Part shown: positions 1 through 46,476 of the stretch, in pieces
Layout: the number at the start of each line of letters is the position of its first letter
How positions within the stretch are numbered: the first letter of the stretch is position 1
IMG/VR virus record: IMGVR_UViG_3300043690_000038
Location: 1 to 46,476 of that record
DNA from: a virus
Taxonomy: Duplodnaviria; Caudoviricetes
Direction: 5' to 3' (one strand)
DNA length: 46,476 bases
Made by a program: the position numbers and the translations under genes
The notes under the pieces: generated by a model
The model's input: the letters and a program-made list of their open reading frames with translations, nothing else
The model's database searches: none
What the model was told of the DNA's origin: nothing

Positions 1-1
1 C

Positions 2-397
2 GGCGGCGGTGGAGGCCAAGGCAGGGACCAGACAGCGCCGTCCGCCGCTGGCGGATTGTATGGGGGAGGCGGGGGTGGCGGAGCTAGGAATGAACTGGCT
101 GGGCCAGGGCAGGGACTGCCCGCGGCTGGAGCGCCTGGCTGCATTGTAATTACATATGGGGGCTCCGGCTCCGGTCCCGGTCCCGGCCCCACGCCCGAAG
201 GCTATTGTCCGCCGATCCAGCCGCAGCCTCCGCCTGGCCTGCGCGAGGCGACCTATCGCCAACGCTTCCTCGGCCAGTCGTTTGACCCCACCATCATCAT
301 CATGAAGGACCGCCCGGGGCCGCTCAGGATCGTCGAGTTCGAGGCTTGGGTGAACGACGGCCCCGAGGTTCCGGAGCGGGGCGTTGAACGCGGCTAA
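2..397 (+). CDS. C-terminal part of the glycine-rich tail adhesin (continues the ORF starting at 45736); ends with nozzle-like C-terminal tag LREATYR...DP...KDRPGPLRIVEF
   Basis: Frame open from position 2 (GGGGGQGRDQTAPSAAGGLYGGGGGGG...GAPGCIVITY), the typical end of a Gly-rich domain, then a Pro linker and the tag shared with 43938..45734. Confidence 0.85.
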   Translation, partial: GGGGGQGRDQTAPSAAGGLYGGGGGGGARNELAGPGQGLPAAGAPGCIVITYGGSGSGPGPGPTPEGYCPPIQPQPPPGLREATYRQRFLGQSFDPTIIIMKDRPGPLRIVEFEAWVNDGPEVPERGVERG

Positions 398-411
398 CGA
401 CAGGCGAGGAT
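379..411 (+). promoter_or_regulatory. Putative late promoter (GGGCGTTG...GAGGAT), probably leaderless transcript for 417
   Basis: GGGCGTTG at 379-386, 19 nt, GAGGAT, 5 nt, ATG; same geometry recurs at 9180 and 40032. Confidence 0.6.
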
Positions 412-416
412 GACGT

Positions 417-998
417 ATGGCTGTTGCTCCCGTTTTAGGCTTGGCGTCGACCGCGATGAGCGCGGCTGGCTCGATCATGGGCGGCGAGGGCCAGGCGAAG
501 GCTGACGAGTTCCAGGCCCAGCAGTTGGAAAACGCCGCTCAGTACGGGCGCACCCAGGCGGCCCAGGTCGGCTACAACATGACGACCAACATGACCCGGA
601 TGCTCGGGCATATCGCGGCGGTGAGGGCGTCGCTCGGCTCGGACGTGCGGAGCCCGTCGACCTGGGCGGTCATGGGCAACCAGGAGGCGCAGGCCGAGCG
701 CGAGCGGGCGATAAGGATGGGCTCGATCTTCGCCCAGGTGCGGCAGGATCAGATGGGGGCGCAGCAATATACCGACATGGCGTCGCGCGCCCTGCAGGGC
801 GGTTACCTCGGCGCGCTCGGCGACGTCGCCAAGGGACTCGGCGGGGCGTTCTCGTCCATGGGCTCGAGCTTCAACTTCTTCGGCGGCGCGTCCGGCGGCG
901 GCGGCGTGCAGGCCCCATCGGCGACAGTCTTGCCGGTAAGCGGCAGCTACATCGTCAACCAGGATCCGCTGACCGGGCGGGGCCTGGGGCCGGTTTGA
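417..998 (+). CDS. Small internal virion/ejection protein (T7 gp14-like position and composition)
   Basis: 193 aa, Ala/Gly/Gln/Met-rich, hydrophobic N-terminus (LGLASTAMSAAGSIMGG) then helical QAQQLE..AA region; first of three genes after the tail genes. Confidence 0.7.
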   Translation: MAVAPVLGLASTAMSAAGSIMGGEGQAKADEFQAQQLENAAQYGRTQAAQVGYNMTTNMTRMLGHIAAVRASLGSDVRSPSTWAVMGNQEAQAERERAIRMGSIFAQVRQDQMGAQQYTDMASRALQGGYLGALGDVAKGLGGAFSSMGSSFNFFGGASGGGGVQAPSATVLPVSGSYIVNQDPLTGRGLGPV

Positions 999-999
999 C

Positions 1000-3900
1000 A
1001 TGGCTGAGATCGTCCCCTCGCCGAGCCCGATCGGCACGATCCCGCCGGAGCTTGCCACCCAGACCCCGCGCGAAGTGGTGCAGCCCAGGGCGATCGCCGC
1101 CTCCTATGGGGAGCTCGCCCGCGGCATGCAAGGCCTGAGCGGCGGCCTCGAGGCCCTTGCGACCCCGATCGCCGAAGCGCAGGCGGCGAGCGACGTCCAG
1201 AACCAGAGAGTGATGCTGGGGCCGGACGGCAAGATCCAGGTCACGAACCCGGCGCGCTCGTTCATCATGGGGCCGGCCGGCGAGGCTTACGCCAAGACGG
1301 TGGTGCAATCGACCGCAGCCCAGGTCGGCAGTCTGGTCGATCAGCAACTAACCAACATTCACCAGCAGCATCTCGGCGACCCACAAGGTCAGGCGGTCGC
1401 CAACCAGAGTTTCCTCGCTGGCTTAAGAGGCACGACTGGCAACCCGATCATCGACAACGCCATCGCAAATCGGGCGGGCGAGGCGGCGTCTCGACACTAC
1501 GACTCGAACCTTGACTTCACCTCGCGGCTCAACCTCGAGCGCAATGCGCGCAACGACAGTCAGATCGTCTCTGATCGTGAGGAGCAACTCCTCGACCTGG
1601 CGCAGAACGGCGTCGGCGCGGGCAACAAGGTATTCGACCAGGCGATGGCGGAGCGTCAGGCGGCGCTCGACAGGCTGCAGGCCTCACCGCTGTCCAAGAC
1701 GCCGGACGAGGTCGTCAACCACAAGAACGATCAGTTTCGCCGCTCGCTCGAGGCGGAGGCCACCATCGGCGGCATCCACAACTTGGTCGAGAACGGCGGT
1801 GGCCTGCGCGCCGCCAAGGACGCCGTCGACCGGATCCGTCAGGATCCGCAACTCGATCCGTCGACCAAGCGGCGTCTGCTCACCCAGGCGCAGGCGGCGG
1901 TCGAGGCCGAGACGCCCGCTTATAACGCGCGGCTGAAGGTCAACCAGGATGCCGCCAATGGGTTGATCGAAGGCATCGCCAAGGGCGCGAAAGGACCGGA
2001 TGGCAAGCTGCTGACGCCTGACAACTGGCGGATCCACGACGCCTTCGAGCAGTCGGTCAGGCTCGGCGACCTCGAGAGCATCAAGGCGCTCGATGCGGCC
2101 TTTGTCACCTACCAGCATCTGAAGCCCGGCGAGGCGTTGCCGGATGACGTGCGGCGCCGGGTCTATGACCTGCCGGGCAAGGACGGCTCTCCGCCGCCGT
2201 CGGCGTCCGCCGCCCCCGCCCCCGCCGCGGCTGCGACGCCTGCGCCTATTCCGCCAAAGTCAGAATGGCCAAAGGGCGCTGTCTATGTCGCACACAGCGC
2301 GGCTGGCGCCCCGGTCTATGTCGACAAGGATGGCGTGGCGTTGCCGGATGCGCAGCAACCGAAGCCAGCGCCCGCCGTTGCGACGCCGGCGGAAGCGCCT
2401 GCCGCGCAGCCGGCGGCGGTGACGACCGGGACGTCCGAGGCCGCGGCGGCCGTCAACCATGGCTCCTTCATCTCCGCTTTGGTGAAGGCGGAGAGCAACG
2501 GCCAGAATATCTACAGCAAGACAGACCCAGACGTAGCCGGACCCAACTCCCGGTCACAGGGCTATGCCCAGATCAATACGCCGACTTGGCAGGAGTTCGC
2601 GCCGAGAGCGGGAGTGGACCTGAAGCAATATCCCAATGCCATGTCTGCGCCCTATGACGTGCAGATTGAGGTGGCGAAGCAGATCCCGATCTCACGCTTT
2701 GGGCCACGGACAAAGGATATCCTTCACGCTCAGTTCGGGCAGTTCGACGACCGCGAGACGGTCGGCCAGGTTGATGCTCGGTTCGGCGGTAAGGGAACCA
2801 GGCCGACGCCCGGCGGCCCGCAGACGGCGACCTCAGACACCCGCCCCTATACGCCCGAAGAGCTCAAGAACAATCCCTATCTGCTCTCGGAAAGCGTCGG
2901 CTCGCTCTCGATCGACAAGGGCATCAAGGTTTCGACAATCGAGGCGCTCGTCCAAGGGATGGAGAACGCCTCGAAATATATCGACCAATTGCCGGTTGAA
3001 AGCGTGGCGGCGGTCAAGCAGTACTATGACGCCAATCCCGACGATCCCAAGGCGCAGGAATTGTGGGGCAAGACCGCCGGCATCATGGCCGGAATGGCGG
3101 GGCCGCTTGGCGCCGGCATGCCAGCGCCTGGCAAGCCGGTCTCTGAGGCGGCGGCGCCAGGCGGCGCCCTGGCTGGAGCTCCAGTCCCGTCGGCCCGCGG
3201 CTCGCCGGCCGACTTCGAACGCCAGGTCAACGACTACGCCCGCGAGCACCCTGACATTCTCCATGGCTGGTTCGCCAAGGGCTTCCAGGATTACGAGAAG
3301 GCGCGGGCGGAGCAGAAGCAAAACGCGCCCTACGACTTTGCTGCGGCGCGCAAGATCATCGGCCAGACGCCGGAGTTCAACCCGCAGCAACCGGAGGCTA
3401 CCGGCCCGGTTCTTTCCGCCCGCATTGAGGCGGGGAAGACGATCGGCGCGGCATTCAACGAGGCCCCGCCGCCGCTCCTGCAGAAGAACGACGCGCCTGT
3501 CCTTAACGGCATCATTAACGGTCCGGACGGCGCGAAAGCGCTGACTTCAATTTCGGCGACCGCAAGTCCAGAGGCGCTGAAGGGGCTCGCCGATCAAGAG
3601 GAGGCGCGTTCGATCCTCACCCAGGCTTTTCATTCCGGCGATCCGATGAAGATGCAGGGTTCCTATTCTGTGCTTGACCGGATGTATCGGGAGAACCCGC
3701 TCGACTTCGACGCCAAATTTAAGGGCGTTCTTGAGGAGATGACGGCGTGGAAGGAGAACATGACCTCCGATCCGAAGGCGGCGATGGACCTGGTTAACAG
3801 GTGGCGCAGCCCTGACTGGGAAAAGACAGTGAAGCCGATGATCGAGGCGGCCAACAAGCAGATGGCCGACGACGGGACCGACGTGAACAAGGTCACTCAA

Positions 3901-4671
3901 TTGTTCTCGCAAGGGCTGTTGTCACGATGGGCGAGCGGAACGAGCGCGGTCCAGCCGCCAGCCCCGGCAGGGGTCGATCAGGGAGCGCCCAACGCCGAAT
4001 TGTGGGGCGACTATCGCAAAGCTTACGAGAAATGCTTCATCGCTGGCGGAGGGCCTGACGGCGCGCAGGAGTGCGCCAAAGAGCGGATCCTCAACAAGTG
4101 GAGTCCGAGCGAAGTCAACGGCGGTCGGGTCACCGCCTGGGCTCCGGAAGCTTACTACAGGAACCCGGACGGCAGTCCGTCAATGACCAGCGCGCAGATG
4201 AACACGCAGTTGGACGACATGATGCGCTCGACGCTTGGCGTCCCGGCAGGGATCCAGCGCGGCCAGAAGGGGATTGAGCCGACCGTGTTTGGCCCGGACG
4301 GGCCGAGCCGAGAGCAGATGGAGCGCTTAAACGAGTTCAACGGTCCGCGGGTCATCGTTGGCGACGACACCACCCGCGCCGACTATGTGGTTGGCAAGCC
4401 GCCGTCCTACCTCGTTTTCGTGCAGCGTCCTTCGGATGGCTCATGGTTTCCGTTGATGAACAACAACGGCGACATCCAGCGGATGCGCTTTGACCCGCTG
4501 GCCGCGCAGGCTGAGACGATCAACAAGGCGAACGCCGAGCGCGCGGCCGGGCCGACGCCGCCGCCGCCGGCGCTCATCCCGCCCATGCCGCAATTCGGCT
4601 TCCCCGGCCTCGCCCTGCCGGCCAATCCCCTGCCGACGCCGCAGCCGGGGACCGGCTATCCGGGGAGCTGA
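1000..4671 (+). CDS. Internal virion/ejection protein with embedded lytic transglycosylase (Rpf/SLT-like) domain
   Basis: 1223 aa helical protein; motif ALVKAESNG...GYAQINTPTW...AMSAPYDVQIEVA at ~2467-2690 flanked by Pro/Ala linkers. Confidence 0.8.
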   Translation: MAEIVPSPSPIGTIPPELATQTPREVVQPRAIAASYGELARGMQGLSGGLEALATPIAEAQAASDVQNQRVMLGPDGKIQVTNPARSFIMGPAGEAYAKTVVQSTAAQVGSLVDQQLTNIHQQHLGDPQGQAVANQSFLAGLRGTTGNPIIDNAIANRAGEAASRHYDSNLDFTSRLNLERNARNDSQIVSDREEQLLDLAQNGVGAGNKVFDQAMAERQAALDRLQASPLSKTPDEVVNHKNDQFRRSLEAEATIGGIHNLVENGGGLRAAKDAVDRIRQDPQLDPSTKRRLLTQAQAAVEAETPAYNARLKVNQDAANGLIEGIAKGAKGPDGKLLTPDNWRIHDAFEQSVRLGDLESIKALDAAFVTYQHLKPGEALPDDVRRRVYDLPGKDGSPPPSASAAPAPAAAATPAPIPPKSEWPKGAVYVAHSAAGAPVYVDKDGVALPDAQQPKPAPAVATPAEAPAAQPAAVTTGTSEAAAAVNHGSFISALVKAESNGQNIYSKTDPDVAGPNSRSQGYAQINTPTWQEFAPRAGVDLKQYPNAMSAPYDVQIEVAKQIPISRFGPRTKDILHAQFGQFDDRETVGQVDARFGGKGTRPTPGGPQTATSDTRPYTPEELKNNPYLLSESVGSLSIDKGIKVSTIEALVQGMENASKYIDQLPVESVAAVKQYYDANPDDPKAQELWGKTAGIMAGMAGPLGAGMPAPGKPVSEAAAPGGALAGAPVPSARGSPADFERQVNDYAREHPDILHGWFAKGFQDYEKARAEQKQNAPYDFAAARKIIGQTPEFNPQQPEATGPVLSARIEAGKTIGAAFNEAPPPLLQKNDAPVLNGIINGPDGAKALTSISATASPEALKGLADQEEARSILTQAFHSGDPMKMQGSYSVLDRMYRENPLDFDAKFKGVLEEMTAWKENMTSDPKAAMDLVNRWRSPDWEKTVKPMIEAANKQMADDGTDVNKVTQLFSQGLLSRWASGTSAVQPPAPAGVDQGAPNAELWGDYRKAYEKCFIAGGGPDGAQECAKERILNKWSPSEVNGGRVTAWAPEAYYRNPDGSPSMTSAQMNTQLDDMMRSTLGVPAGIQRGQKGIEPTVFGPDGPSREQMERLNEFNGPRVIVGDDTTRADYVVGKPPSYLVFVQRPSDGSWFPLMNNNGDIQRMRFDPLAAQAETINKANAERAAGPTPPPPALIPPMPQFGFPGLALPANPLPTPQPGTGYPGS

Positions 4672-4675
4672 ACAA

Positions 4676-7600
4676 TTGCCGACCTTCACCGAAGGGCAGG
4701 ATCCGCTTGACTCGACCTATGGCCATTCGATCAACCTGAACTTGCCGCAAGCTCCTCCTCCGCCGGCTCCGCTGCCGTGGGAATTGCCGCAGGCGATCGC
4801 CGAGGAGACCACCGACCTCCCTGCGATCGGGCGCTTTCTCAACCGGACTGTCGCCAAGCCGGTCGCCGATGCGCTCGGGCTTTCCGAGACGCTGGGCTTG
4901 AACCAGGCGGCGCGCGGCGCGCTGCAGGCCTCGCCGTCCGATCAGCCAGTCGACGGCTATAACCCGGTTCCCCGGATCGTCGGCACCAAATACGAACCGT
5001 ACCTGTCTCAGTTCATGGGCGACGTGAACCCGGACCAGACCGCGGCCCGGATGGCGCAGATCGATATTCACCAGCAGAACCAGCAAACAATGGCGCAGGG
5101 CGGCTGGACCGGGACGGCGCTCGGGCTGGTCGCGCAAGCGGCGGAACCCTGGTATTGGTTCATCCCCGGCGGTGAGGCGGTCGCGGCCTCCCGGCTTGGC
5201 GTTGCGGCGAGTGCGCTCGAGCGCATGGGTCCAGTTGCAAGGGGAGCGCTGACTGCAGGCGAGGTCGCCGCCGCCACCGTGCCGCAGCAAGCCATCCTGC
5301 AGAACGTCAACCCGACCCATAGCTTCCAGGAGAGCGCTTGGAATGTCGCCAGCAACGCGCTCCTCGCCGGCATCATCGGCACAGGCGCGCAGTTCCTCTC
5401 GCCGCTGGAGAAGGCGAGAGCGGGCAATGCGCTCGAGGCCTCGCGGCGTGACTTCCAGGCCCCGCCGACCGCGCCGGAACCGCACGGGACCGACCTGAGT
5501 CCACCGGCGGCGCCGCCCCTTGGCCCGGAGCCGCAGCCGGCCGCCGGTCAGTTCCTATCGCCGGCCTCGCTCTCTGCCGCCACCACCGACCGTCGCACCA
5601 TGGAGCTCGAGCCGTGGCATGCGTTCGGATTGCGCAACCTGGTCGGCACGTTCGGATCCGACGCGCAGCGGCTTTATGACGCTGCGACCACCAAGGCGGG
5701 CTGGCTTTCGCCGATCTCCCGCATCTTTTCACGCGGCTCGCTGCCGGCCAGGCAGTACGCGGGCGACATTGCCGACACCGCGCTCCACTTCACCCAGGAG
5801 CGCGAGGGGATCACCCCAGCGCAGGGCGGCCTCGCGCTCGAGGCGCAGCGCGATCAAGCAGTCACCCACTACAGCATGCTCAACAACGGCGTGCTCGAGC
5901 ATTACTTCGCCGACTATCGCAACCTGCCCGAGAACCCGTTCACCCGCGGCCGCGCCTATATCGAGGATATCCGCGGCCAGGCGCAGGGCCGCATGAACTT
6001 CAGCCAGTTCAAGAGCGAAGTTTATTCGGCCATGGTCGACGGCGACACGCACGCCGTCCCGCAGGTCGAGGCGGCGGCGAAGGCGCTGCGCGCCCAGGTG
6101 ATGGATCCAGTCAAGGGCTACCTCTCGAGCGTCAAGGACATGAACGGCCAGGCGCTGATGGGCGACGTGATCGAGCCGCCGAAGGGCGACAAGAGCTTCG
6201 CCCCGCGCTTCTGGTCGAAGGAGGCGATCGGCCGCGACCCGAACCGCTTCGACTCGATCGTCTCGAACTGGCTTTCGAAGCAGCAGGCGAACAAGGCCTC
6301 GATCCAGACCAGGCTGCGCGGACTCAACGATCAACTCAGTTGGCTCAACGACCGCAACAAATGGCTCAACGCCAGGATCGAGGGCAGAAGGACGGCTCTC
6401 GAAGCCGCTACCAACCGCTCGGAAGAAATCTCGCGGATGAACCAGTTCGCCTATCGGCGGTCGGCTCAGTTGTCGCAGCCGCTCGACGATCTGAGGCAGA
6501 AGGTTCGCGGCATCCAGGCGACGGTGCAGCCGCACCTCGACAAGCTTGAGCAATTGGCGAAGGACATCAAAGCGGAGCGCGCCGGCCTCCCTGGCGTCAC
6601 AGGCGCGGATACCGCGCTGTGGCGGCTGATCGGAGCGAACCAACGACTGAAGGACGCCGGCGACATCGTCTCGACCCTCGAGGGGGCGCACGAATACCAG
6701 GACGAGGTTCAGCGAGTTATCGGCGGCTTCAAAGAGGGGATCAGGGGAGCGCGTGAGCAAGCGGTCGGGGCGAGGAACCAACCCGAGGCGGCAACGCTGG
6801 CGGCGCTCGAGAAGAGCCGCGCCGACATCCGGAAAGAGATCGCGCCTTATATCAAAGAGCTCAACAAGGCGCGCAAAGATATAGGCCGCATCGAAGGTCA
6901 GCGAGTTCCTGGCGCCCGCGGCGGCGCCGTATTCGAGACCGAGATCCGCAATCGCGGCAACGTTCTTGCCGACCGGATGGCAGGCAAGCGCGATCAACTG
7001 AACCACTTCACCGAGGAGCTCGGCCGGCGCAACGCCGAGCTCGCCGACGTGCGCAAGGCGGTGGAAGAGGAAGTGACGAAGTGGGAGGGCAACACCTCCG
7101 CTGAAGCCAAGGCCGCGCTGAAGATCCGCGAAAAATACGAAGCCGAAAGGGCCGCCAAGGTTCTCGCCGGAACCTTCAAAGGCGCGGATCCGACCGCGAG
7201 GCTAACCTCGGCCGACGCGGCGATCGACAAGACGGTGCGCGCGATCCTCGAGGCCCCAACCGATCTCTCGGCCGAAGAAATCATGTCGCGAGCGCGCGAA
7301 ATTCGCCACCGCATCGACACCGATCCGGACGGGCGTCTGCCCTATGACGAGCCGAAGGCGGACCCGCATGGCGGATGGGCGAGTTCGTCCGATGACTTGC
7401 GCGGCTCGCTCAACCGCCGAGCCTTCGCCATTCCGACCAAGGACGTGCTCGACTTCGTCCATACCGATCTCGAGCATGTCATCCCGGCCTATCTCAAGAA
7501 CGTCGTTCCGGACGCCATGCATATCGAGCGGTTCGGCGACTTGAGGGCGACCATTCCGCAGAAGCGGATCAACGAATTTTACGACGCCCAGATCGCCAAG

Positions 7601-8992
7601 GCCCCGACCAAGGAGCTCGCGGCGAAGATCGACGCCAAGCGCAAGCGGGAGCTCGCCGATGTGGTCGGGATGCGCGATCGCTACCGCGGAGTCTATGGCT
7701 TGCCGACCACTGCCTGGCAGCGCAACCTCGGGCGGGTATCGCGCGCCGTCATGCAGTACAACGCCATCACCATGCTGGGATCCTCGGTTCTCAACCGGCT
7801 GCAGGACGTGGCCAACGCCGTCTCTCGCCGCGGCATGCTGGGCTATATGGGCGACGGCTTCCTGCCGATGATCGGCGCGCTCACTCGCCTGTCGAAATCG
7901 GGCCAGGCGGCGCGCGACATGGTCAAGGGATGGGGCATCGGCGTCGACACCGCCATGGGTCACATGGCGACCTCGTTCTCCGACATCACCAACGACCATT
8001 TGCCGGGCAACCGTTTCGAGCGCGGGCTTCAGACGGCGACCAAGGGCTCGATGTGGCTCAACCTGCATGGGCCGTGGACAGACGGCTGGCGCCAGGTGGC
8101 GGCGATGGCGGCGAGCGCCGACCATCTCCGCTCGATCGAGCGGATCGTCAACGGGACCGCGACCGAGCGTGACGTCCGGATGATGGCCTGGTCGGGCATC
8201 GACCAGCCGATGGCGGCCAAGATCTGGGACAATTTCCAGAACGGCCATACCGAGGTCAATGGCGTCAAGCTGCCGAACACCGCCGACTGGGACCCGGCGG
8301 CAGAGCGCGCCTTCGTCAATGCGGTGCGCAAGGAAGCCAATACCGCCGTGGCGCAGCCGGGGCAGGAGCGGCCGTTCCTGTTCGATCATCCGATGGGGCG
8401 GGCGGCGCTGCAGTTTCGCTCGTTCGAATACGCCGCCTGGCACAAGATCATGCTTTCGAACCTGCAGATGGGCGACGGTCGGGCGCTGCAGGGCATGCTG
8501 TCGATGCTGGCCATGGGAGCGCTGTCGGCCTGGGCCTATAGCGTGGCGTCCGGCCGGGTCGAGCAGATGACCGGCTGGAGCCCGCAGGACTGGGTCAAGG
8601 AGGCGCTTCTGCGCTCTGGGATGCTGGGGCCATTCTCAACCATGAACACGCTGCAGGCCAAGCTCACCAACGGCAAGACCGACATCTTCCGGGCGATCGG
8701 GACGGGCAAGCCGCCGCAGCGGCGCGACCAGACCAATGCGGTCGAGGATGCGCTGGGGCCGACCTTCAAGGAAGCGATGGGGCTTGGCATGGCGATCCCG
8801 CACGTCTTCTCCAACACCACCACCGCGCGGGACGTCAACAACGCAAGGCAGACCTTTATCCCGCTGCAGAACTATATGTTTTTCCGACGCCTGCTTGACG
8901 AGGCCGAGGACAACTTCGACCGGCACTGGGGCATCAGGCCGATGAACCGCAACCCGAAGGCCTATCCGGGAATGTGGACGACGCCGCAGTAA
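4676..8992 (+). CDS. Large internal virion/ejection protein (T7 gp16-like position)
   Basis: ~1438 aa from a TTG start at 4676 with GGGAG upstream, directly after the previous stop; helical/coiled-coil, C-terminal QF.SF and hydrophobic helices typical of podovirus DNA-ejection proteins. Confidence 0.8.
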   Translation: MPTFTEGQDPLDSTYGHSINLNLPQAPPPPAPLPWELPQAIAEETTDLPAIGRFLNRTVAKPVADALGLSETLGLNQAARGALQASPSDQPVDGYNPVPRIVGTKYEPYLSQFMGDVNPDQTAARMAQIDIHQQNQQTMAQGGWTGTALGLVAQAAEPWYWFIPGGEAVAASRLGVAASALERMGPVARGALTAGEVAAATVPQQAILQNVNPTHSFQESAWNVASNALLAGIIGTGAQFLSPLEKARAGNALEASRRDFQAPPTAPEPHGTDLSPPAAPPLGPEPQPAAGQFLSPASLSAATTDRRTMELEPWHAFGLRNLVGTFGSDAQRLYDAATTKAGWLSPISRIFSRGSLPARQYAGDIADTALHFTQEREGITPAQGGLALEAQRDQAVTHYSMLNNGVLEHYFADYRNLPENPFTRGRAYIEDIRGQAQGRMNFSQFKSEVYSAMVDGDTHAVPQVEAAAKALRAQVMDPVKGYLSSVKDMNGQALMGDVIEPPKGDKSFAPRFWSKEAIGRDPNRFDSIVSNWLSKQQANKASIQTRLRGLNDQLSWLNDRNKWLNARIEGRRTALEAATNRSEEISRMNQFAYRRSAQLSQPLDDLRQKVRGIQATVQPHLDKLEQLAKDIKAERAGLPGVTGADTALWRLIGANQRLKDAGDIVSTLEGAHEYQDEVQRVIGGFKEGIRGAREQAVGARNQPEAATLAALEKSRADIRKEIAPYIKELNKARKDIGRIEGQRVPGARGGAVFETEIRNRGNVLADRMAGKRDQLNHFTEELGRRNAELADVRKAVEEEVTKWEGNTSAEAKAALKIREKYEAERAAKVLAGTFKGADPTARLTSADAAIDKTVRAILEAPTDLSAEEIMSRAREIRHRIDTDPDGRLPYDEPKADPHGGWASSSDDLRGSLNRRAFAIPTKDVLDFVHTDLEHVIPAYLKNVVPDAMHIERFGDLRATIPQKRINEFYDAQIAKAPTKELAAKIDAKRKRELADVVGMRDRYRGVYGLPTTAWQRNLGRVSRAVMQYNAITMLGSSVLNRLQDVANAVSRRGMLGYMGDGFLPMIGALTRLSKSGQAARDMVKGWGIGVDTAMGHMATSFSDITNDHLPGNRFERGLQTATKGSMWLNLHGPWTDGWRQVAAMAASADHLRSIERIVNGTATERDVRMMAWSGIDQPMAAKIWDNFQNGHTEVNGVKLPNTADWDPAAERAFVNAVRKEANTAVAQPGQERPFLFDHPMGRAALQFRSFEYAAWHKIMLSNLQMGDGRALQGMLSMLAMGALSAWAYSVASGRVEQMTGWSPQDWVKEALLRSGMLGPFSTMNTLQAKLTNGKTDIFRAIGTGKPPQRRDQTNAVEDALGPTFKEAMGLGMAIPHVFSNTTTARDVNNARQTFIPLQNYMFFRRLLDEAEDNFDRHWGIRPMNRNPKAYPGMWTTPQ

Positions 8993-9047
8993 CGTTGTCT
9001 ACACGGCAACGACGTGATAAGGCTCCGGTCCTCTAAGGGAGACAAAC

Positions 9048-9176
9048 GTGTCGGACTGGATCAAAGCGCTTTTGATATTTCTTATCCCAGTCTTTCTTGG
9101 GATTGCGCTCTCGCTCGGAGGCTATAACCCGAGCGATGGTGGGCGCTCAACGGAATGCTGGGGCAACCCCTGCTGA
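9048..9176 (+). CDS. 42-aa single-TM membrane peptide (MSDWIKALLIFLIPVFLGIALSLGGYNPSDGGRSTECWGNPC), possible superinfection-exclusion moron
   Basis: GTG start with AGGGAG RBS, hydrophobic helix, lower GC than flanks, fills the gap between ejection and fibre genes; not in ORF track. Confidence 0.55.
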   Translation: MSDWIKALLIFLIPVFLGIALSLGGYNPSDGGRSTECWGNPC

Positions 9177-9179
9177 TAG

Positions 9180-9212
9180 GGGCGTTGAGGCCCTAGACGG
9201 CATCCGCAAGAT
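9180..9212 (+). promoter_or_regulatory. Putative late promoter (GGGCGTTG...CAAGAT) for tail fibre-lysis unit
   Basis: GGGCGTTG 9180-9187, 19 nt, CAAGAT, 6 nt, ATG 9219. Confidence 0.6.
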
Positions 9213-9218
9213 GCGCCC

Positions 9219-10901
9219 ATGGCCGCCCCTCCGCCTGTCCCGCCGATCCTCGACGCCGACCGCTACATCAGCTACGCGCCGACCTCGTCGACCTCGGTGT
9301 TCGCCGTGCCGTTCCCAGTGTTCGGCACTGGCGCAGACATCGCCGTCTACTATAACGGCGTCGTCACCGCCGCCTGGACCTTCTCGTCGGCCTCGGGCGC
9401 TACTCTCTCGACCATCGCGCTGCCGATCACCGACGGCCAGATCACCCTCACGACCGCGATAAGTTCGGGAACGCTCGAGATCTTCGGCGACTGGCGGCCG
9501 CGCCAAGGCGCGCTCAACACTAGCCCATCGATCGGCCGGCGCGAGTACCAGCAGGACATCGGCCAGATCGTCGCTTCGCTGCGCGAGGCGTGGACGGCGT
9601 TCCTGAACACCTTCCCGCTCTCCAAAGGATCGCGGGCCAACAAGTTCCTCGCCTTCGACGCGAGCGGCAACCCGGTCGCCTCGAGCTCGGTGACGGCCGG
9701 CTCGATCACCGTCTCGGGGCCGATGACGCCGGTGATCGCCGCCTCGAGCTACCCCGCGGCCTTGAGCCTGATGGGGTTCTCGACCTGGTTCCAGGGGCTG
9801 ATCGGGACGACCTCGAGCTCGGCCTTCTGGACGGCGATCAGCGGCTCGAGCTTCGGCGCGAGCCTCGCGTCGGCGGCCAACGCCGCCGCGGCGCTGACGC
9901 TGCTCGGCGTCTCCTCCTTCATGCAGACGATGCTGGCCGCAGCCACCTCTGCGGCGGCGATGACCGCGCTCGGATTGACGACATTTGGCCAGAGCCTGGT
10001 CACCGCCGCCAACGCCGCGGCTGCGTTGACGACCCTGGGTTTCTCCTCCCTTGCCCAGAGCCTGGCGACGCAGCCGACCGGCGGCCAGATGCTGAACCTG
10101 CTCGGCTACGGCGCGGCGCGGCGTCAGACGGTGGTCGGCGGCCCATTTATCCCGGCGACGGGACAGCCCGGCTTCCTGCCCGCCACGTCCGGGTCGCTCA
10201 GTCTGACTTCGATCGGGAGCTCGCCGCTGATCGTCTCGGCGGCGAACGGCGCAGCCTCGGGCGGAGCCAACGACCTTATCGGCAGCGGCACGGCTCTAAC
10301 CTGGTCGAGCCTTGCGCCTTCGACCACCAACTATCTCTACGTGACGGTCAACGCCGCTGGCGGCCTGACCCCGGGCTCGACCACGCTCCCGCCGGCTTAT
10401 CAATTCGGCGGCACGCCCTCGAATGCGCTCGGCCAGTTCACCTTCCTGATCGGCCCGATGACCGGCTACATGGGCAACGGCTCGGCGGCGCCGCAGGCCA
10501 ATGTGGTGTTCGTCGGCGAAGCGGTGACCTCGGGGACCGGCGTCACGAGCACGGTCGCCTACCAGTACAACGGCTGCTTCGTCGGCGTTCCGATCGCGGT
10601 GCCGGCGACCTCGACCCAAACCAACCTCACCCACAACCTGGGCGTCCCGCCGATCGGCTACCACAAGCAGGCCAAGCTCATCTGCGTCACCACCGACAAG
10701 GGCTATCCGGTCGGGGCGGAGATCGACTGGGACCTGGTCGGGCAGTCCGGCGGCACTATTGCCGCCATCGACAACCACAACGTCTCGCTCTCGATGGAGA
10801 ACTCGATCACGTTCACCGTCGCGCCATTCGCCGGCGGCACCCCGGGCGCGCTCACCAACGCCAACTGGAATGTCCGGCTCTCTGCGTGGAGGAGCTTCTA
10901 A
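9219..10901 (+). CDS. Tail fibre protein with T7 gp17-like N-terminal attachment domain
   Basis: N-terminal RYISY..TSSTSVFAVPFPVF...DIAVYYNG; six ~22-aa S.F...L..AA.AAAALT.LG shaft repeats; beta-rich C-terminal domain. Confidence 0.75.
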   Translation: MAAPPPVPPILDADRYISYAPTSSTSVFAVPFPVFGTGADIAVYYNGVVTAAWTFSSASGATLSTIALPITDGQITLTTAISSGTLEIFGDWRPRQGALNTSPSIGRREYQQDIGQIVASLREAWTAFLNTFPLSKGSRANKFLAFDASGNPVASSSVTAGSITVSGPMTPVIAASSYPAALSLMGFSTWFQGLIGTTSSSAFWTAISGSSFGASLASAANAAAALTLLGVSSFMQTMLAAATSAAAMTALGLTTFGQSLVTAANAAAALTTLGFSSLAQSLATQPTGGQMLNLLGYGAARRQTVVGGPFIPATGQPGFLPATSGSLSLTSIGSSPLIVSAANGAASGGANDLIGSGTALTWSSLAPSTTNYLYVTVNAAGGLTPGSTTLPPAYQFGGTPSNALGQFTFLIGPMTGYMGNGSAAPQANVVFVGEAVTSGTGVTSTVAYQYNGCFVGVPIAVPATSTQTNLTHNLGVPPIGYHKQAKLICVTTDKGYPVGAEIDWDLVGQSGGTIAAIDNHNVSLSMENSITFTVAPFAGGTPGALTNANWNVRLSAWRSF

Positions 10902-11122
10902 TGATCGGCGCCCTCATCTCCCTCATCATCTACATCATCATCCTGGCCGTGCTCTGGTGGCTGGTGAACTATGTGCTCGACAATTTCCCGCTGCCCGAGC
11001 CGGCTGCGCGCATCATCCGGGTTGCGGTCACCATCATCCTGGTCCTGATCGCGATCTATATCCTGCTCGGCGTGTTCGGCATCGCCGGAGTCGAAGGGCC
11101 GCCAAGGCTTAGAGGGCTGTGA
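10901..11122 (+). CDS. Two-TM small membrane protein, putative holin
   Basis: 73 aa from ATG overlapping fibre stop (TAATG); two hydrophobic helices split by FPLPEP; upstream of endolysin. Confidence 0.65.
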   Translation: MIGALISLIIYIIILAVLWWLVNYVLDNFPLPEPAARIIRVAVTIILVLIAIYILLGVFGIAGVEGPPRLRGL

Positions 11123-11337
11123 TCATTGTCGCGGTCGCGCTGGTCACGCTATCGGGTCCGGACGGCCAGCGGATCGACGTCAACCCGGCGACGGTGGTGA
11201 GCGTGCGTGAGCCGCGCGAGTCGGCCTCCGATCACTTCGCCTCGTCGGTCAAGTGCATCCTGCAGACGGTTGACGGCAAACTGATCGCAGTCACCACCGA
11301 CTGCGCGACCGTCCGGCAGCGGCTTGGAGGCAAGTGA
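11119..11337 (+). CDS. Small protein resembling FlbD-like fold, in lysis cassette
   Basis: 72 aa, L.GPDG..I.VNP..V.SV......DGK.I.V pattern; translationally coupled on both sides. Confidence 0.55.
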   Translation: MIIVAVALVTLSGPDGQRIDVNPATVVSVREPRESASDHFASSVKCILQTVDGKLIAVTTDCATVRQRLGGK

Positions 11338-11792
11338 TGGAGCTCTCGGACGCCGGGGTCGCCGTGTTAAGGGACCGTGAGGGCTGCAAGCTCACCGCCT
11401 ACCAGGACTCGGTTGGCGTCTGGACGATCGGCGTCGGGCACACTGCGGCTGCGGGGGAGCCTATCCCGGCGCCCGGCATGACGATCACGCAAGAGGAGGC
11501 GGACGCGATCTTCGACGAGGACCTCGACGCCTACGAGGCGACGGTCAACGAGGTTGTCACCGCCGAGATGGCGCAGAACGAGTATGACGCCTTCGTCTCG
11601 ATCTGCTTCAACATCGGCCAGGGCGGGTTCGCCGAGAGCACCTTCGTCGCGCGGTTCAACGCCGGCGACAAGGAAGGATGCGCCAGGGCGATCCTATGGT
11701 GGGATACGCCGCCGGAAATTATCTCCCGGCGGCAGGGGGAACAGGTGCAGTTCCTCGGCGGCTACGTGCCGCGGATCAAGGCGATCGAGTAG
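11337..11792 (+). CDS. Endolysin, GH24 phage lysozyme
   Basis: Catalytic E-x8-D-x5-T motif REGCKLTAYQDSVGVWTIGVGHT; FNIG; C-terminal RR..E...F. Confidence 0.95.
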   Translation: MELSDAGVAVLRDREGCKLTAYQDSVGVWTIGVGHTAAAGEPIPAPGMTITQEEADAIFDEDLDAYEATVNEVVTAEMAQNEYDAFVSICFNIGQGGFAESTFVARFNAGDKEGCARAILWWDTPPEIISRRQGEQVQFLGGYVPRIKAIE

Positions 11793-11794
11793 GC

Positions 11795-12325
11795 CTACTG
11801 CGGCGTGGTCGCGTCCGTTGCAGGCGGCGCCACAACCACCGGCCCGACGCCGGGATAGTTCACCACGATATAAGGCGGCACGGCGATCGGCTGCACCGGC
11901 CAACCCGCCGAGCCCGCGGGCGGCGGCACTGGCGTAGTCGGGTCGCCGGGGTTGGGCGGCGTCGGCGGCTGCAGACCGGGCGGCACGTTGGGCGGAATGA
12001 TCGGCCCGCCCCAGATGCCCGGAGGCATGCCTTCGCCGGGCGGGTTGAAGCCGGGCGGCCCCCAGATCGGATGGACCGGCGTGCCGGGAGGCTTCGGGCT
12101 CGGGGTCGCCCACGGCGGCGAGTAGCCGGGGTCAACCGGCGGCCGCGCCCACGGCGGGCTGTAACCCGGATCGACCGGACCTTGCGGCGGGATGATCGGC
12201 CCGCCGCCGACTCCGAGGTCGGTCAACCAAGCTTCGCCGACAAAGGTCGCGGGGATCGGCTGATCGGCTGCGCTTCGACCCTTCGGATAGAGAACGCCGT
12301 TCAAGGTGATCGATGCTGATGCCAT
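11795..12325 (-). CDS. Proline-rich low-complexity protein
   Basis: 176 aa, AGGAG RBS, PVDPGYSPPWA x2, IWG(G/P)P and GGPIIPP repeats; convergent with the lysis genes. Confidence 0.75.
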   Translation of the reverse strand: MASASITLNGVLYPKGRSAADQPIPATFVGEAWLTDLGVGGGPIIPPQGPVDPGYSPPWARPPVDPGYSPPWATPSPKPPGTPVHPIWGPPGFNPPGEGMPPGIWGGPIIPPNVPPGLQPPTPPNPGDPTTPVPPPAGSAGWPVQPIAVPPYIVVNYPGVGPVVVAPPATDATTPQ

Positions 12326-12358
12326 GGGGGAGGGTCTCCTGGAGGGATGGACCCCGCC

Positions 12359-12391
12359 ATAGCACCCAGATGTTGCGGTTTCTCAACGCCC
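12359..12391 (-). promoter_or_regulatory. Putative late-type promoter (GGGCGTTG...TGCTAT) for the Pro-rich gene
   Basis: Minus-strand GGGCGTTG at 12391-12384, 19 nt, TGCTAT. Confidence 0.55.
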
Positions 12392-12412
12392 CAACCTACC
12401 GCCTCTGGGGGG

Positions 12413-12434
12413 TTTCATTGCTATTTCATTGCTA
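12413..12434 (+). repeat. Tandem 11-bp repeat TTTCATTGCTA x2, putative integrase arm-type sites
   Basis: Exact tandem copy; near-identical pair on the other side of the att core. Confidence 0.75.
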
Positions 12435-12464
12435 AAACCGGGGCCGTCTGTAGGAAGTATGGGC

Positions 12465-12477
12465 TAAGTTATTGATA
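12465..12477 (-). promoter_or_regulatory. IHF-binding consensus in attP
   Basis: Minus strand TATCAATAACTTA matches WATCAANNNNTTR, between arm sites and core. Confidence 0.65.
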
Positions 12478-12480
12478 TTG

Positions 12481-12528
12481 TGGTGGGCGGTACAGGGCTC
12501 GAACCTGTGACCCTCTCGGTGTAAACGA
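12481..12528 (-). other. attP core: 3' half of tRNA-Val(TAC)
   Basis: Minus strand TCGTTTACACCGAGAGGGTCACAGGTTCGAGCCCTGTACCGCCCACCA = anticodon loop (TAC), T-arm, acceptor 3' strand and CCA; 5' half absent; lies downstream of integrase. Confidence 0.9.
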
Positions 12529-12627
12529 TGGTCCAGACAACCCTCGCACTGAACTTATTGCGTTTTTTTGTCATTGAGTGCGCCTGTGAGACAACTTTGT
12601 GCTCGTTTGTTCCGCTCGCCCATCCCA

Positions 12628-12649
12628 TTTCATTGCCATTTCATTGCCA
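12628..12649 (+). repeat. Tandem 11-bp repeat TTTCATTGCCA x2, putative integrase arm-type sites
   Basis: One mismatch to the 12413-12434 unit, same orientation. Confidence 0.75.
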
Positions 12650-12736
12650 GTTTCAGCTTTGTTCCATGTCCTCTGGGTCCGGAAGAAACATCGTTGATGG
12701 TCACAGGCGAACGTCGTGCTCGATGATAGGCATCGC

Positions 12737-12985
12737 TCAATCCAAAACTGCGAGATCGAGCCCGCAATCGTTGGCGACACGGAGCGCCATGACCGCGACT
12801 TGGATCGCCTCGCCACGGATCGTCGCATAGTCGCGGTGTTGCAGGATCGCTTGGTTTAGCTCGCCCACCTCCTCCGTGAGAGCGGCGAGCGTTCGCCAAA
12901 ACGATTGCTGCGGAAACTTGGCGCGAGCGCGTCGAAGCTCCGCGCCAAGGTCGTAGAGAAAGGCGGCGTCAGCGCTTTCGCTCAT
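12737..12985 (-). CDS. MazG-like nucleotide pyrophosphohydrolase domain protein
   Basis: ALTEEVGELNQAIL...IRGEAIQVAVMALR motif, 82 aa. Confidence 0.75.
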   Translation of the reverse strand: MSESADAAFLYDLGAELRRARAKFPQQSFWRTLAALTEEVGELNQAILQHRDYATIRGEAIQVAVMALRVANDCGLDLAVLD

Positions 12986-14072
12986 AGACAGTTCTCCTCA
13001 TCAGCGCCTTGGCGACTGCGTCATGCGCGCTCGGGCAATGGTGGCCATAGACCTTCTGGACGATCGCGGGCGACACGCCGAAGAACCCGCTAGCCTCCCA
13101 GACCGTCGCGCCGCCCTGCAACGCCCACGTGATCGCCGTGTGGCGCAGCGTATGCGGCGTGACCCTGGTCAGGCCGGCGTCAGCCGCAGTGCGCGCGAAG
13201 CTCTTCTTGACGCTCACGACCGGCTGGCCTTCGTACTCGACCACGGAGGAGAGCGAGATGCCGCGCCGCTTCCAACGGCGCATGTGAGCCAAGAGCCGCG
13301 GCGGCAACCTGACCGGCGGCTGGCGCTTGTTGGTCTCGGCCGTCCCCGGCGCGCGGCGGTAGAACACGCCCTGATCGAGATCGACATAACCGCGGCCGAT
13401 CGCAGGCCCCATAGCGGCCCCACAGATGGCCGCTGAGCGGGTTCCGGTATAGAGGCCGACCAAGATGAAGCGGGCGATGTGGCGGCGGCTGTAGCGCCCC
13501 GGAGAGCCGTCCCGCTCGGCCTGCCGGAAGCGCCACGCCTCCCAGACGAGCTTCGCGGCCTCGGAGCGGGTGAGCCAGCGCTCGCGCGGCGCAGCCTTGG
13601 GCGGCAGTTCGATCACCGGATGGACGGTGATCACTTCCTCTTCGCGCGCGTGTCCGAGGGCGGCGGAGAGGTCTTCGAGCTCGCGCCGAGCCGCCTGCGC
13701 ATGCTCGCCGCGGAAGGCGGCATAGTCCCGGCACAGGCGCCTGTTCAAGGCGGCGACCGGCTTCTCGCCGAAGAAGGAGAGCAGCGTTTCGATGCGGCGG
13801 GCGAGCTCGTAGGGACGAGCCAATGTCTTGCCGCGATCGAGCGCGTAGAGGTTCAGGATCTCGGCGAGGGCGATGGAAGACGGGTCACGGCCGCTGTCGC
13901 GGTTTGGCTTGGCGCGGGTGGCGAGATAGTCCGCGAGCTCTCTCTCAGCGCCCGCGCGGTCGTGAGCGCCGCAGCCAGTTGCAATCTGCTTTCCGTGGTC
14001 GAGGATGACCCAGCTTTTGGCCGAGTTCCTTTCGCGGAGCCAGAGGCGGGCGGGTTGGCTTGGGCGCGGCAT
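12969..14072 (-). CDS. int: Tyrosine integrase
   Basis: YTGTR, K (TNKRQPPV), HTLRHT and VYGHH catalytic motifs; adjacent tRNA-derived attP. Confidence 0.95.
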   Translation of the reverse strand: MPRPSQPARLWLRERNSAKSWVILDHGKQIATGCGAHDRAGAERELADYLATRAKPNRDSGRDPSSIALAEILNLYALDRGKTLARPYELARRIETLLSFFGEKPVAALNRRLCRDYAAFRGEHAQAARRELEDLSAALGHAREEEVITVHPVIELPPKAAPRERWLTRSEAAKLVWEAWRFRQAERDGSPGRYSRRHIARFILVGLYTGTRSAAICGAAMGPAIGRGYVDLDQGVFYRRAPGTAETNKRQPPVRLPPRLLAHMRRWKRRGISLSSVVEYEGQPVVSVKKSFARTAADAGLTRVTPHTLRHTAITWALQGGATVWEASGFFGVSPAIVQKVYGHHCPSAHDAVAKALMRRTVYERKR

Positions 14073-14275
14073 AATTCCCTCATACGTTGACAGTCAGACA
14101 ACGTTGTGTACTGCTTGCCGGCGATCCTTTCAATGGCCAAATTGCCTTTGGCGTATTCTTTTCTCAAGCCGGACGCGCTCATGCTGCCGTCCGGGAACGC
14201 CAGCTTGGCGGCTAGCTCGAGCCTGAGCGGCGTGTCGTCGGCGATCAGCGCCCTGTCGGGCATGTGAGCTTTCAC
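13853..14275 (-). CDS. xis: Excisionase-like protein overlapping int 5' end
   Basis: DDTPLRL..AA..AFPDGSM..SGLRKE..KG.L.IERIAGK.YTTL winged-helix pattern immediately upstream of int; C-terminal tail overlaps int by 220 nt. Confidence 0.8.
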   Translation of the reverse strand: MKAHMPDRALIADDTPLRLELAAKLAFPDGSMSASGLRKEYAKGNLAIERIAGKQYTTLSDCQRMRELCRAQANPPASGSAKGTRPKAGSSSTTESRLQLAAALTTARALRESSRTISPPAPSQTATAAVTRLPSPSPRS

Positions 14276-14287
14276 CTGTCACCTCCT

Positions 14288-14572
14288 TCATCGCTGATAA
14301 TGAGCCGCCAGCTCTTCAGCATAGGCCCGCACCGCCTCACAATGCTGGATCAGCTTGGCGACCTCGATGTCGGTGTAACCATGTTCCTCCTCACAGGTGA
14401 ACTGATCCTGCGCCAGCCGGCCTAACAGCTCCGGAAGGTCGTCGGCGATCCGCGCCGCAACCGCCGGTAGACACTGTATCCGCCGAACATAGTTGAGATT
14501 CACCGCCTGCCCCCGGCAGCCGTCCTCCCGGCACCAGATCCTAAGCTCGCCGTGCTTGCAGTACGTCGTCAC
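14288..14572 (-). CDS. Hypothetical protein
   Basis: 94 aa, coupled start (GTGA overlap) in leftward operon. Confidence 0.6.
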   Translation of the reverse strand: MTTYCKHGELRIWCREDGCRGQAVNLNYVRRIQCLPAVAARIADDLPELLGRLAQDQFTCEEEHGYTDIEVAKLIQHCEAVRAYAEELAAHYQR

Positions 14573-14808
14573 TTCCTCTGCTCCAGCGCCTGGATCCGCT
14601 CGCGCACCCGGCGGATGGCGATGCGGGCGATCTGTCGGGCGGAGGCCTCGACCGCCTCCTCGATCTCCACGTCTGCGGTCGCGTCGGGCGCGGGGCAGGC
14701 GAGCGCGATGGCGACCGCCTGCTGGCCGATCTCTTCCGCCGCGTCGAGCTCCTCGTTCGAGGCGTTGCGCATGGCGGCTTTCAGACGGTTGGCGGCGATC
14801 TCGTTCAT
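14569..14808 (-). CDS. Hypothetical protein (79 aa, MNEIAANRL...)
   Basis: GAGGAGGT RBS before ATG 14808; helical. Confidence 0.7.
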   Translation of the reverse strand: MNEIAANRLKAAMRNASNEELDAAEEIGQQAVAIALACPAPDATADVEIEEAVEASARQIARIAIRRVRERIQALEQRK

Positions 14809-15197
14809 GTGAACCTCCTCACGATTTCGGGCGCCCCACGGGCAACCTTGGTCAGCGGCGGCTTCTCCTTCGGCCGCCGAATTTTTTTTCTGACGCCTAA
14901 GTGCGCCGCCTCGCGCCGCTTGGCTTTGGCGATGAGGCCGACGTCCTCCCTCGTCTTGCCTTCCGGCCCGCGGTGGCATTTGGCCTTGCATAAGAGCATG
15001 CCATCCGCCGGCGTGAGGCGGCGCTTCTTGTCCGCGTCCGGCCTTACGGCCTCGGCGATGATGTGGTCGATCTCCCACTGCCGTCGAAACAGCATCACCT
15101 CGCCGCAGCCTTCGCAATGGATGCGCCCTTTTCGTGCGGCCCGGTTGACGATCGCCACCTTCACGTCGGCCGGGAAGGGGCGATAGAGCGTCCTCAT
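14805..15197 (-). CDS. HNH endonuclease family protein
   Basis: CEGC...EIDHII...LLC...CH...KT..D...IAKAKR motif; usual neighbour of NinB/exo/ERF. Confidence 0.85.
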   Translation of the reverse strand: MRTLYRPFPADVKVAIVNRAARKGRIHCEGCGEVMLFRRQWEIDHIIAEAVRPDADKKRRLTPADGMLLCKAKCHRGPEGKTREDVGLIAKAKRREAAHLGVRKKIRRPKEKPPLTKVARGAPEIVRRFT

Positions 15198-15370
15198 CTC
15201 CCGATCGCCCCTGCGAGCTCGTCGGCGCACCGTCGATAGATCCGAGCGGCTTCCTCATGCAGAAAGCGCTCCTCTTCGCCCGAGAACTGTGCTTCGCTGG
15301 CGTGGCGCGCGGCGGCGTCGCGCCAAACATGGACGAGCTCGACCAGCCGATCGCGTTCCTCGGGCGTCAC
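15194..15370 (-). CDS. Hypothetical protein (58 aa, MTPEERDRLVEL...)
   Basis: GTG start overlapping NinB stop, stop overlapping HNH start. Confidence 0.6.
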   Translation of the reverse strand: MTPEERDRLVELVHVWRDAAARHASEAQFSGEEERFLHEEAARIYRRCADELAGAIGR

Positions 15371-15747
15371 GCCGCGTCTCCGGTCTCGACGCCGTGCTCG
15401 GCCGCGTACTGACAGATCCGCTCGAGCAGGTCGGAAAACTCTTCTTTCGTCAAATGGGACGAGCGATAGCCGACGGCGACCACGCCCTCGCCGTCGAGCG
15501 CCGGCATGAACTGCATCCGTTTGCCCATCTCCTTGAGGAAGGCGCACTTCCACGCCTCGGCGTCATAGTGGTTCCCGCAGTGCTCGACCTTGGTCGCGAT
15601 CTCGCTCAGCAGGCACCACATCAGTTGGTTCTGCCGGTTGGTGCGTGGGTCGTGGATCAGTTCGAACCGCGTTCCAGACGGCGCGGTCTTGACCAGCTCC
15701 ACGACTTGGTCGCGGTTCTTGGCGTGGATGACGATCGAGTGCCTCAT
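15367..15747 (-). CDS. ninB: NinB/Orf family recombination protein
   Basis: RT..QN..MW.LL.EIA...E.WK..F...G..SS.L.K.EFS.L.E.I..Y.AE.GV. Confidence 0.9.
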   Translation of the reverse strand: MRHSIVIHAKNRDQVVELVKTAPSGTRFELIHDPRTNRQNQLMWCLLSEIATKVEHCGNHYDAEAWKCAFLKEMGKRMQFMPALDGEGVVAVGYRSSHLTKEEFSDLLERICQYAAEHGVETGDAA

Positions 15748-16394
15748 GCGGCGCTCTCCTCAAGCCCATAGGCCTCAAGCAGCGCCGCGACCTTGCTCGC
15801 GAGTTCGTCGAGGAAGCCGCGAGCGTCGACCTCCATCTCTTCGATCAGCCGATCGTTGCGTTCGACGCGCTCGATCGCAAGCTGCATCGGGCCGGGAAAG
15901 TTCGGGTTATAGAACACGACGTCGCACCATGACCGTCCGGCGCAACACATCTGCCATTGAACCTGCTGGTGATACCGGTCAGGGACCTGGCGGGTGAGCA
16001 GGAAATCGAGATGAGCGGCCTCTTCCGGACATTTAATTTCGACCAGGCCGTCGTCGCCGACGAGGCCGTCGGGCGAAGCGTGAGTTCCGCGAATGATCGG
16101 GTGGCGCACCAGACCGATCTCGACCACGGTCACGCCCTTCTCGATTTCGTAGCCGAGGCGGGCCATGGGCTCGCGCTCAATGCCGTTGCGCATCGCTTGG
16201 CTCTGGTAGGTCTCGACGGACTGGCCGGTCAGCCGTTCGATCAAGAGCCTGGCCATCAGCGCGGCCCGGCTCGCGCCCCATCCCGTCTTGATGCGGGCGC
16301 GCGCGTCGGCGATGTCGGACGCGCCGAGCGAGCCGGCGCGCGCCTGCTTCCATTCGTTCGAACCTTGGCGCATCTCGACGAAGACGTCGCTCAT
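15744..16394 (-). CDS. Lambda-exonuclease/YqaJ family exonuclease
   Basis: QGS.EW...R.G.L.AS; M..G.E.EP.AR; ASPDGLVGDDGLVEIKCP; QVQWQM. Confidence 0.95.
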   Translation of the reverse strand: MSDVFVEMRQGSNEWKQARAGSLGASDIADARARIKTGWGASRAALMARLLIERLTGQSVETYQSQAMRNGIEREPMARLGYEIEKGVTVVEIGLVRHPIIRGTHASPDGLVGDDGLVEIKCPEEAAHLDFLLTRQVPDRYHQQVQWQMCCAGRSWCDVVFYNPNFPGPMQLAIERVERNDRLIEEMEVDARGFLDELASKVAALLEAYGLEESAA

Positions 16395-17233
16395 TTGCCT
16401 TGGTGCTGCTTGGCCTTGAGACGGGCGAGGCCCTTGTCAAACTGGGCTTTGGTCATCGTCTGGACGGACTCAGCGCCGACATACTGCAAAAATTTTCCCT
16501 TATCGCTCTTCGTCTCGCGGATCAGGTCGTCGATATAGATGGCGTTGTCGAGGTCGATGACCGGATCAGCGGCGTCATTGAGCGATTGGGCGTCGTCGTC
16601 CCTACCCGCGGCGAGGCCGATGGCGGCCCTGAGCCCATAGCGCTGCAGGTAGGTGAGCGCCGAGCCCAGCGCTTGCAGCGGGTTCATGCTGGAGCCGGCC
16701 GCGTCAATGACGGCGTCGAGCGGTTTCGAGGTGACGCTGTGACCGTCAGCGTGGGAAAGCACGGTGACGACGAGGGCGACGTTGCTCTCTTTCCAGACAT
16801 TGAAGCGATAGGCGAGGCCGTAGTCGGCGAACACCGGATCGACGGCGCGCGCCACATCGGCGAACTCCTCGTACTTATAGCGGGTGCGCTTCCCGGTTCT
16901 CTCGGACGCGAAGTCGACATCGTGCGTCTTGAGCACGGGCTCGATCTTCGCCTTCGCCTTCGACAGGGCGGCGTTGAAGGCGCGCTCGGCGGCGCGGTCC
17001 TCTTCAATGCGTCGCTGGGCAAGCAAGCGCTCGATCACTTCGATCGGCGGCGCTTGCAGGTTGGCGAGGCGCTCGATGATGGCGAGCAGGCCTCCGCCGC
17101 CGGGAGGCGGCGACGCGGTTTTTCGGCGCTTGGGTTCCCCGGAGAGAGGAGGTTGTGAGCGACCTCCCTCCGGGGAGGACGGAGCGGACGAGGGGGTTCC
17201 GCCCTGCTCCGCCATCTCGATGTCGCCGTTCAC
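16391..17233 (-). CDS. erf: ERF family single-strand annealing protein
   Basis: YKYEE..DV; QALGSALTYLQRY.L.A..GLA...DDDA; start placed at GTG overlapping upstream stop. Confidence 0.9.
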   Translation of the reverse strand: MNGDIEMAEQGGTPSSAPSSPEGGRSQPPLSGEPKRRKTASPPPGGGGLLAIIERLANLQAPPIEVIERLLAQRRIEEDRAAERAFNAALSKAKAKIEPVLKTHDVDFASERTGKRTRYKYEEFADVARAVDPVFADYGLAYRFNVWKESNVALVVTVLSHADGHSVTSKPLDAVIDAAGSSMNPLQALGSALTYLQRYGLRAAIGLAAGRDDDAQSLNDAADPVIDLDNAIYIDDLIRETKSDKGKFLQYVGAESVQTMTKAQFDKGLARLKAKQHQGK

Positions 17234-17478
17234 TGCAGCGCCTCGCCGATGTCCGCGGGCCGCGGGAAGACGACGCCCTGGCCGAACCGCCATTCGAAAT
17301 TGCAGCAGTCGTCGTCATCGATGATCACGACCCGGCGCACGACGCCAAGCTGCGCGGCGACGCACGTGCAATAGTGTCGGGCCGCTTTCATCGCCTCGAG
17401 CCCCGGCACGCCTTCGCGCACCCGCTCGCGCGAACCGTCGGCAAGGAACTGAATGACGTCGAAGCCGTCGCTGCTCAT
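17230..17478 (-). CDS. Hypothetical protein, first gene of leftward early operon
   Basis: 82 aa directly downstream of the leftward promoter. Confidence 0.75.
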   Translation of the reverse strand: MSSDGFDVIQFLADGSRERVREGVPGLEAMKAARHYCTCVAAQLGVVRRVVIIDDDDCCNFEWRFGQGVVFPRPADIGEALQ

Positions 17479-17483
17479 GGCGC

Positions 17484-17514
17484 TAAAGTTGTCCGAGCGA
17501 CAACTTTATGTCAA
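17484..17514 (-). promoter_or_regulatory. Leftward early promoter with overlapping palindromic operator
   Basis: Minus strand TTGACA-17 nt-CAACTT, 7 nt before ATG 17478; perfect inverted repeat TAAAGTTGTC-N5-GACAACTTTA at 17484-17508. Confidence 0.75.
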
Positions 17515-17559
17515 GAGCAATCACGGCGGCAAAAATTTTTCTGTGTATAAACTTACGCG

Positions 17560-17865
17560 CTAGTGATTGACGAACGCCTTGAGGACGGCGAGCGCCCGCG
17601 CCCTTTCCTCCTCCGAGGCCCCCTCTACGACAGCATCGAGCGACTCACGATCCGGGTGGGCGAAGAACTGCGCAAGCGTGATGTCGAGCGCCTCCATGAG
17701 CGCGAACTGGACCTCGAGCGTCATGCCGCGCTCGCCTGTTTCATAGCGGGAAATCATGCCTTTAGAGGTAGCGAGCTTCTCCCCCAGCTCGCGCTGGGTA
17801 AGGCCGCGCTTCAACCGCCATTCCTTCAAGTAGTGCCGATGGGGCGAGTTGATGGATGTTGGCAT
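17560..17865 (-). CDS. XRE-family HTH repressor (CI-like, no peptidase domain)
   Basis: YLKEWR..RGLTQ.EL...L.TSKGMISRYETG.R; divergent from a second HTH gene. Confidence 0.85.
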   Translation of the reverse strand: MPTSINSPHRHYLKEWRLKRGLTQRELGEKLATSKGMISRYETGERGMTLEVQFALMEALDITLAQFFAHPDRESLDAVVEGASEEERARALAVLKAFVNH

Positions 17866-17897
17866 AGAGGCAACGTTGTAAAGACCGTCCCGGCTTT

Positions 17898-17978
17898 TGT
17901 CAAATTGACAGGGCGGCCGCCAAGGTTTTGCTGGACCCCAAATCGCCTCTTGACGTTCGGTTGGCTCTGCGGCACTTT
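17898..17978. promoter_or_regulatory. Divergent promoter region of the genetic switch
   Basis: Back-to-back -35 boxes TGTCAA-A-TTGACA (17898-17910) and TTGACG-17 nt-CACTTT (17950-17978) ahead of the Cro-like gene. Confidence 0.6.
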
Positions 17979-17988
17979 TTATGGCAAT

Positions 17989-18327
17989 ATGGAACCGTAC
18001 GCCAAACTAGGCCGGCTATTAACAAAAATCGCGGCCAAAAACGCGGCCAAAAGGACTCGCCAAAAGGTCGCGCGCGGACGCCCCCCCGGCGGCGTCCGCC
18101 CGCCCCGTGCGGGAGGACGCAACCGGCTGCGGGCGGCGCGGGAGCGGCTGGGCCTTACCCAGCCGGAGCTCGCCCGCAGGCTCGGCTTAACCCGGCTCTA
18201 CGTCCAGGCGGTCGAAGTCGGCCGCCGGGGAGCTTCATACGCCACCATGGTCAGGTGGGCGCGCGAGCTCGGCGAGCCTTTGGAAATTTTTGCCCCCGAC
18301 GAAGGCTATAGCGATGCCGCAGAGTAG
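17989..18327 (+). CDS. Cro-like XRE HTH protein with basic N-terminal arm
   Basis: NRLRAARERLGLTQPELARRLGLTR.YV..VE.GRR; RGRP AT-hook-like motif; start at ATG 17989. Confidence 0.8.
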   Translation: MEPYAKLGRLLTKIAAKNAAKRTRQKVARGRPPGGVRPPRAGGRNRLRAARERLGLTQPELARRLGLTRLYVQAVEVGRRGASYATMVRWARELGEPLEIFAPDEGYSDAAE

Positions 18328-18757
18328 CGCGCTCAAAGCCCGCGAGCCGTGCGCGCCCCTGCAGCATGACCTGTTTGCGCGCCGGCCGCGCAGAGCGCCG
18401 CCAGCGCTAGAGTTCGCCACTCACGTCATGGTCGCCGAAATGCTCGACCGCTGGGCGTCGACGGGCTGGCGGTGGACGCACATCGCCTCGGGCGAGCTCC
18501 GCGACAAGGTCACCGCCGCCCGCTTGAAACGCATGGGCGTCAAGCCGGGCTGGCCAGACTTCATCCTGATCTCGAACTTGGGTGTGCCGCATTTCCTAGA
18601 ACTCAAGCGCCGCCGCAGGACACTGTCGCCGGCGCAAGAAGAGTTTGCCCGCTGGTGCGTGGAGACAGCGCTGCCGCACGCCGTATGCGACGGCTTCGAT
18701 AAGGCGCTCGCCGCCTTGAAAATGTGGGGCGCGCTTAGAGTGGAAGCGAGCGCATGA
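18314..18757 (+). CDS. VRR-NUC domain nuclease
   Basis: H..SGE.R....AARLKRMGVKPGWPD.I.....FLELK....LS.AQ..F. Confidence 0.85.
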   Translation: MPQSSALKAREPCAPLQHDLFARRPRRAPPALEFATHVMVAEMLDRWASTGWRWTHIASGELRDKVTAARLKRMGVKPGWPDFILISNLGVPHFLELKRRRRTLSPAQEEFARWCVETALPHAVCDGFDKALAALKMWGALRVEASA

Positions 18758-18888
18758 TCGAGCAGGATGAGCGGTTCCAGCAGAGCGAGTTCCGCTCGCT
18801 GCTTCTCTTGAACGACGTGCCGCATGCGGTGGCGACCGGCCGCGACGAGCCGATCGAATGGCTCAAGCGCTGGGGGGCGGTGCGGTGA
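18754..18888 (+). CDS. 44-aa ORF resembling a VRR-NUC C-terminus (remnant)
   Basis: MIEQDERFQQSEFRSLLLLNDVPHAVATGRDEPIEWLKRWGAVR aligns with Q..F......PHAV..G.D.....LK.WGA.R of the preceding gene; coupled both sides. Confidence 0.5.
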   Translation: MIEQDERFQQSEFRSLLLLNDVPHAVATGRDEPIEWLKRWGAVR

Positions 18889-19964
18889 ACGACGACGTCG
18901 CCGCCTACGACGCGCGCATCAATGCGCTGCGAAAGCAGATCGAGGCGGAGACCGACACGCGCAAGCTGGTTGGCCTCGTCGCTGCCGCCGACACCATTGA
19001 AGAGATGATGGCGAACGCCGGCTATCGCGAAAACACTGAGGCGATGCGTCCGGCCAACGAGGCGCGCTTCCTGGCGCGCTGGAAGCTCGGACGCGAACTG
19101 GCGAAGGTGGAGCGTGGGCACGGTCCCGGGCGCGGCAAAAAAGATGTCCCGAGCCGGGACACGTTTTTCCGCGCCTACCTCAAGGACCTCGGCCTCAATA
19201 AGAACCGCGCCAACGAATGCGAGCGCATCGGCGCTATACCTGACAACAAGCTGCCGAACGCTTTTGCGGAGGCCGCCAAGAGGGGCAGGCTCAACACGAT
19301 CAAGGACATGTTCAGCTTCGCCCGGCCATTCTGGAAGATTTCCGCGCGCAAGAAGAAGCACAAAGCGATTCATGCCGCCGCCGTTGCCGCCGCGACGGCT
19401 GCAGCGAAATTCGGCCCCTTCGCGCTCATCTATGCCGACCCGCCAACAAGCTTTGCTACCTATACCGAAGGAAGCTACCGCGGCCCGAACCAGCATTATC
19501 CGACGCTGTCATGGGAAGAGATTGAGAACTTCGCCATCGACGGCAAGCGCATCAGCGAGATCGCCCACGACGACGCCATGCTCTTTTTATGGTTGACGTC
19601 CTCCAACGTCCCGTTTGCGCTCAGGGTCATGGATGCGTGGGGCTTCCAGTTCAAGGCCAGCGCCGCGTGGGACAAAGGCGTTCCGGGGACGGGCCTCATC
19701 TTTCGCAACTATCATGAACTCCTGTTCTATGGCGCGCGCGGCAAGCCGCCGGGGCCGGTTTATCTCCCGCCTTCCCTGTTTCGCTATCCGCGGCGCGAGC
19801 ACAGCGCCAAGCCGCCGGAGATTCGCGGCGAGATCGAGCGCATGTACCCGGATTATGACGCCTCAACGCGATTGGAGCTCTTCTCCCGCGAGAACGCCAC
19901 AAGCGCGCCCGGGTGGACGCATGCCGGCCTCGAGGCCAACAAGACAATGATCGCAGCGGAGTGA
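18885..19964 (+). CDS. MT-A70 family N6-adenine methyltransferase with N-terminal helical domain
   Basis: IYADPPT, HYPTL..EEI, DA.LFLW, WGF, W.K, HE.L..G.RG, HS.KP, LELF.R motifs. Confidence 0.9.
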   Translation: MNDDVAAYDARINALRKQIEAETDTRKLVGLVAAADTIEEMMANAGYRENTEAMRPANEARFLARWKLGRELAKVERGHGPGRGKKDVPSRDTFFRAYLKDLGLNKNRANECERIGAIPDNKLPNAFAEAAKRGRLNTIKDMFSFARPFWKISARKKKHKAIHAAAVAAATAAAKFGPFALIYADPPTSFATYTEGSYRGPNQHYPTLSWEEIENFAIDGKRISEIAHDDAMLFLWLTSSNVPFALRVMDAWGFQFKASAAWDKGVPGTGLIFRNYHELLFYGARGKPPGPVYLPPSLFRYPRREHSAKPPEIRGEIERMYPDYDASTRLELFSRENATSAPGWTHAGLEANKTMIAAE

Positions 19965-19970
19965 CGGGAA

Positions 19971-20513
19971 ATGCCCGAACACAGCGCTACGGCCGGCAGC
20001 ATTATTCTCGAAAAGGCTTACGCGACCAGCAAGATGCTCGACAGCTCCGGCTGGAACGGCTTGCTGCGTCATAAGAGCACGCCTTCCGACGTCGACCATC
20101 CGCCGGTAGGATTGTGCTTCGACAACAACGGCAGGATTCTATTTTCCGACTTTTCCATCACATGCAGCAGTTGGGATGAAGTCGGACGAACGCTAAAAGG
20201 CCAGCGTTGGCTCTACGAGTCGCTGATCAAATACGCGCCGCATTGTGCGGTGATTTGCCGGCATCATGTGACGCCGGCCGAGCGTCGATACATCGACACC
20301 CTGCGGGACGTTGATCAATTTCAGGCGATGATCTGGGATTTTGAACCCGTGTTGTCGCCGATCTATGACGGAGCGTGGTGGCAGAGCTTTGTCACGATAT
20401 GGATGAACGAAAGCCGCGGCCCCCTACGGATTCGCCGGCATTTGCTCGGCCTCAAAATAGGGATGATTAAGCCGAAGGCGCCAACGATTCCACCCGAACC
20501 GGAGGCGTCATGA
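19971..20513 (+). CDS. Hypothetical protein, possibly degenerate PD-(D/E)XK fold
   Basis: TPSDVD...DNNG.ILF.DFS...GQ..LY..L pattern. Confidence 0.6.
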   Translation: MPEHSATAGSIILEKAYATSKMLDSSGWNGLLRHKSTPSDVDHPPVGLCFDNNGRILFSDFSITCSSWDEVGRTLKGQRWLYESLIKYAPHCAVICRHHVTPAERRYIDTLRDVDQFQAMIWDFEPVLSPIYDGAWWQSFVTIWMNESRGPLRIRRHLLGLKIGMIKPKAPTIPPEPEAS

Positions 20514-20689
20514 CCACCGAGCACGTCCCTCTCGAACAGCAGATCGCAGCGCTGCAGTTCGCGCTGGCCGTCCTTGCCGCCGCCCCGCGCAGGCTCACCG
20601 ACCAGGAACGACATCATTGGCTGCCGCGCCTCAGCGCGGCGCTCGAAACTCTTCGCACGCTCGAGTTCGGGCGCGCGACGCTCGGATAG
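20510..20689 (+). CDS. Hypothetical protein (59 aa, MTTEHVPLEQQIAAL...)
   Basis: GGAGG RBS, ATGA overlap; not in ORF track. Confidence 0.65.
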   Translation: MTTEHVPLEQQIAALQFALAVLAAAPRRLTDQERHHWLPRLSAALETLRTLEFGRATLG

Positions 20690-20706
20690 GGAGGAGAAAG
20701 GAAAGG

Positions 20707-21026
20707 CTCTGAAACCGAGCGGCGCAGCACCGAAGCGCTGCGCCGCCGCTATAGGGGAACGATACTAGTCAGCTCCCCTATAGCAGGAAACCAACACACT
20801 TTGAAGACGCAAGTTTTCAGAGACCGGGAGTGCTTTGCCCGACGCCGACCGGCGATTGGACGCCCTTGCCCTGTGATCATGAGGGGGAAGGGGGTGCCCT
20901 ATAGTCCGCTAATGTTCGTAGGTTCGGATGACGTGTAGAAACGTAGCTTAGCAGTAAACTGACCTCTGTTGCAGGCCCTGATTAGCCGTCAACGCTAATC
21001 GTTAGCTGTATAGGGCCTATACCCTC
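20707..21026 (+). ncRNA. Highly structured non-coding locus (ncRNA or replication origin)
   Basis: Nested perfect stems: 20707-14/20815-22, 20719-28/20737-46, 20748-58/20774-84, 20896-903/21009-16, 20980-86/20994-21000; no credible ORF; strand assumed from operon direction. Confidence 0.55.
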
Positions 21027-21036
21027 GGGATGTGAA

Positions 21037-21273
21037 ATGTATGAACGATCGGACGAGAACATCGAGGCGACGCTGCGCAATGGCCCGTTCGAGGAGATCG
21101 AGCGCGTGTCGGACTTGGCGTCAAGCTATTCGCGCTCGACCGGCGAGGCGGCCCACCGCGGCGACGAGACGACGATGGTCGTGTCGCTGAAGCAGCTAAG
21201 GCTGTGCGTCCTACACATGATCCAGGTTTATAAGAATTTCATGGAACGCGGCGATGACGGACATCCAGGATGA
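21037..21273 (+). CDS. Hypothetical protein
   Basis: 78 aa, first ORF after the structured locus. Confidence 0.65.
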   Translation: MYERSDENIEATLRNGPFEEIERVSDLASSYSRSTGEAAHRGDETTMVVSLKQLRLCVLHMIQVYKNFMERGDDGHPG

Positions 21274-21514
21274 GTTCGATCTCAACCAGTTGCTCGATTG
21301 CTGCCGGCGGGAACTGGCGCTGCGGCGGTTTGTCTATGCGAAGCGGGTCGGCGATGGAAAGATGAGCGAGAAGAAGGCGCAGCGCGAGCTCGAGCTCATG
21401 CAGCAGGTGGTGGACTATTTCATCGACGCCATTTTCCGCCATGTCACCGGGCAAGGACGGCCGCCGAGCAAGGCGCGGGACTGGCGCAACGAGACCAACA
21501 AAAAGGTTATTTGA
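21254..21514 (+). CDS. Phage protein of unknown function
   Basis: C..RELALRR.VY..RV..GKMS...A.RE...M helical-hairpin motif common in phages. Confidence 0.8.
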   Translation: MTDIQDEFDLNQLLDCCRRELALRRFVYAKRVGDGKMSEKKAQRELELMQQVVDYFIDAIFRHVTGQGRPPSKARDWRNETNKKVI

Positions 21515-21582
21515 CATGGTCGCGCCCGGCGCGTCACAGTTTCGCGACCAGGGGGACTACGCTTTTCGAGAGGAGGCCATCG

Positions 21583-21840
21583 TTGGCAACGAGAGCGACA
21601 GCCCTGATGGAGCCGGTAAGGCGGCGGGCGGATTCTTCGGGGGCGCTCAATTTTATTCGCGCATTGGGACGCGCGCTCGGCCGCGGGCGCGAGGTCAGCC
21701 TCGAGATGGCGGCCGATGGCGCGGTCTTGGAGACGCGCGAGTATCCGTCGATGGGCGAATATCTCATGGCGAAGATGCAGATCCGGGTGCTCGAGGCGAT
21801 GGCCGCCGAGGACTTGCGCGGCCGTGCCGAGTATGACTGA
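21583..21840 (+). CDS. Hypothetical protein (85 aa)
   Basis: TTG start 6 nt after GAGGAGG; stop overlaps next gene. Confidence 0.55.
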   Translation: MATRATALMEPVRRRADSSGALNFIRALGRALGRGREVSLEMAADGAVLETREYPSMGEYLMAKMQIRVLEAMAAEDLRGRAEYD

Positions 21841-22369
21841 GCAGCCGTTCGAGCTTGTTGCGGCGCACGATTACGCGACGCTGATGGGAGCGTTGCGCAC
21901 GCGCAAGGAGCATCTAGGCTTGACCAATCTCGAGATCGAGCGCGCCGGCGGGCTGCCCGACGGCTACGCCGGCAAATTGTTCGCCGCCGGCAAGCACGCG
22001 CGCTGCTTGGGTCTGCGCTCGATTGGCGGCATGCTGGCGGCGCTCGAGGTCCGGCTGATCGTGGTCCCGGTCGAACGGAGAGGTGCTCCGTTGCCCGCAA
22101 ACGCCGTGCCGTTCGCGTCGATCGCGGTCGGCGGGCGAAAAACATTGCGTCAGCAATGGGGCCGAATGGGTGGAATTAAGGGCGCGTGCCTGATGACCAA
22201 GGCGGCGCGTAGCCGAATTGCGCAGATGGGCGGCAAGGCCTCCGGCGAGGCGCGGCGACGGCGCAAGGCCGTCACATTGGCGTTAGAAACGCGCGAGCGT
22301 AAGGGCGTTGCGCGCTCGTTGAAAGGCGGCGCTTCTCATCGCGTGTCCAATCGGGGAGCCAAGCCATGA
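21833..22369 (+). CDS. HTH-like DNA-binding protein with basic GG-repeat tail; candidate late activator
   Basis: LR.RKE.LGLT..EIE..GGLPDGY.GKL XRE-like pattern; GRMGG/AQMGG basic C-terminus; last regulator-like gene before late region. Confidence 0.65.
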   Translation: MTEQPFELVAAHDYATLMGALRTRKEHLGLTNLEIERAGGLPDGYAGKLFAAGKHARCLGLRSIGGMLAALEVRLIVVPVERRGAPLPANAVPFASIAVGGRKTLRQQWGRMGGIKGACLMTKAARSRIAQMGGKASGEARRRRKAVTLALETRERKGVARSLKGGASHRVSNRGAKP

Positions 22370-23061
22370 GATTGATCCTGCCTTTCGTCTTCGCCGCCGC
22401 GTTCGGGGTTTCGCCGGCTTACGCCGAGAACGTCGCGATCGGCATCGACAACGCCGCGGCGAGCGGCGACTTGCAGACCGCAACCGGGACCGGCGTGACC
22501 ACGCTCACGACCGTCAACCTGAACGGCGTCACCATCACCGGCGTGGTCGGCCAACGCGAAACCGGGCCGAATGAAGTTTCGGGCGGCGAGTTCTTTATCA
22601 ACAACACGACTGGGAGCACCCAGACGATCGACTTCGCGGTTGGCGCGATCGGCTATCTCGGGCCGGACAAGAGATACTCGCAGAGCGCGACGATCAACCT
22701 GGCTTCGGGCTCGGCTGATTTCGCCGGCCAGTATTATGTCGACGCGCTCGATCGCCAGATGGGCAAGGACGCGACGACCACGTTCGGCGTCGAGAATGCG
22801 CTGTTCGACTCGGGTTCGCTGACCGGGCCGCATGCGTTCTCGTTCAACAACGTCGCCTTCACGCCGGGCTCGGGGTCGCTCTATTCGATGGGCGAGACGC
22901 TCGAGCTCACGCTCAGCCCCGGCGCGTCGGTCACGGTCGATGGCATATCGATGACCGCGTCGGCCATTCCAGAGCCGTCGACCTGGGCGATGCTGCTCAT
23001 CGGGTTTATCGGCTTGGCATGGGCCGCCACGGGCCGCAGGCGGGCCAGGGAGGCGTTTTAG
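22366..23061 (+). CDS. Secreted PEP-CTERM (PEPxxWA-type) sorting-domain protein
   Basis: Signal peptide ending AYA; beta-rich Thr/Gly/Ser body; C-terminal IPEPSTWAMLLIGFIGLAWAATGRRR. Confidence 0.9.
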   Translation: MRLILPFVFAAAFGVSPAYAENVAIGIDNAAASGDLQTATGTGVTTLTTVNLNGVTITGVVGQRETGPNEVSGGEFFINNTTGSTQTIDFAVGAIGYLGPDKRYSQSATINLASGSADFAGQYYVDALDRQMGKDATTTFGVENALFDSGSLTGPHAFSFNNVAFTPGSGSLYSMGETLELTLSPGASVTVDGISMTASAIPEPSTWAMLLIGFIGLAWAATGRRRAREAF

Positions 23062-23255
23062 GGCGGCGCAGTCGGGCGCTCACGGAGACGCTTGCGCGCC
23101 TCGTCCCGCTCGCGCTGCGCTTGCGCGAGCGCGTCGAGCAGGGCGACCATGGATGGGACAGCGATGTGCAGATATGCTTGACCATCTGGCGAGAGTCGGA
23201 GCTCCGTCTCCGCAATCGCCCGCAGCCGGTCCAGTTCTTCGGGGGAGATGGTCAT
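23058..23255 (-). CDS. Hypothetical protein
   Basis: 65 aa helical, MTISPEELDRLRAIAE...P..ALLD.L...QRERDEAR (Ead/Ea22-like pattern). Confidence 0.6.
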   Translation of the reverse strand: MTISPEELDRLRAIAETELRLSPDGQAYLHIAVPSMVALLDALAQAQRERDEARKRLRERPTAPP

Positions 23256-23372
23256 AGGCGCTGCCCTGCGGCTTTGAGGTTATTGACCTTGCCTTCGATC
23301 ATGGCCGCGGCCCGCCGAGCGACAAAAGCCGCCGGCGGGCCTCTAATGCGGTTTAAACGATGGTCGGGCCGG

Positions 23373-23540
23373 TCATGAGTGGAACAGCCAAAAGCGGCCG
23401 ATCGCCACGCCAACGCCAAGGGCCGCGGCCACGGCGAGCACAAGCTGGACGCGGTTTTCCATGCGGATTTCCTGCCGGAGCCGTTCGATTTGAATGGCCA
23501 TAAGATCGATCCTCAATTGGCGTTCGTCGTCGTCGCTCAT
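23373..23540 (-). CDS. 55-aa membrane protein (MSDDDERQLRIDLMAIQIERLRQEIRMENRVQLVLAVAAALGVGVAIGRFWLFHS)
   Basis: ATGA overlap with HTH gene; coiled-coil plus C-terminal TM; paralogous to 23749..23985; not in ORF track. Confidence 0.65.
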   Translation of the reverse strand: MSDDDERQLRIDLMAIQIERLRQEIRMENRVQLVLAVAAALGVGVAIGRFWLFHS

Positions 23541-23752
23541 GACTTGATGCCGAGTTCGCGCCGCACGTTGGCGTGCTTGATGGCCATCTGGACTAAGAGC
23601 GCGATCGGCGGCGGGATAGCGTGCGGGCGGCCGTTGCGCTCGCCTTGCTCCCAGCCGCCGACGGCGCGCAAGGAAACTGCGAAGGCCTTGGCGAATTGCG
23701 CTTGCGTGAGTCCGAGAGACTCGCGTGCGCTCTTGAGTTCTTGCGGGTTCAT
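23537..23752 (-). CDS. Small XRE HTH regulator (antitoxin-like)
   Basis: MNPQELKSARESLGLTQAQFA....VS.R.V..WE.G....IP; ATGA-coupled start at 23752. Confidence 0.85.
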   Translation of the reverse strand: MNPQELKSARESLGLTQAQFAKAFAVSLRAVGGWEQGERNGRPHAIPPPIALLVQMAIKHANVRRELGIKS

Positions 23753-23985
23753 TTGGGCGCCTGCTGTGGTAATTGGATGATAATAGGCGCCGGCGGATTT
23801 TCGCGCCCCAAGCGAAAGCCGAGATATCCGGTAAAGGCGCCGAACCCGCTTAACGCTGCGGCGATTGCTGCGGCTAGCAAGGCGACATTCTTTGGCGTTT
23901 CCCAACTCACTTGCTTACGCCGCAATTGAATGTCGGCCATCAAAAGCTCCTGTTTCAGCGTGGCTTCTTCGTCGCTAGTCATCAT
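23749..23985 (-). CDS. 78-aa membrane protein
   Basis: Coiled-coil, WE.P, TM helix, Pro-rich tail; directly after own promoter. Confidence 0.75.
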   Translation of the reverse strand: MMTSDEEATLKQELLMADIQLRRKQVSWETPKNVALLAAAIAAALSGFGAFTGYLGFRLGRENPPAPIIIQLPQQAPK

Positions 23986-23996
23986 GTCTATTCCCC

Positions 23997-24045
23997 AATG
24001 TGGCCACGATGGCCTAGCTTGTCAAATGGCTAGGCCATCGTGGCC
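23997..24045 (-). promoter_or_regulatory. Promoter embedded in a 17-bp perfect inverted repeat (two operators)
   Basis: Arms 24002-24018 and 24029-24045 (GGCCACGATGGCCTAGC); TTGACA in the loop (24025-24020), 17 nt, CACATT. Confidence 0.75.
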
Positions 24046-24054
24046 TGAATGGAA

Positions 24055-24348
24055 CTACGCAGCTTCGGCGAGCTCTTCCTCGAGGGCGAGGCCTTCGAGG
24101 AAGGCGACGGCCTTGCTAGCGGCCGCAGCGGCGGTCACAATCGCCTTTTCGTGCTCGCCCAAAAGCTTGATCCAGGTTTCGATATAGGCCGCGGGCGCCT
24201 CGCCCATATCGATGCCGAACTCCGCGCAAACGAATGCGGCGGTTAGCTCGGCGATGAGCTCTTCGGCCGCGTAGGAGCGATCGCCGAAGCGGCCTCTCAG
24301 ATCGCGGTCAAGCCGCGTCTTCGCGGCCACAATGGCTACAGTGATCAC
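24055..24348 (-). pseudogene. ardC: C-terminal fragment of ArdC-like antirestriction protein (zincin-like domain)
   Basis: RL.RDL.GRFG...YA.EELIAEL.AAF.CAE.GI...AAYI..W..LL....AI..AA..A.KAV; HExxH motif and ssDNA-binding domain missing. Confidence 0.75.
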
Positions 24349-24384
24349 GAATTGTTAACGGGCTTAGTTATGAGACTGAGAGCA

Positions 24385-24412
24385 TTGACATGGCTCCGCG
24401 CGCGCGTAAGAT
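24385..24412 (+). promoter_or_regulatory. Sigma70-type promoter, likely leaderless transcript
   Basis: TTGACA-16 nt-TAAGAT, 7 nt before ATG 24420; preceded by TGAGACTGAG (24371-24380). Confidence 0.65.
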
Positions 24413-24419
24413 CGGTGTT

Positions 24420-24884
24420 ATGTCATTGATCGAAAATGATAAACCGCTCACAGCGATCACAGACAAGCATCGCCGCGTCGCCGCGCTCATGGTCTATGGC
24501 GTTGACGGCCGCATGGCGGAAAGGCACGGCCTCGAGCCAGGCAAGCCGCTGGCGCCCCAGACCTGCGCCGACTACCTTGGCGTCCGCCGCGCCTATGTCC
24601 GAAACCTATTGGCCGACCCGCTGTTTCGCGCCGAAATGACGCAAATGCTCGCCGCCAAGCGCTTAGGCTATATGCCGCACGCCCTCGAGCGAGTCCGCGA
24701 GCTCACAGACTCTGACAACGAAGGCGTGGCGTTGCGCGCCAGCGAGACAATGCTCGGAGAACGCCAGGGCTCTGGAACAACCGTCAACGTCCATCAAACC
24801 AACGTGAACGCCACAGCTATCCGCCCCGGCTATGTCGTGAGACTGCCGCCGGACCTTACCCCAAACACAACGCCAGACCCTTAA
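24420..24884 (+). CDS. Putative terminase small subunit
   Basis: HTH-like N-terminus (ADYLGVRRAYVRNLL.DP.F), helical core (V.LRA...ML), beta C-terminus (TTVNVHQTNVN); upstream of TerL. Confidence 0.6.
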   Translation: MSLIENDKPLTAITDKHRRVAALMVYGVDGRMAERHGLEPGKPLAPQTCADYLGVRRAYVRNLLADPLFRAEMTQMLAAKRLGYMPHALERVRELTDSDNEGVALRASETMLGERQGSGTTVNVHQTNVNATAIRPGYVVRLPPDLTPNTTPDP

Positions 24885-24888
24885 TCCT

Positions 24889-25077
24889 ATGTGGCCACGA
24901 AGAGCCGAAGAACGAACGAGACTGCAGGAACTGCGCCCAGCGCAATTGGTCGCAGAAATCGACACAATGGAAATCGAACTCAACAGACTCAGAAGCCAAC
25001 GAGACCATTTCATGGAAAGGACGGAGTTGCTCACCGCCGCTATCGTCAAGATCAGCCGCATCCTCGATCAGCCATGA
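24889..25077 (+). CDS. Hypothetical coiled-coil protein
   Basis: 62 aa heptad pattern. Confidence 0.5.
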   Translation: MWPRRAEERTRLQELRPAQLVAEIDTMEIELNRLRSQRDHFMERTELLTAAIVKISRILDQP

Positions 25078-25544
25078 CACGCCAGGTTCCCCCACAGGCG
25101 CCCGCAGTCCTCGAGCCTAGCCGCAACCCCCATAAACCCTACCGCTATAGGCGCAATTTATCCTGCCCTATATAGCGCACGGTTTTCCGCGGGTTTTCTG
25201 GCGCGCGCGCCTCTGTGAAATAGGCGTTTGGCGCAATTGCTCGGCTTGTCGCAATTTGCTGGCGTTTCGTTGCGCATATCGTTGCGCGCATAGCCTAACG
25301 CATTGATATCGCACAGCATACGCTCTCGTTGCCAACGATGGCGCATGCCAGTTTCGCGCCGTTTCGCGGCCTGGAACGGGCTCGAGACCACCCCAGACGC
25401 AAGGCATTCCGGCCACTACCCCGGGGGGCATGCCAGGGGGCGAAAATTGGCCGCTTCGTCGCGCGCGCTCCTACCCCTCCCGCGATTTTTGGCTGGAATT
25501 TTTTGGCCTGGGCGTGGGCGCCTTTGGGGTAACTTTCGCTTGCG

Positions 25545-25612
25545 ATGAGACTAGTCTCATGTGAGACTGAGACTGAGACTGAGACTGAGACTGAGACTGA
25601 GACTGGTGAGAC
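25545..25612 (+). repeat. 16-bp palindrome ATGAGACTAGTCTCAT plus (TGAGAC)7 tandem array and one further copy
   Basis: Palindrome 25545-25560; array 25562-25603; extra unit 25607-25612. Confidence 0.95.
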
Positions 25613-25613
25613 T

Positions 25614-25910
25614 ATGGGGACGATAGCGTCGCGGTATGGGGTTATGGACGAGAGTCGGGACGGGAAGCTGAAGGCTGCGCCGGTTCGGGAGCGTGGGGGC
25701 GGCGGCGACAGTTTTGTTTACGAGCGTATTGCGGTGTTGGCGGATGAGGTTGAGGCGTTGCGGAAGCGGGTTGTGCTTTTGGAGGCGAGGGGTGAGAGCG
25801 CGAAGGTTGTGAAGAGGCTGGAGGCGGAGGCTGCGGGAGAGCCGTGGGTGGCGGCTGGAGTGTCGAAGGCGACCTGGTATCGGCGTCGTGCGAGGGCGGG
25901 TGAGGGTTGA
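25614..25910 (+). CDS. Small coiled-coil protein with C-terminal HTH (PW.A.GVSKATWYRR)
   Basis: 98 aa from ATG immediately after the array (alternative start 25545 would add poly-ET). Confidence 0.7.
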   Translation: MGTIASRYGVMDESRDGKLKAAPVRERGGGGDSFVYERIAVLADEVEALRKRVVLLEARGESAKVVKRLEAEAAGEPWVAAGVSKATWYRRRARAGEG

Positions 25911-25913
25911 GGC

Positions 25914-26102
25914 ATGCCGAAGATCTTGGACGAGGCGGTTCGGAAGATCCGGGCGAAGGGGCATTCGAAGAGCTCGGCCTTCGCGATTGCGACGGCTGCG
26001 CTGCAGCGGGCGGGGGATCTGAAGAAGGGGAGCAATCAAGCGACGGCGAAGGGCAAGCGGCGCGGGGCGATGACTGAGGCTCAGCGCAAGGCGACGCGAT
26101 GA
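25914..26102 (+). CDS. Small basic phage protein
   Basis: 62 aa MPKILD..V..I..KG.SKSSAFAIAT..LQR.G.LKKG. Confidence 0.75.
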   Translation: MPKILDEAVRKIRAKGHSKSSAFAIATAALQRAGDLKKGSNQATAKGKRRGAMTEAQRKATR

Positions 26103-26281
26103 GTCATATTCCGCATCGGCTTGAGAATGAGTGGCGTTACCGGATGTGGCGTCGGCATAATGTGCGGCAGCAGTCGGATTATTTTGCGGGGCGGGCGCCT
26201 TTTCCCTATCCGGTTCATGGGTTTGAGCGGGCGATGGCCGCGGCGAAGCGGAAGGCGGCGAGCGAGGCGACGCGGAAATGA
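26099..26281 (+). CDS. Hypothetical protein
   Basis: 60 aa, ATGA-coupled both sides. Confidence 0.55.
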   Translation: MSHIPHRLENEWRYRMWRRHNVRQQSDYFAGRAPFPYPVHGFERAMAAAKRKAASEATRK

Positions 26282-26478
26282 GCGGCACGGAGTTCCCTGG
26301 CCCTGGGGACGAGTGGCAGGCGCGGATCCAGGCGCTCAAGGCCGGCGACCGGCGGGCGTTGATCGAGGATGCGGCCAAGCGGCAGGGGATGGCGGCGCGG
26401 ATTGCGCAGCGGCGGCTGAGGGAGAGCCGGGCGCTCGAAGTGTTCAAGGGAAGGTTGCCGAGGGGGTGGGTGCGGTAA
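26278..26478 (+). CDS. Hypothetical protein
   Basis: 66 aa, abuts terminase start. Confidence 0.6.
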   Translation: MSGTEFPGPGDEWQARIQALKAGDRRALIEDAAKRQGMAARIAQRRLRESRALEVFKGRLPRGWVR

Positions 26479-27987
26479 ATGCCCGCGCTCGAGTTCACCG
26501 AGGATCGGCAGCAGGTCTATGAGCCGGACGGCCGGGTCCTGGCGGAGTTTGTCGCCGACCGGAGCGAGGTTGCGGTGATCGTCGGGCCGATCGGCTCGGG
26601 CACGAGCTCGGCGGCGTGCATGCGCATCTGGCAGCATGCCTGCGAGCAGCCGAAGAACCCGCGCGACGGGGTCAGGAGGTCGCGCTGGGCGGTGGTCCGG
26701 GTGACGTATCCGGAGCTCAGGACTTCGGCGCTCGAGACCTGGCTCTACTGGTTCCCGGAGGACAGGTATGGCCCGGCCAAGTATGGCCGGCCGATGGAGC
26801 ATCTGATCAGGATCGGCGACGTCGAGCTCGAGGTCTGGTTCCTGGCGCTCGACGGCGAGGACGACGTCAAGAAGCTGAAGTCGGTCGAGTACACCGGGAT
26901 CTTCTTCAACGAGATCGAGTACCAGAGCCACGCCATCTTCATCGAGGGGAAGTCGCGCACGGGACGATATCCGTCGCCGGCCGACGGCGGCTGCGCCTGG
27001 AGCGGCATCATCGCCGACATGAACGCGCCCGACGAGGATCACTTCATCTGCCGCATGGCGGGGTGGAGCGAGTGGCCCGACGACATGCCGCCCGAGAAGC
27101 GGCTCAAGTGGCCGAAGGAATGGTGGCTGAAGATGCAGCCGCCTGGCCTGATCGAGGTTTTTGCGCCCGACGGGGTGACGGTGGTCGACTATGTCGACAA
27201 TCCGGAGGCCGAGAACCTCAAGTGGCTCAAGCCCGGTTATTATAAAGAGAAGGCGCGCGGCGCCTTGAAGCAGTGGATCGACGCCCGGATCATGAACCGG
27301 GTGACCTTCGTCGCCCATGGCGAGCCGGTCTGGAAGGGGTTCAAGCCCGAGGTCCACCTGGCCGGACATGAGCTCAAATATATCCCCGATCGCGAGGTCG
27401 TTGTCGCCTGCGACTTCGGCCGGCGTCCGTGCGCCCTCATTGCCCAGGAGGTCGGCGACAAGATCCATGTCGAGGCCGAGTTCCGCATGTACGGCGTCGG
27501 GGCGACGGTGTTTGCGCCGGCGCTCAAGCGGTGGCTCGAGCGCAATTACCGCGGCGCGACGCTCAAGGTGACCGGCGATCCCAAGGGGGCCGACAAGGGC
27601 CAGGCGACCGAGCACTCGGCGCACGACATCATGCGCTCTTACGGCATGACGGTGATTAACCCGATGCCGGGCCGAGGCAACGACGTCAATTTGCGGCTCG
27701 AGGCGGTCGCTTACGCCTTTCTCACCAACCGGCTTTTGATCGGGACCGGCTGCCCGACGCTGCGCGCGGCGCTGATGGGCAAATACGTCATCGATAAGAG
27801 CGACAGCGACAGCCCGGAGCCGTTGAAGCGCGGCGAGGCGGCGAAATATTCCGACGTCGCCGACGCGCTGCAGTATTTGTGCCTGTTCCTCGGCGAGGGG
27901 CGGCGCATGGTCGGCCTGACCGCGGCGCAGTCCTGGACGCGGTCGAAGATCGCCCAGGCGCGGAGTTTGCGGCGGGTGAGCGCATGA
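26479..27987 (+). CDS. terL: Terminase large subunit
   Basis: P-loop GPIGSGTS, VR.TYPEL, Walker B-like GIFFNE, DMNAP coupling motif, nuclease DFGR.P, GDP.G, SDVADALQY. Confidence 0.95.
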   Translation: MPALEFTEDRQQVYEPDGRVLAEFVADRSEVAVIVGPIGSGTSSAACMRIWQHACEQPKNPRDGVRRSRWAVVRVTYPELRTSALETWLYWFPEDRYGPAKYGRPMEHLIRIGDVELEVWFLALDGEDDVKKLKSVEYTGIFFNEIEYQSHAIFIEGKSRTGRYPSPADGGCAWSGIIADMNAPDEDHFICRMAGWSEWPDDMPPEKRLKWPKEWWLKMQPPGLIEVFAPDGVTVVDYVDNPEAENLKWLKPGYYKEKARGALKQWIDARIMNRVTFVAHGEPVWKGFKPEVHLAGHELKYIPDREVVVACDFGRRPCALIAQEVGDKIHVEAEFRMYGVGATVFAPALKRWLERNYRGATLKVTGDPKGADKGQATEHSAHDIMRSYGMTVINPMPGRGNDVNLRLEAVAYAFLTNRLLIGTGCPTLRAALMGKYVIDKSDSDSPEPLKRGEAAKYSDVADALQYLCLFLGEGRRMVGLTAAQSWTRSKIAQARSLRRVSA

Positions 27988-28097
27988 CGGAGCGCGAGCT
28001 CGAATGCCTGACCCAGATCATGAAGGCGTTGACCGAGCTCCTGGCGCGCATCCGCCGGATCGAGCAGGCGCTCGCCATTGCGGAGGAGAAGAAATAG
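27984..28097 (+). CDS. 37-aa coiled-coil peptide
   Basis: ATGA overlap with terL; MTERELECLTQIMKALTELLARIRRIEQALAIAEEKK. Confidence 0.4.
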   Translation: MTERELECLTQIMKALTELLARIRRIEQALAIAEEKK

Positions 28098-28624
28098 CCG
28101 CCGAGGAGGTTCAGTTCTGGCACGTCGCGTTTCACGTGAAACAGGGCAAGTGGCGCTATGAGTGGGCGATGCCCGGCCGATTCGCCCACGTCTCCGCCTT
28201 CGCCTGGATGGGACGGGCGAAGGTCTGGCTGTTGATCGACTTCTCGCCGTTGACCGGGCCGCACGCGGTCGTCTGGCCGTTCCTTAAGGACGACAAGGCT
28301 ATCCCCTTGGGCCTGATGAACTGGATCGCCAACGCCAACATTTTGAAAGCGAAAGTGCGGCGAAAGCGCGACTGGACGCCGAAGTTCGGCTTCTACTGCG
28401 TCTCCCAGGTCAAAATGCTGTTGGGCTCGCCGTCTTGGGCGTTGAGCCCGGAAGGACTGTGGCGTGATCTCAGCCGCGAAGGATCAACGATCGTCTGGGA
28501 AGCTCATGGTCTCGATGAAAGCCCCCGACCCGAAGCCGGATCCCTATCTGGTGGCGCAGACGGAAATGGCGCAAGCCAAGCAGGAACAGGCGATCCAGGC
28601 GTCTCTCTCGCAGGACACCCTTAA
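28004..28624 (+). CDS. Head-region protein, possible permuted papain-like fold; start uncertain
   Basis: W.V.F...PG.F.HV.A...W...D followed by YCVS...LLG....LSP..LWR.L (His before Cys). Confidence 0.55.
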   Translation: MPDPDHEGVDRAPGAHPPDRAGARHCGGEEIAAEEVQFWHVAFHVKQGKWRYEWAMPGRFAHVSAFAWMGRAKVWLLIDFSPLTGPHAVVWPFLKDDKAIPLGLMNWIANANILKAKVRRKRDWTPKFGFYCVSQVKMLLGSPSWALSPEGLWRDLSREGSTIVWEAHGLDESPRPEAGSLSGGADGNGASQAGTGDPGVSLAGHP

Positions 28625-28727
28625 CCTCATCCGCAACTTCGGCCAGCAGAACGCCATGTCCGGCGCCGGCGTCACCATGCCGTTCGGCATGGCCGGCGTC
28701 CGCTCCGCCACCGGCGGGGTGAGGTGA
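28506..28727 (+). CDS. Small pre-portal virion protein
   Basis: 73 aa MKAPDPKPDP + Gln/Ala helix, as typical before podovirus portals; GGGCGTTG motif at 28437. Confidence 0.65.
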   Translation: MVSMKAPDPKPDPYLVAQTEMAQAKQEQAIQASLSQDTLNLIRNFGQQNAMSGAGVTMPFGMAGVRSATGGVR

Positions 28728-28728
28728 C

Positions 28729-29493
28729 ATGGCCGCCGGCGACCGGAGCGATCCGTCCCTAAGCTCGCTCTCGACCGTCTTCGGCGGCGTGCCGCCGTCG
28801 GTTGCGTCCGGCTTCGCCCACCCATGGGACCCGCAAGGGACGACCATTGGGCTCAGGTCCCCGGGCGGCGGCGGGACCTCGCCGCCGGTCATGGCCAAAG
28901 GCATACCCGCCGAGGGCCAGGCGCTGCTTCGAACGATCGGCGGCCCCGGCTTCGAGAGCAACGGCTCATACACCCAGCGCTTCAACCAGCCGGACTTCAC
29001 CGACTTTTCCAAGCACCCCGGCACCTACGGCAAGATCACCCGCGGCCCCAACGCCGGCCTGAACTCGAACGCCGCCGGCCGCTATCAGTTTCTGTCCACC
29101 ACCTTCAACCAGCAGAAGACCAAGCAGGGCTTGAAGGACTTCTCGCCGGAAAGCCAGGACCAGGCCGCCTGGGGCCTCGCCCAGGACGCCTACGCCCGTG
29201 AGATGCACGGGCGCTCGCTCTCCGCCGACCTCAAGAACCCCGACAACCTGCCGATGATCGCGCGGGCGCTAAAGAGTCAGTGGAGCTCGCTGCCGGGCGG
29301 CGCCGAGCAGGGTTCGAACATGGCGCAATTCGCTCAGGCCTTTCAGGCGAACCTCGCCGCCAGCCAGGCCCCGACCGGCGTCGCCCGCGCGCCGGCCGCC
29401 GCTCCGGTCCAGGAGGTCGGCTTTCCGCAAAACCCGTGGATGATCCGGGGCGCTATGCCGACCACCCAACTCGCGGGCGGCTTGGGGATCTGA
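28729..29493 (+). CDS. Lambda R-like lytic transglycosylase, probably virion-associated
   Basis: ALL.TI....ES...Y...F..F.DFS.HP...S.AAGRYQFL..T...L.DFSP.SQD.AA...W.SLPG. Confidence 0.9.
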   Translation: MAAGDRSDPSLSSLSTVFGGVPPSVASGFAHPWDPQGTTIGLRSPGGGGTSPPVMAKGIPAEGQALLRTIGGPGFESNGSYTQRFNQPDFTDFSKHPGTYGKITRGPNAGLNSNAAGRYQFLSTTFNQQKTKQGLKDFSPESQDQAAWGLAQDAYAREMHGRSLSADLKNPDNLPMIARALKSQWSSLPGGAEQGSNMAQFAQAFQANLAASQAPTGVARAPAAAPVQEVGFPQNPWMIRGAMPTTQLAGGLGI

Positions 29494-30083
29494 TGGCCGA
29501 TGCTCAACCCGCCTCTCCGGGCTTCTTCGGCTGGCTTGGCGGCCTGTTCGGCGGCGGCCAGCCGCAGCCGCAGCCGGACTATGCCGGCCCGAAGCCGACC
29601 GGAACCATCGATGATTATCTCACCGCCCGCCAGGCCGCCCGGTTCCAGCAAATGACCAATGAAGTTCAGGGCATGCTCAAGGCCAATCCGGTCAATCCGG
29701 CCGATCCGAGCCCTACCTCGGACTGGGCGGCGCTGAGACGGGGCCTGCGCCAGAAGGGCTACGACCAAAAGGAAGAAGACGCGATCATGAATAAGTTTGT
29801 CGAGCTGCAGGGCGGCCGCCAGGGCTGGATGAGTGGCGCCATGGCGACAGGTCGCGGCGAAGACGAACCTTTATATGGCTCCAATTATAAGAACATCCCC
29901 GACCCTGAGGCCCAGGCCATCGACCCCAGCGCCCGCAGCCCGGAAGAATCGGCGGCCGATCGCCTGTTCGGTCAGCGCATTTGGGGGATGACCGAGGCCC
30001 CGCCGCCGCTCTCGGCCCGGGACAAAGCCAAGGTCCGCGCCGCGATCAAGAAAGGGCAGCTTCCCGGAGGCCCGGACATCTGA
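29493..30083 (+). CDS. Hypothetical (virion?) protein, 196 aa
   Basis: TGATG-coupled both sides; N-terminal amphipathic GFFGWLGGLFGG. Confidence 0.7.
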   Translation: MADAQPASPGFFGWLGGLFGGGQPQPQPDYAGPKPTGTIDDYLTARQAARFQQMTNEVQGMLKANPVNPADPSPTSDWAALRRGLRQKGYDQKEEDAIMNKFVELQGGRQGWMSGAMATGRGEDEPLYGSNYKNIPDPEAQAIDPSARSPEESAADRLFGQRIWGMTEAPPPLSARDKAKVRAAIKKGQLPGGPDI

Positions 30084-31747
30084 TGGCCCAGGACGCCTTG
30101 AAGGACATCGAGCGCGAGTTCAACGACCGCCTGCACGAAGCGCGGCAGCAGAAGATGCCGTTCGACATCGACATGCGCGAAAGCTACTTCTTCGCCGCGC
30201 CGCATAGAATGCGCAGCGTCCTCTCGACCACCCGGCCCTCGAAGTGGAAGCCGGTCGACGCCGGCGAGCTCAACCAGAGCTTCGCCTTCGAATGCTGCGG
30301 CGATTTCCCGACCATCATCGCCAACACCTTCATGCCCGAGGCGCGCGAATGGGTGGTGCGCAAGGCCCCGGTCGGCACGCAGAAGGACGTCAAGGACCGC
30401 GCCGAGAATATCGCCAAGGAAGGCACGTCGCTGATCTTCGAAGCGGTCGAGGCCTCCAACTTCTATTCCGAGTTCGGCAAGAGCTCGAACCCCGACCTTG
30501 CCATCGGCACCATCGCCATGTGGATCGACCGCGGCCGCCCCGGCCTGCCGATCGTCTGCCGCACCGTGCCGATCCGCGAGCTTGAGATCAACCTCGACGC
30601 CGAGGGCGAGATCGACGACCGCTTCATCTCGCGCTGGATCCGCAGGCGCTATCTCGACCGCATCTTCCCCAACGTCGCCCTGCCGGCGAAAATTTCCCGC
30701 AAGAACCGCGACACGGAGGACGACCGGGTCAATGTCACCTGGGGCTTCTGGCGCTATTACGACAGCCAGGAGGAGGAGACCTGGCTGCACGCGACGACCG
30801 TCGAAGATGCGATCGTCGGCTCGCCGGTCCTGGTCCGCGGCATGGGCTCATGCCCGCTGATCGTCGGCCGCTTCAACCCCGGCCCCGAATGGGCGTGGGG
30901 CGTCGGGCCGATGATCCAGTGCCTGGCCGAGTTCCGCAACCTCGACGAGATCGCCCACGGCAAGATCAAGAACCTCGACCAGATCCTGCAGCCGTCGGTT
31001 AGCTGGCCGGACGACAGCTTCGCCAATGTCGAGCAGGGCTTGGAAAGCGGCTACGCCTATCCGATCAGACCGGGGACCGCCAATGACATCAAAAACATCT
31101 ACCAAGCCAATCCGCCCGACGCCGCGATCTACGATCGCCAGGATCTGGAGCAAAGGATCAAAAGGCTCTTCTTCCTTGACTGGCCGCAGCAGCGCGGCGA
31201 CACGCCGCCGACCGCCACCCAGTGGCTCGACGAAATGACCATGGCGCAGCGCCGCATCGGCACCCCTGGCCTGCCGTTCTGGCGCGAGTTCGTCGCCGGC
31301 GTATTCCAGCGCTTCGAATACCTGCTCGAGCGCGCCGGCGAGATCGCCCCGATCATTGTCCCCGATCAGCATGGGCTGGGCCGCAAGCTCACCATGCGTC
31401 CCTACAACCCGGCCGAGATCGCCGCCGACCAGCAGGACGTCGCGCAGGCGTCGCGCTTCCTCGGCATCGTCATGCCGACCTTCCCGGAAGAGAGTAAGCT
31501 CAAGATCGACGGCGGCCAGACGATCGAGAAGTTCCGCGCCAAGATGGGAGTCGAGGATCTCATCGTCATGCGCAGCCCGCAGGACATCCAGGCGGCGATG
31601 CAGCAGATCCAGCAACTGGCCGCCGGCCGTCCGGGCGCGCCGCCGGCCGGCGCCGGCCAGGAGCCGGCCGGACCGCCCGCGCCGTCGGCTGAAGCCGGGC
31701 CGGAGCCCAACCAGCCGGTCTACCAACTGCGGAGCACCCGGCTTTAA
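30083..31747 (+). CDS. Portal protein (T7 gp8-like head-tail connector)
   Basis: 554 aa; SNFY.E....DL..GT; P.IV.RF.....WG.GP; TAT.W..E; position between terL and scaffold. Confidence 0.92.
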   Translation: MAQDALKDIEREFNDRLHEARQQKMPFDIDMRESYFFAAPHRMRSVLSTTRPSKWKPVDAGELNQSFAFECCGDFPTIIANTFMPEAREWVVRKAPVGTQKDVKDRAENIAKEGTSLIFEAVEASNFYSEFGKSSNPDLAIGTIAMWIDRGRPGLPIVCRTVPIRELEINLDAEGEIDDRFISRWIRRRYLDRIFPNVALPAKISRKNRDTEDDRVNVTWGFWRYYDSQEEETWLHATTVEDAIVGSPVLVRGMGSCPLIVGRFNPGPEWAWGVGPMIQCLAEFRNLDEIAHGKIKNLDQILQPSVSWPDDSFANVEQGLESGYAYPIRPGTANDIKNIYQANPPDAAIYDRQDLEQRIKRLFFLDWPQQRGDTPPTATQWLDEMTMAQRRIGTPGLPFWREFVAGVFQRFEYLLERAGEIAPIIVPDQHGLGRKLTMRPYNPAEIAADQQDVAQASRFLGIVMPTFPEESKLKIDGGQTIEKFRAKMGVEDLIVMRSPQDIQAAMQQIQQLAAGRPGAPPAGAGQEPAGPPAPSAEAGPEPNQPVYQLRSTRL

Positions 31748-31751
31748 TTGC

Positions 31752-31787
31752 TTCTCATAAAAATTGCCGGCGCAATTTTTATGAGAA
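31752..31787. repeat. 16-bp perfect AT-rich inverted repeat (operator or terminator-like)
   Basis: TTCTCATAAAAATTGC-CGGC-GCAATTTTTATGAGAA directly after portal stop. Confidence 0.8.
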
Positions 31788-31816
31788 CGGAACGGACAGG
31801 GGACGGAGCATGAACC

Positions 31817-31975
31817 ATGGCCGTGTCAAGATGCGCCTTCTGCGAGGCGGCGCACGCCACCGCCGCCTGGTTGACAGGGTGGGTCCATGATCCTTTCCGA
31901 CGAGGACCGAAAAGGCCGCTGCCGTTCACGAAGGCCGAGCCGCTGAAGAAACCAGATGCAAAACAAACACGCTGA
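31817..31975 (+). CDS. Possible 52-aa ORF (MAVSRCAFCEAAH...)
   Basis: Fills gap before HNH gene, GGAG upstream. Confidence 0.35.
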   Translation: MAVSRCAFCEAAHATAAWLTGWVHDPFRRGPKRPLPFTKAEPLKKPDAKQTR

Positions 31976-32426
31976 CCTCGCCGCCTTCCTTGACCTCGCG
32001 CTTCGGTACACCGGACGGCGCTGTTTCATCTGGCCATATGGACGAAACACCGACGGCTACGGCATGGCAAATGTAGACAGGAAGCACGTCTCCGTTCACC
32101 GTATTGTCTGCGAAAAGACGCACGGACCCGCGCCAGCAGATAAACCAGAAGTCGCTCATTCCAGTGAATGCCGCGACAAGGCTTGCCTCAACCCGAACCA
32201 TCTACGCTGGGCATCAACGAAAGAGAACGCCGAAGACCGCAAGGCGTTCGGGCGCCACAACGCTGGCGAGCGCAACGGCATCGCAAAGCTGACTGACGAT
32301 CAGGCGCGCGCCATCCGCGTCGCCGCTAGTTCAAAGAAGCGGAGGAAGCTGGCTGAGGAATTCGGTATATCCGCAAGGACCGCTTACGCAATTAGCAAGG
32401 GGAAACGCTGGGCGCACATCCAATGA
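31956..32426 (+). CDS. Free-standing HNH homing endonuclease
   Basis: C..W......GYG...VHR.VC...HGP.P....VAH...C....C.NP.HLRW.T..EN..D; AKLT + C-terminal HTH. Confidence 0.9.
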   Translation: MQNKHADLAAFLDLALRYTGRRCFIWPYGRNTDGYGMANVDRKHVSVHRIVCEKTHGPAPADKPEVAHSSECRDKACLNPNHLRWASTKENAEDRKAFGRHNAGERNGIAKLTDDQARAIRVAASSKKRRKLAEEFGISARTAYAISKGKRWAHIQ

Positions 32427-32824
32427 TCATGCCCGACGAGGAAGAGACGCTTCTGCTACAGAACCTTGGCCGATTGCGCGAAGGCCAAGCGCTGCGCCAG
32501 AGGCTGAACAAGACCCTCTTGACCGTCCTTCCGGTGAATGTCCGACCTAGGGCGTTGGCTTTAGAACACGGCCGGCGTTTGCTCGCCGTCGAGATCCTGA
32601 AAGCGATCTCGACGCCCGAAGAGAGCGATGCCCGAGACGACCTCGCCAGCCACGTCCACCGACCCCGGGAGCCCGTCGCCATCGACGCCCGCTCCCGCCG
32701 CCGCGTCCCCGACGTCAGCCCCGACGACGCCGCCGCCAACGCCTACGAGCCAAGGCCTCGTCGCTCCCGCGCCGATCGCCGCCTCGCCATCCACACCTCC
32801 GCCCTCGGCCCCAACGAGGCCTGA
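32423..32824 (+). CDS. Small head-assembly protein between portal and scaffold (Bbp19-like position)
   Basis: EGQ.L...L...AL..EHGRR.LA..I motif; C-terminus overlaps scaffold gene. Confidence 0.6.
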   Translation: MIMPDEEETLLLQNLGRLREGQALRQRLNKTLLTVLPVNVRPRALALEHGRRLLAVEILKAISTPEESDARDDLASHVHRPREPVAIDARSRRRVPDVSPDDAAANAYEPRPRRSRADRRLAIHTSALGPNEA

Positions 32825-33527
32825 CGGCGTTCCCGAGTCCTACTGGGACAAGGACAAGAACGCGGTCAGGTTCAGCGACTGGGGCAAGAGCTACGAGGAG
32901 CTCCGCGCCTTCAAGGCGCAAGACGACGCGCGCCGCGCCGCCCTGCCCGCCCAGCCCGATCTCTATGACGGCAAGCCGCCTGACGGCTTTAAGTTCCCGG
33001 AGGGCATGCACTACGACCCCGATAACCCGATGCTCAAGAAGGCGCGCGAGCTCGCTCACAAACGGCAGTTGAGCCAGGAAGCCTTCACCGAAATCGCCGG
33101 CCTCTACTTTGAAGACGCCGCTGCTCGCTACAGCCAGTTCAAGGATTGGCAGAAAAAGGAAGACGCCGCCCTCGGTGAAAACCGCGAAGCCCGTAAGGAA
33201 GCGCTGGATAAGCAGATCCAGGCGATCGCCAGGGAAAGCTTCTCGACTAACAATTATCCCGGTCAGGACTTCAGCGAAGCCGACGCCGTTATCGCCCACT
33301 TCCGCGGCACGCCAATGTCCTCCCTCGTCTTCCGCTTATTCGAGAAGATGGGCGAAGCCCGCTCCCGCCAGGGCGTCATGCCGTACTCGAGCGCCGGCCG
33401 CGAAGCGCGCGAAGGCCGCTCCGACGGCCTGCCGGACAACTGGGACACGCTCGACTCGGTCTCTCAGCGCACCTGGCAACTGCAGAACCCGCAATGGCGC
33501 GCGGCCGAGACCGCCCGCCGGCATTGA
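32628..33527 (+). CDS. Capsid scaffolding protein
   Basis: Pro/Thr/Ala N-terminus, RPDGVPESYWD...KSY.EL, P...Y...P, helical; precedes capsid; GGGCGTTG motif at 32550. Confidence 0.85.
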   Translation: MPETTSPATSTDPGSPSPSTPAPAAASPTSAPTTPPPTPTSQGLVAPAPIAASPSTPPPSAPTRPDGVPESYWDKDKNAVRFSDWGKSYEELRAFKAQDDARRAALPAQPDLYDGKPPDGFKFPEGMHYDPDNPMLKKARELAHKRQLSQEAFTEIAGLYFEDAAARYSQFKDWQKKEDAALGENREARKEALDKQIQAIARESFSTNNYPGQDFSEADAVIAHFRGTPMSSLVFRLFEKMGEARSRQGVMPYSSAGREAREGRSDGLPDNWDTLDSVSQRTWQLQNPQWRAAETARRH

Positions 33528-33544
33528 CGAAAGGATAGAGACCC

Positions 33545-34510
33545 GTGGCCTCGCCCCTCCTTAACCCAGTCATGACGTATCCGGAGTTCATCAAGGGCAC
33601 GGATATGGACGCAAACGCGCGGCCGCTGATCGAGATGTTCGCGGCTTCGTCCGACGTCTACAAGGCGCTGCCGTTCCAGGGCTTGAGCGCGCCGCAATAC
33701 ACCGGCTTCCGCCAGACCGCGCTCTCCGGCAACATGGCGTTCCGCGGCATCAACGGGATCTCGACGTCGGGCGCCGGCGTCATCTCGCCGTTCCAGGAAG
33801 CCGCCTACATCGTCGATCACGACATCCCGATCGACCGCGCGCTGGTCGACCGCGGCGGCGAACGGCGCCGCGCCATCGAAGAGAAGAACGCCATGGCCGA
33901 GCTCGGCCAGTTGTGGCTGACCAAGTTCATCTATGGCAACAACAACACCAATCCGATCGAGTTCAACGGCCTGCAGCAGCGCTCAGCCAACTACGGGCGC
34001 ACCATCGACAATTCGAACGGCACATCCGGCGGCGCGCCGTTGTCGCTGTTGCAACTCGACATCGCGCTCAAGAACACCGCGAAAAAGGGCAAGCGCTACC
34101 TCTTGGTGCCGTTCGACCTGAAGCCCTACTTCATCCAGGCGGCGCGCACCCAGAGCCTGGCCGGCTACGTGGTTCAGACCTGGGACGAGGTCGGCGAAGA
34201 GAAACTTTCCTACGCCGGCGTCCCGATGCTGTTCGGCTGGGAAAAGGACCTGCACCCGCCGATGCTCACCTTCACCGAGACCGCGCCGGCCGGCGGGGCG
34301 GCGCAATGCGCCTCGATCTACATCTGCGACTTTGGCGAGGAAGGGATCTGCGGCATCCAGATCAACCCGATGGAGATCCGCGACTTCGGCCTCTTGCAGG
34401 ACGGCGTCACCTACAACACCCACATCCACTGGGACGTCGGGCTGGTCGACGCCGGCCTGTTCTGCTTCACCCGCCTCGCCGGCATCACCAAGGCGACCAT
34501 CGCCGCCTGA
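33545..34510 (+). CDS. Major capsid protein
   Basis: 321 aa; IEMFA..SD....LPF; AFRGIN; FIYG......EF.GLQ.R; SIY...FG; RLAGI near C-terminus. Confidence 0.9.
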   Translation: MASPLLNPVMTYPEFIKGTDMDANARPLIEMFAASSDVYKALPFQGLSAPQYTGFRQTALSGNMAFRGINGISTSGAGVISPFQEAAYIVDHDIPIDRALVDRGGERRRAIEEKNAMAELGQLWLTKFIYGNNNTNPIEFNGLQQRSANYGRTIDNSNGTSGGAPLSLLQLDIALKNTAKKGKRYLLVPFDLKPYFIQAARTQSLAGYVVQTWDEVGEEKLSYAGVPMLFGWEKDLHPPMLTFTETAPAGGAAQCASIYICDFGEEGICGIQINPMEIRDFGLLQDGVTYNTHIHWDVGLVDAGLFCFTRLAGITKATIAA

Positions 34511-34526
34511 TCAGGAGATAAGGGCA

Positions 34527-35033
34527 ATGCCCCGCACTTATTCTTACGACGTCAAGATGCAGCTTGCCGACGGGGCGTCGCCGATGACCGCGTCCGGCAT
34601 CTGCCAGGTCGCCGCCGCCAACCAGATCCTCTATCTCGGCGGCCTCGGCGACGTCCGCACCGACCTCGGCATCGTCGGCGCGAACGTGTCGCGCGGCGAC
34701 TTCGCCTGCGTGGTCAACATCTCGAGCATAGCGACGGCGACGGACGGCGCCTACAAGTTCTCGATCCTCGGCTCGCAGAACTCGAACGGCTCGAACCCGG
34801 TCGTGCTCGGCGAGCAGACCTGGGGCCTCGGCACCAATATTCCCAACGGCGCCGCCGGGGCGGAGAACACCGGGGCCGGTTCGACCACCGTCGCCGGCCG
34901 GCGCGAGCTCATGTTCACCACCGAGATGAACGGGATCTACTACGACTACGTCTACGGCTACCTAACCTCGACCGGCGCGACCTCGCACAGCGTGCAGTTC
35001 AACGCCTATGTCGCCAAGCTTCCTCTAACCTGA
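34527..35033 (+). CDS. Capsid decoration/cement protein
   Basis: 168 aa beta-rich protein directly after the capsid gene, AGGAG RBS. Confidence 0.7.
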   Translation: MPRTYSYDVKMQLADGASPMTASGICQVAAANQILYLGGLGDVRTDLGIVGANVSRGDFACVVNISSIATATDGAYKFSILGSQNSNGSNPVVLGEQTWGLGTNIPNGAAGAENTGAGSTTVAGRRELMFTTEMNGIYYDYVYGYLTSTGATSHSVQFNAYVAKLPLT

Positions 35034-35041
35034 GAAAACCC

Positions 35042-35536
35042 ATGGCCGAAGTCGCCGCCGCCCACGCGCAAGACAAACCCGAGCCGCCGAAACCGGAAGA
35101 GCTCCTGAAGCGGATCGAGCATCTCGAGGTCCTGGCCGGCGTGAAGCCGCCGCCGCCGCGCAAGGAGACCGTCACCGCTTATTATAAGACTCCGCCGTTC
35201 AAGGCCGAGCCTGAAGGCAAGGACGAAAGCCCGAAGGACAAGGCGGCGCGCGAGGCCCGCGACAAGCGGGCCAAGGAACAGGCCGGCAAGACCGTCGTCT
35301 ACGAACTGCCGCCGATCGTCTACCAGGAGGCGAAGAACGGTCGCTCTGTGACCATCGAATTGCCGCAGCCGGTGACCGACGCCGAAGGCCATGAGCATAT
35401 GGTCGCCTCGAAATTCGTCGTCCCCGAGGACGCCGACGCCTGGAGCCTCGAGGATCCGGACAAGGACAAGAAAGGCGGCAAGGCCGACGAGCCCGGCAGA
35501 CCCGCCGCTCCTGCCGCGCCTGCGAGCCGTCGATGA
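35042..35536 (+). CDS. Hypothetical protein, paralog A
   Basis: Shares YK.P..GKT.VYELP.IVY.EA..GR...FVVP.DADAWS.E.P with next gene. Confidence 0.8.
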   Translation: MAEVAAAHAQDKPEPPKPEELLKRIEHLEVLAGVKPPPPRKETVTAYYKTPPFKAEPEGKDESPKDKAAREARDKRAKEQAGKTVVYELPPIVYQEAKNGRSVTIELPQPVTDAEGHEHMVASKFVVPEDADAWSLEDPDKDKKGGKADEPGRPAAPAAPASRR

Positions 35537-35874
35537 GCCAGGGACGCGATCCCTCGGTCGTCCATGCCTGGTACAAGAACCCGGCGACCGGCAAGACCGA
35601 GGTCTATGAACTGCCCTCGATCGTCTACGAGGAGGCGAGCCGCGGCCGTTGGGTCGAGAACACGTTCGTCGTTCCCCACGACGCCGACGCCTGGAGCCAA
35701 GAACAGCCCGAGGGCGTCGCTCCCGCGGACATCATCGATCACCGGCCGAAGCCGATGGAGAGCCTGACCCGCCCGGCCCAGCCGCCGCCGGCGCTGCCGA
35801 CCCGCTCGCCCGAACCCCTGCGCGGCCGCGAGCGCGAAGGCGTTCCGCCGGTCCCGACCAGACGACGGGTATGA
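35533..35874 (+). CDS. Hypothetical protein, paralog B
   Basis: See paralog A; ATGA-coupled. Confidence 0.8.
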   Translation: MSQGRDPSVVHAWYKNPATGKTEVYELPSIVYEEASRGRWVENTFVVPHDADAWSQEQPEGVAPADIIDHRPKPMESLTRPAQPPPALPTRSPEPLRGREREGVPPVPTRRRV

Positions 35875-35877
35875 GAC

Positions 35878-36090
35878 ATGGCCAAGCTCACCGCCAAGGC
35901 TCGCAATGCGCTGCCGAGCTCGTCGTTCGCCGGGCCGAATAGAAGCTATCCGGTCCAGGACAAGAGCCACGCCGCCAACGCCAAGGCGCGCGCCACCCAG
36001 GCGGTCAAGGCCGGGCGGATGAGCTCGTCGACCGCATCCAAGATCAAGGCCAAGGCCAACCGCGTCTTGGGCAAGAGCAAGGGCAAGTGA
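35878..36090 (+). CDS. Small basic phage protein (DUF6582-like)
   Basis: LT.K.R..LP.S.FA.P.R.YP..DK.HA.NAKARA.Q. Confidence 0.8.
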   Translation: MAKLTAKARNALPSSSFAGPNRSYPVQDKSHAANAKARATQAVKAGRMSSSTASKIKAKANRVLGKSKGK

Positions 36091-36287
36091 TGGTCAAAGC
36101 TTCGTTAGGCCCGACGACGAAACGCGAGGCGCGCGAGCCGACCGGCGACCGCCAGGTGATCCGGGTCAAGGGCAATAAAACGCTCAAGACCGGCCTCGGC
36201 AAACCAGCCGAGACCGCCGGCGGACAAGCGCCTGGCTCTCGCGCTGGGTTCCGCGGCGCCCTCGGCGGCATGAGCCCCAGGAGATAG
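36090..36287 (+). CDS. Small basic protein
   Basis: K/R/G-rich, TGATG-coupled. Confidence 0.6.
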   Translation: MVKASLGPTTKREAREPTGDRQVIRVKGNKTLKTGLGKPAETAGGQAPGSRAGFRGALGGMSPRR

Positions 36288-36291
36288 CGTG

Positions 36292-36453
36292 ATGGCCAAG
36301 AAACCATCGATGCGGGAAGGCTCACGCGCCGAGGAGCGCGCCGACCGCCTGGCCGGCGTCCGCGGCGCCGTCAAGGGTGCGGCCAAAGGCGCGGCCAGGG
36401 GAGCCGTCCGCGGCGCCGTCCGCGGCGCGGCCAAGGCCAAGCGAGGCAAGTGA
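36292..36453 (+). CDS. 53-aa basic protein with (R/K)GA(V/A) x6 repeat
   Basis: AGGAG RBS; MAKKPSMREGSRAEERADRLAGVRGAVKGAAKGAARGAVRGAVRGAAKAKRGK; not in ORF track. Confidence 0.65.
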   Translation: MAKKPSMREGSRAEERADRLAGVRGAVKGAAKGAARGAVRGAVRGAAKAKRGK

Positions 36454-36632
36454 TGGCGACCAAGCCCAGACCGCCATCTCCGCCGCCCCGGCCTCAGCCG
36501 CCGCCGCCCCCCGCTCCGCCGCCGCATCCGGAGGAGGACGATCCCGCCGCCCGCGCCCCGCGCCACTATCGGCTCGAGGCTGAGACCGGCCGCCTAGGCG
36601 CCGAGATGGGGCAGCATGGCGGCGTACAATAA
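36453..36632 (+). CDS. Small Pro-rich protein ending in YRLEAETGRL
   Basis: TGATG-coupled; overlaps next gene. Confidence 0.55.
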   Translation: MATKPRPPSPPPRPQPPPPPAPPPHPEEDDPAARAPRHYRLEAETGRLGAEMGQHGGVQ

Positions 36633-37053
36633 GTTCAACCTGTTCACCCAGGACCTGTGCCGCGGGAGCCATAACCTTCAGTCGGGCGGCCACACGTTCA
36701 ACGTGATGCTGACCAACACCGCGCCGGTCGCCGCCAACCATCTCTACAGCGACGTTTCCGGAACCGAGCTCGCCAACGGCGGCGGCTATACCACCGGCGG
36801 CCTCGCCTCAGCGATGTCCGACACATCGGCGTCCGGGACCGAGAAGGTGCTGGCGACCAACGTCACCTGGACCGGCTCCGGCGCCGGCACCGGGCCGTTC
36901 CGCTACGTCGTCATCTATAACGCCACCCAGACGACGCCGTTAAAGCCGCTCGTCTGCTGGTTCGACTATGGAAGCTCGATCCCCGGCCTCAATCCCGGCG
37001 ACACGTTCGCGGTGACCTTCGACGCCACCAACGGCCTGTTCCAGTTGACGTGA
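36616..37053 (+). CDS. Virion structural protein (145 aa beta-sandwich, fibre/appendage subunit)
   Basis: YNKF..F...L..G.HNL....F..MLTN.AP; EL.NG.GYT.GG; WT..G...GPFRY.V.YN; L....DYGS..L..G.TF.V.F. Confidence 0.8.
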   Translation: MAAYNKFNLFTQDLCRGSHNLQSGGHTFNVMLTNTAPVAANHLYSDVSGTELANGGGYTTGGLASAMSDTSASGTEKVLATNVTWTGSGAGTGPFRYVVIYNATQTTPLKPLVCWFDYGSSIPGLNPGDTFAVTFDATNGLFQLT

Positions 37054-37060
37054 GACGGCG

Positions 37061-38074
37061 ATGGCCGATGCGCTGACCGCCAACTTCAGTTGGGTGAAGC
37101 CCGCGGTCAATGACCCCGCCGGGGCGAACCTGTGGGGCGGCAAGCTCAACTCCGACCTTGACGGCATCGACTCGACCGTCTTCTCCGTCCAGACCACCGC
37201 CAACGCCGCCTATCCGGCGAGCAACCCATCCGGCTACCAGACGGCCGCCAACGTCACCGCGTCTCTGGCGCCGTATGCGCCGCTCGCCTCGCCGACCTTC
37301 ACGGGGACGCCGGCGCTGCCGACCGGGACGACCGGCGTCACGCAGACGGCCGGCAATAATTCGACTGCGCTCGCGACCACCGCGTTCGTCGCGGCCAGCT
37401 TCCTCACCACGGCGAGCGCGTCAGCGACCTATGCGCCCTTGGCCTCGCCGGCCTTCACCGGCACGCCGAGCCTGCCGACCGGGACGACCGGCGTCACCCA
37501 AACCGGAACCGACAACTCGACCAAGCTCGCGACCACCGCGTTTGTCGCCAATAATTTCTATCTTTCCAGCAATCCGTCCGGCTACCAGACGGCGGCGCAG
37601 GTCACGGCGAGCCTCGGCAATTACCTGCCCCTCGCAGGCGGAACGCTGACCGGCGCGCTCTCTGGGACATCGGCGGCTTGGAGCACAACGGCGACCGCCA
37701 CAACCGGTTTCACCACAACGAACGGGACGGTCTCCCTCTCCCGCTCGGTCTTCACTGTGCCGGCGACCGTCAGCCCCTCGGCGGGAGCGATGTCCATCGC
37801 TTGGACGGCCGGCGAGTATTGCCCGATCTCGCTCACCAGCAATTCGACGCTCGCAGTGACGGGCTGGCCGACCGGCTTCGCGAAGCTCGTCCTCGACATC
37901 TCCAATACCGGCGCTTTCAACATCACGGCGTGGCCGACCGGCACGATCTGGGCGGGAGCGGCCGGGCCGCCGACCATCACCTCGGGCTCGGGCAAACGCG
38001 ATGTCGTCATGCTGATGACGGCGAATGGCGGGACGACCATTCTCGGCAGCGTAGTCGGCCAGAACTACGGGTGA
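37061..38074 (+). CDS. Second tail-fibre-like protein
   Basis: MAD..T.N....KP.V......WG.KLN.DLD.ID N-terminus; two YAPLASP.FTGTP.LPT...NST.LATTAFV repeats; YLPLAGGTLTG; small C-terminal beta domain. Confidence 0.8.
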   Translation: MADALTANFSWVKPAVNDPAGANLWGGKLNSDLDGIDSTVFSVQTTANAAYPASNPSGYQTAANVTASLAPYAPLASPTFTGTPALPTGTTGVTQTAGNNSTALATTAFVAASFLTTASASATYAPLASPAFTGTPSLPTGTTGVTQTGTDNSTKLATTAFVANNFYLSSNPSGYQTAAQVTASLGNYLPLAGGTLTGALSGTSAAWSTTATATTGFTTTNGTVSLSRSVFTVPATVSPSAGAMSIAWTAGEYCPISLTSNSTLAVTGWPTGFAKLVLDISNTGAFNITAWPTGTIWAGAAGPPTITSGSGKRDVVMLMTANGGTTILGSVVGQNYG

Positions 38075-38080
38075 GCTTAA

Positions 38081-39892
38081 ATGGCCGCCGTCTATTTCGA
38101 CACCGACTGGTACGTCCATAGCGGCAACATGAGCACCACCGGCTATTGGGCGGTGCCCGCGTGGACGGCTAGCACGTCAACGCCGCCCGGCACGCTCAGA
38201 CGGCAAGTGAGCCCCACCGCAGGCAATGAGCGCGTTTTTGTTGCGGCGCAGACGTCTACAGGCAATACCGGCACGACTGAGCCGACTTGGTCGTTAACGA
38301 GGGGAAACAGGGTCACGCCCACTGACGGCGCTGTGACGTGGCAGGAATGCACCGGCATGGCGGCGGTCAATGGCGATAGCGCCAATACGCCAAGCTGGGC
38401 GACGATCAAGGCCACCGGCAACACGCCAAATCTAGGCGTGATCATCAAGCGCAACTCAGGCGCGTCCTATCAGATTTGCGCCACAGCGGGCACTTTGAGC
38501 GCCAGTGAGCCTGCGTTCTCCGATACGCCAGGCGCGGTGACGAATGACGGCACGACCCAATGGGTGTGCATCGGGCTGGTGGGCTCGTTCGCCGCATGGG
38601 GAGCGCCGCACGCGCGGCTGACCAACGCCGTAGCCAGTACATGGGGCGCGGCGGGCAACGACTTTTTTGTCGCGGACAATTCGGCTGAGACGAGCACGGC
38701 GGGGATCACCATCAGCCTGGGCAGCGTTGCGTCGCCGTGCCGCTACATCAGCGTCGATCACACCGCCGCGATGCCGCCGCCCTACAAGGCAGGGGCGAGC
38801 CTGACGACAAGCCAAGCTTCGGGCAACGCCCTTCAAATCGGCTCTTCGACCCAAACTTCATTGTATCTTGCCGGCTTCACTTTTACCGCCAGCGCAGCAA
38901 CTGCCGCCGGTTTAATTGTTGTCGGCGCCAATCAAGCCGTTCTTGTGCGATGCGAGAATTGCGCCTTCAGTCTGACGGGCGCTACCGCGAGCGCATTTAT
39001 CAGCATTGGGTTTGCGGGGGGCAACTCGACCATCGTTGACTTGAACAATTGCACCGTCTCGTTCGGCGGCACGGGCCAGTGGCTTCAGTTCACCGCCGGC
39101 TCGCACACGTGGCGCAACACCCCGAACGCCATTCAGGGCGCGACCATCCCGACAGTCTTTACGCGCGGCTCGCCACAGGGGGTCACATCGACTTTGATCG
39201 AGGGCGTGGACTTGAGCGCGCTCGCCGCCAACACGCTCGTCAGCACCGCCAACAGCGGCGACTTTTTCACCTTCAAGAATTGCAAGCTGGGGACCGGGCC
39301 GGTCATTCAGGCGGCTACAAGCGTCGGTTGCGCCGCCGGCCTCGACATCGTCGCATGCGACAACGGCGCGAGCGTCTACCGCAACGAACGGCACACTGTG
39401 TGCGGCGACGAGACGACTTCGGCCGCGATTTACCGCAACGGCGGCGCGATGGATGGCGTGACGCCGATCTCGCGCCTGCTCGCAAGCACGAGCTTCGCCC
39501 GCCAGTTTCGCCCCTACATCGGCATTCCGCTGGTGATCTGGAACGACGTGACCGGCTCGACGCGCACGGTCACGATTTACGGCTACGTCGTCGGCGTGGG
39601 TTCGACGCTGCCATTTAATGATCAGTTCTGGATCGAGATCGAATACATGGGAACAGCAGGGGTTCCAACTGCGTCCGTCGTCTCGACGGGCCTGGCGAAC
39701 GCGCTCGCGACCCACACGCAGAACGCCGCCAATGACGCGACCTCGGTGTGGACCGGCGCGGGCAGCCCAAACACACCATTCTCGCTCAGCACGACCTTCA
39801 CCGCCCAGCAAAAAGGCTACATTACCATCTACCCGAAGGTCGGGGGCGCGTCCTACTCCATCCAGCTTGATCCACGGCCGGTGTTGTCATGA
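38081..39892 (+). CDS. Tailspike/adhesin with two Trp-containing carbohydrate-binding-like modules and a beta-helix-like region
   Basis: W.A.T...G......G..EP.W......DG.VTW.C module twice; repeated (E/N)NC.(F/V) strands. Confidence 0.7.
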   Translation: MAAVYFDTDWYVHSGNMSTTGYWAVPAWTASTSTPPGTLRRQVSPTAGNERVFVAAQTSTGNTGTTEPTWSLTRGNRVTPTDGAVTWQECTGMAAVNGDSANTPSWATIKATGNTPNLGVIIKRNSGASYQICATAGTLSASEPAFSDTPGAVTNDGTTQWVCIGLVGSFAAWGAPHARLTNAVASTWGAAGNDFFVADNSAETSTAGITISLGSVASPCRYISVDHTAAMPPPYKAGASLTTSQASGNALQIGSSTQTSLYLAGFTFTASAATAAGLIVVGANQAVLVRCENCAFSLTGATASAFISIGFAGGNSTIVDLNNCTVSFGGTGQWLQFTAGSHTWRNTPNAIQGATIPTVFTRGSPQGVTSTLIEGVDLSALAANTLVSTANSGDFFTFKNCKLGTGPVIQAATSVGCAAGLDIVACDNGASVYRNERHTVCGDETTSAAIYRNGGAMDGVTPISRLLASTSFARQFRPYIGIPLVIWNDVTGSTRTVTIYGYVVGVGSTLPFNDQFWIEIEYMGTAGVPTASVVSTGLANALATHTQNAANDATSVWTGAGSPNTPFSLSTTFTAQQKGYITIYPKVGGASYSIQLDPRPVLS

Positions 39893-40023
39893 TCGTTTCT
39901 TCGCAAGGCGCAGTTTTTCTCACTCAAACGCAACAAGTTTCGTCGTCGGTCGCGGGCGCGTTCGTGACGCAGACCGCCGCGCCGGCCGTCAAGAGGGCCG
40001 CCGCCATTCTTGTCGGGCTATAG
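39889..40023 (+). CDS. 44-aa peptide (MIVSSQGAVFLTQTQQVSSSVAGAFVTQTAAPAVKRAAAILVGL)
   Basis: ATGA-coupled to adhesin gene, internal GA.F.TQT repeat; not in ORF track. Confidence 0.5.
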   Translation: MIVSSQGAVFLTQTQQVSSSVAGAFVTQTAAPAVKRAAAILVGL

Positions 40024-40031
40024 CCCTGCTT

Positions 40032-40064
40032 GGGCGTTTCGCTTGGCTATGACGCTGGTAGGCT
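40032..40064 (+). promoter_or_regulatory. Putative late promoter (GGGCGTTT...TAGGCT) for tail operon
   Basis: 19-nt spacing then 6 nt to ATG 40071, same geometry as 379 and 9180. Confidence 0.6.
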
Positions 40065-40070
40065 CCGGCC

Positions 40071-41336
40071 ATGCTCGCCTCCGACATCTTCACCATCGTC
40101 TCGTCGGCCCTGATCCAGACCGGCAACCAGCCACCGACCGCGTCGTTTGACGGCACCGACGAATGGGTCGCCGGGCAGAACGCCTACGAGCTCTGGCTTC
40201 CGTATTGCCTCGAGGCCTATGACTGGACCTTCCAGCGCACGCAGGGCCAGTTGACCCGCATTGGCGGGTCCTCATACCCCGGCTTCTCCGACACCTACCA
40301 GTACCCGCCCGGTTGCCTGCACCTGATCTCGGTCATGCGCGCCGATGTCACTGCCCCGGTCGGCGATCCGTGGGGCCAGCCGACTCAGGCCGGCCTCTAT
40401 CCGCTGCAGTACAAGATCATCCGCAACTCGATCGCCACCAACGCCCCGAACGGCCTTGCGGCGGAATGGATAACCGACGTCAGCGGTTCCGACCAGTATT
40501 CCGCCACCTTTACCGCGGCGCTGATCGGCTTCGTCGCCTCCTCGCTCTACGCCTCGCTCAATGAAGACCTGGTCTCGGCTGAGACGACCTACAAGATGGC
40601 CGAGGCGATGCTTGGCAAGGCGGCTGGCCGGGTCAAGGAGCAGCAGAGCCGTAGAACCCCGCTCATGGCCTCGCCGCTCTCGGGCGACGCCTTCACCACT
40701 ATCTCCTCCGCCTTGATCCAGGTTGGGGCGCAGCCCCCGGCCACGGCATGGGACGGAACCGACGACTGGATCGACGGCTGGAACGCCTATTCGATCTGGT
40801 TGCCCTATTGCCTCGAGGCGAGGGACTGGAATTTCCAGACCGCAGTGCTTCCCCTAGTCCGGGTCGGCGACGCCACTTATCCGCGGTTCTCCGACGCCTA
40901 CGCCATGCCGCCCGACTGCCTGCACCTGCAGACGGTCTGGCGCCCCGACCTCGCCGGCCAGATGCCAGGCTACATGGGCTGGGGCATGACCGAGGGCAGT
41001 ATAAGGCCGCCGCAGATCGAATACCGGATCATCGGCGGGGTGATCGAGACTTCCGCCCCGTTCGGCTTGACCGCCAAGTATCTCACCGTCCCGGCCGGGG
41101 CCGACGCCTATTCCGCCACCTTCAACCTGGCGCTCTCAGCCTTTGTCGCCTCGTCCCTCTATGCCTCGCGCAACAAGGACGGCAAGAGCGCGGAAGCGAT
41201 GAAGGCGCACGCCATGCAGCTTTTGGAAGAGGCCGCGTCACGCACCGACGCGCAGGAGAACCGCCGGGTGGCGTTCCGCTCGCGGATGCTCGAACGCCGG
41301 CGGGCGCGCTATGCGCCGTGGGGCTCGCCGCTCTGA
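40071..41336 (+). CDS. Tail adaptor (tail tubular protein A, T7 gp11-like), tandem two-domain fusion
   Basis: aa1-198 and aa199-421 each carry SSALIQ.G.QPP...DGTD.W..G.NAY..WLPYCLEA.DW.FQ...Y..PP.CLHL..V...YSATF..AL..FVASSLYAS. Confidence 0.85.
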   Translation: MLASDIFTIVSSALIQTGNQPPTASFDGTDEWVAGQNAYELWLPYCLEAYDWTFQRTQGQLTRIGGSSYPGFSDTYQYPPGCLHLISVMRADVTAPVGDPWGQPTQAGLYPLQYKIIRNSIATNAPNGLAAEWITDVSGSDQYSATFTAALIGFVASSLYASLNEDLVSAETTYKMAEAMLGKAAGRVKEQQSRRTPLMASPLSGDAFTTISSALIQVGAQPPATAWDGTDDWIDGWNAYSIWLPYCLEARDWNFQTAVLPLVRVGDATYPRFSDAYAMPPDCLHLQTVWRPDLAGQMPGYMGWGMTEGSIRPPQIEYRIIGGVIETSAPFGLTAKYLTVPAGADAYSATFNLALSAFVASSLYASRNKDGKSAEAMKAHAMQLLEEAASRTDAQENRRVAFRSRMLERRRARYAPWGSPL

Positions 41337-43921
41337 TGGCCGCGCGCCTGCCTGACATCGTCCAGACCGACTTCGGCGGCGGCCAGATCAATTTCGCCCT
41401 CAAGCGGCGGGACAACCTCGAGTTCGTCAAGACCGGCGCGCGGCAGATGCAGAACTGGCGCATCGAGGCCGGCGGCACCCTGCTCAACCGGCCGGGCAAA
41501 CGGCCGATCTTCCGCTGTAACGGCCCGCGCAGCGAATACGTCCGCATGGGAGTTGGGGCCGAGTTCATCCTGAATTTCGGGGAGGCCTCGACCGGCGAAG
41601 CGATGATCACCATCTCGTCGCTCGACGGAACCCAGTTCGTTTCGAATGTTGGCCCTTATCTCTGGACCAACGCCAATGTCCAGATGATCTCCTGGTGCGT
41701 GGCGCTGTTCGACATCGTCATCTGCTTTCCGAACATGCAGCCGCAGATTTGCCGGTGGTCGCCGTCCGCCTTCACCTGGACCTTCCTGCCCTACTCGTTC
41801 CGGGTCATCAACGACCAGTCGCAAGAGCCGTTCTACCGGTTCAGCGTGCCCGGCGCGACGATGTCTTATTCCACCACCACCGGCTCGGTCACGCTCACCT
41901 GCAGCGTTCCCTATTTCACCACGAGCATGATCGGCACGCTGCTCTCGATCGTCGGCTGCCAGTGTACGATCACGCGAGTGATCGATCCGCAGCATGCGAT
42001 CGTCCAGGTCGCCTATCGCCTGCCGGACTGCGTGGTGTTGAGCATCACCGACAACCGGCCGTTCCAGCCCGGCATGATCGTCGAGCTCCGCGACCAGGAT
42101 CTCAAGTTCGAGGTCTCCCAGGTCGGGGTCGAGATGACCCAGACTTCCGGCCTCGGCACGCTCAACACCATCCTCGGCGTCATGCTGTCCGACCTCGTCG
42201 TCGACTTCTCTCAGTTCACCTATGATCCGGCGCACCCGGACGTGCTCGTCTCCGAGCTCGGCGCGTCGACCGTCTTCGGCTACCCGTTCAACTGGGTGCA
42301 GTGCGGGCAGCCGACGGTCGAGTGGACCGAGGAGTTCATGTGCGCGCAGCGCGGCTGGCCCGCGGCCTGCAGCTACACCGCCGGCAGGCTCTGCTTCTAC
42401 GGCTTCCCGCAGATGGAGGAGGCGATCCTGTGGAGCGCGATCGGGGCCGACGACGTCTGCTGGGTCGATCCGGTTGCCGCCACCCGCCAGCCGGAAGCCG
42501 GGGCCAATCCCGACAGCGCCATCCTCGAGTTCGAGAGCTCGCGGCCGAGGATCGTCAACGTGCTCGAATGGGGCGACGTATTCGTGTTCACCGATCGGGG
42601 CATCTTCTTTATCCCCGTGAGCCAGGCCAATCCGCTCTCGCCGGGCAATGTCGAGTTCCGCCGCTTTTCCAACGACGGCGTCTCGATCATCCGGCCGATC
42701 TCGACCCAGGACGCGATCGTCTACATCAACGCGGGCCGGAACCGCTGCTCGGTGGTGAGGGCGACCGGCTCGCTGACCCGGCCCTATATCTCTGACGACG
42801 TGTCGGAAAGCCACGCGCCGCTGTTCACCGCCCCGGCTTCGCTGGCCATCGCCACCGGCGACGGCCCCTATCCCGAGCGCTACGTCTACGTCACCAACTG
42901 CGACGGCTCGATCGTGGTCGGCAAGTTCACCCAGCAGCGCACCCTGATTGGCTGGGTGCCGTGGATCACCGGCTACCCCGGCTATAGCTACCCGAATGGG
43001 CTGGCCACCTGGGTCACCACTGCCGGGCCGATCGTCTACTTCACCTCGAACTACGGCAGCTTATTCGGCAACGCCTTTCTGCTCGAGCAGGAGGACCCGC
43101 TCGCCTATCTCGACGGCTACGTCATGATCAATCAGCCGGCGCCTGGCATGGCGCTGCCGCCGTTCGGCCCTTTGTGGCACCTCGCCGGCCTGACCGTGCA
43201 GGTGGTCGACGGGCAGGGCTATGGCCCCAGGCCCGACAACATCCCGAACGGCTGCGTCGACTGGGGCGACCGCCAGGTTGACGACACTGGCCATCTGATC
43301 CTCCTGCCGGAGGATGGCGTCTGGTCCGGAAGCCCGACCGTCTACGCCGGGATCTGGTCGCCGCCGATCTACGAACCGTTCATCTTCCCGCCGCAGGAGG
43401 GCCGGGCCACCCCGGGCGCGCGGGGGAAAAGACGCAAGCTGCAGCGCGCGGTGGTGAGCGTCGAGCACTCGAACGGCTTCACCTTCGGCAAGCGCACCAT
43501 CCCGCCCAACAACTGGCTCGAGGACCCGACCATCGCCACCGGCGACCCGCCGTGGCCGCTGCCGCCCAGGATCGAATGGCGGCGCGACTTCGCCGGCGCG
43601 ACCGGCCCCGATCCCAACTGGTATAATATCGCCTCCGCGCCAGGGCAGTCGCCGCCGGCGGTCTTTATCAATCCTCACCTGGCGTATGACGCGCCGCTCG
43701 TCGGCTCAACCATAGAGGTCCGGCTCGGCAGTTGGAGCAACGCGCCGACTGCCTTCACCTTTCAATGGCAGCGCAATGGGGTGAACATATCAGGCGCCAC
43801 GGCGCCAAGTTATGTAGCCCGGCCGGGCGATGTCGGCGCGGCGATCTCCTGCGCTGTCACCGCCACGAATGCGGCCGGTAGCTCCACCGCGAGCTCGAAC
43901 GTGGTGGTGATCCAGCCATGA
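41336..43921 (+). CDS. Tail nozzle (tail tubular protein B, T7 gp12-like) with C-terminal Ig-like domain
   Basis: 861 aa from TGATG start; QTDF.GG.I...RRD, NW.I...G.L..RPG, RGWP......RL, WSAIG, VFTD.G; ends G.WSN.PT.F.FQWQRNG..I.GAT..SY....D.G..ISC.VTATN..GS. Confidence 0.88.
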   Translation: MAARLPDIVQTDFGGGQINFALKRRDNLEFVKTGARQMQNWRIEAGGTLLNRPGKRPIFRCNGPRSEYVRMGVGAEFILNFGEASTGEAMITISSLDGTQFVSNVGPYLWTNANVQMISWCVALFDIVICFPNMQPQICRWSPSAFTWTFLPYSFRVINDQSQEPFYRFSVPGATMSYSTTTGSVTLTCSVPYFTTSMIGTLLSIVGCQCTITRVIDPQHAIVQVAYRLPDCVVLSITDNRPFQPGMIVELRDQDLKFEVSQVGVEMTQTSGLGTLNTILGVMLSDLVVDFSQFTYDPAHPDVLVSELGASTVFGYPFNWVQCGQPTVEWTEEFMCAQRGWPAACSYTAGRLCFYGFPQMEEAILWSAIGADDVCWVDPVAATRQPEAGANPDSAILEFESSRPRIVNVLEWGDVFVFTDRGIFFIPVSQANPLSPGNVEFRRFSNDGVSIIRPISTQDAIVYINAGRNRCSVVRATGSLTRPYISDDVSESHAPLFTAPASLAIATGDGPYPERYVYVTNCDGSIVVGKFTQQRTLIGWVPWITGYPGYSYPNGLATWVTTAGPIVYFTSNYGSLFGNAFLLEQEDPLAYLDGYVMINQPAPGMALPPFGPLWHLAGLTVQVVDGQGYGPRPDNIPNGCVDWGDRQVDDTGHLILLPEDGVWSGSPTVYAGIWSPPIYEPFIFPPQEGRATPGARGKRRKLQRAVVSVEHSNGFTFGKRTIPPNNWLEDPTIATGDPPWPLPPRIEWRRDFAGATGPDPNWYNIASAPGQSPPAVFINPHLAYDAPLVGSTIEVRLGSWSNAPTAFTFQWQRNGVNISGATAPSYVARPGDVGAAISCAVTATNAAGSSTASSNVVVIQP

Positions 43922-43937
43922 GGACCTGAGAAGGCTC

Positions 43938-45734
43938 ATGGCGACCTGGAACCCCACCGACTGCAACCCGAACGTCAAGCTGTCGGGCGGCAATCTCGTC
44001 GCGACCGGAGGGCTGGCGAACCGGGTCGGTTGCGCCATCGATCTGACGAACAAGCTGGTCTGGTTCTACTCCTCCAGCACTTGCCGCTGGAACGGGTCGA
44101 ACACGGCCAATCCGGCGACTGCGACCGGCGGCATCAGCTTCACGAATACTGGTCCGTATTTCCCGATGTTCTCGGCGGATGGCTGCACAGTCACGGCGGC
44201 GTTCGCAGCGGCGTCGATGTTCTGGGCGATCCCGAGCGGGTTCTCCGCGTGGGACACGCTCGCGGGCAGCGCGACGACGTGGAACCCGGCCGACAAGAAC
44301 GCTTCGGTCACGCTTTCGAACGGCAACCTGACCGCTGCATCGCCATCAGGCTCTTACATAGCCGCCCGCGCCACCAACTCCCTGTCGAGCGGCAAAGCCT
44401 ACTTCGAGTGGAACTGGGACGCGATCACCAATTACTCGGTGGTCGGGGTCGGCAACTCGACCGCGTCGCTCAGCAACTATGTCGGCTCGTCGTCGGCGTC
44501 GATGGGCGGGCATGACAACGGCACCGTCTACGGCGCGGTCGGCGGCTCCTACGACGCAACCAACCTGACGAGCAGTTCGGCCTACTTCACCACCGTTCGC
44601 GGCACGCAGGGATATTCGACCGGCAAACATTATTTCGAGGTCACCCTCACCGCCAACGACGGGACGGGAAACCCCCATGTCGGCGTCTGCACCAGCGCGG
44701 CGTCGCTGGGCAACTATGCCGCGGTGACGAATGGGGTCGATGCGGTCATCGACACCGGCGGCTGCTATGCCAACGGCGGCCTGACCGCCGCGGTGTTCGA
44801 CGCGATCTCGACCGGCGGAACGGTGGGGATCGCCGTCGACTTCGGCAACAGTAAATTCTGGGTGTGGTCGAGCGCGACCTCAAGGTGGAACGCTGCGGCC
44901 ATCGGATCGCAGAACCCGGCGACCAATACGGGCGGCCTTAGCTATACTTACTCGGGCACATTTTATCCGGCGTGCTCGCCACGCTCTCACGCCAGCACCC
45001 AGGTTCTCACCGCCAATTTCGGCGCATCGGCGTTCGTCGGCGCAGTTCCGGCAGGGTTCGCGCCATGGAACGGCGCAGCCTACTCGCTCGCCGCCGTCCA
45101 GGGCGTCTATGGGCTGACCGGCTATGCGGCGAGCCTCGGCGCAAGCCATGCCTACTCGCTCGCCGCCGTCTCTGGCGCCTATGGGCTGACCGGTTACGCC
45201 GCGGCGTTAGGCGACCGGAGAGCCTACTCGCTCGCCGCGGTCCAAGGCTCATACACCCTCAACGTTGGCGGCTCGTCGCTCTACGGCATGGGCCTTTACG
45301 GGATGGGGCCTTACAGCGGCGCGTCCGGCGGCGCCGCGCTCACCTACACGCCCTCTCCGAACAAGGTCATTGCCGCGGCCGCGGGCGCTTATGCGCTGAC
45401 CGGTCACGCGCCGACGCTCGGCTATGTCCGCGGTCCGCTGACGCTCGTTGCTTCGACCGGCTTCTACAGCCTCGCTGGTTCAGGCGTGGCGTTGGCCAAG
45501 GGCGGGGCCGCGTCCGGCCTTTCAGTCCCGCCCGGCCAATACCGGCTCACTGGCGGGACAGCGACGATGACCTTGACCCTCGCGATCAATGTGCCGCCGC
45601 CGTCGATGCCGCCCCATCTGCGCGAGGCGACTTACCGCGCCCGGCAATTGGGCTATTCGTTCGACCCGAGCTTCACCATCGTGAAGGACCGGCCGGGGCC
45701 GATCCGGATCGTTGAATTTGACGGCTGGCTTTGA
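43938..45734 (+). CDS. Tail appendage protein: two SPRY/concanavalin-like domains, six ~24-aa repeats, nozzle-like C-terminal tag
   Basis: TWNP.D...LS.GNL, R.T...S.GK.YFE, VG.A.D....W...NPAT.TGG each twice; YSLAAV.G.Y.LTG repeats; LREATYR...KDRPGPIRIVEF end. Confidence 0.85.
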   Translation: MATWNPTDCNPNVKLSGGNLVATGGLANRVGCAIDLTNKLVWFYSSSTCRWNGSNTANPATATGGISFTNTGPYFPMFSADGCTVTAAFAAASMFWAIPSGFSAWDTLAGSATTWNPADKNASVTLSNGNLTAASPSGSYIAARATNSLSSGKAYFEWNWDAITNYSVVGVGNSTASLSNYVGSSSASMGGHDNGTVYGAVGGSYDATNLTSSSAYFTTVRGTQGYSTGKHYFEVTLTANDGTGNPHVGVCTSAASLGNYAAVTNGVDAVIDTGGCYANGGLTAAVFDAISTGGTVGIAVDFGNSKFWVWSSATSRWNAAAIGSQNPATNTGGLSYTYSGTFYPACSPRSHASTQVLTANFGASAFVGAVPAGFAPWNGAAYSLAAVQGVYGLTGYAASLGASHAYSLAAVSGAYGLTGYAAALGDRRAYSLAAVQGSYTLNVGGSSLYGMGLYGMGPYSGASGGAALTYTPSPNKVIAAAAGAYALTGHAPTLGYVRGPLTLVASTGFYSLAGSGVALAKGGAASGLSVPPGQYRLTGGTATMTLTLAINVPPPSMPPHLREATYRARQLGYSFDPSFTIVKDRPGPIRIVEFDGWL

Positions 45735-45735
45735 G

Positions 45736-46476
45736 ATGACGACGACAATTCTTCTCACCAGCTCGGGAACCTGGACCGTCCCGGCGGACTGGAACAATAG
45801 CGATAATAAGATTGAGTGTGTCGGCGGTGGCGGGGCCGGAAATTATGCGCCAGCGGCGAACTCTGGCGGCGGCGGTGGCGGCGGCGGATATAGTGTTGCG
45901 ACGAATGTGACGCTGACGCCGGGGGCCGTGATCCCGGTGCAGATCGGGCAGGGTGGGACAGTCCCGCCCTCGACTGGAGATCCGGTTGGTGGCCCAGGGA
46001 CCGCCACAATATTCAACACGGCGACCAATTTGGTTGTGGCTGGAGGAGCTACGTCGGCGACGACTAACGCGCTCGGCGGCACAGGAGGGACTGGGACGAA
46101 TGCCGGGGGAAATGGGGGAGATGGCGGATATGCGGGAATTTGGACCTGTGGCGGATCGGGCGGCGGTGGCGCTGGAGGGCCGCATGGGCCAGGGAACAAG
46201 GGGGGAGTCGGGTCATCGTACATTGGCGGCGGCGGCGGCGGCGGCGGCGGTGGTGGAGCGGACGGCGGCGCAATCGGCTCGGACGGGGATGCGTCCGATC
46301 TGGTTGGGGGCAGGGGCGGGACCGCGCATGACGGGACACTTGGGGGAGCGGGCGGGACACTAGCCGTGCCCAATGGCGCGGCTGGCGCGAATGGGAGCGG
46401 GGGCGGCGGCGGCTGCGGGACGGCTGGAGGCGGCGGCCTGGGAGGGGCGGGGAATGCTTGGGGGGCGGTTGGACCG
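45736..46476 (+). CDS. Glycine-rich tail adhesin, N-terminal part (runs off window end, continues at position 2)
   Basis: Open for 247 codons: MTTTILLTSSGTWTVPADWNNSDNKIECVGGGGAG...GGGGGGGGYS....LTPG..I..QIGQGG; polyglycine-II adhesin-type domain; absent from ORF track because no stop. Confidence 0.88.
   Translation, partial: MTTTILLTSSGTWTVPADWNNSDNKIECVGGGGAGNYAPAANSGGGGGGGGYSVATNVTLTPGAVIPVQIGQGGTVPPSTGDPVGGPGTATIFNTATNLVVAGGATSATTNALGGTGGTGTNAGGNGGDGGYAGIWTCGGSGGGGAGGPHGPGNKGGVGSSYIGGGGGGGGGGGADGGAIGSDGDASDLVGGRGGTAHDGTLGGAGGTLAVPNGAAGANGSGGGGGCGTAGGGGLGGAGNAWGAVGP

Follow-up and report, generated by a model that had tools for sequence, protein, structure and literature searches.

Podophage tail nozzles (tail tubular protein B) built from more than one polypeptide have been described before. 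In Pseudomonas phage A1002, cryo-EM has shown that the nozzle-base gp42 is completed by the nozzle-rope gp39 through β-strand complementation; the rope binds dimers of a Gp80-like fibre (PMC13730344). In phiRIO-1, tail tubular protein B consists of two polypeptides, gp44 and gp40, and in VpV262 its C-terminus is replaced by unrelated sequence, with a homologous piece, gp52, found two genes downstream (PMC4819975). A split nozzle with strand complementation is thus already known from these accounts (PMC13730344, PMC4819975). In T7 gp12 the nozzle platform is a nine-strand barrel that combines C-terminal strands with three N-terminal ones and contacts the adaptor; T7-type fibres dock between the adaptor and the fibre-dock of the nozzle, and do not supply core strands (PMC6702177). 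The nozzles of T7, Carin-1 (8ck1) and LME-1 (9efk) have the fold of the protein studied here, with a platform formed by strands from both termini, but each is a single chain.

The window, the whole stretch of 46,476 nucleotides analysed here, is an entire IMG/VR record from a temperate podophage, with genes for a terminase, portal, major head protein, adaptor, nozzle and internal virion proteins as well as integrase and repressor-like genes. Its nozzle gene has lost the last ~40 codons, and this piece (the tag) now ends two downstream genes (the carriers). The products of these genes are predicted to fill the platform barrel and likely share the six slots of the hexamer, an account that we consider, as a whole, probable. 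The locus resembles A1002 in that the nozzle is spread over two genes, the C-terminal part closes a longer protein with an N-terminal extension, and the intervening genes are structural (PMC13730344); completion of the platform by strands, as in A1002, is here a prediction. In A1002, however, a single carrier contributes ~150 residues, which make up two partial propeller blades and most of the platform (PMC13730344), whereas here the piece has ~40 residues, or three strands, the genome has two carriers, and the clade as a whole shows at least six types of cargo. With a donated piece a quarter of the size, two carriers and varied cargos, this nozzle would work like the A1002 split nozzle without being of that type, and no sequence match of this nozzle to the A1002 group was found in the phage collection. 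The phiRIO-1 and VpV262 proteins share the splitting of tail tubular B, but each has one displaced piece, and the passages that describe them mention neither duplication nor fusion to cargo (PMC4819975). New here are a minimal tag reused on many cargos and two carriers for what would be six common slots; searches of an open-access library turned up no account of a nozzle tag that is duplicated or has its cargos exchanged. Coordinates are collected in Table 1.

Table 1. Features of the split-nozzle region and related genes (window coordinates).
Feature	Position	Strand	Basis or content
145-aa protein	36616..37053	+	phrog_644; Atlas nearest named cluster Gp80, score 0.87, family on 23% of members
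Adaptor / tail tubular A, tandem duplication (2 x ~200 aa, 50% identical)	40071..41336	+	phrog_394 in 2 stretches; self-comparison
Nozzle / tail tubular protein B, 861 aa	41336..43921	+	phrog_376, E 1.7e-26
Pro-rich cis extension, nozzle residues 733-765	43532..43630	+	Alignment; kept in 6/9 tagless nozzles
C-terminal Ig-like domain of nozzle	43697..43918	+	Several PHROG matches at residues ~788-861; 9c2d_S, E 4e-8
Carrier 1, 598 aa	43938..45734	+	SPRY domain(s), six beta-type repeats (residues ~380-546), Pro linker, tag
Tag 1	45618..45731	+	59.8 bits against profile of 34 intact nozzle C-termini
Carrier 2, 5' part, Gly-rich protein (379 aa in total)	45736..46476	+	L001:12401-13540
Carrier 2, 3' part	1..397	+	Pro linker, tag, 14 extra residues
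Tag 2	239..352	+	64.6-67.1 bits against the same profile; synteny
Internal virion protein gene	417..998	+	phrog_418

The nozzle gene lies between the adaptor and internal virion protein genes, with the two carrier genes intervening. Its family profile matches the solved nozzles 9efk_M (E 1.5e-23) and 8ck1_A (E 3.6e-21), and a monomer model (pLDDT 78.8, falling below 50 at residues 737-786 and 794-861) superposes on LME-1 9efk_M with Z 24.8 and rmsd 4.1 over 598 aligned residues, and on Carin-1 8ck1_A with Z 24.4 and rmsd 3.6 over 600. The best Foldseek and VIA matches of the model are podophage nozzles throughout, with the propeller and platform fold. The match to intact homologs ends at residue 732 (~43531), and as judged by the alignments the conserved C-terminal ~40 residues are absent from the nozzle in cis.

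A search with the nozzle gave 52 proteins: nine close ones including the window's own (the other eight at 64%–70% identity), 38 at 27%–46%, and five that match the Ig-like domain only. The C-terminal motif that the first-pass annotation had given for tail tubular B homologs does end 34 of these 38 proteins (P0010-P0047); the other four, which look truncated or frameshifted, were left out of the profile, built from the last 44 residues of the 34 intact homologs (matching part ~38-44 residues). None of the nine close nozzles has a positive match to it, and these nine are here called tagless. Of 80 other loci, 69 carry the segment a single time, where the nozzle ORF ends, and nowhere else; of the remaining 11, seven run off the contig, three have diverged but intact ends, and one (L002) encodes a tagless nozzle with a real stop followed by another gene. 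This small gene (L002:5658-5861), inside which the contig ends, has no Pfam or PHROG match. In a tree of 37 nozzles computed on the shared part, the nine tagless ones form one clade (support 0.999) whose sister is the intact P0010, and going by these sequences the split is clade-wide. A scan of metagenomes gave one locus, L002, ending ~200 bases past the nozzle; scans of IMG/VR with close-clade or tag patterns returned this phage's own contig only, and a GTDB scan with the tag patterns gave two loci, both false. One of the fetched records, Microcystis phage Mwe-JY08 (PP395640.1), has an unannotated nozzle homolog at 5001-7145, with only a tRNA-Gly call over it.

Beyond the break the window's nozzle continues into a Pro-rich cis extension and an Ig-like domain. 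The extension is conserved in six of the nine tagless nozzles; the other three end in a different short tail of only 14-19 residues, and the Ig-like domain is found in one of the nine, the window's own. The possibility raised by the first-pass annotation that nozzle positions ~43577-43645 hold a decayed or still functional cis copy of the tag fails on comparison: a tag matrix gives 62-71 for the tags but -23 to -51 for the cis extensions (three tails were too short for this test), and the profile-profile probability of extension against tag is 0.2%. A profile of the extension finds tagless nozzles and none elsewhere among the sequences searched. By these comparisons the cis extension is not a tag copy.

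The two segments that were first seen as similar 38-residue stretches of the carriers match at 27 of their 38 residues and, as DNA, at 84 of 114 bases. Among the 38 codons compared, 16 are identical, 11 synonymous and 11 amino-acid-changing, giving dS 0.85, dN 0.21 and dN/dS 0.25. The conservation is at the protein level, as had been proposed, and these rates indicate purifying selection on both tags. As DNA they make up a 120-nt two-copy repeat family, 73% identical. The genome carries these two tags, the next best profile match reaching only 4 bits, and tag 1 is a homolog of the last three β-strands of the nozzle. Tag 2 sits where the 3' end of the ancestral nozzle gene would be, directly before the internal virion protein gene. 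When the tag is aligned to tail tubular B homologs, a comparison suggested in the first-pass annotation, it falls on the intact C-termini, and the nozzle family profile places the segment on the last residues of the solved LME-1 nozzle (9efk_M); the short C-terminal profile alone reached only E 1 against the solved nozzle. With tag 2 as query, there was no match at E 1 in 50,697 annotated phage records. The scores in Table 1, together with the missing match in the nine tagless nozzles, bear out the original suggestion that the nozzle is split, and identify the tag, at the level of sequence, as the nozzle's own C-terminal piece.

Gene order helps place the carriers. An internal virion protein gene directly follows the nozzle end in 66 of the 69 intact loci and follows tag 2 here, which puts the carriers inside the ancestral nozzle gene. 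In a tree on ~42 columns, 15 tags and the C-terminus of P0010 form one clade (0.989); this tree is weak, since it has so few columns and P0109, P0110 and P0026 are equally close by mean identity. We envisage that cargo genes were inserted once into the nozzle gene, at the loop before the last three strands, and that the cargo-tag unit was then duplicated and its cargos exchanged. Among 120 nozzles no intermediate with an in-frame cargo insertion at the break was found; one nozzle, P0112, has a ~70-residue insert ~15 residues upstream of the break position.

Docking was modelled with nozzle residues 1-775 (extension included, residues 776-861 left out) and tag 1, using our own alignments taken from intact homologs. 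The pair scored 0.83 against 0.00 for the best of three controls; of the solved pairs 116 out of 157 reach the score mark, and of the mismatched ones 2 out of 215, figures that are rough here, given our own alignments. Runs share at least 85% of their contacts, and the partner has a pLDDT of at least 63. Predicted contacts of tag 1 fall on nozzle residues 6-11, 48-51, 677-680 and 697-720, with tag residues 35-41 pairing with nozzle 48-50, 706-709 and 10, and tag residues 27-29 with 677-680, a pairing by which the tag would supply inner strands of the platform; nozzle residues 739-775 lie outside the predicted interface. These contacts match the barrel of N- and C-terminal strands that forms the T7 gp12 platform (PMC6702177). 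The prediction is thus that the tag inserts into the platform barrel as core strands, and the complex model proposed in the first-pass annotation favours strand donation in trans for tag 1. The score may draw on memory, given that the partners are halves of a split gene, that solved nozzles exist and that the alignments come from intact homologs.

Both carriers join their cargo to the tag by a Pro linker. They had been described as both ending in the tag, which holds for carrier 1; carrier 2 runs 14 residues further, and the other carriers have no such residues. Carrier 1 was also described as a double-SPRY protein. Its SPRY match (PF00622, 31.5 bits, cut-off 26.3) passes in one stretch only, while phrog_10080 matches in three, and by eye the region 43938-45077 reads as start piece, end half, start piece, middle, middle, end half; it looks as if two SPRY domains were intertwined. 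Carrier 2 scores 23.3 bits with PF21722, just below the cut-off of 24.3, and has a weak tail-fibre PHROG match. Carrier 1 ends in a Leu codon and a stop one base ahead of the start of carrier 2 (45729-45738). A +1 slip at this stop would fuse the two tagged proteins; no stimulator was spotted by eye.

The tag is not confined to this genome. A two-tag profile searched against 1.84 billion representatives gave 51 matches, 11 of which are further non-nozzle proteins that end in a Pro linker and tag; neither these nor this phage's carriers score on the tagless-nozzle profile. Two of the 51 are pieces of this phage's own genes, one of them a 39-aa fragment whose cluster contains carrier P0111, and nozzles or fragments of them, short pieces that are ambiguous and one spurious match account for the others. 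A second search, with a profile that included the new tags, gave 15 matches and added carrier P0108. This makes 13 further carriers (11 plus P0108 and P0111), whose N-terminal cargos belong to six or more unrelated groups: Gly-rich, SPRY with repeats, BNR propeller, P0054/P0061, P0058/P0063 and P0066. The first-pass annotation, which rightly saw two carriers here, had under-called this spread. Sixteen tag positions are invariant across 14 tags. The cargo domains were not found in loci L002-L081. An earlier single-tag word search among proteins of 208-664 aa gave three candidates, none of which scored; the search was too insensitive, as such carriers turned up later. One short protein, P0069 (124 aa, on a 1007-base contig), apparently joins the start of an internal virion protein to a nozzle C-terminus and may be an assembly chimera.

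Truncated nozzles and tag-bearing genes could be paired in part, indirectly, from longest-contig sizes and sources. Sizes and sources agree for P0003/P0054 (35379), P0002/P0060 (4260) and P0107/P0061 (8849), so that three of the eight other tagless clusters have a matching carrier and five do not; the co-occurrence that the first-pass annotation suggested surveying is thus indicated for a minority. No nozzle was found for carriers P0056 and P0057, from contigs of 40 and 34 kb. The SPRY carrier P0065 and the Gly-rich carrier P0108 share a longest-contig size of 3221, which suggests a second phage with a SPRY and Gly-rich pair, the only other phage for which two carriers are indicated. Gly-rich carriers occur four times (the window's own, P0056, P0108 and P0111).

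The record is classed as linear and 79% complete. The Gly-rich ORF had been read as crossing the window end; joining end to start directly puts it out of frame, but an IMG/VR contig (L001) identical to the window spans the junction with two more bases there. The genome is therefore circular at this point, the two bases are missing from the window, and the Gly-rich gene is one 379-aa ORF, as the first reading required. A Logan contig of one run (X1, which may be the source sample) also crosses the junction, with every letter the same. The virus was detected in five soil runs, of which two may be its source, no RNA run being listed, and contigs from all five cover the nozzle-carrier region, the long pieces without letter differences. 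These contigs, which drop rare variants, contain no credible joint from nozzle to tag; a candidate that links 10286 to 12530 in a single short contig of run X2 was set aside, one side having only 22 bases. The agreement of the five runs and the lack of a credible joint argue that the layout is not an assembly error.

Completion of the nozzle in trans by the tags is, in our judgment, very likely. The tag would slot into the platform barrel as its last three β-strands, anchoring the cargo to the tail. If the nozzle is a hexamer below the adaptor, as in T7 (PMC6702177), each of six subunits would need one tag, and if folding or assembly of the nozzle depends on it, at least one carrier would be essential. 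That both carriers sit in one ring is a view toward which we lean, as they come from adjacent genes one base apart. Pro linkers would keep the cargos pointing outward, where the SPRY, Gly-rich, BNR propeller and other modules could aid attachment to the host surface or act as docks for small fibres; that the cargos bind the host is, in our view, slightly more likely than not. The broader generalization is evenly poised: in this clade of soil podophages the last three strands of the nozzle would be a portable 40-residue mounting tag, several tagged genes per genome would compete for six slots, each virion would bear a tunable mixture of monomeric host-binding modules, and a gene would join the tail simply by gaining the tag.

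The split could be real and the ring still unmixed, if only one carrier completes the nozzle, with each virion homogeneous (two particle types) or the second carrier a spare duplicate or a poor binder. A single carrier serves all six subunits in A1002 (PMC13730344), tag 2 has its 14 additional residues, and most carriers have no second carrier of matching contig size. We nevertheless find this unlikely: purifying selection has acted on both tags at a dS of 0.85, the SPRY and Gly-rich pair is indicated in a second phage with Gly-rich carriers recurring, and we see no mechanism that would exclude one tag from the ring. Markedly less probable is that the tag works in trans while the cargo is removed by cleavage at the Pro linker or serves some end other than host binding, as a stabiliser, as a decoy, or by hiding the nozzle fold from Avs13-type sensors until assembly. 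Avs13 sensors do bind the nozzle core fold (PMC12803255), but the cargos are varied β-rich modules of kinds common on phage surfaces, and their turnover would fit host recognition; we rate this the least probable of the four alternatives.

A third alternative has the pieces joined past the DNA level by splicing, ribosomal bypass or frameshifting, yielding a nozzle with the tag in cis or a fusion of the carriers. The pieces do lie on one strand in ancestral order, a +1 slip at the carrier 1 stop would run in frame into carrier 2, and the end of carrier 1 resembles a shifty stop. Yet no group I or II intron family was found at E up to 1 in L001:7800-14200 (one miRNA match had E 0.65), the tagless nozzles have differing tails with independent stops, 15 proteins have a long cargo domain uninterrupted by stops with the tag following in the same frame, none of the contigs (which drop rare variants) connects nozzle and tag, and the split halves of phiRIO-1 run as separate polypeptides (PMC4819975), all of which leaves such joining very improbable. 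Hardly better placed, and if anything a little behind it, is completion of the platform in cis, by the extension at 733-765 or by an Ig strand, with the tags used elsewhere or mere remnants. The extension is kept in six of nine tagless nozzles, and in the monomer model the Ig strand 788-797 (pLDDT ~45) seems, with low confidence, to occupy the terminal slot, probably because one alignment (A2) placed the intact last strand on those columns. Against this, the extensions score negative on the tag matrix with almost no profile-profile similarity, the other eight tagless nozzles lack the Ig-like domain, the tag still docked in the model with the extension present, and the tags keep their invariant positions.

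Changes of host range in podophages usually come from the exchange of trimeric fibres that sit behind an N-terminal anchor. If completion in trans by two tagged proteins is correct, a C-terminal tag derived from the nozzle core would instead mount unrelated, probably monomeric modules, and with two tagged genes the six positions around the tail would no longer be uniform. The tag would also be a simple route for new surface domains into the virion. In chaperone-usher pili a donor strand from another subunit completes an incomplete β-sandwich; this is an analogy only, as the fold is unrelated, the donor is a single N-terminal strand and the product is a polymer. The docking peptide of Klebsiella phage RBP2 is closer in that a short conserved peptide mounts exchangeable receptor-binding proteins, but that peptide attaches to the branching domain of RBP1, adding a second site, and is no piece of a core tail protein (PMC13352976), while here two proteins would be rivals for a single type of site. 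Nozzle and tag would form a natural split-protein pair, easily tested in vitro, and they carry a warning that truncated nozzles in metagenomes need not be pseudogenes.

Several other features of the genome deserve mention. The tandem duplication in the adaptor is unique among 78 adaptor-like ORFs matched in the fetched loci. The usual adaptor is a dodecamer, and six two-domain chains could take its place here. The duplication is not tied to the nozzle split, as L002 is also tagless yet has a single adaptor. Homologs of the 145-aa protein occur in 54 phage records, among them phiCbK-like Caulobacter phages and Pam1_09; the protein does not match PF23140, and its single-sequence model is poor (pLDDT 38.5). 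Repeats like those of carrier 1 occur near the homolog in one of four phage loci (E 0.015), and an Atlas search with the repeat region of carrier 1 gave no usable match. As a lead only, this protein might be a candidate small fibre subunit, Gp80-like, that binds the carrier 1 repeats, and by analogy with A1002 carrier 1 may be in part a fibre-docking rope. Promoter and terminator scans gave signal at chance level. Two named relatives come from Hyphomicrobiales genomes, a weak hint as to the host. An MT-A70-family methyltransferase gene lies at 18858-19964.
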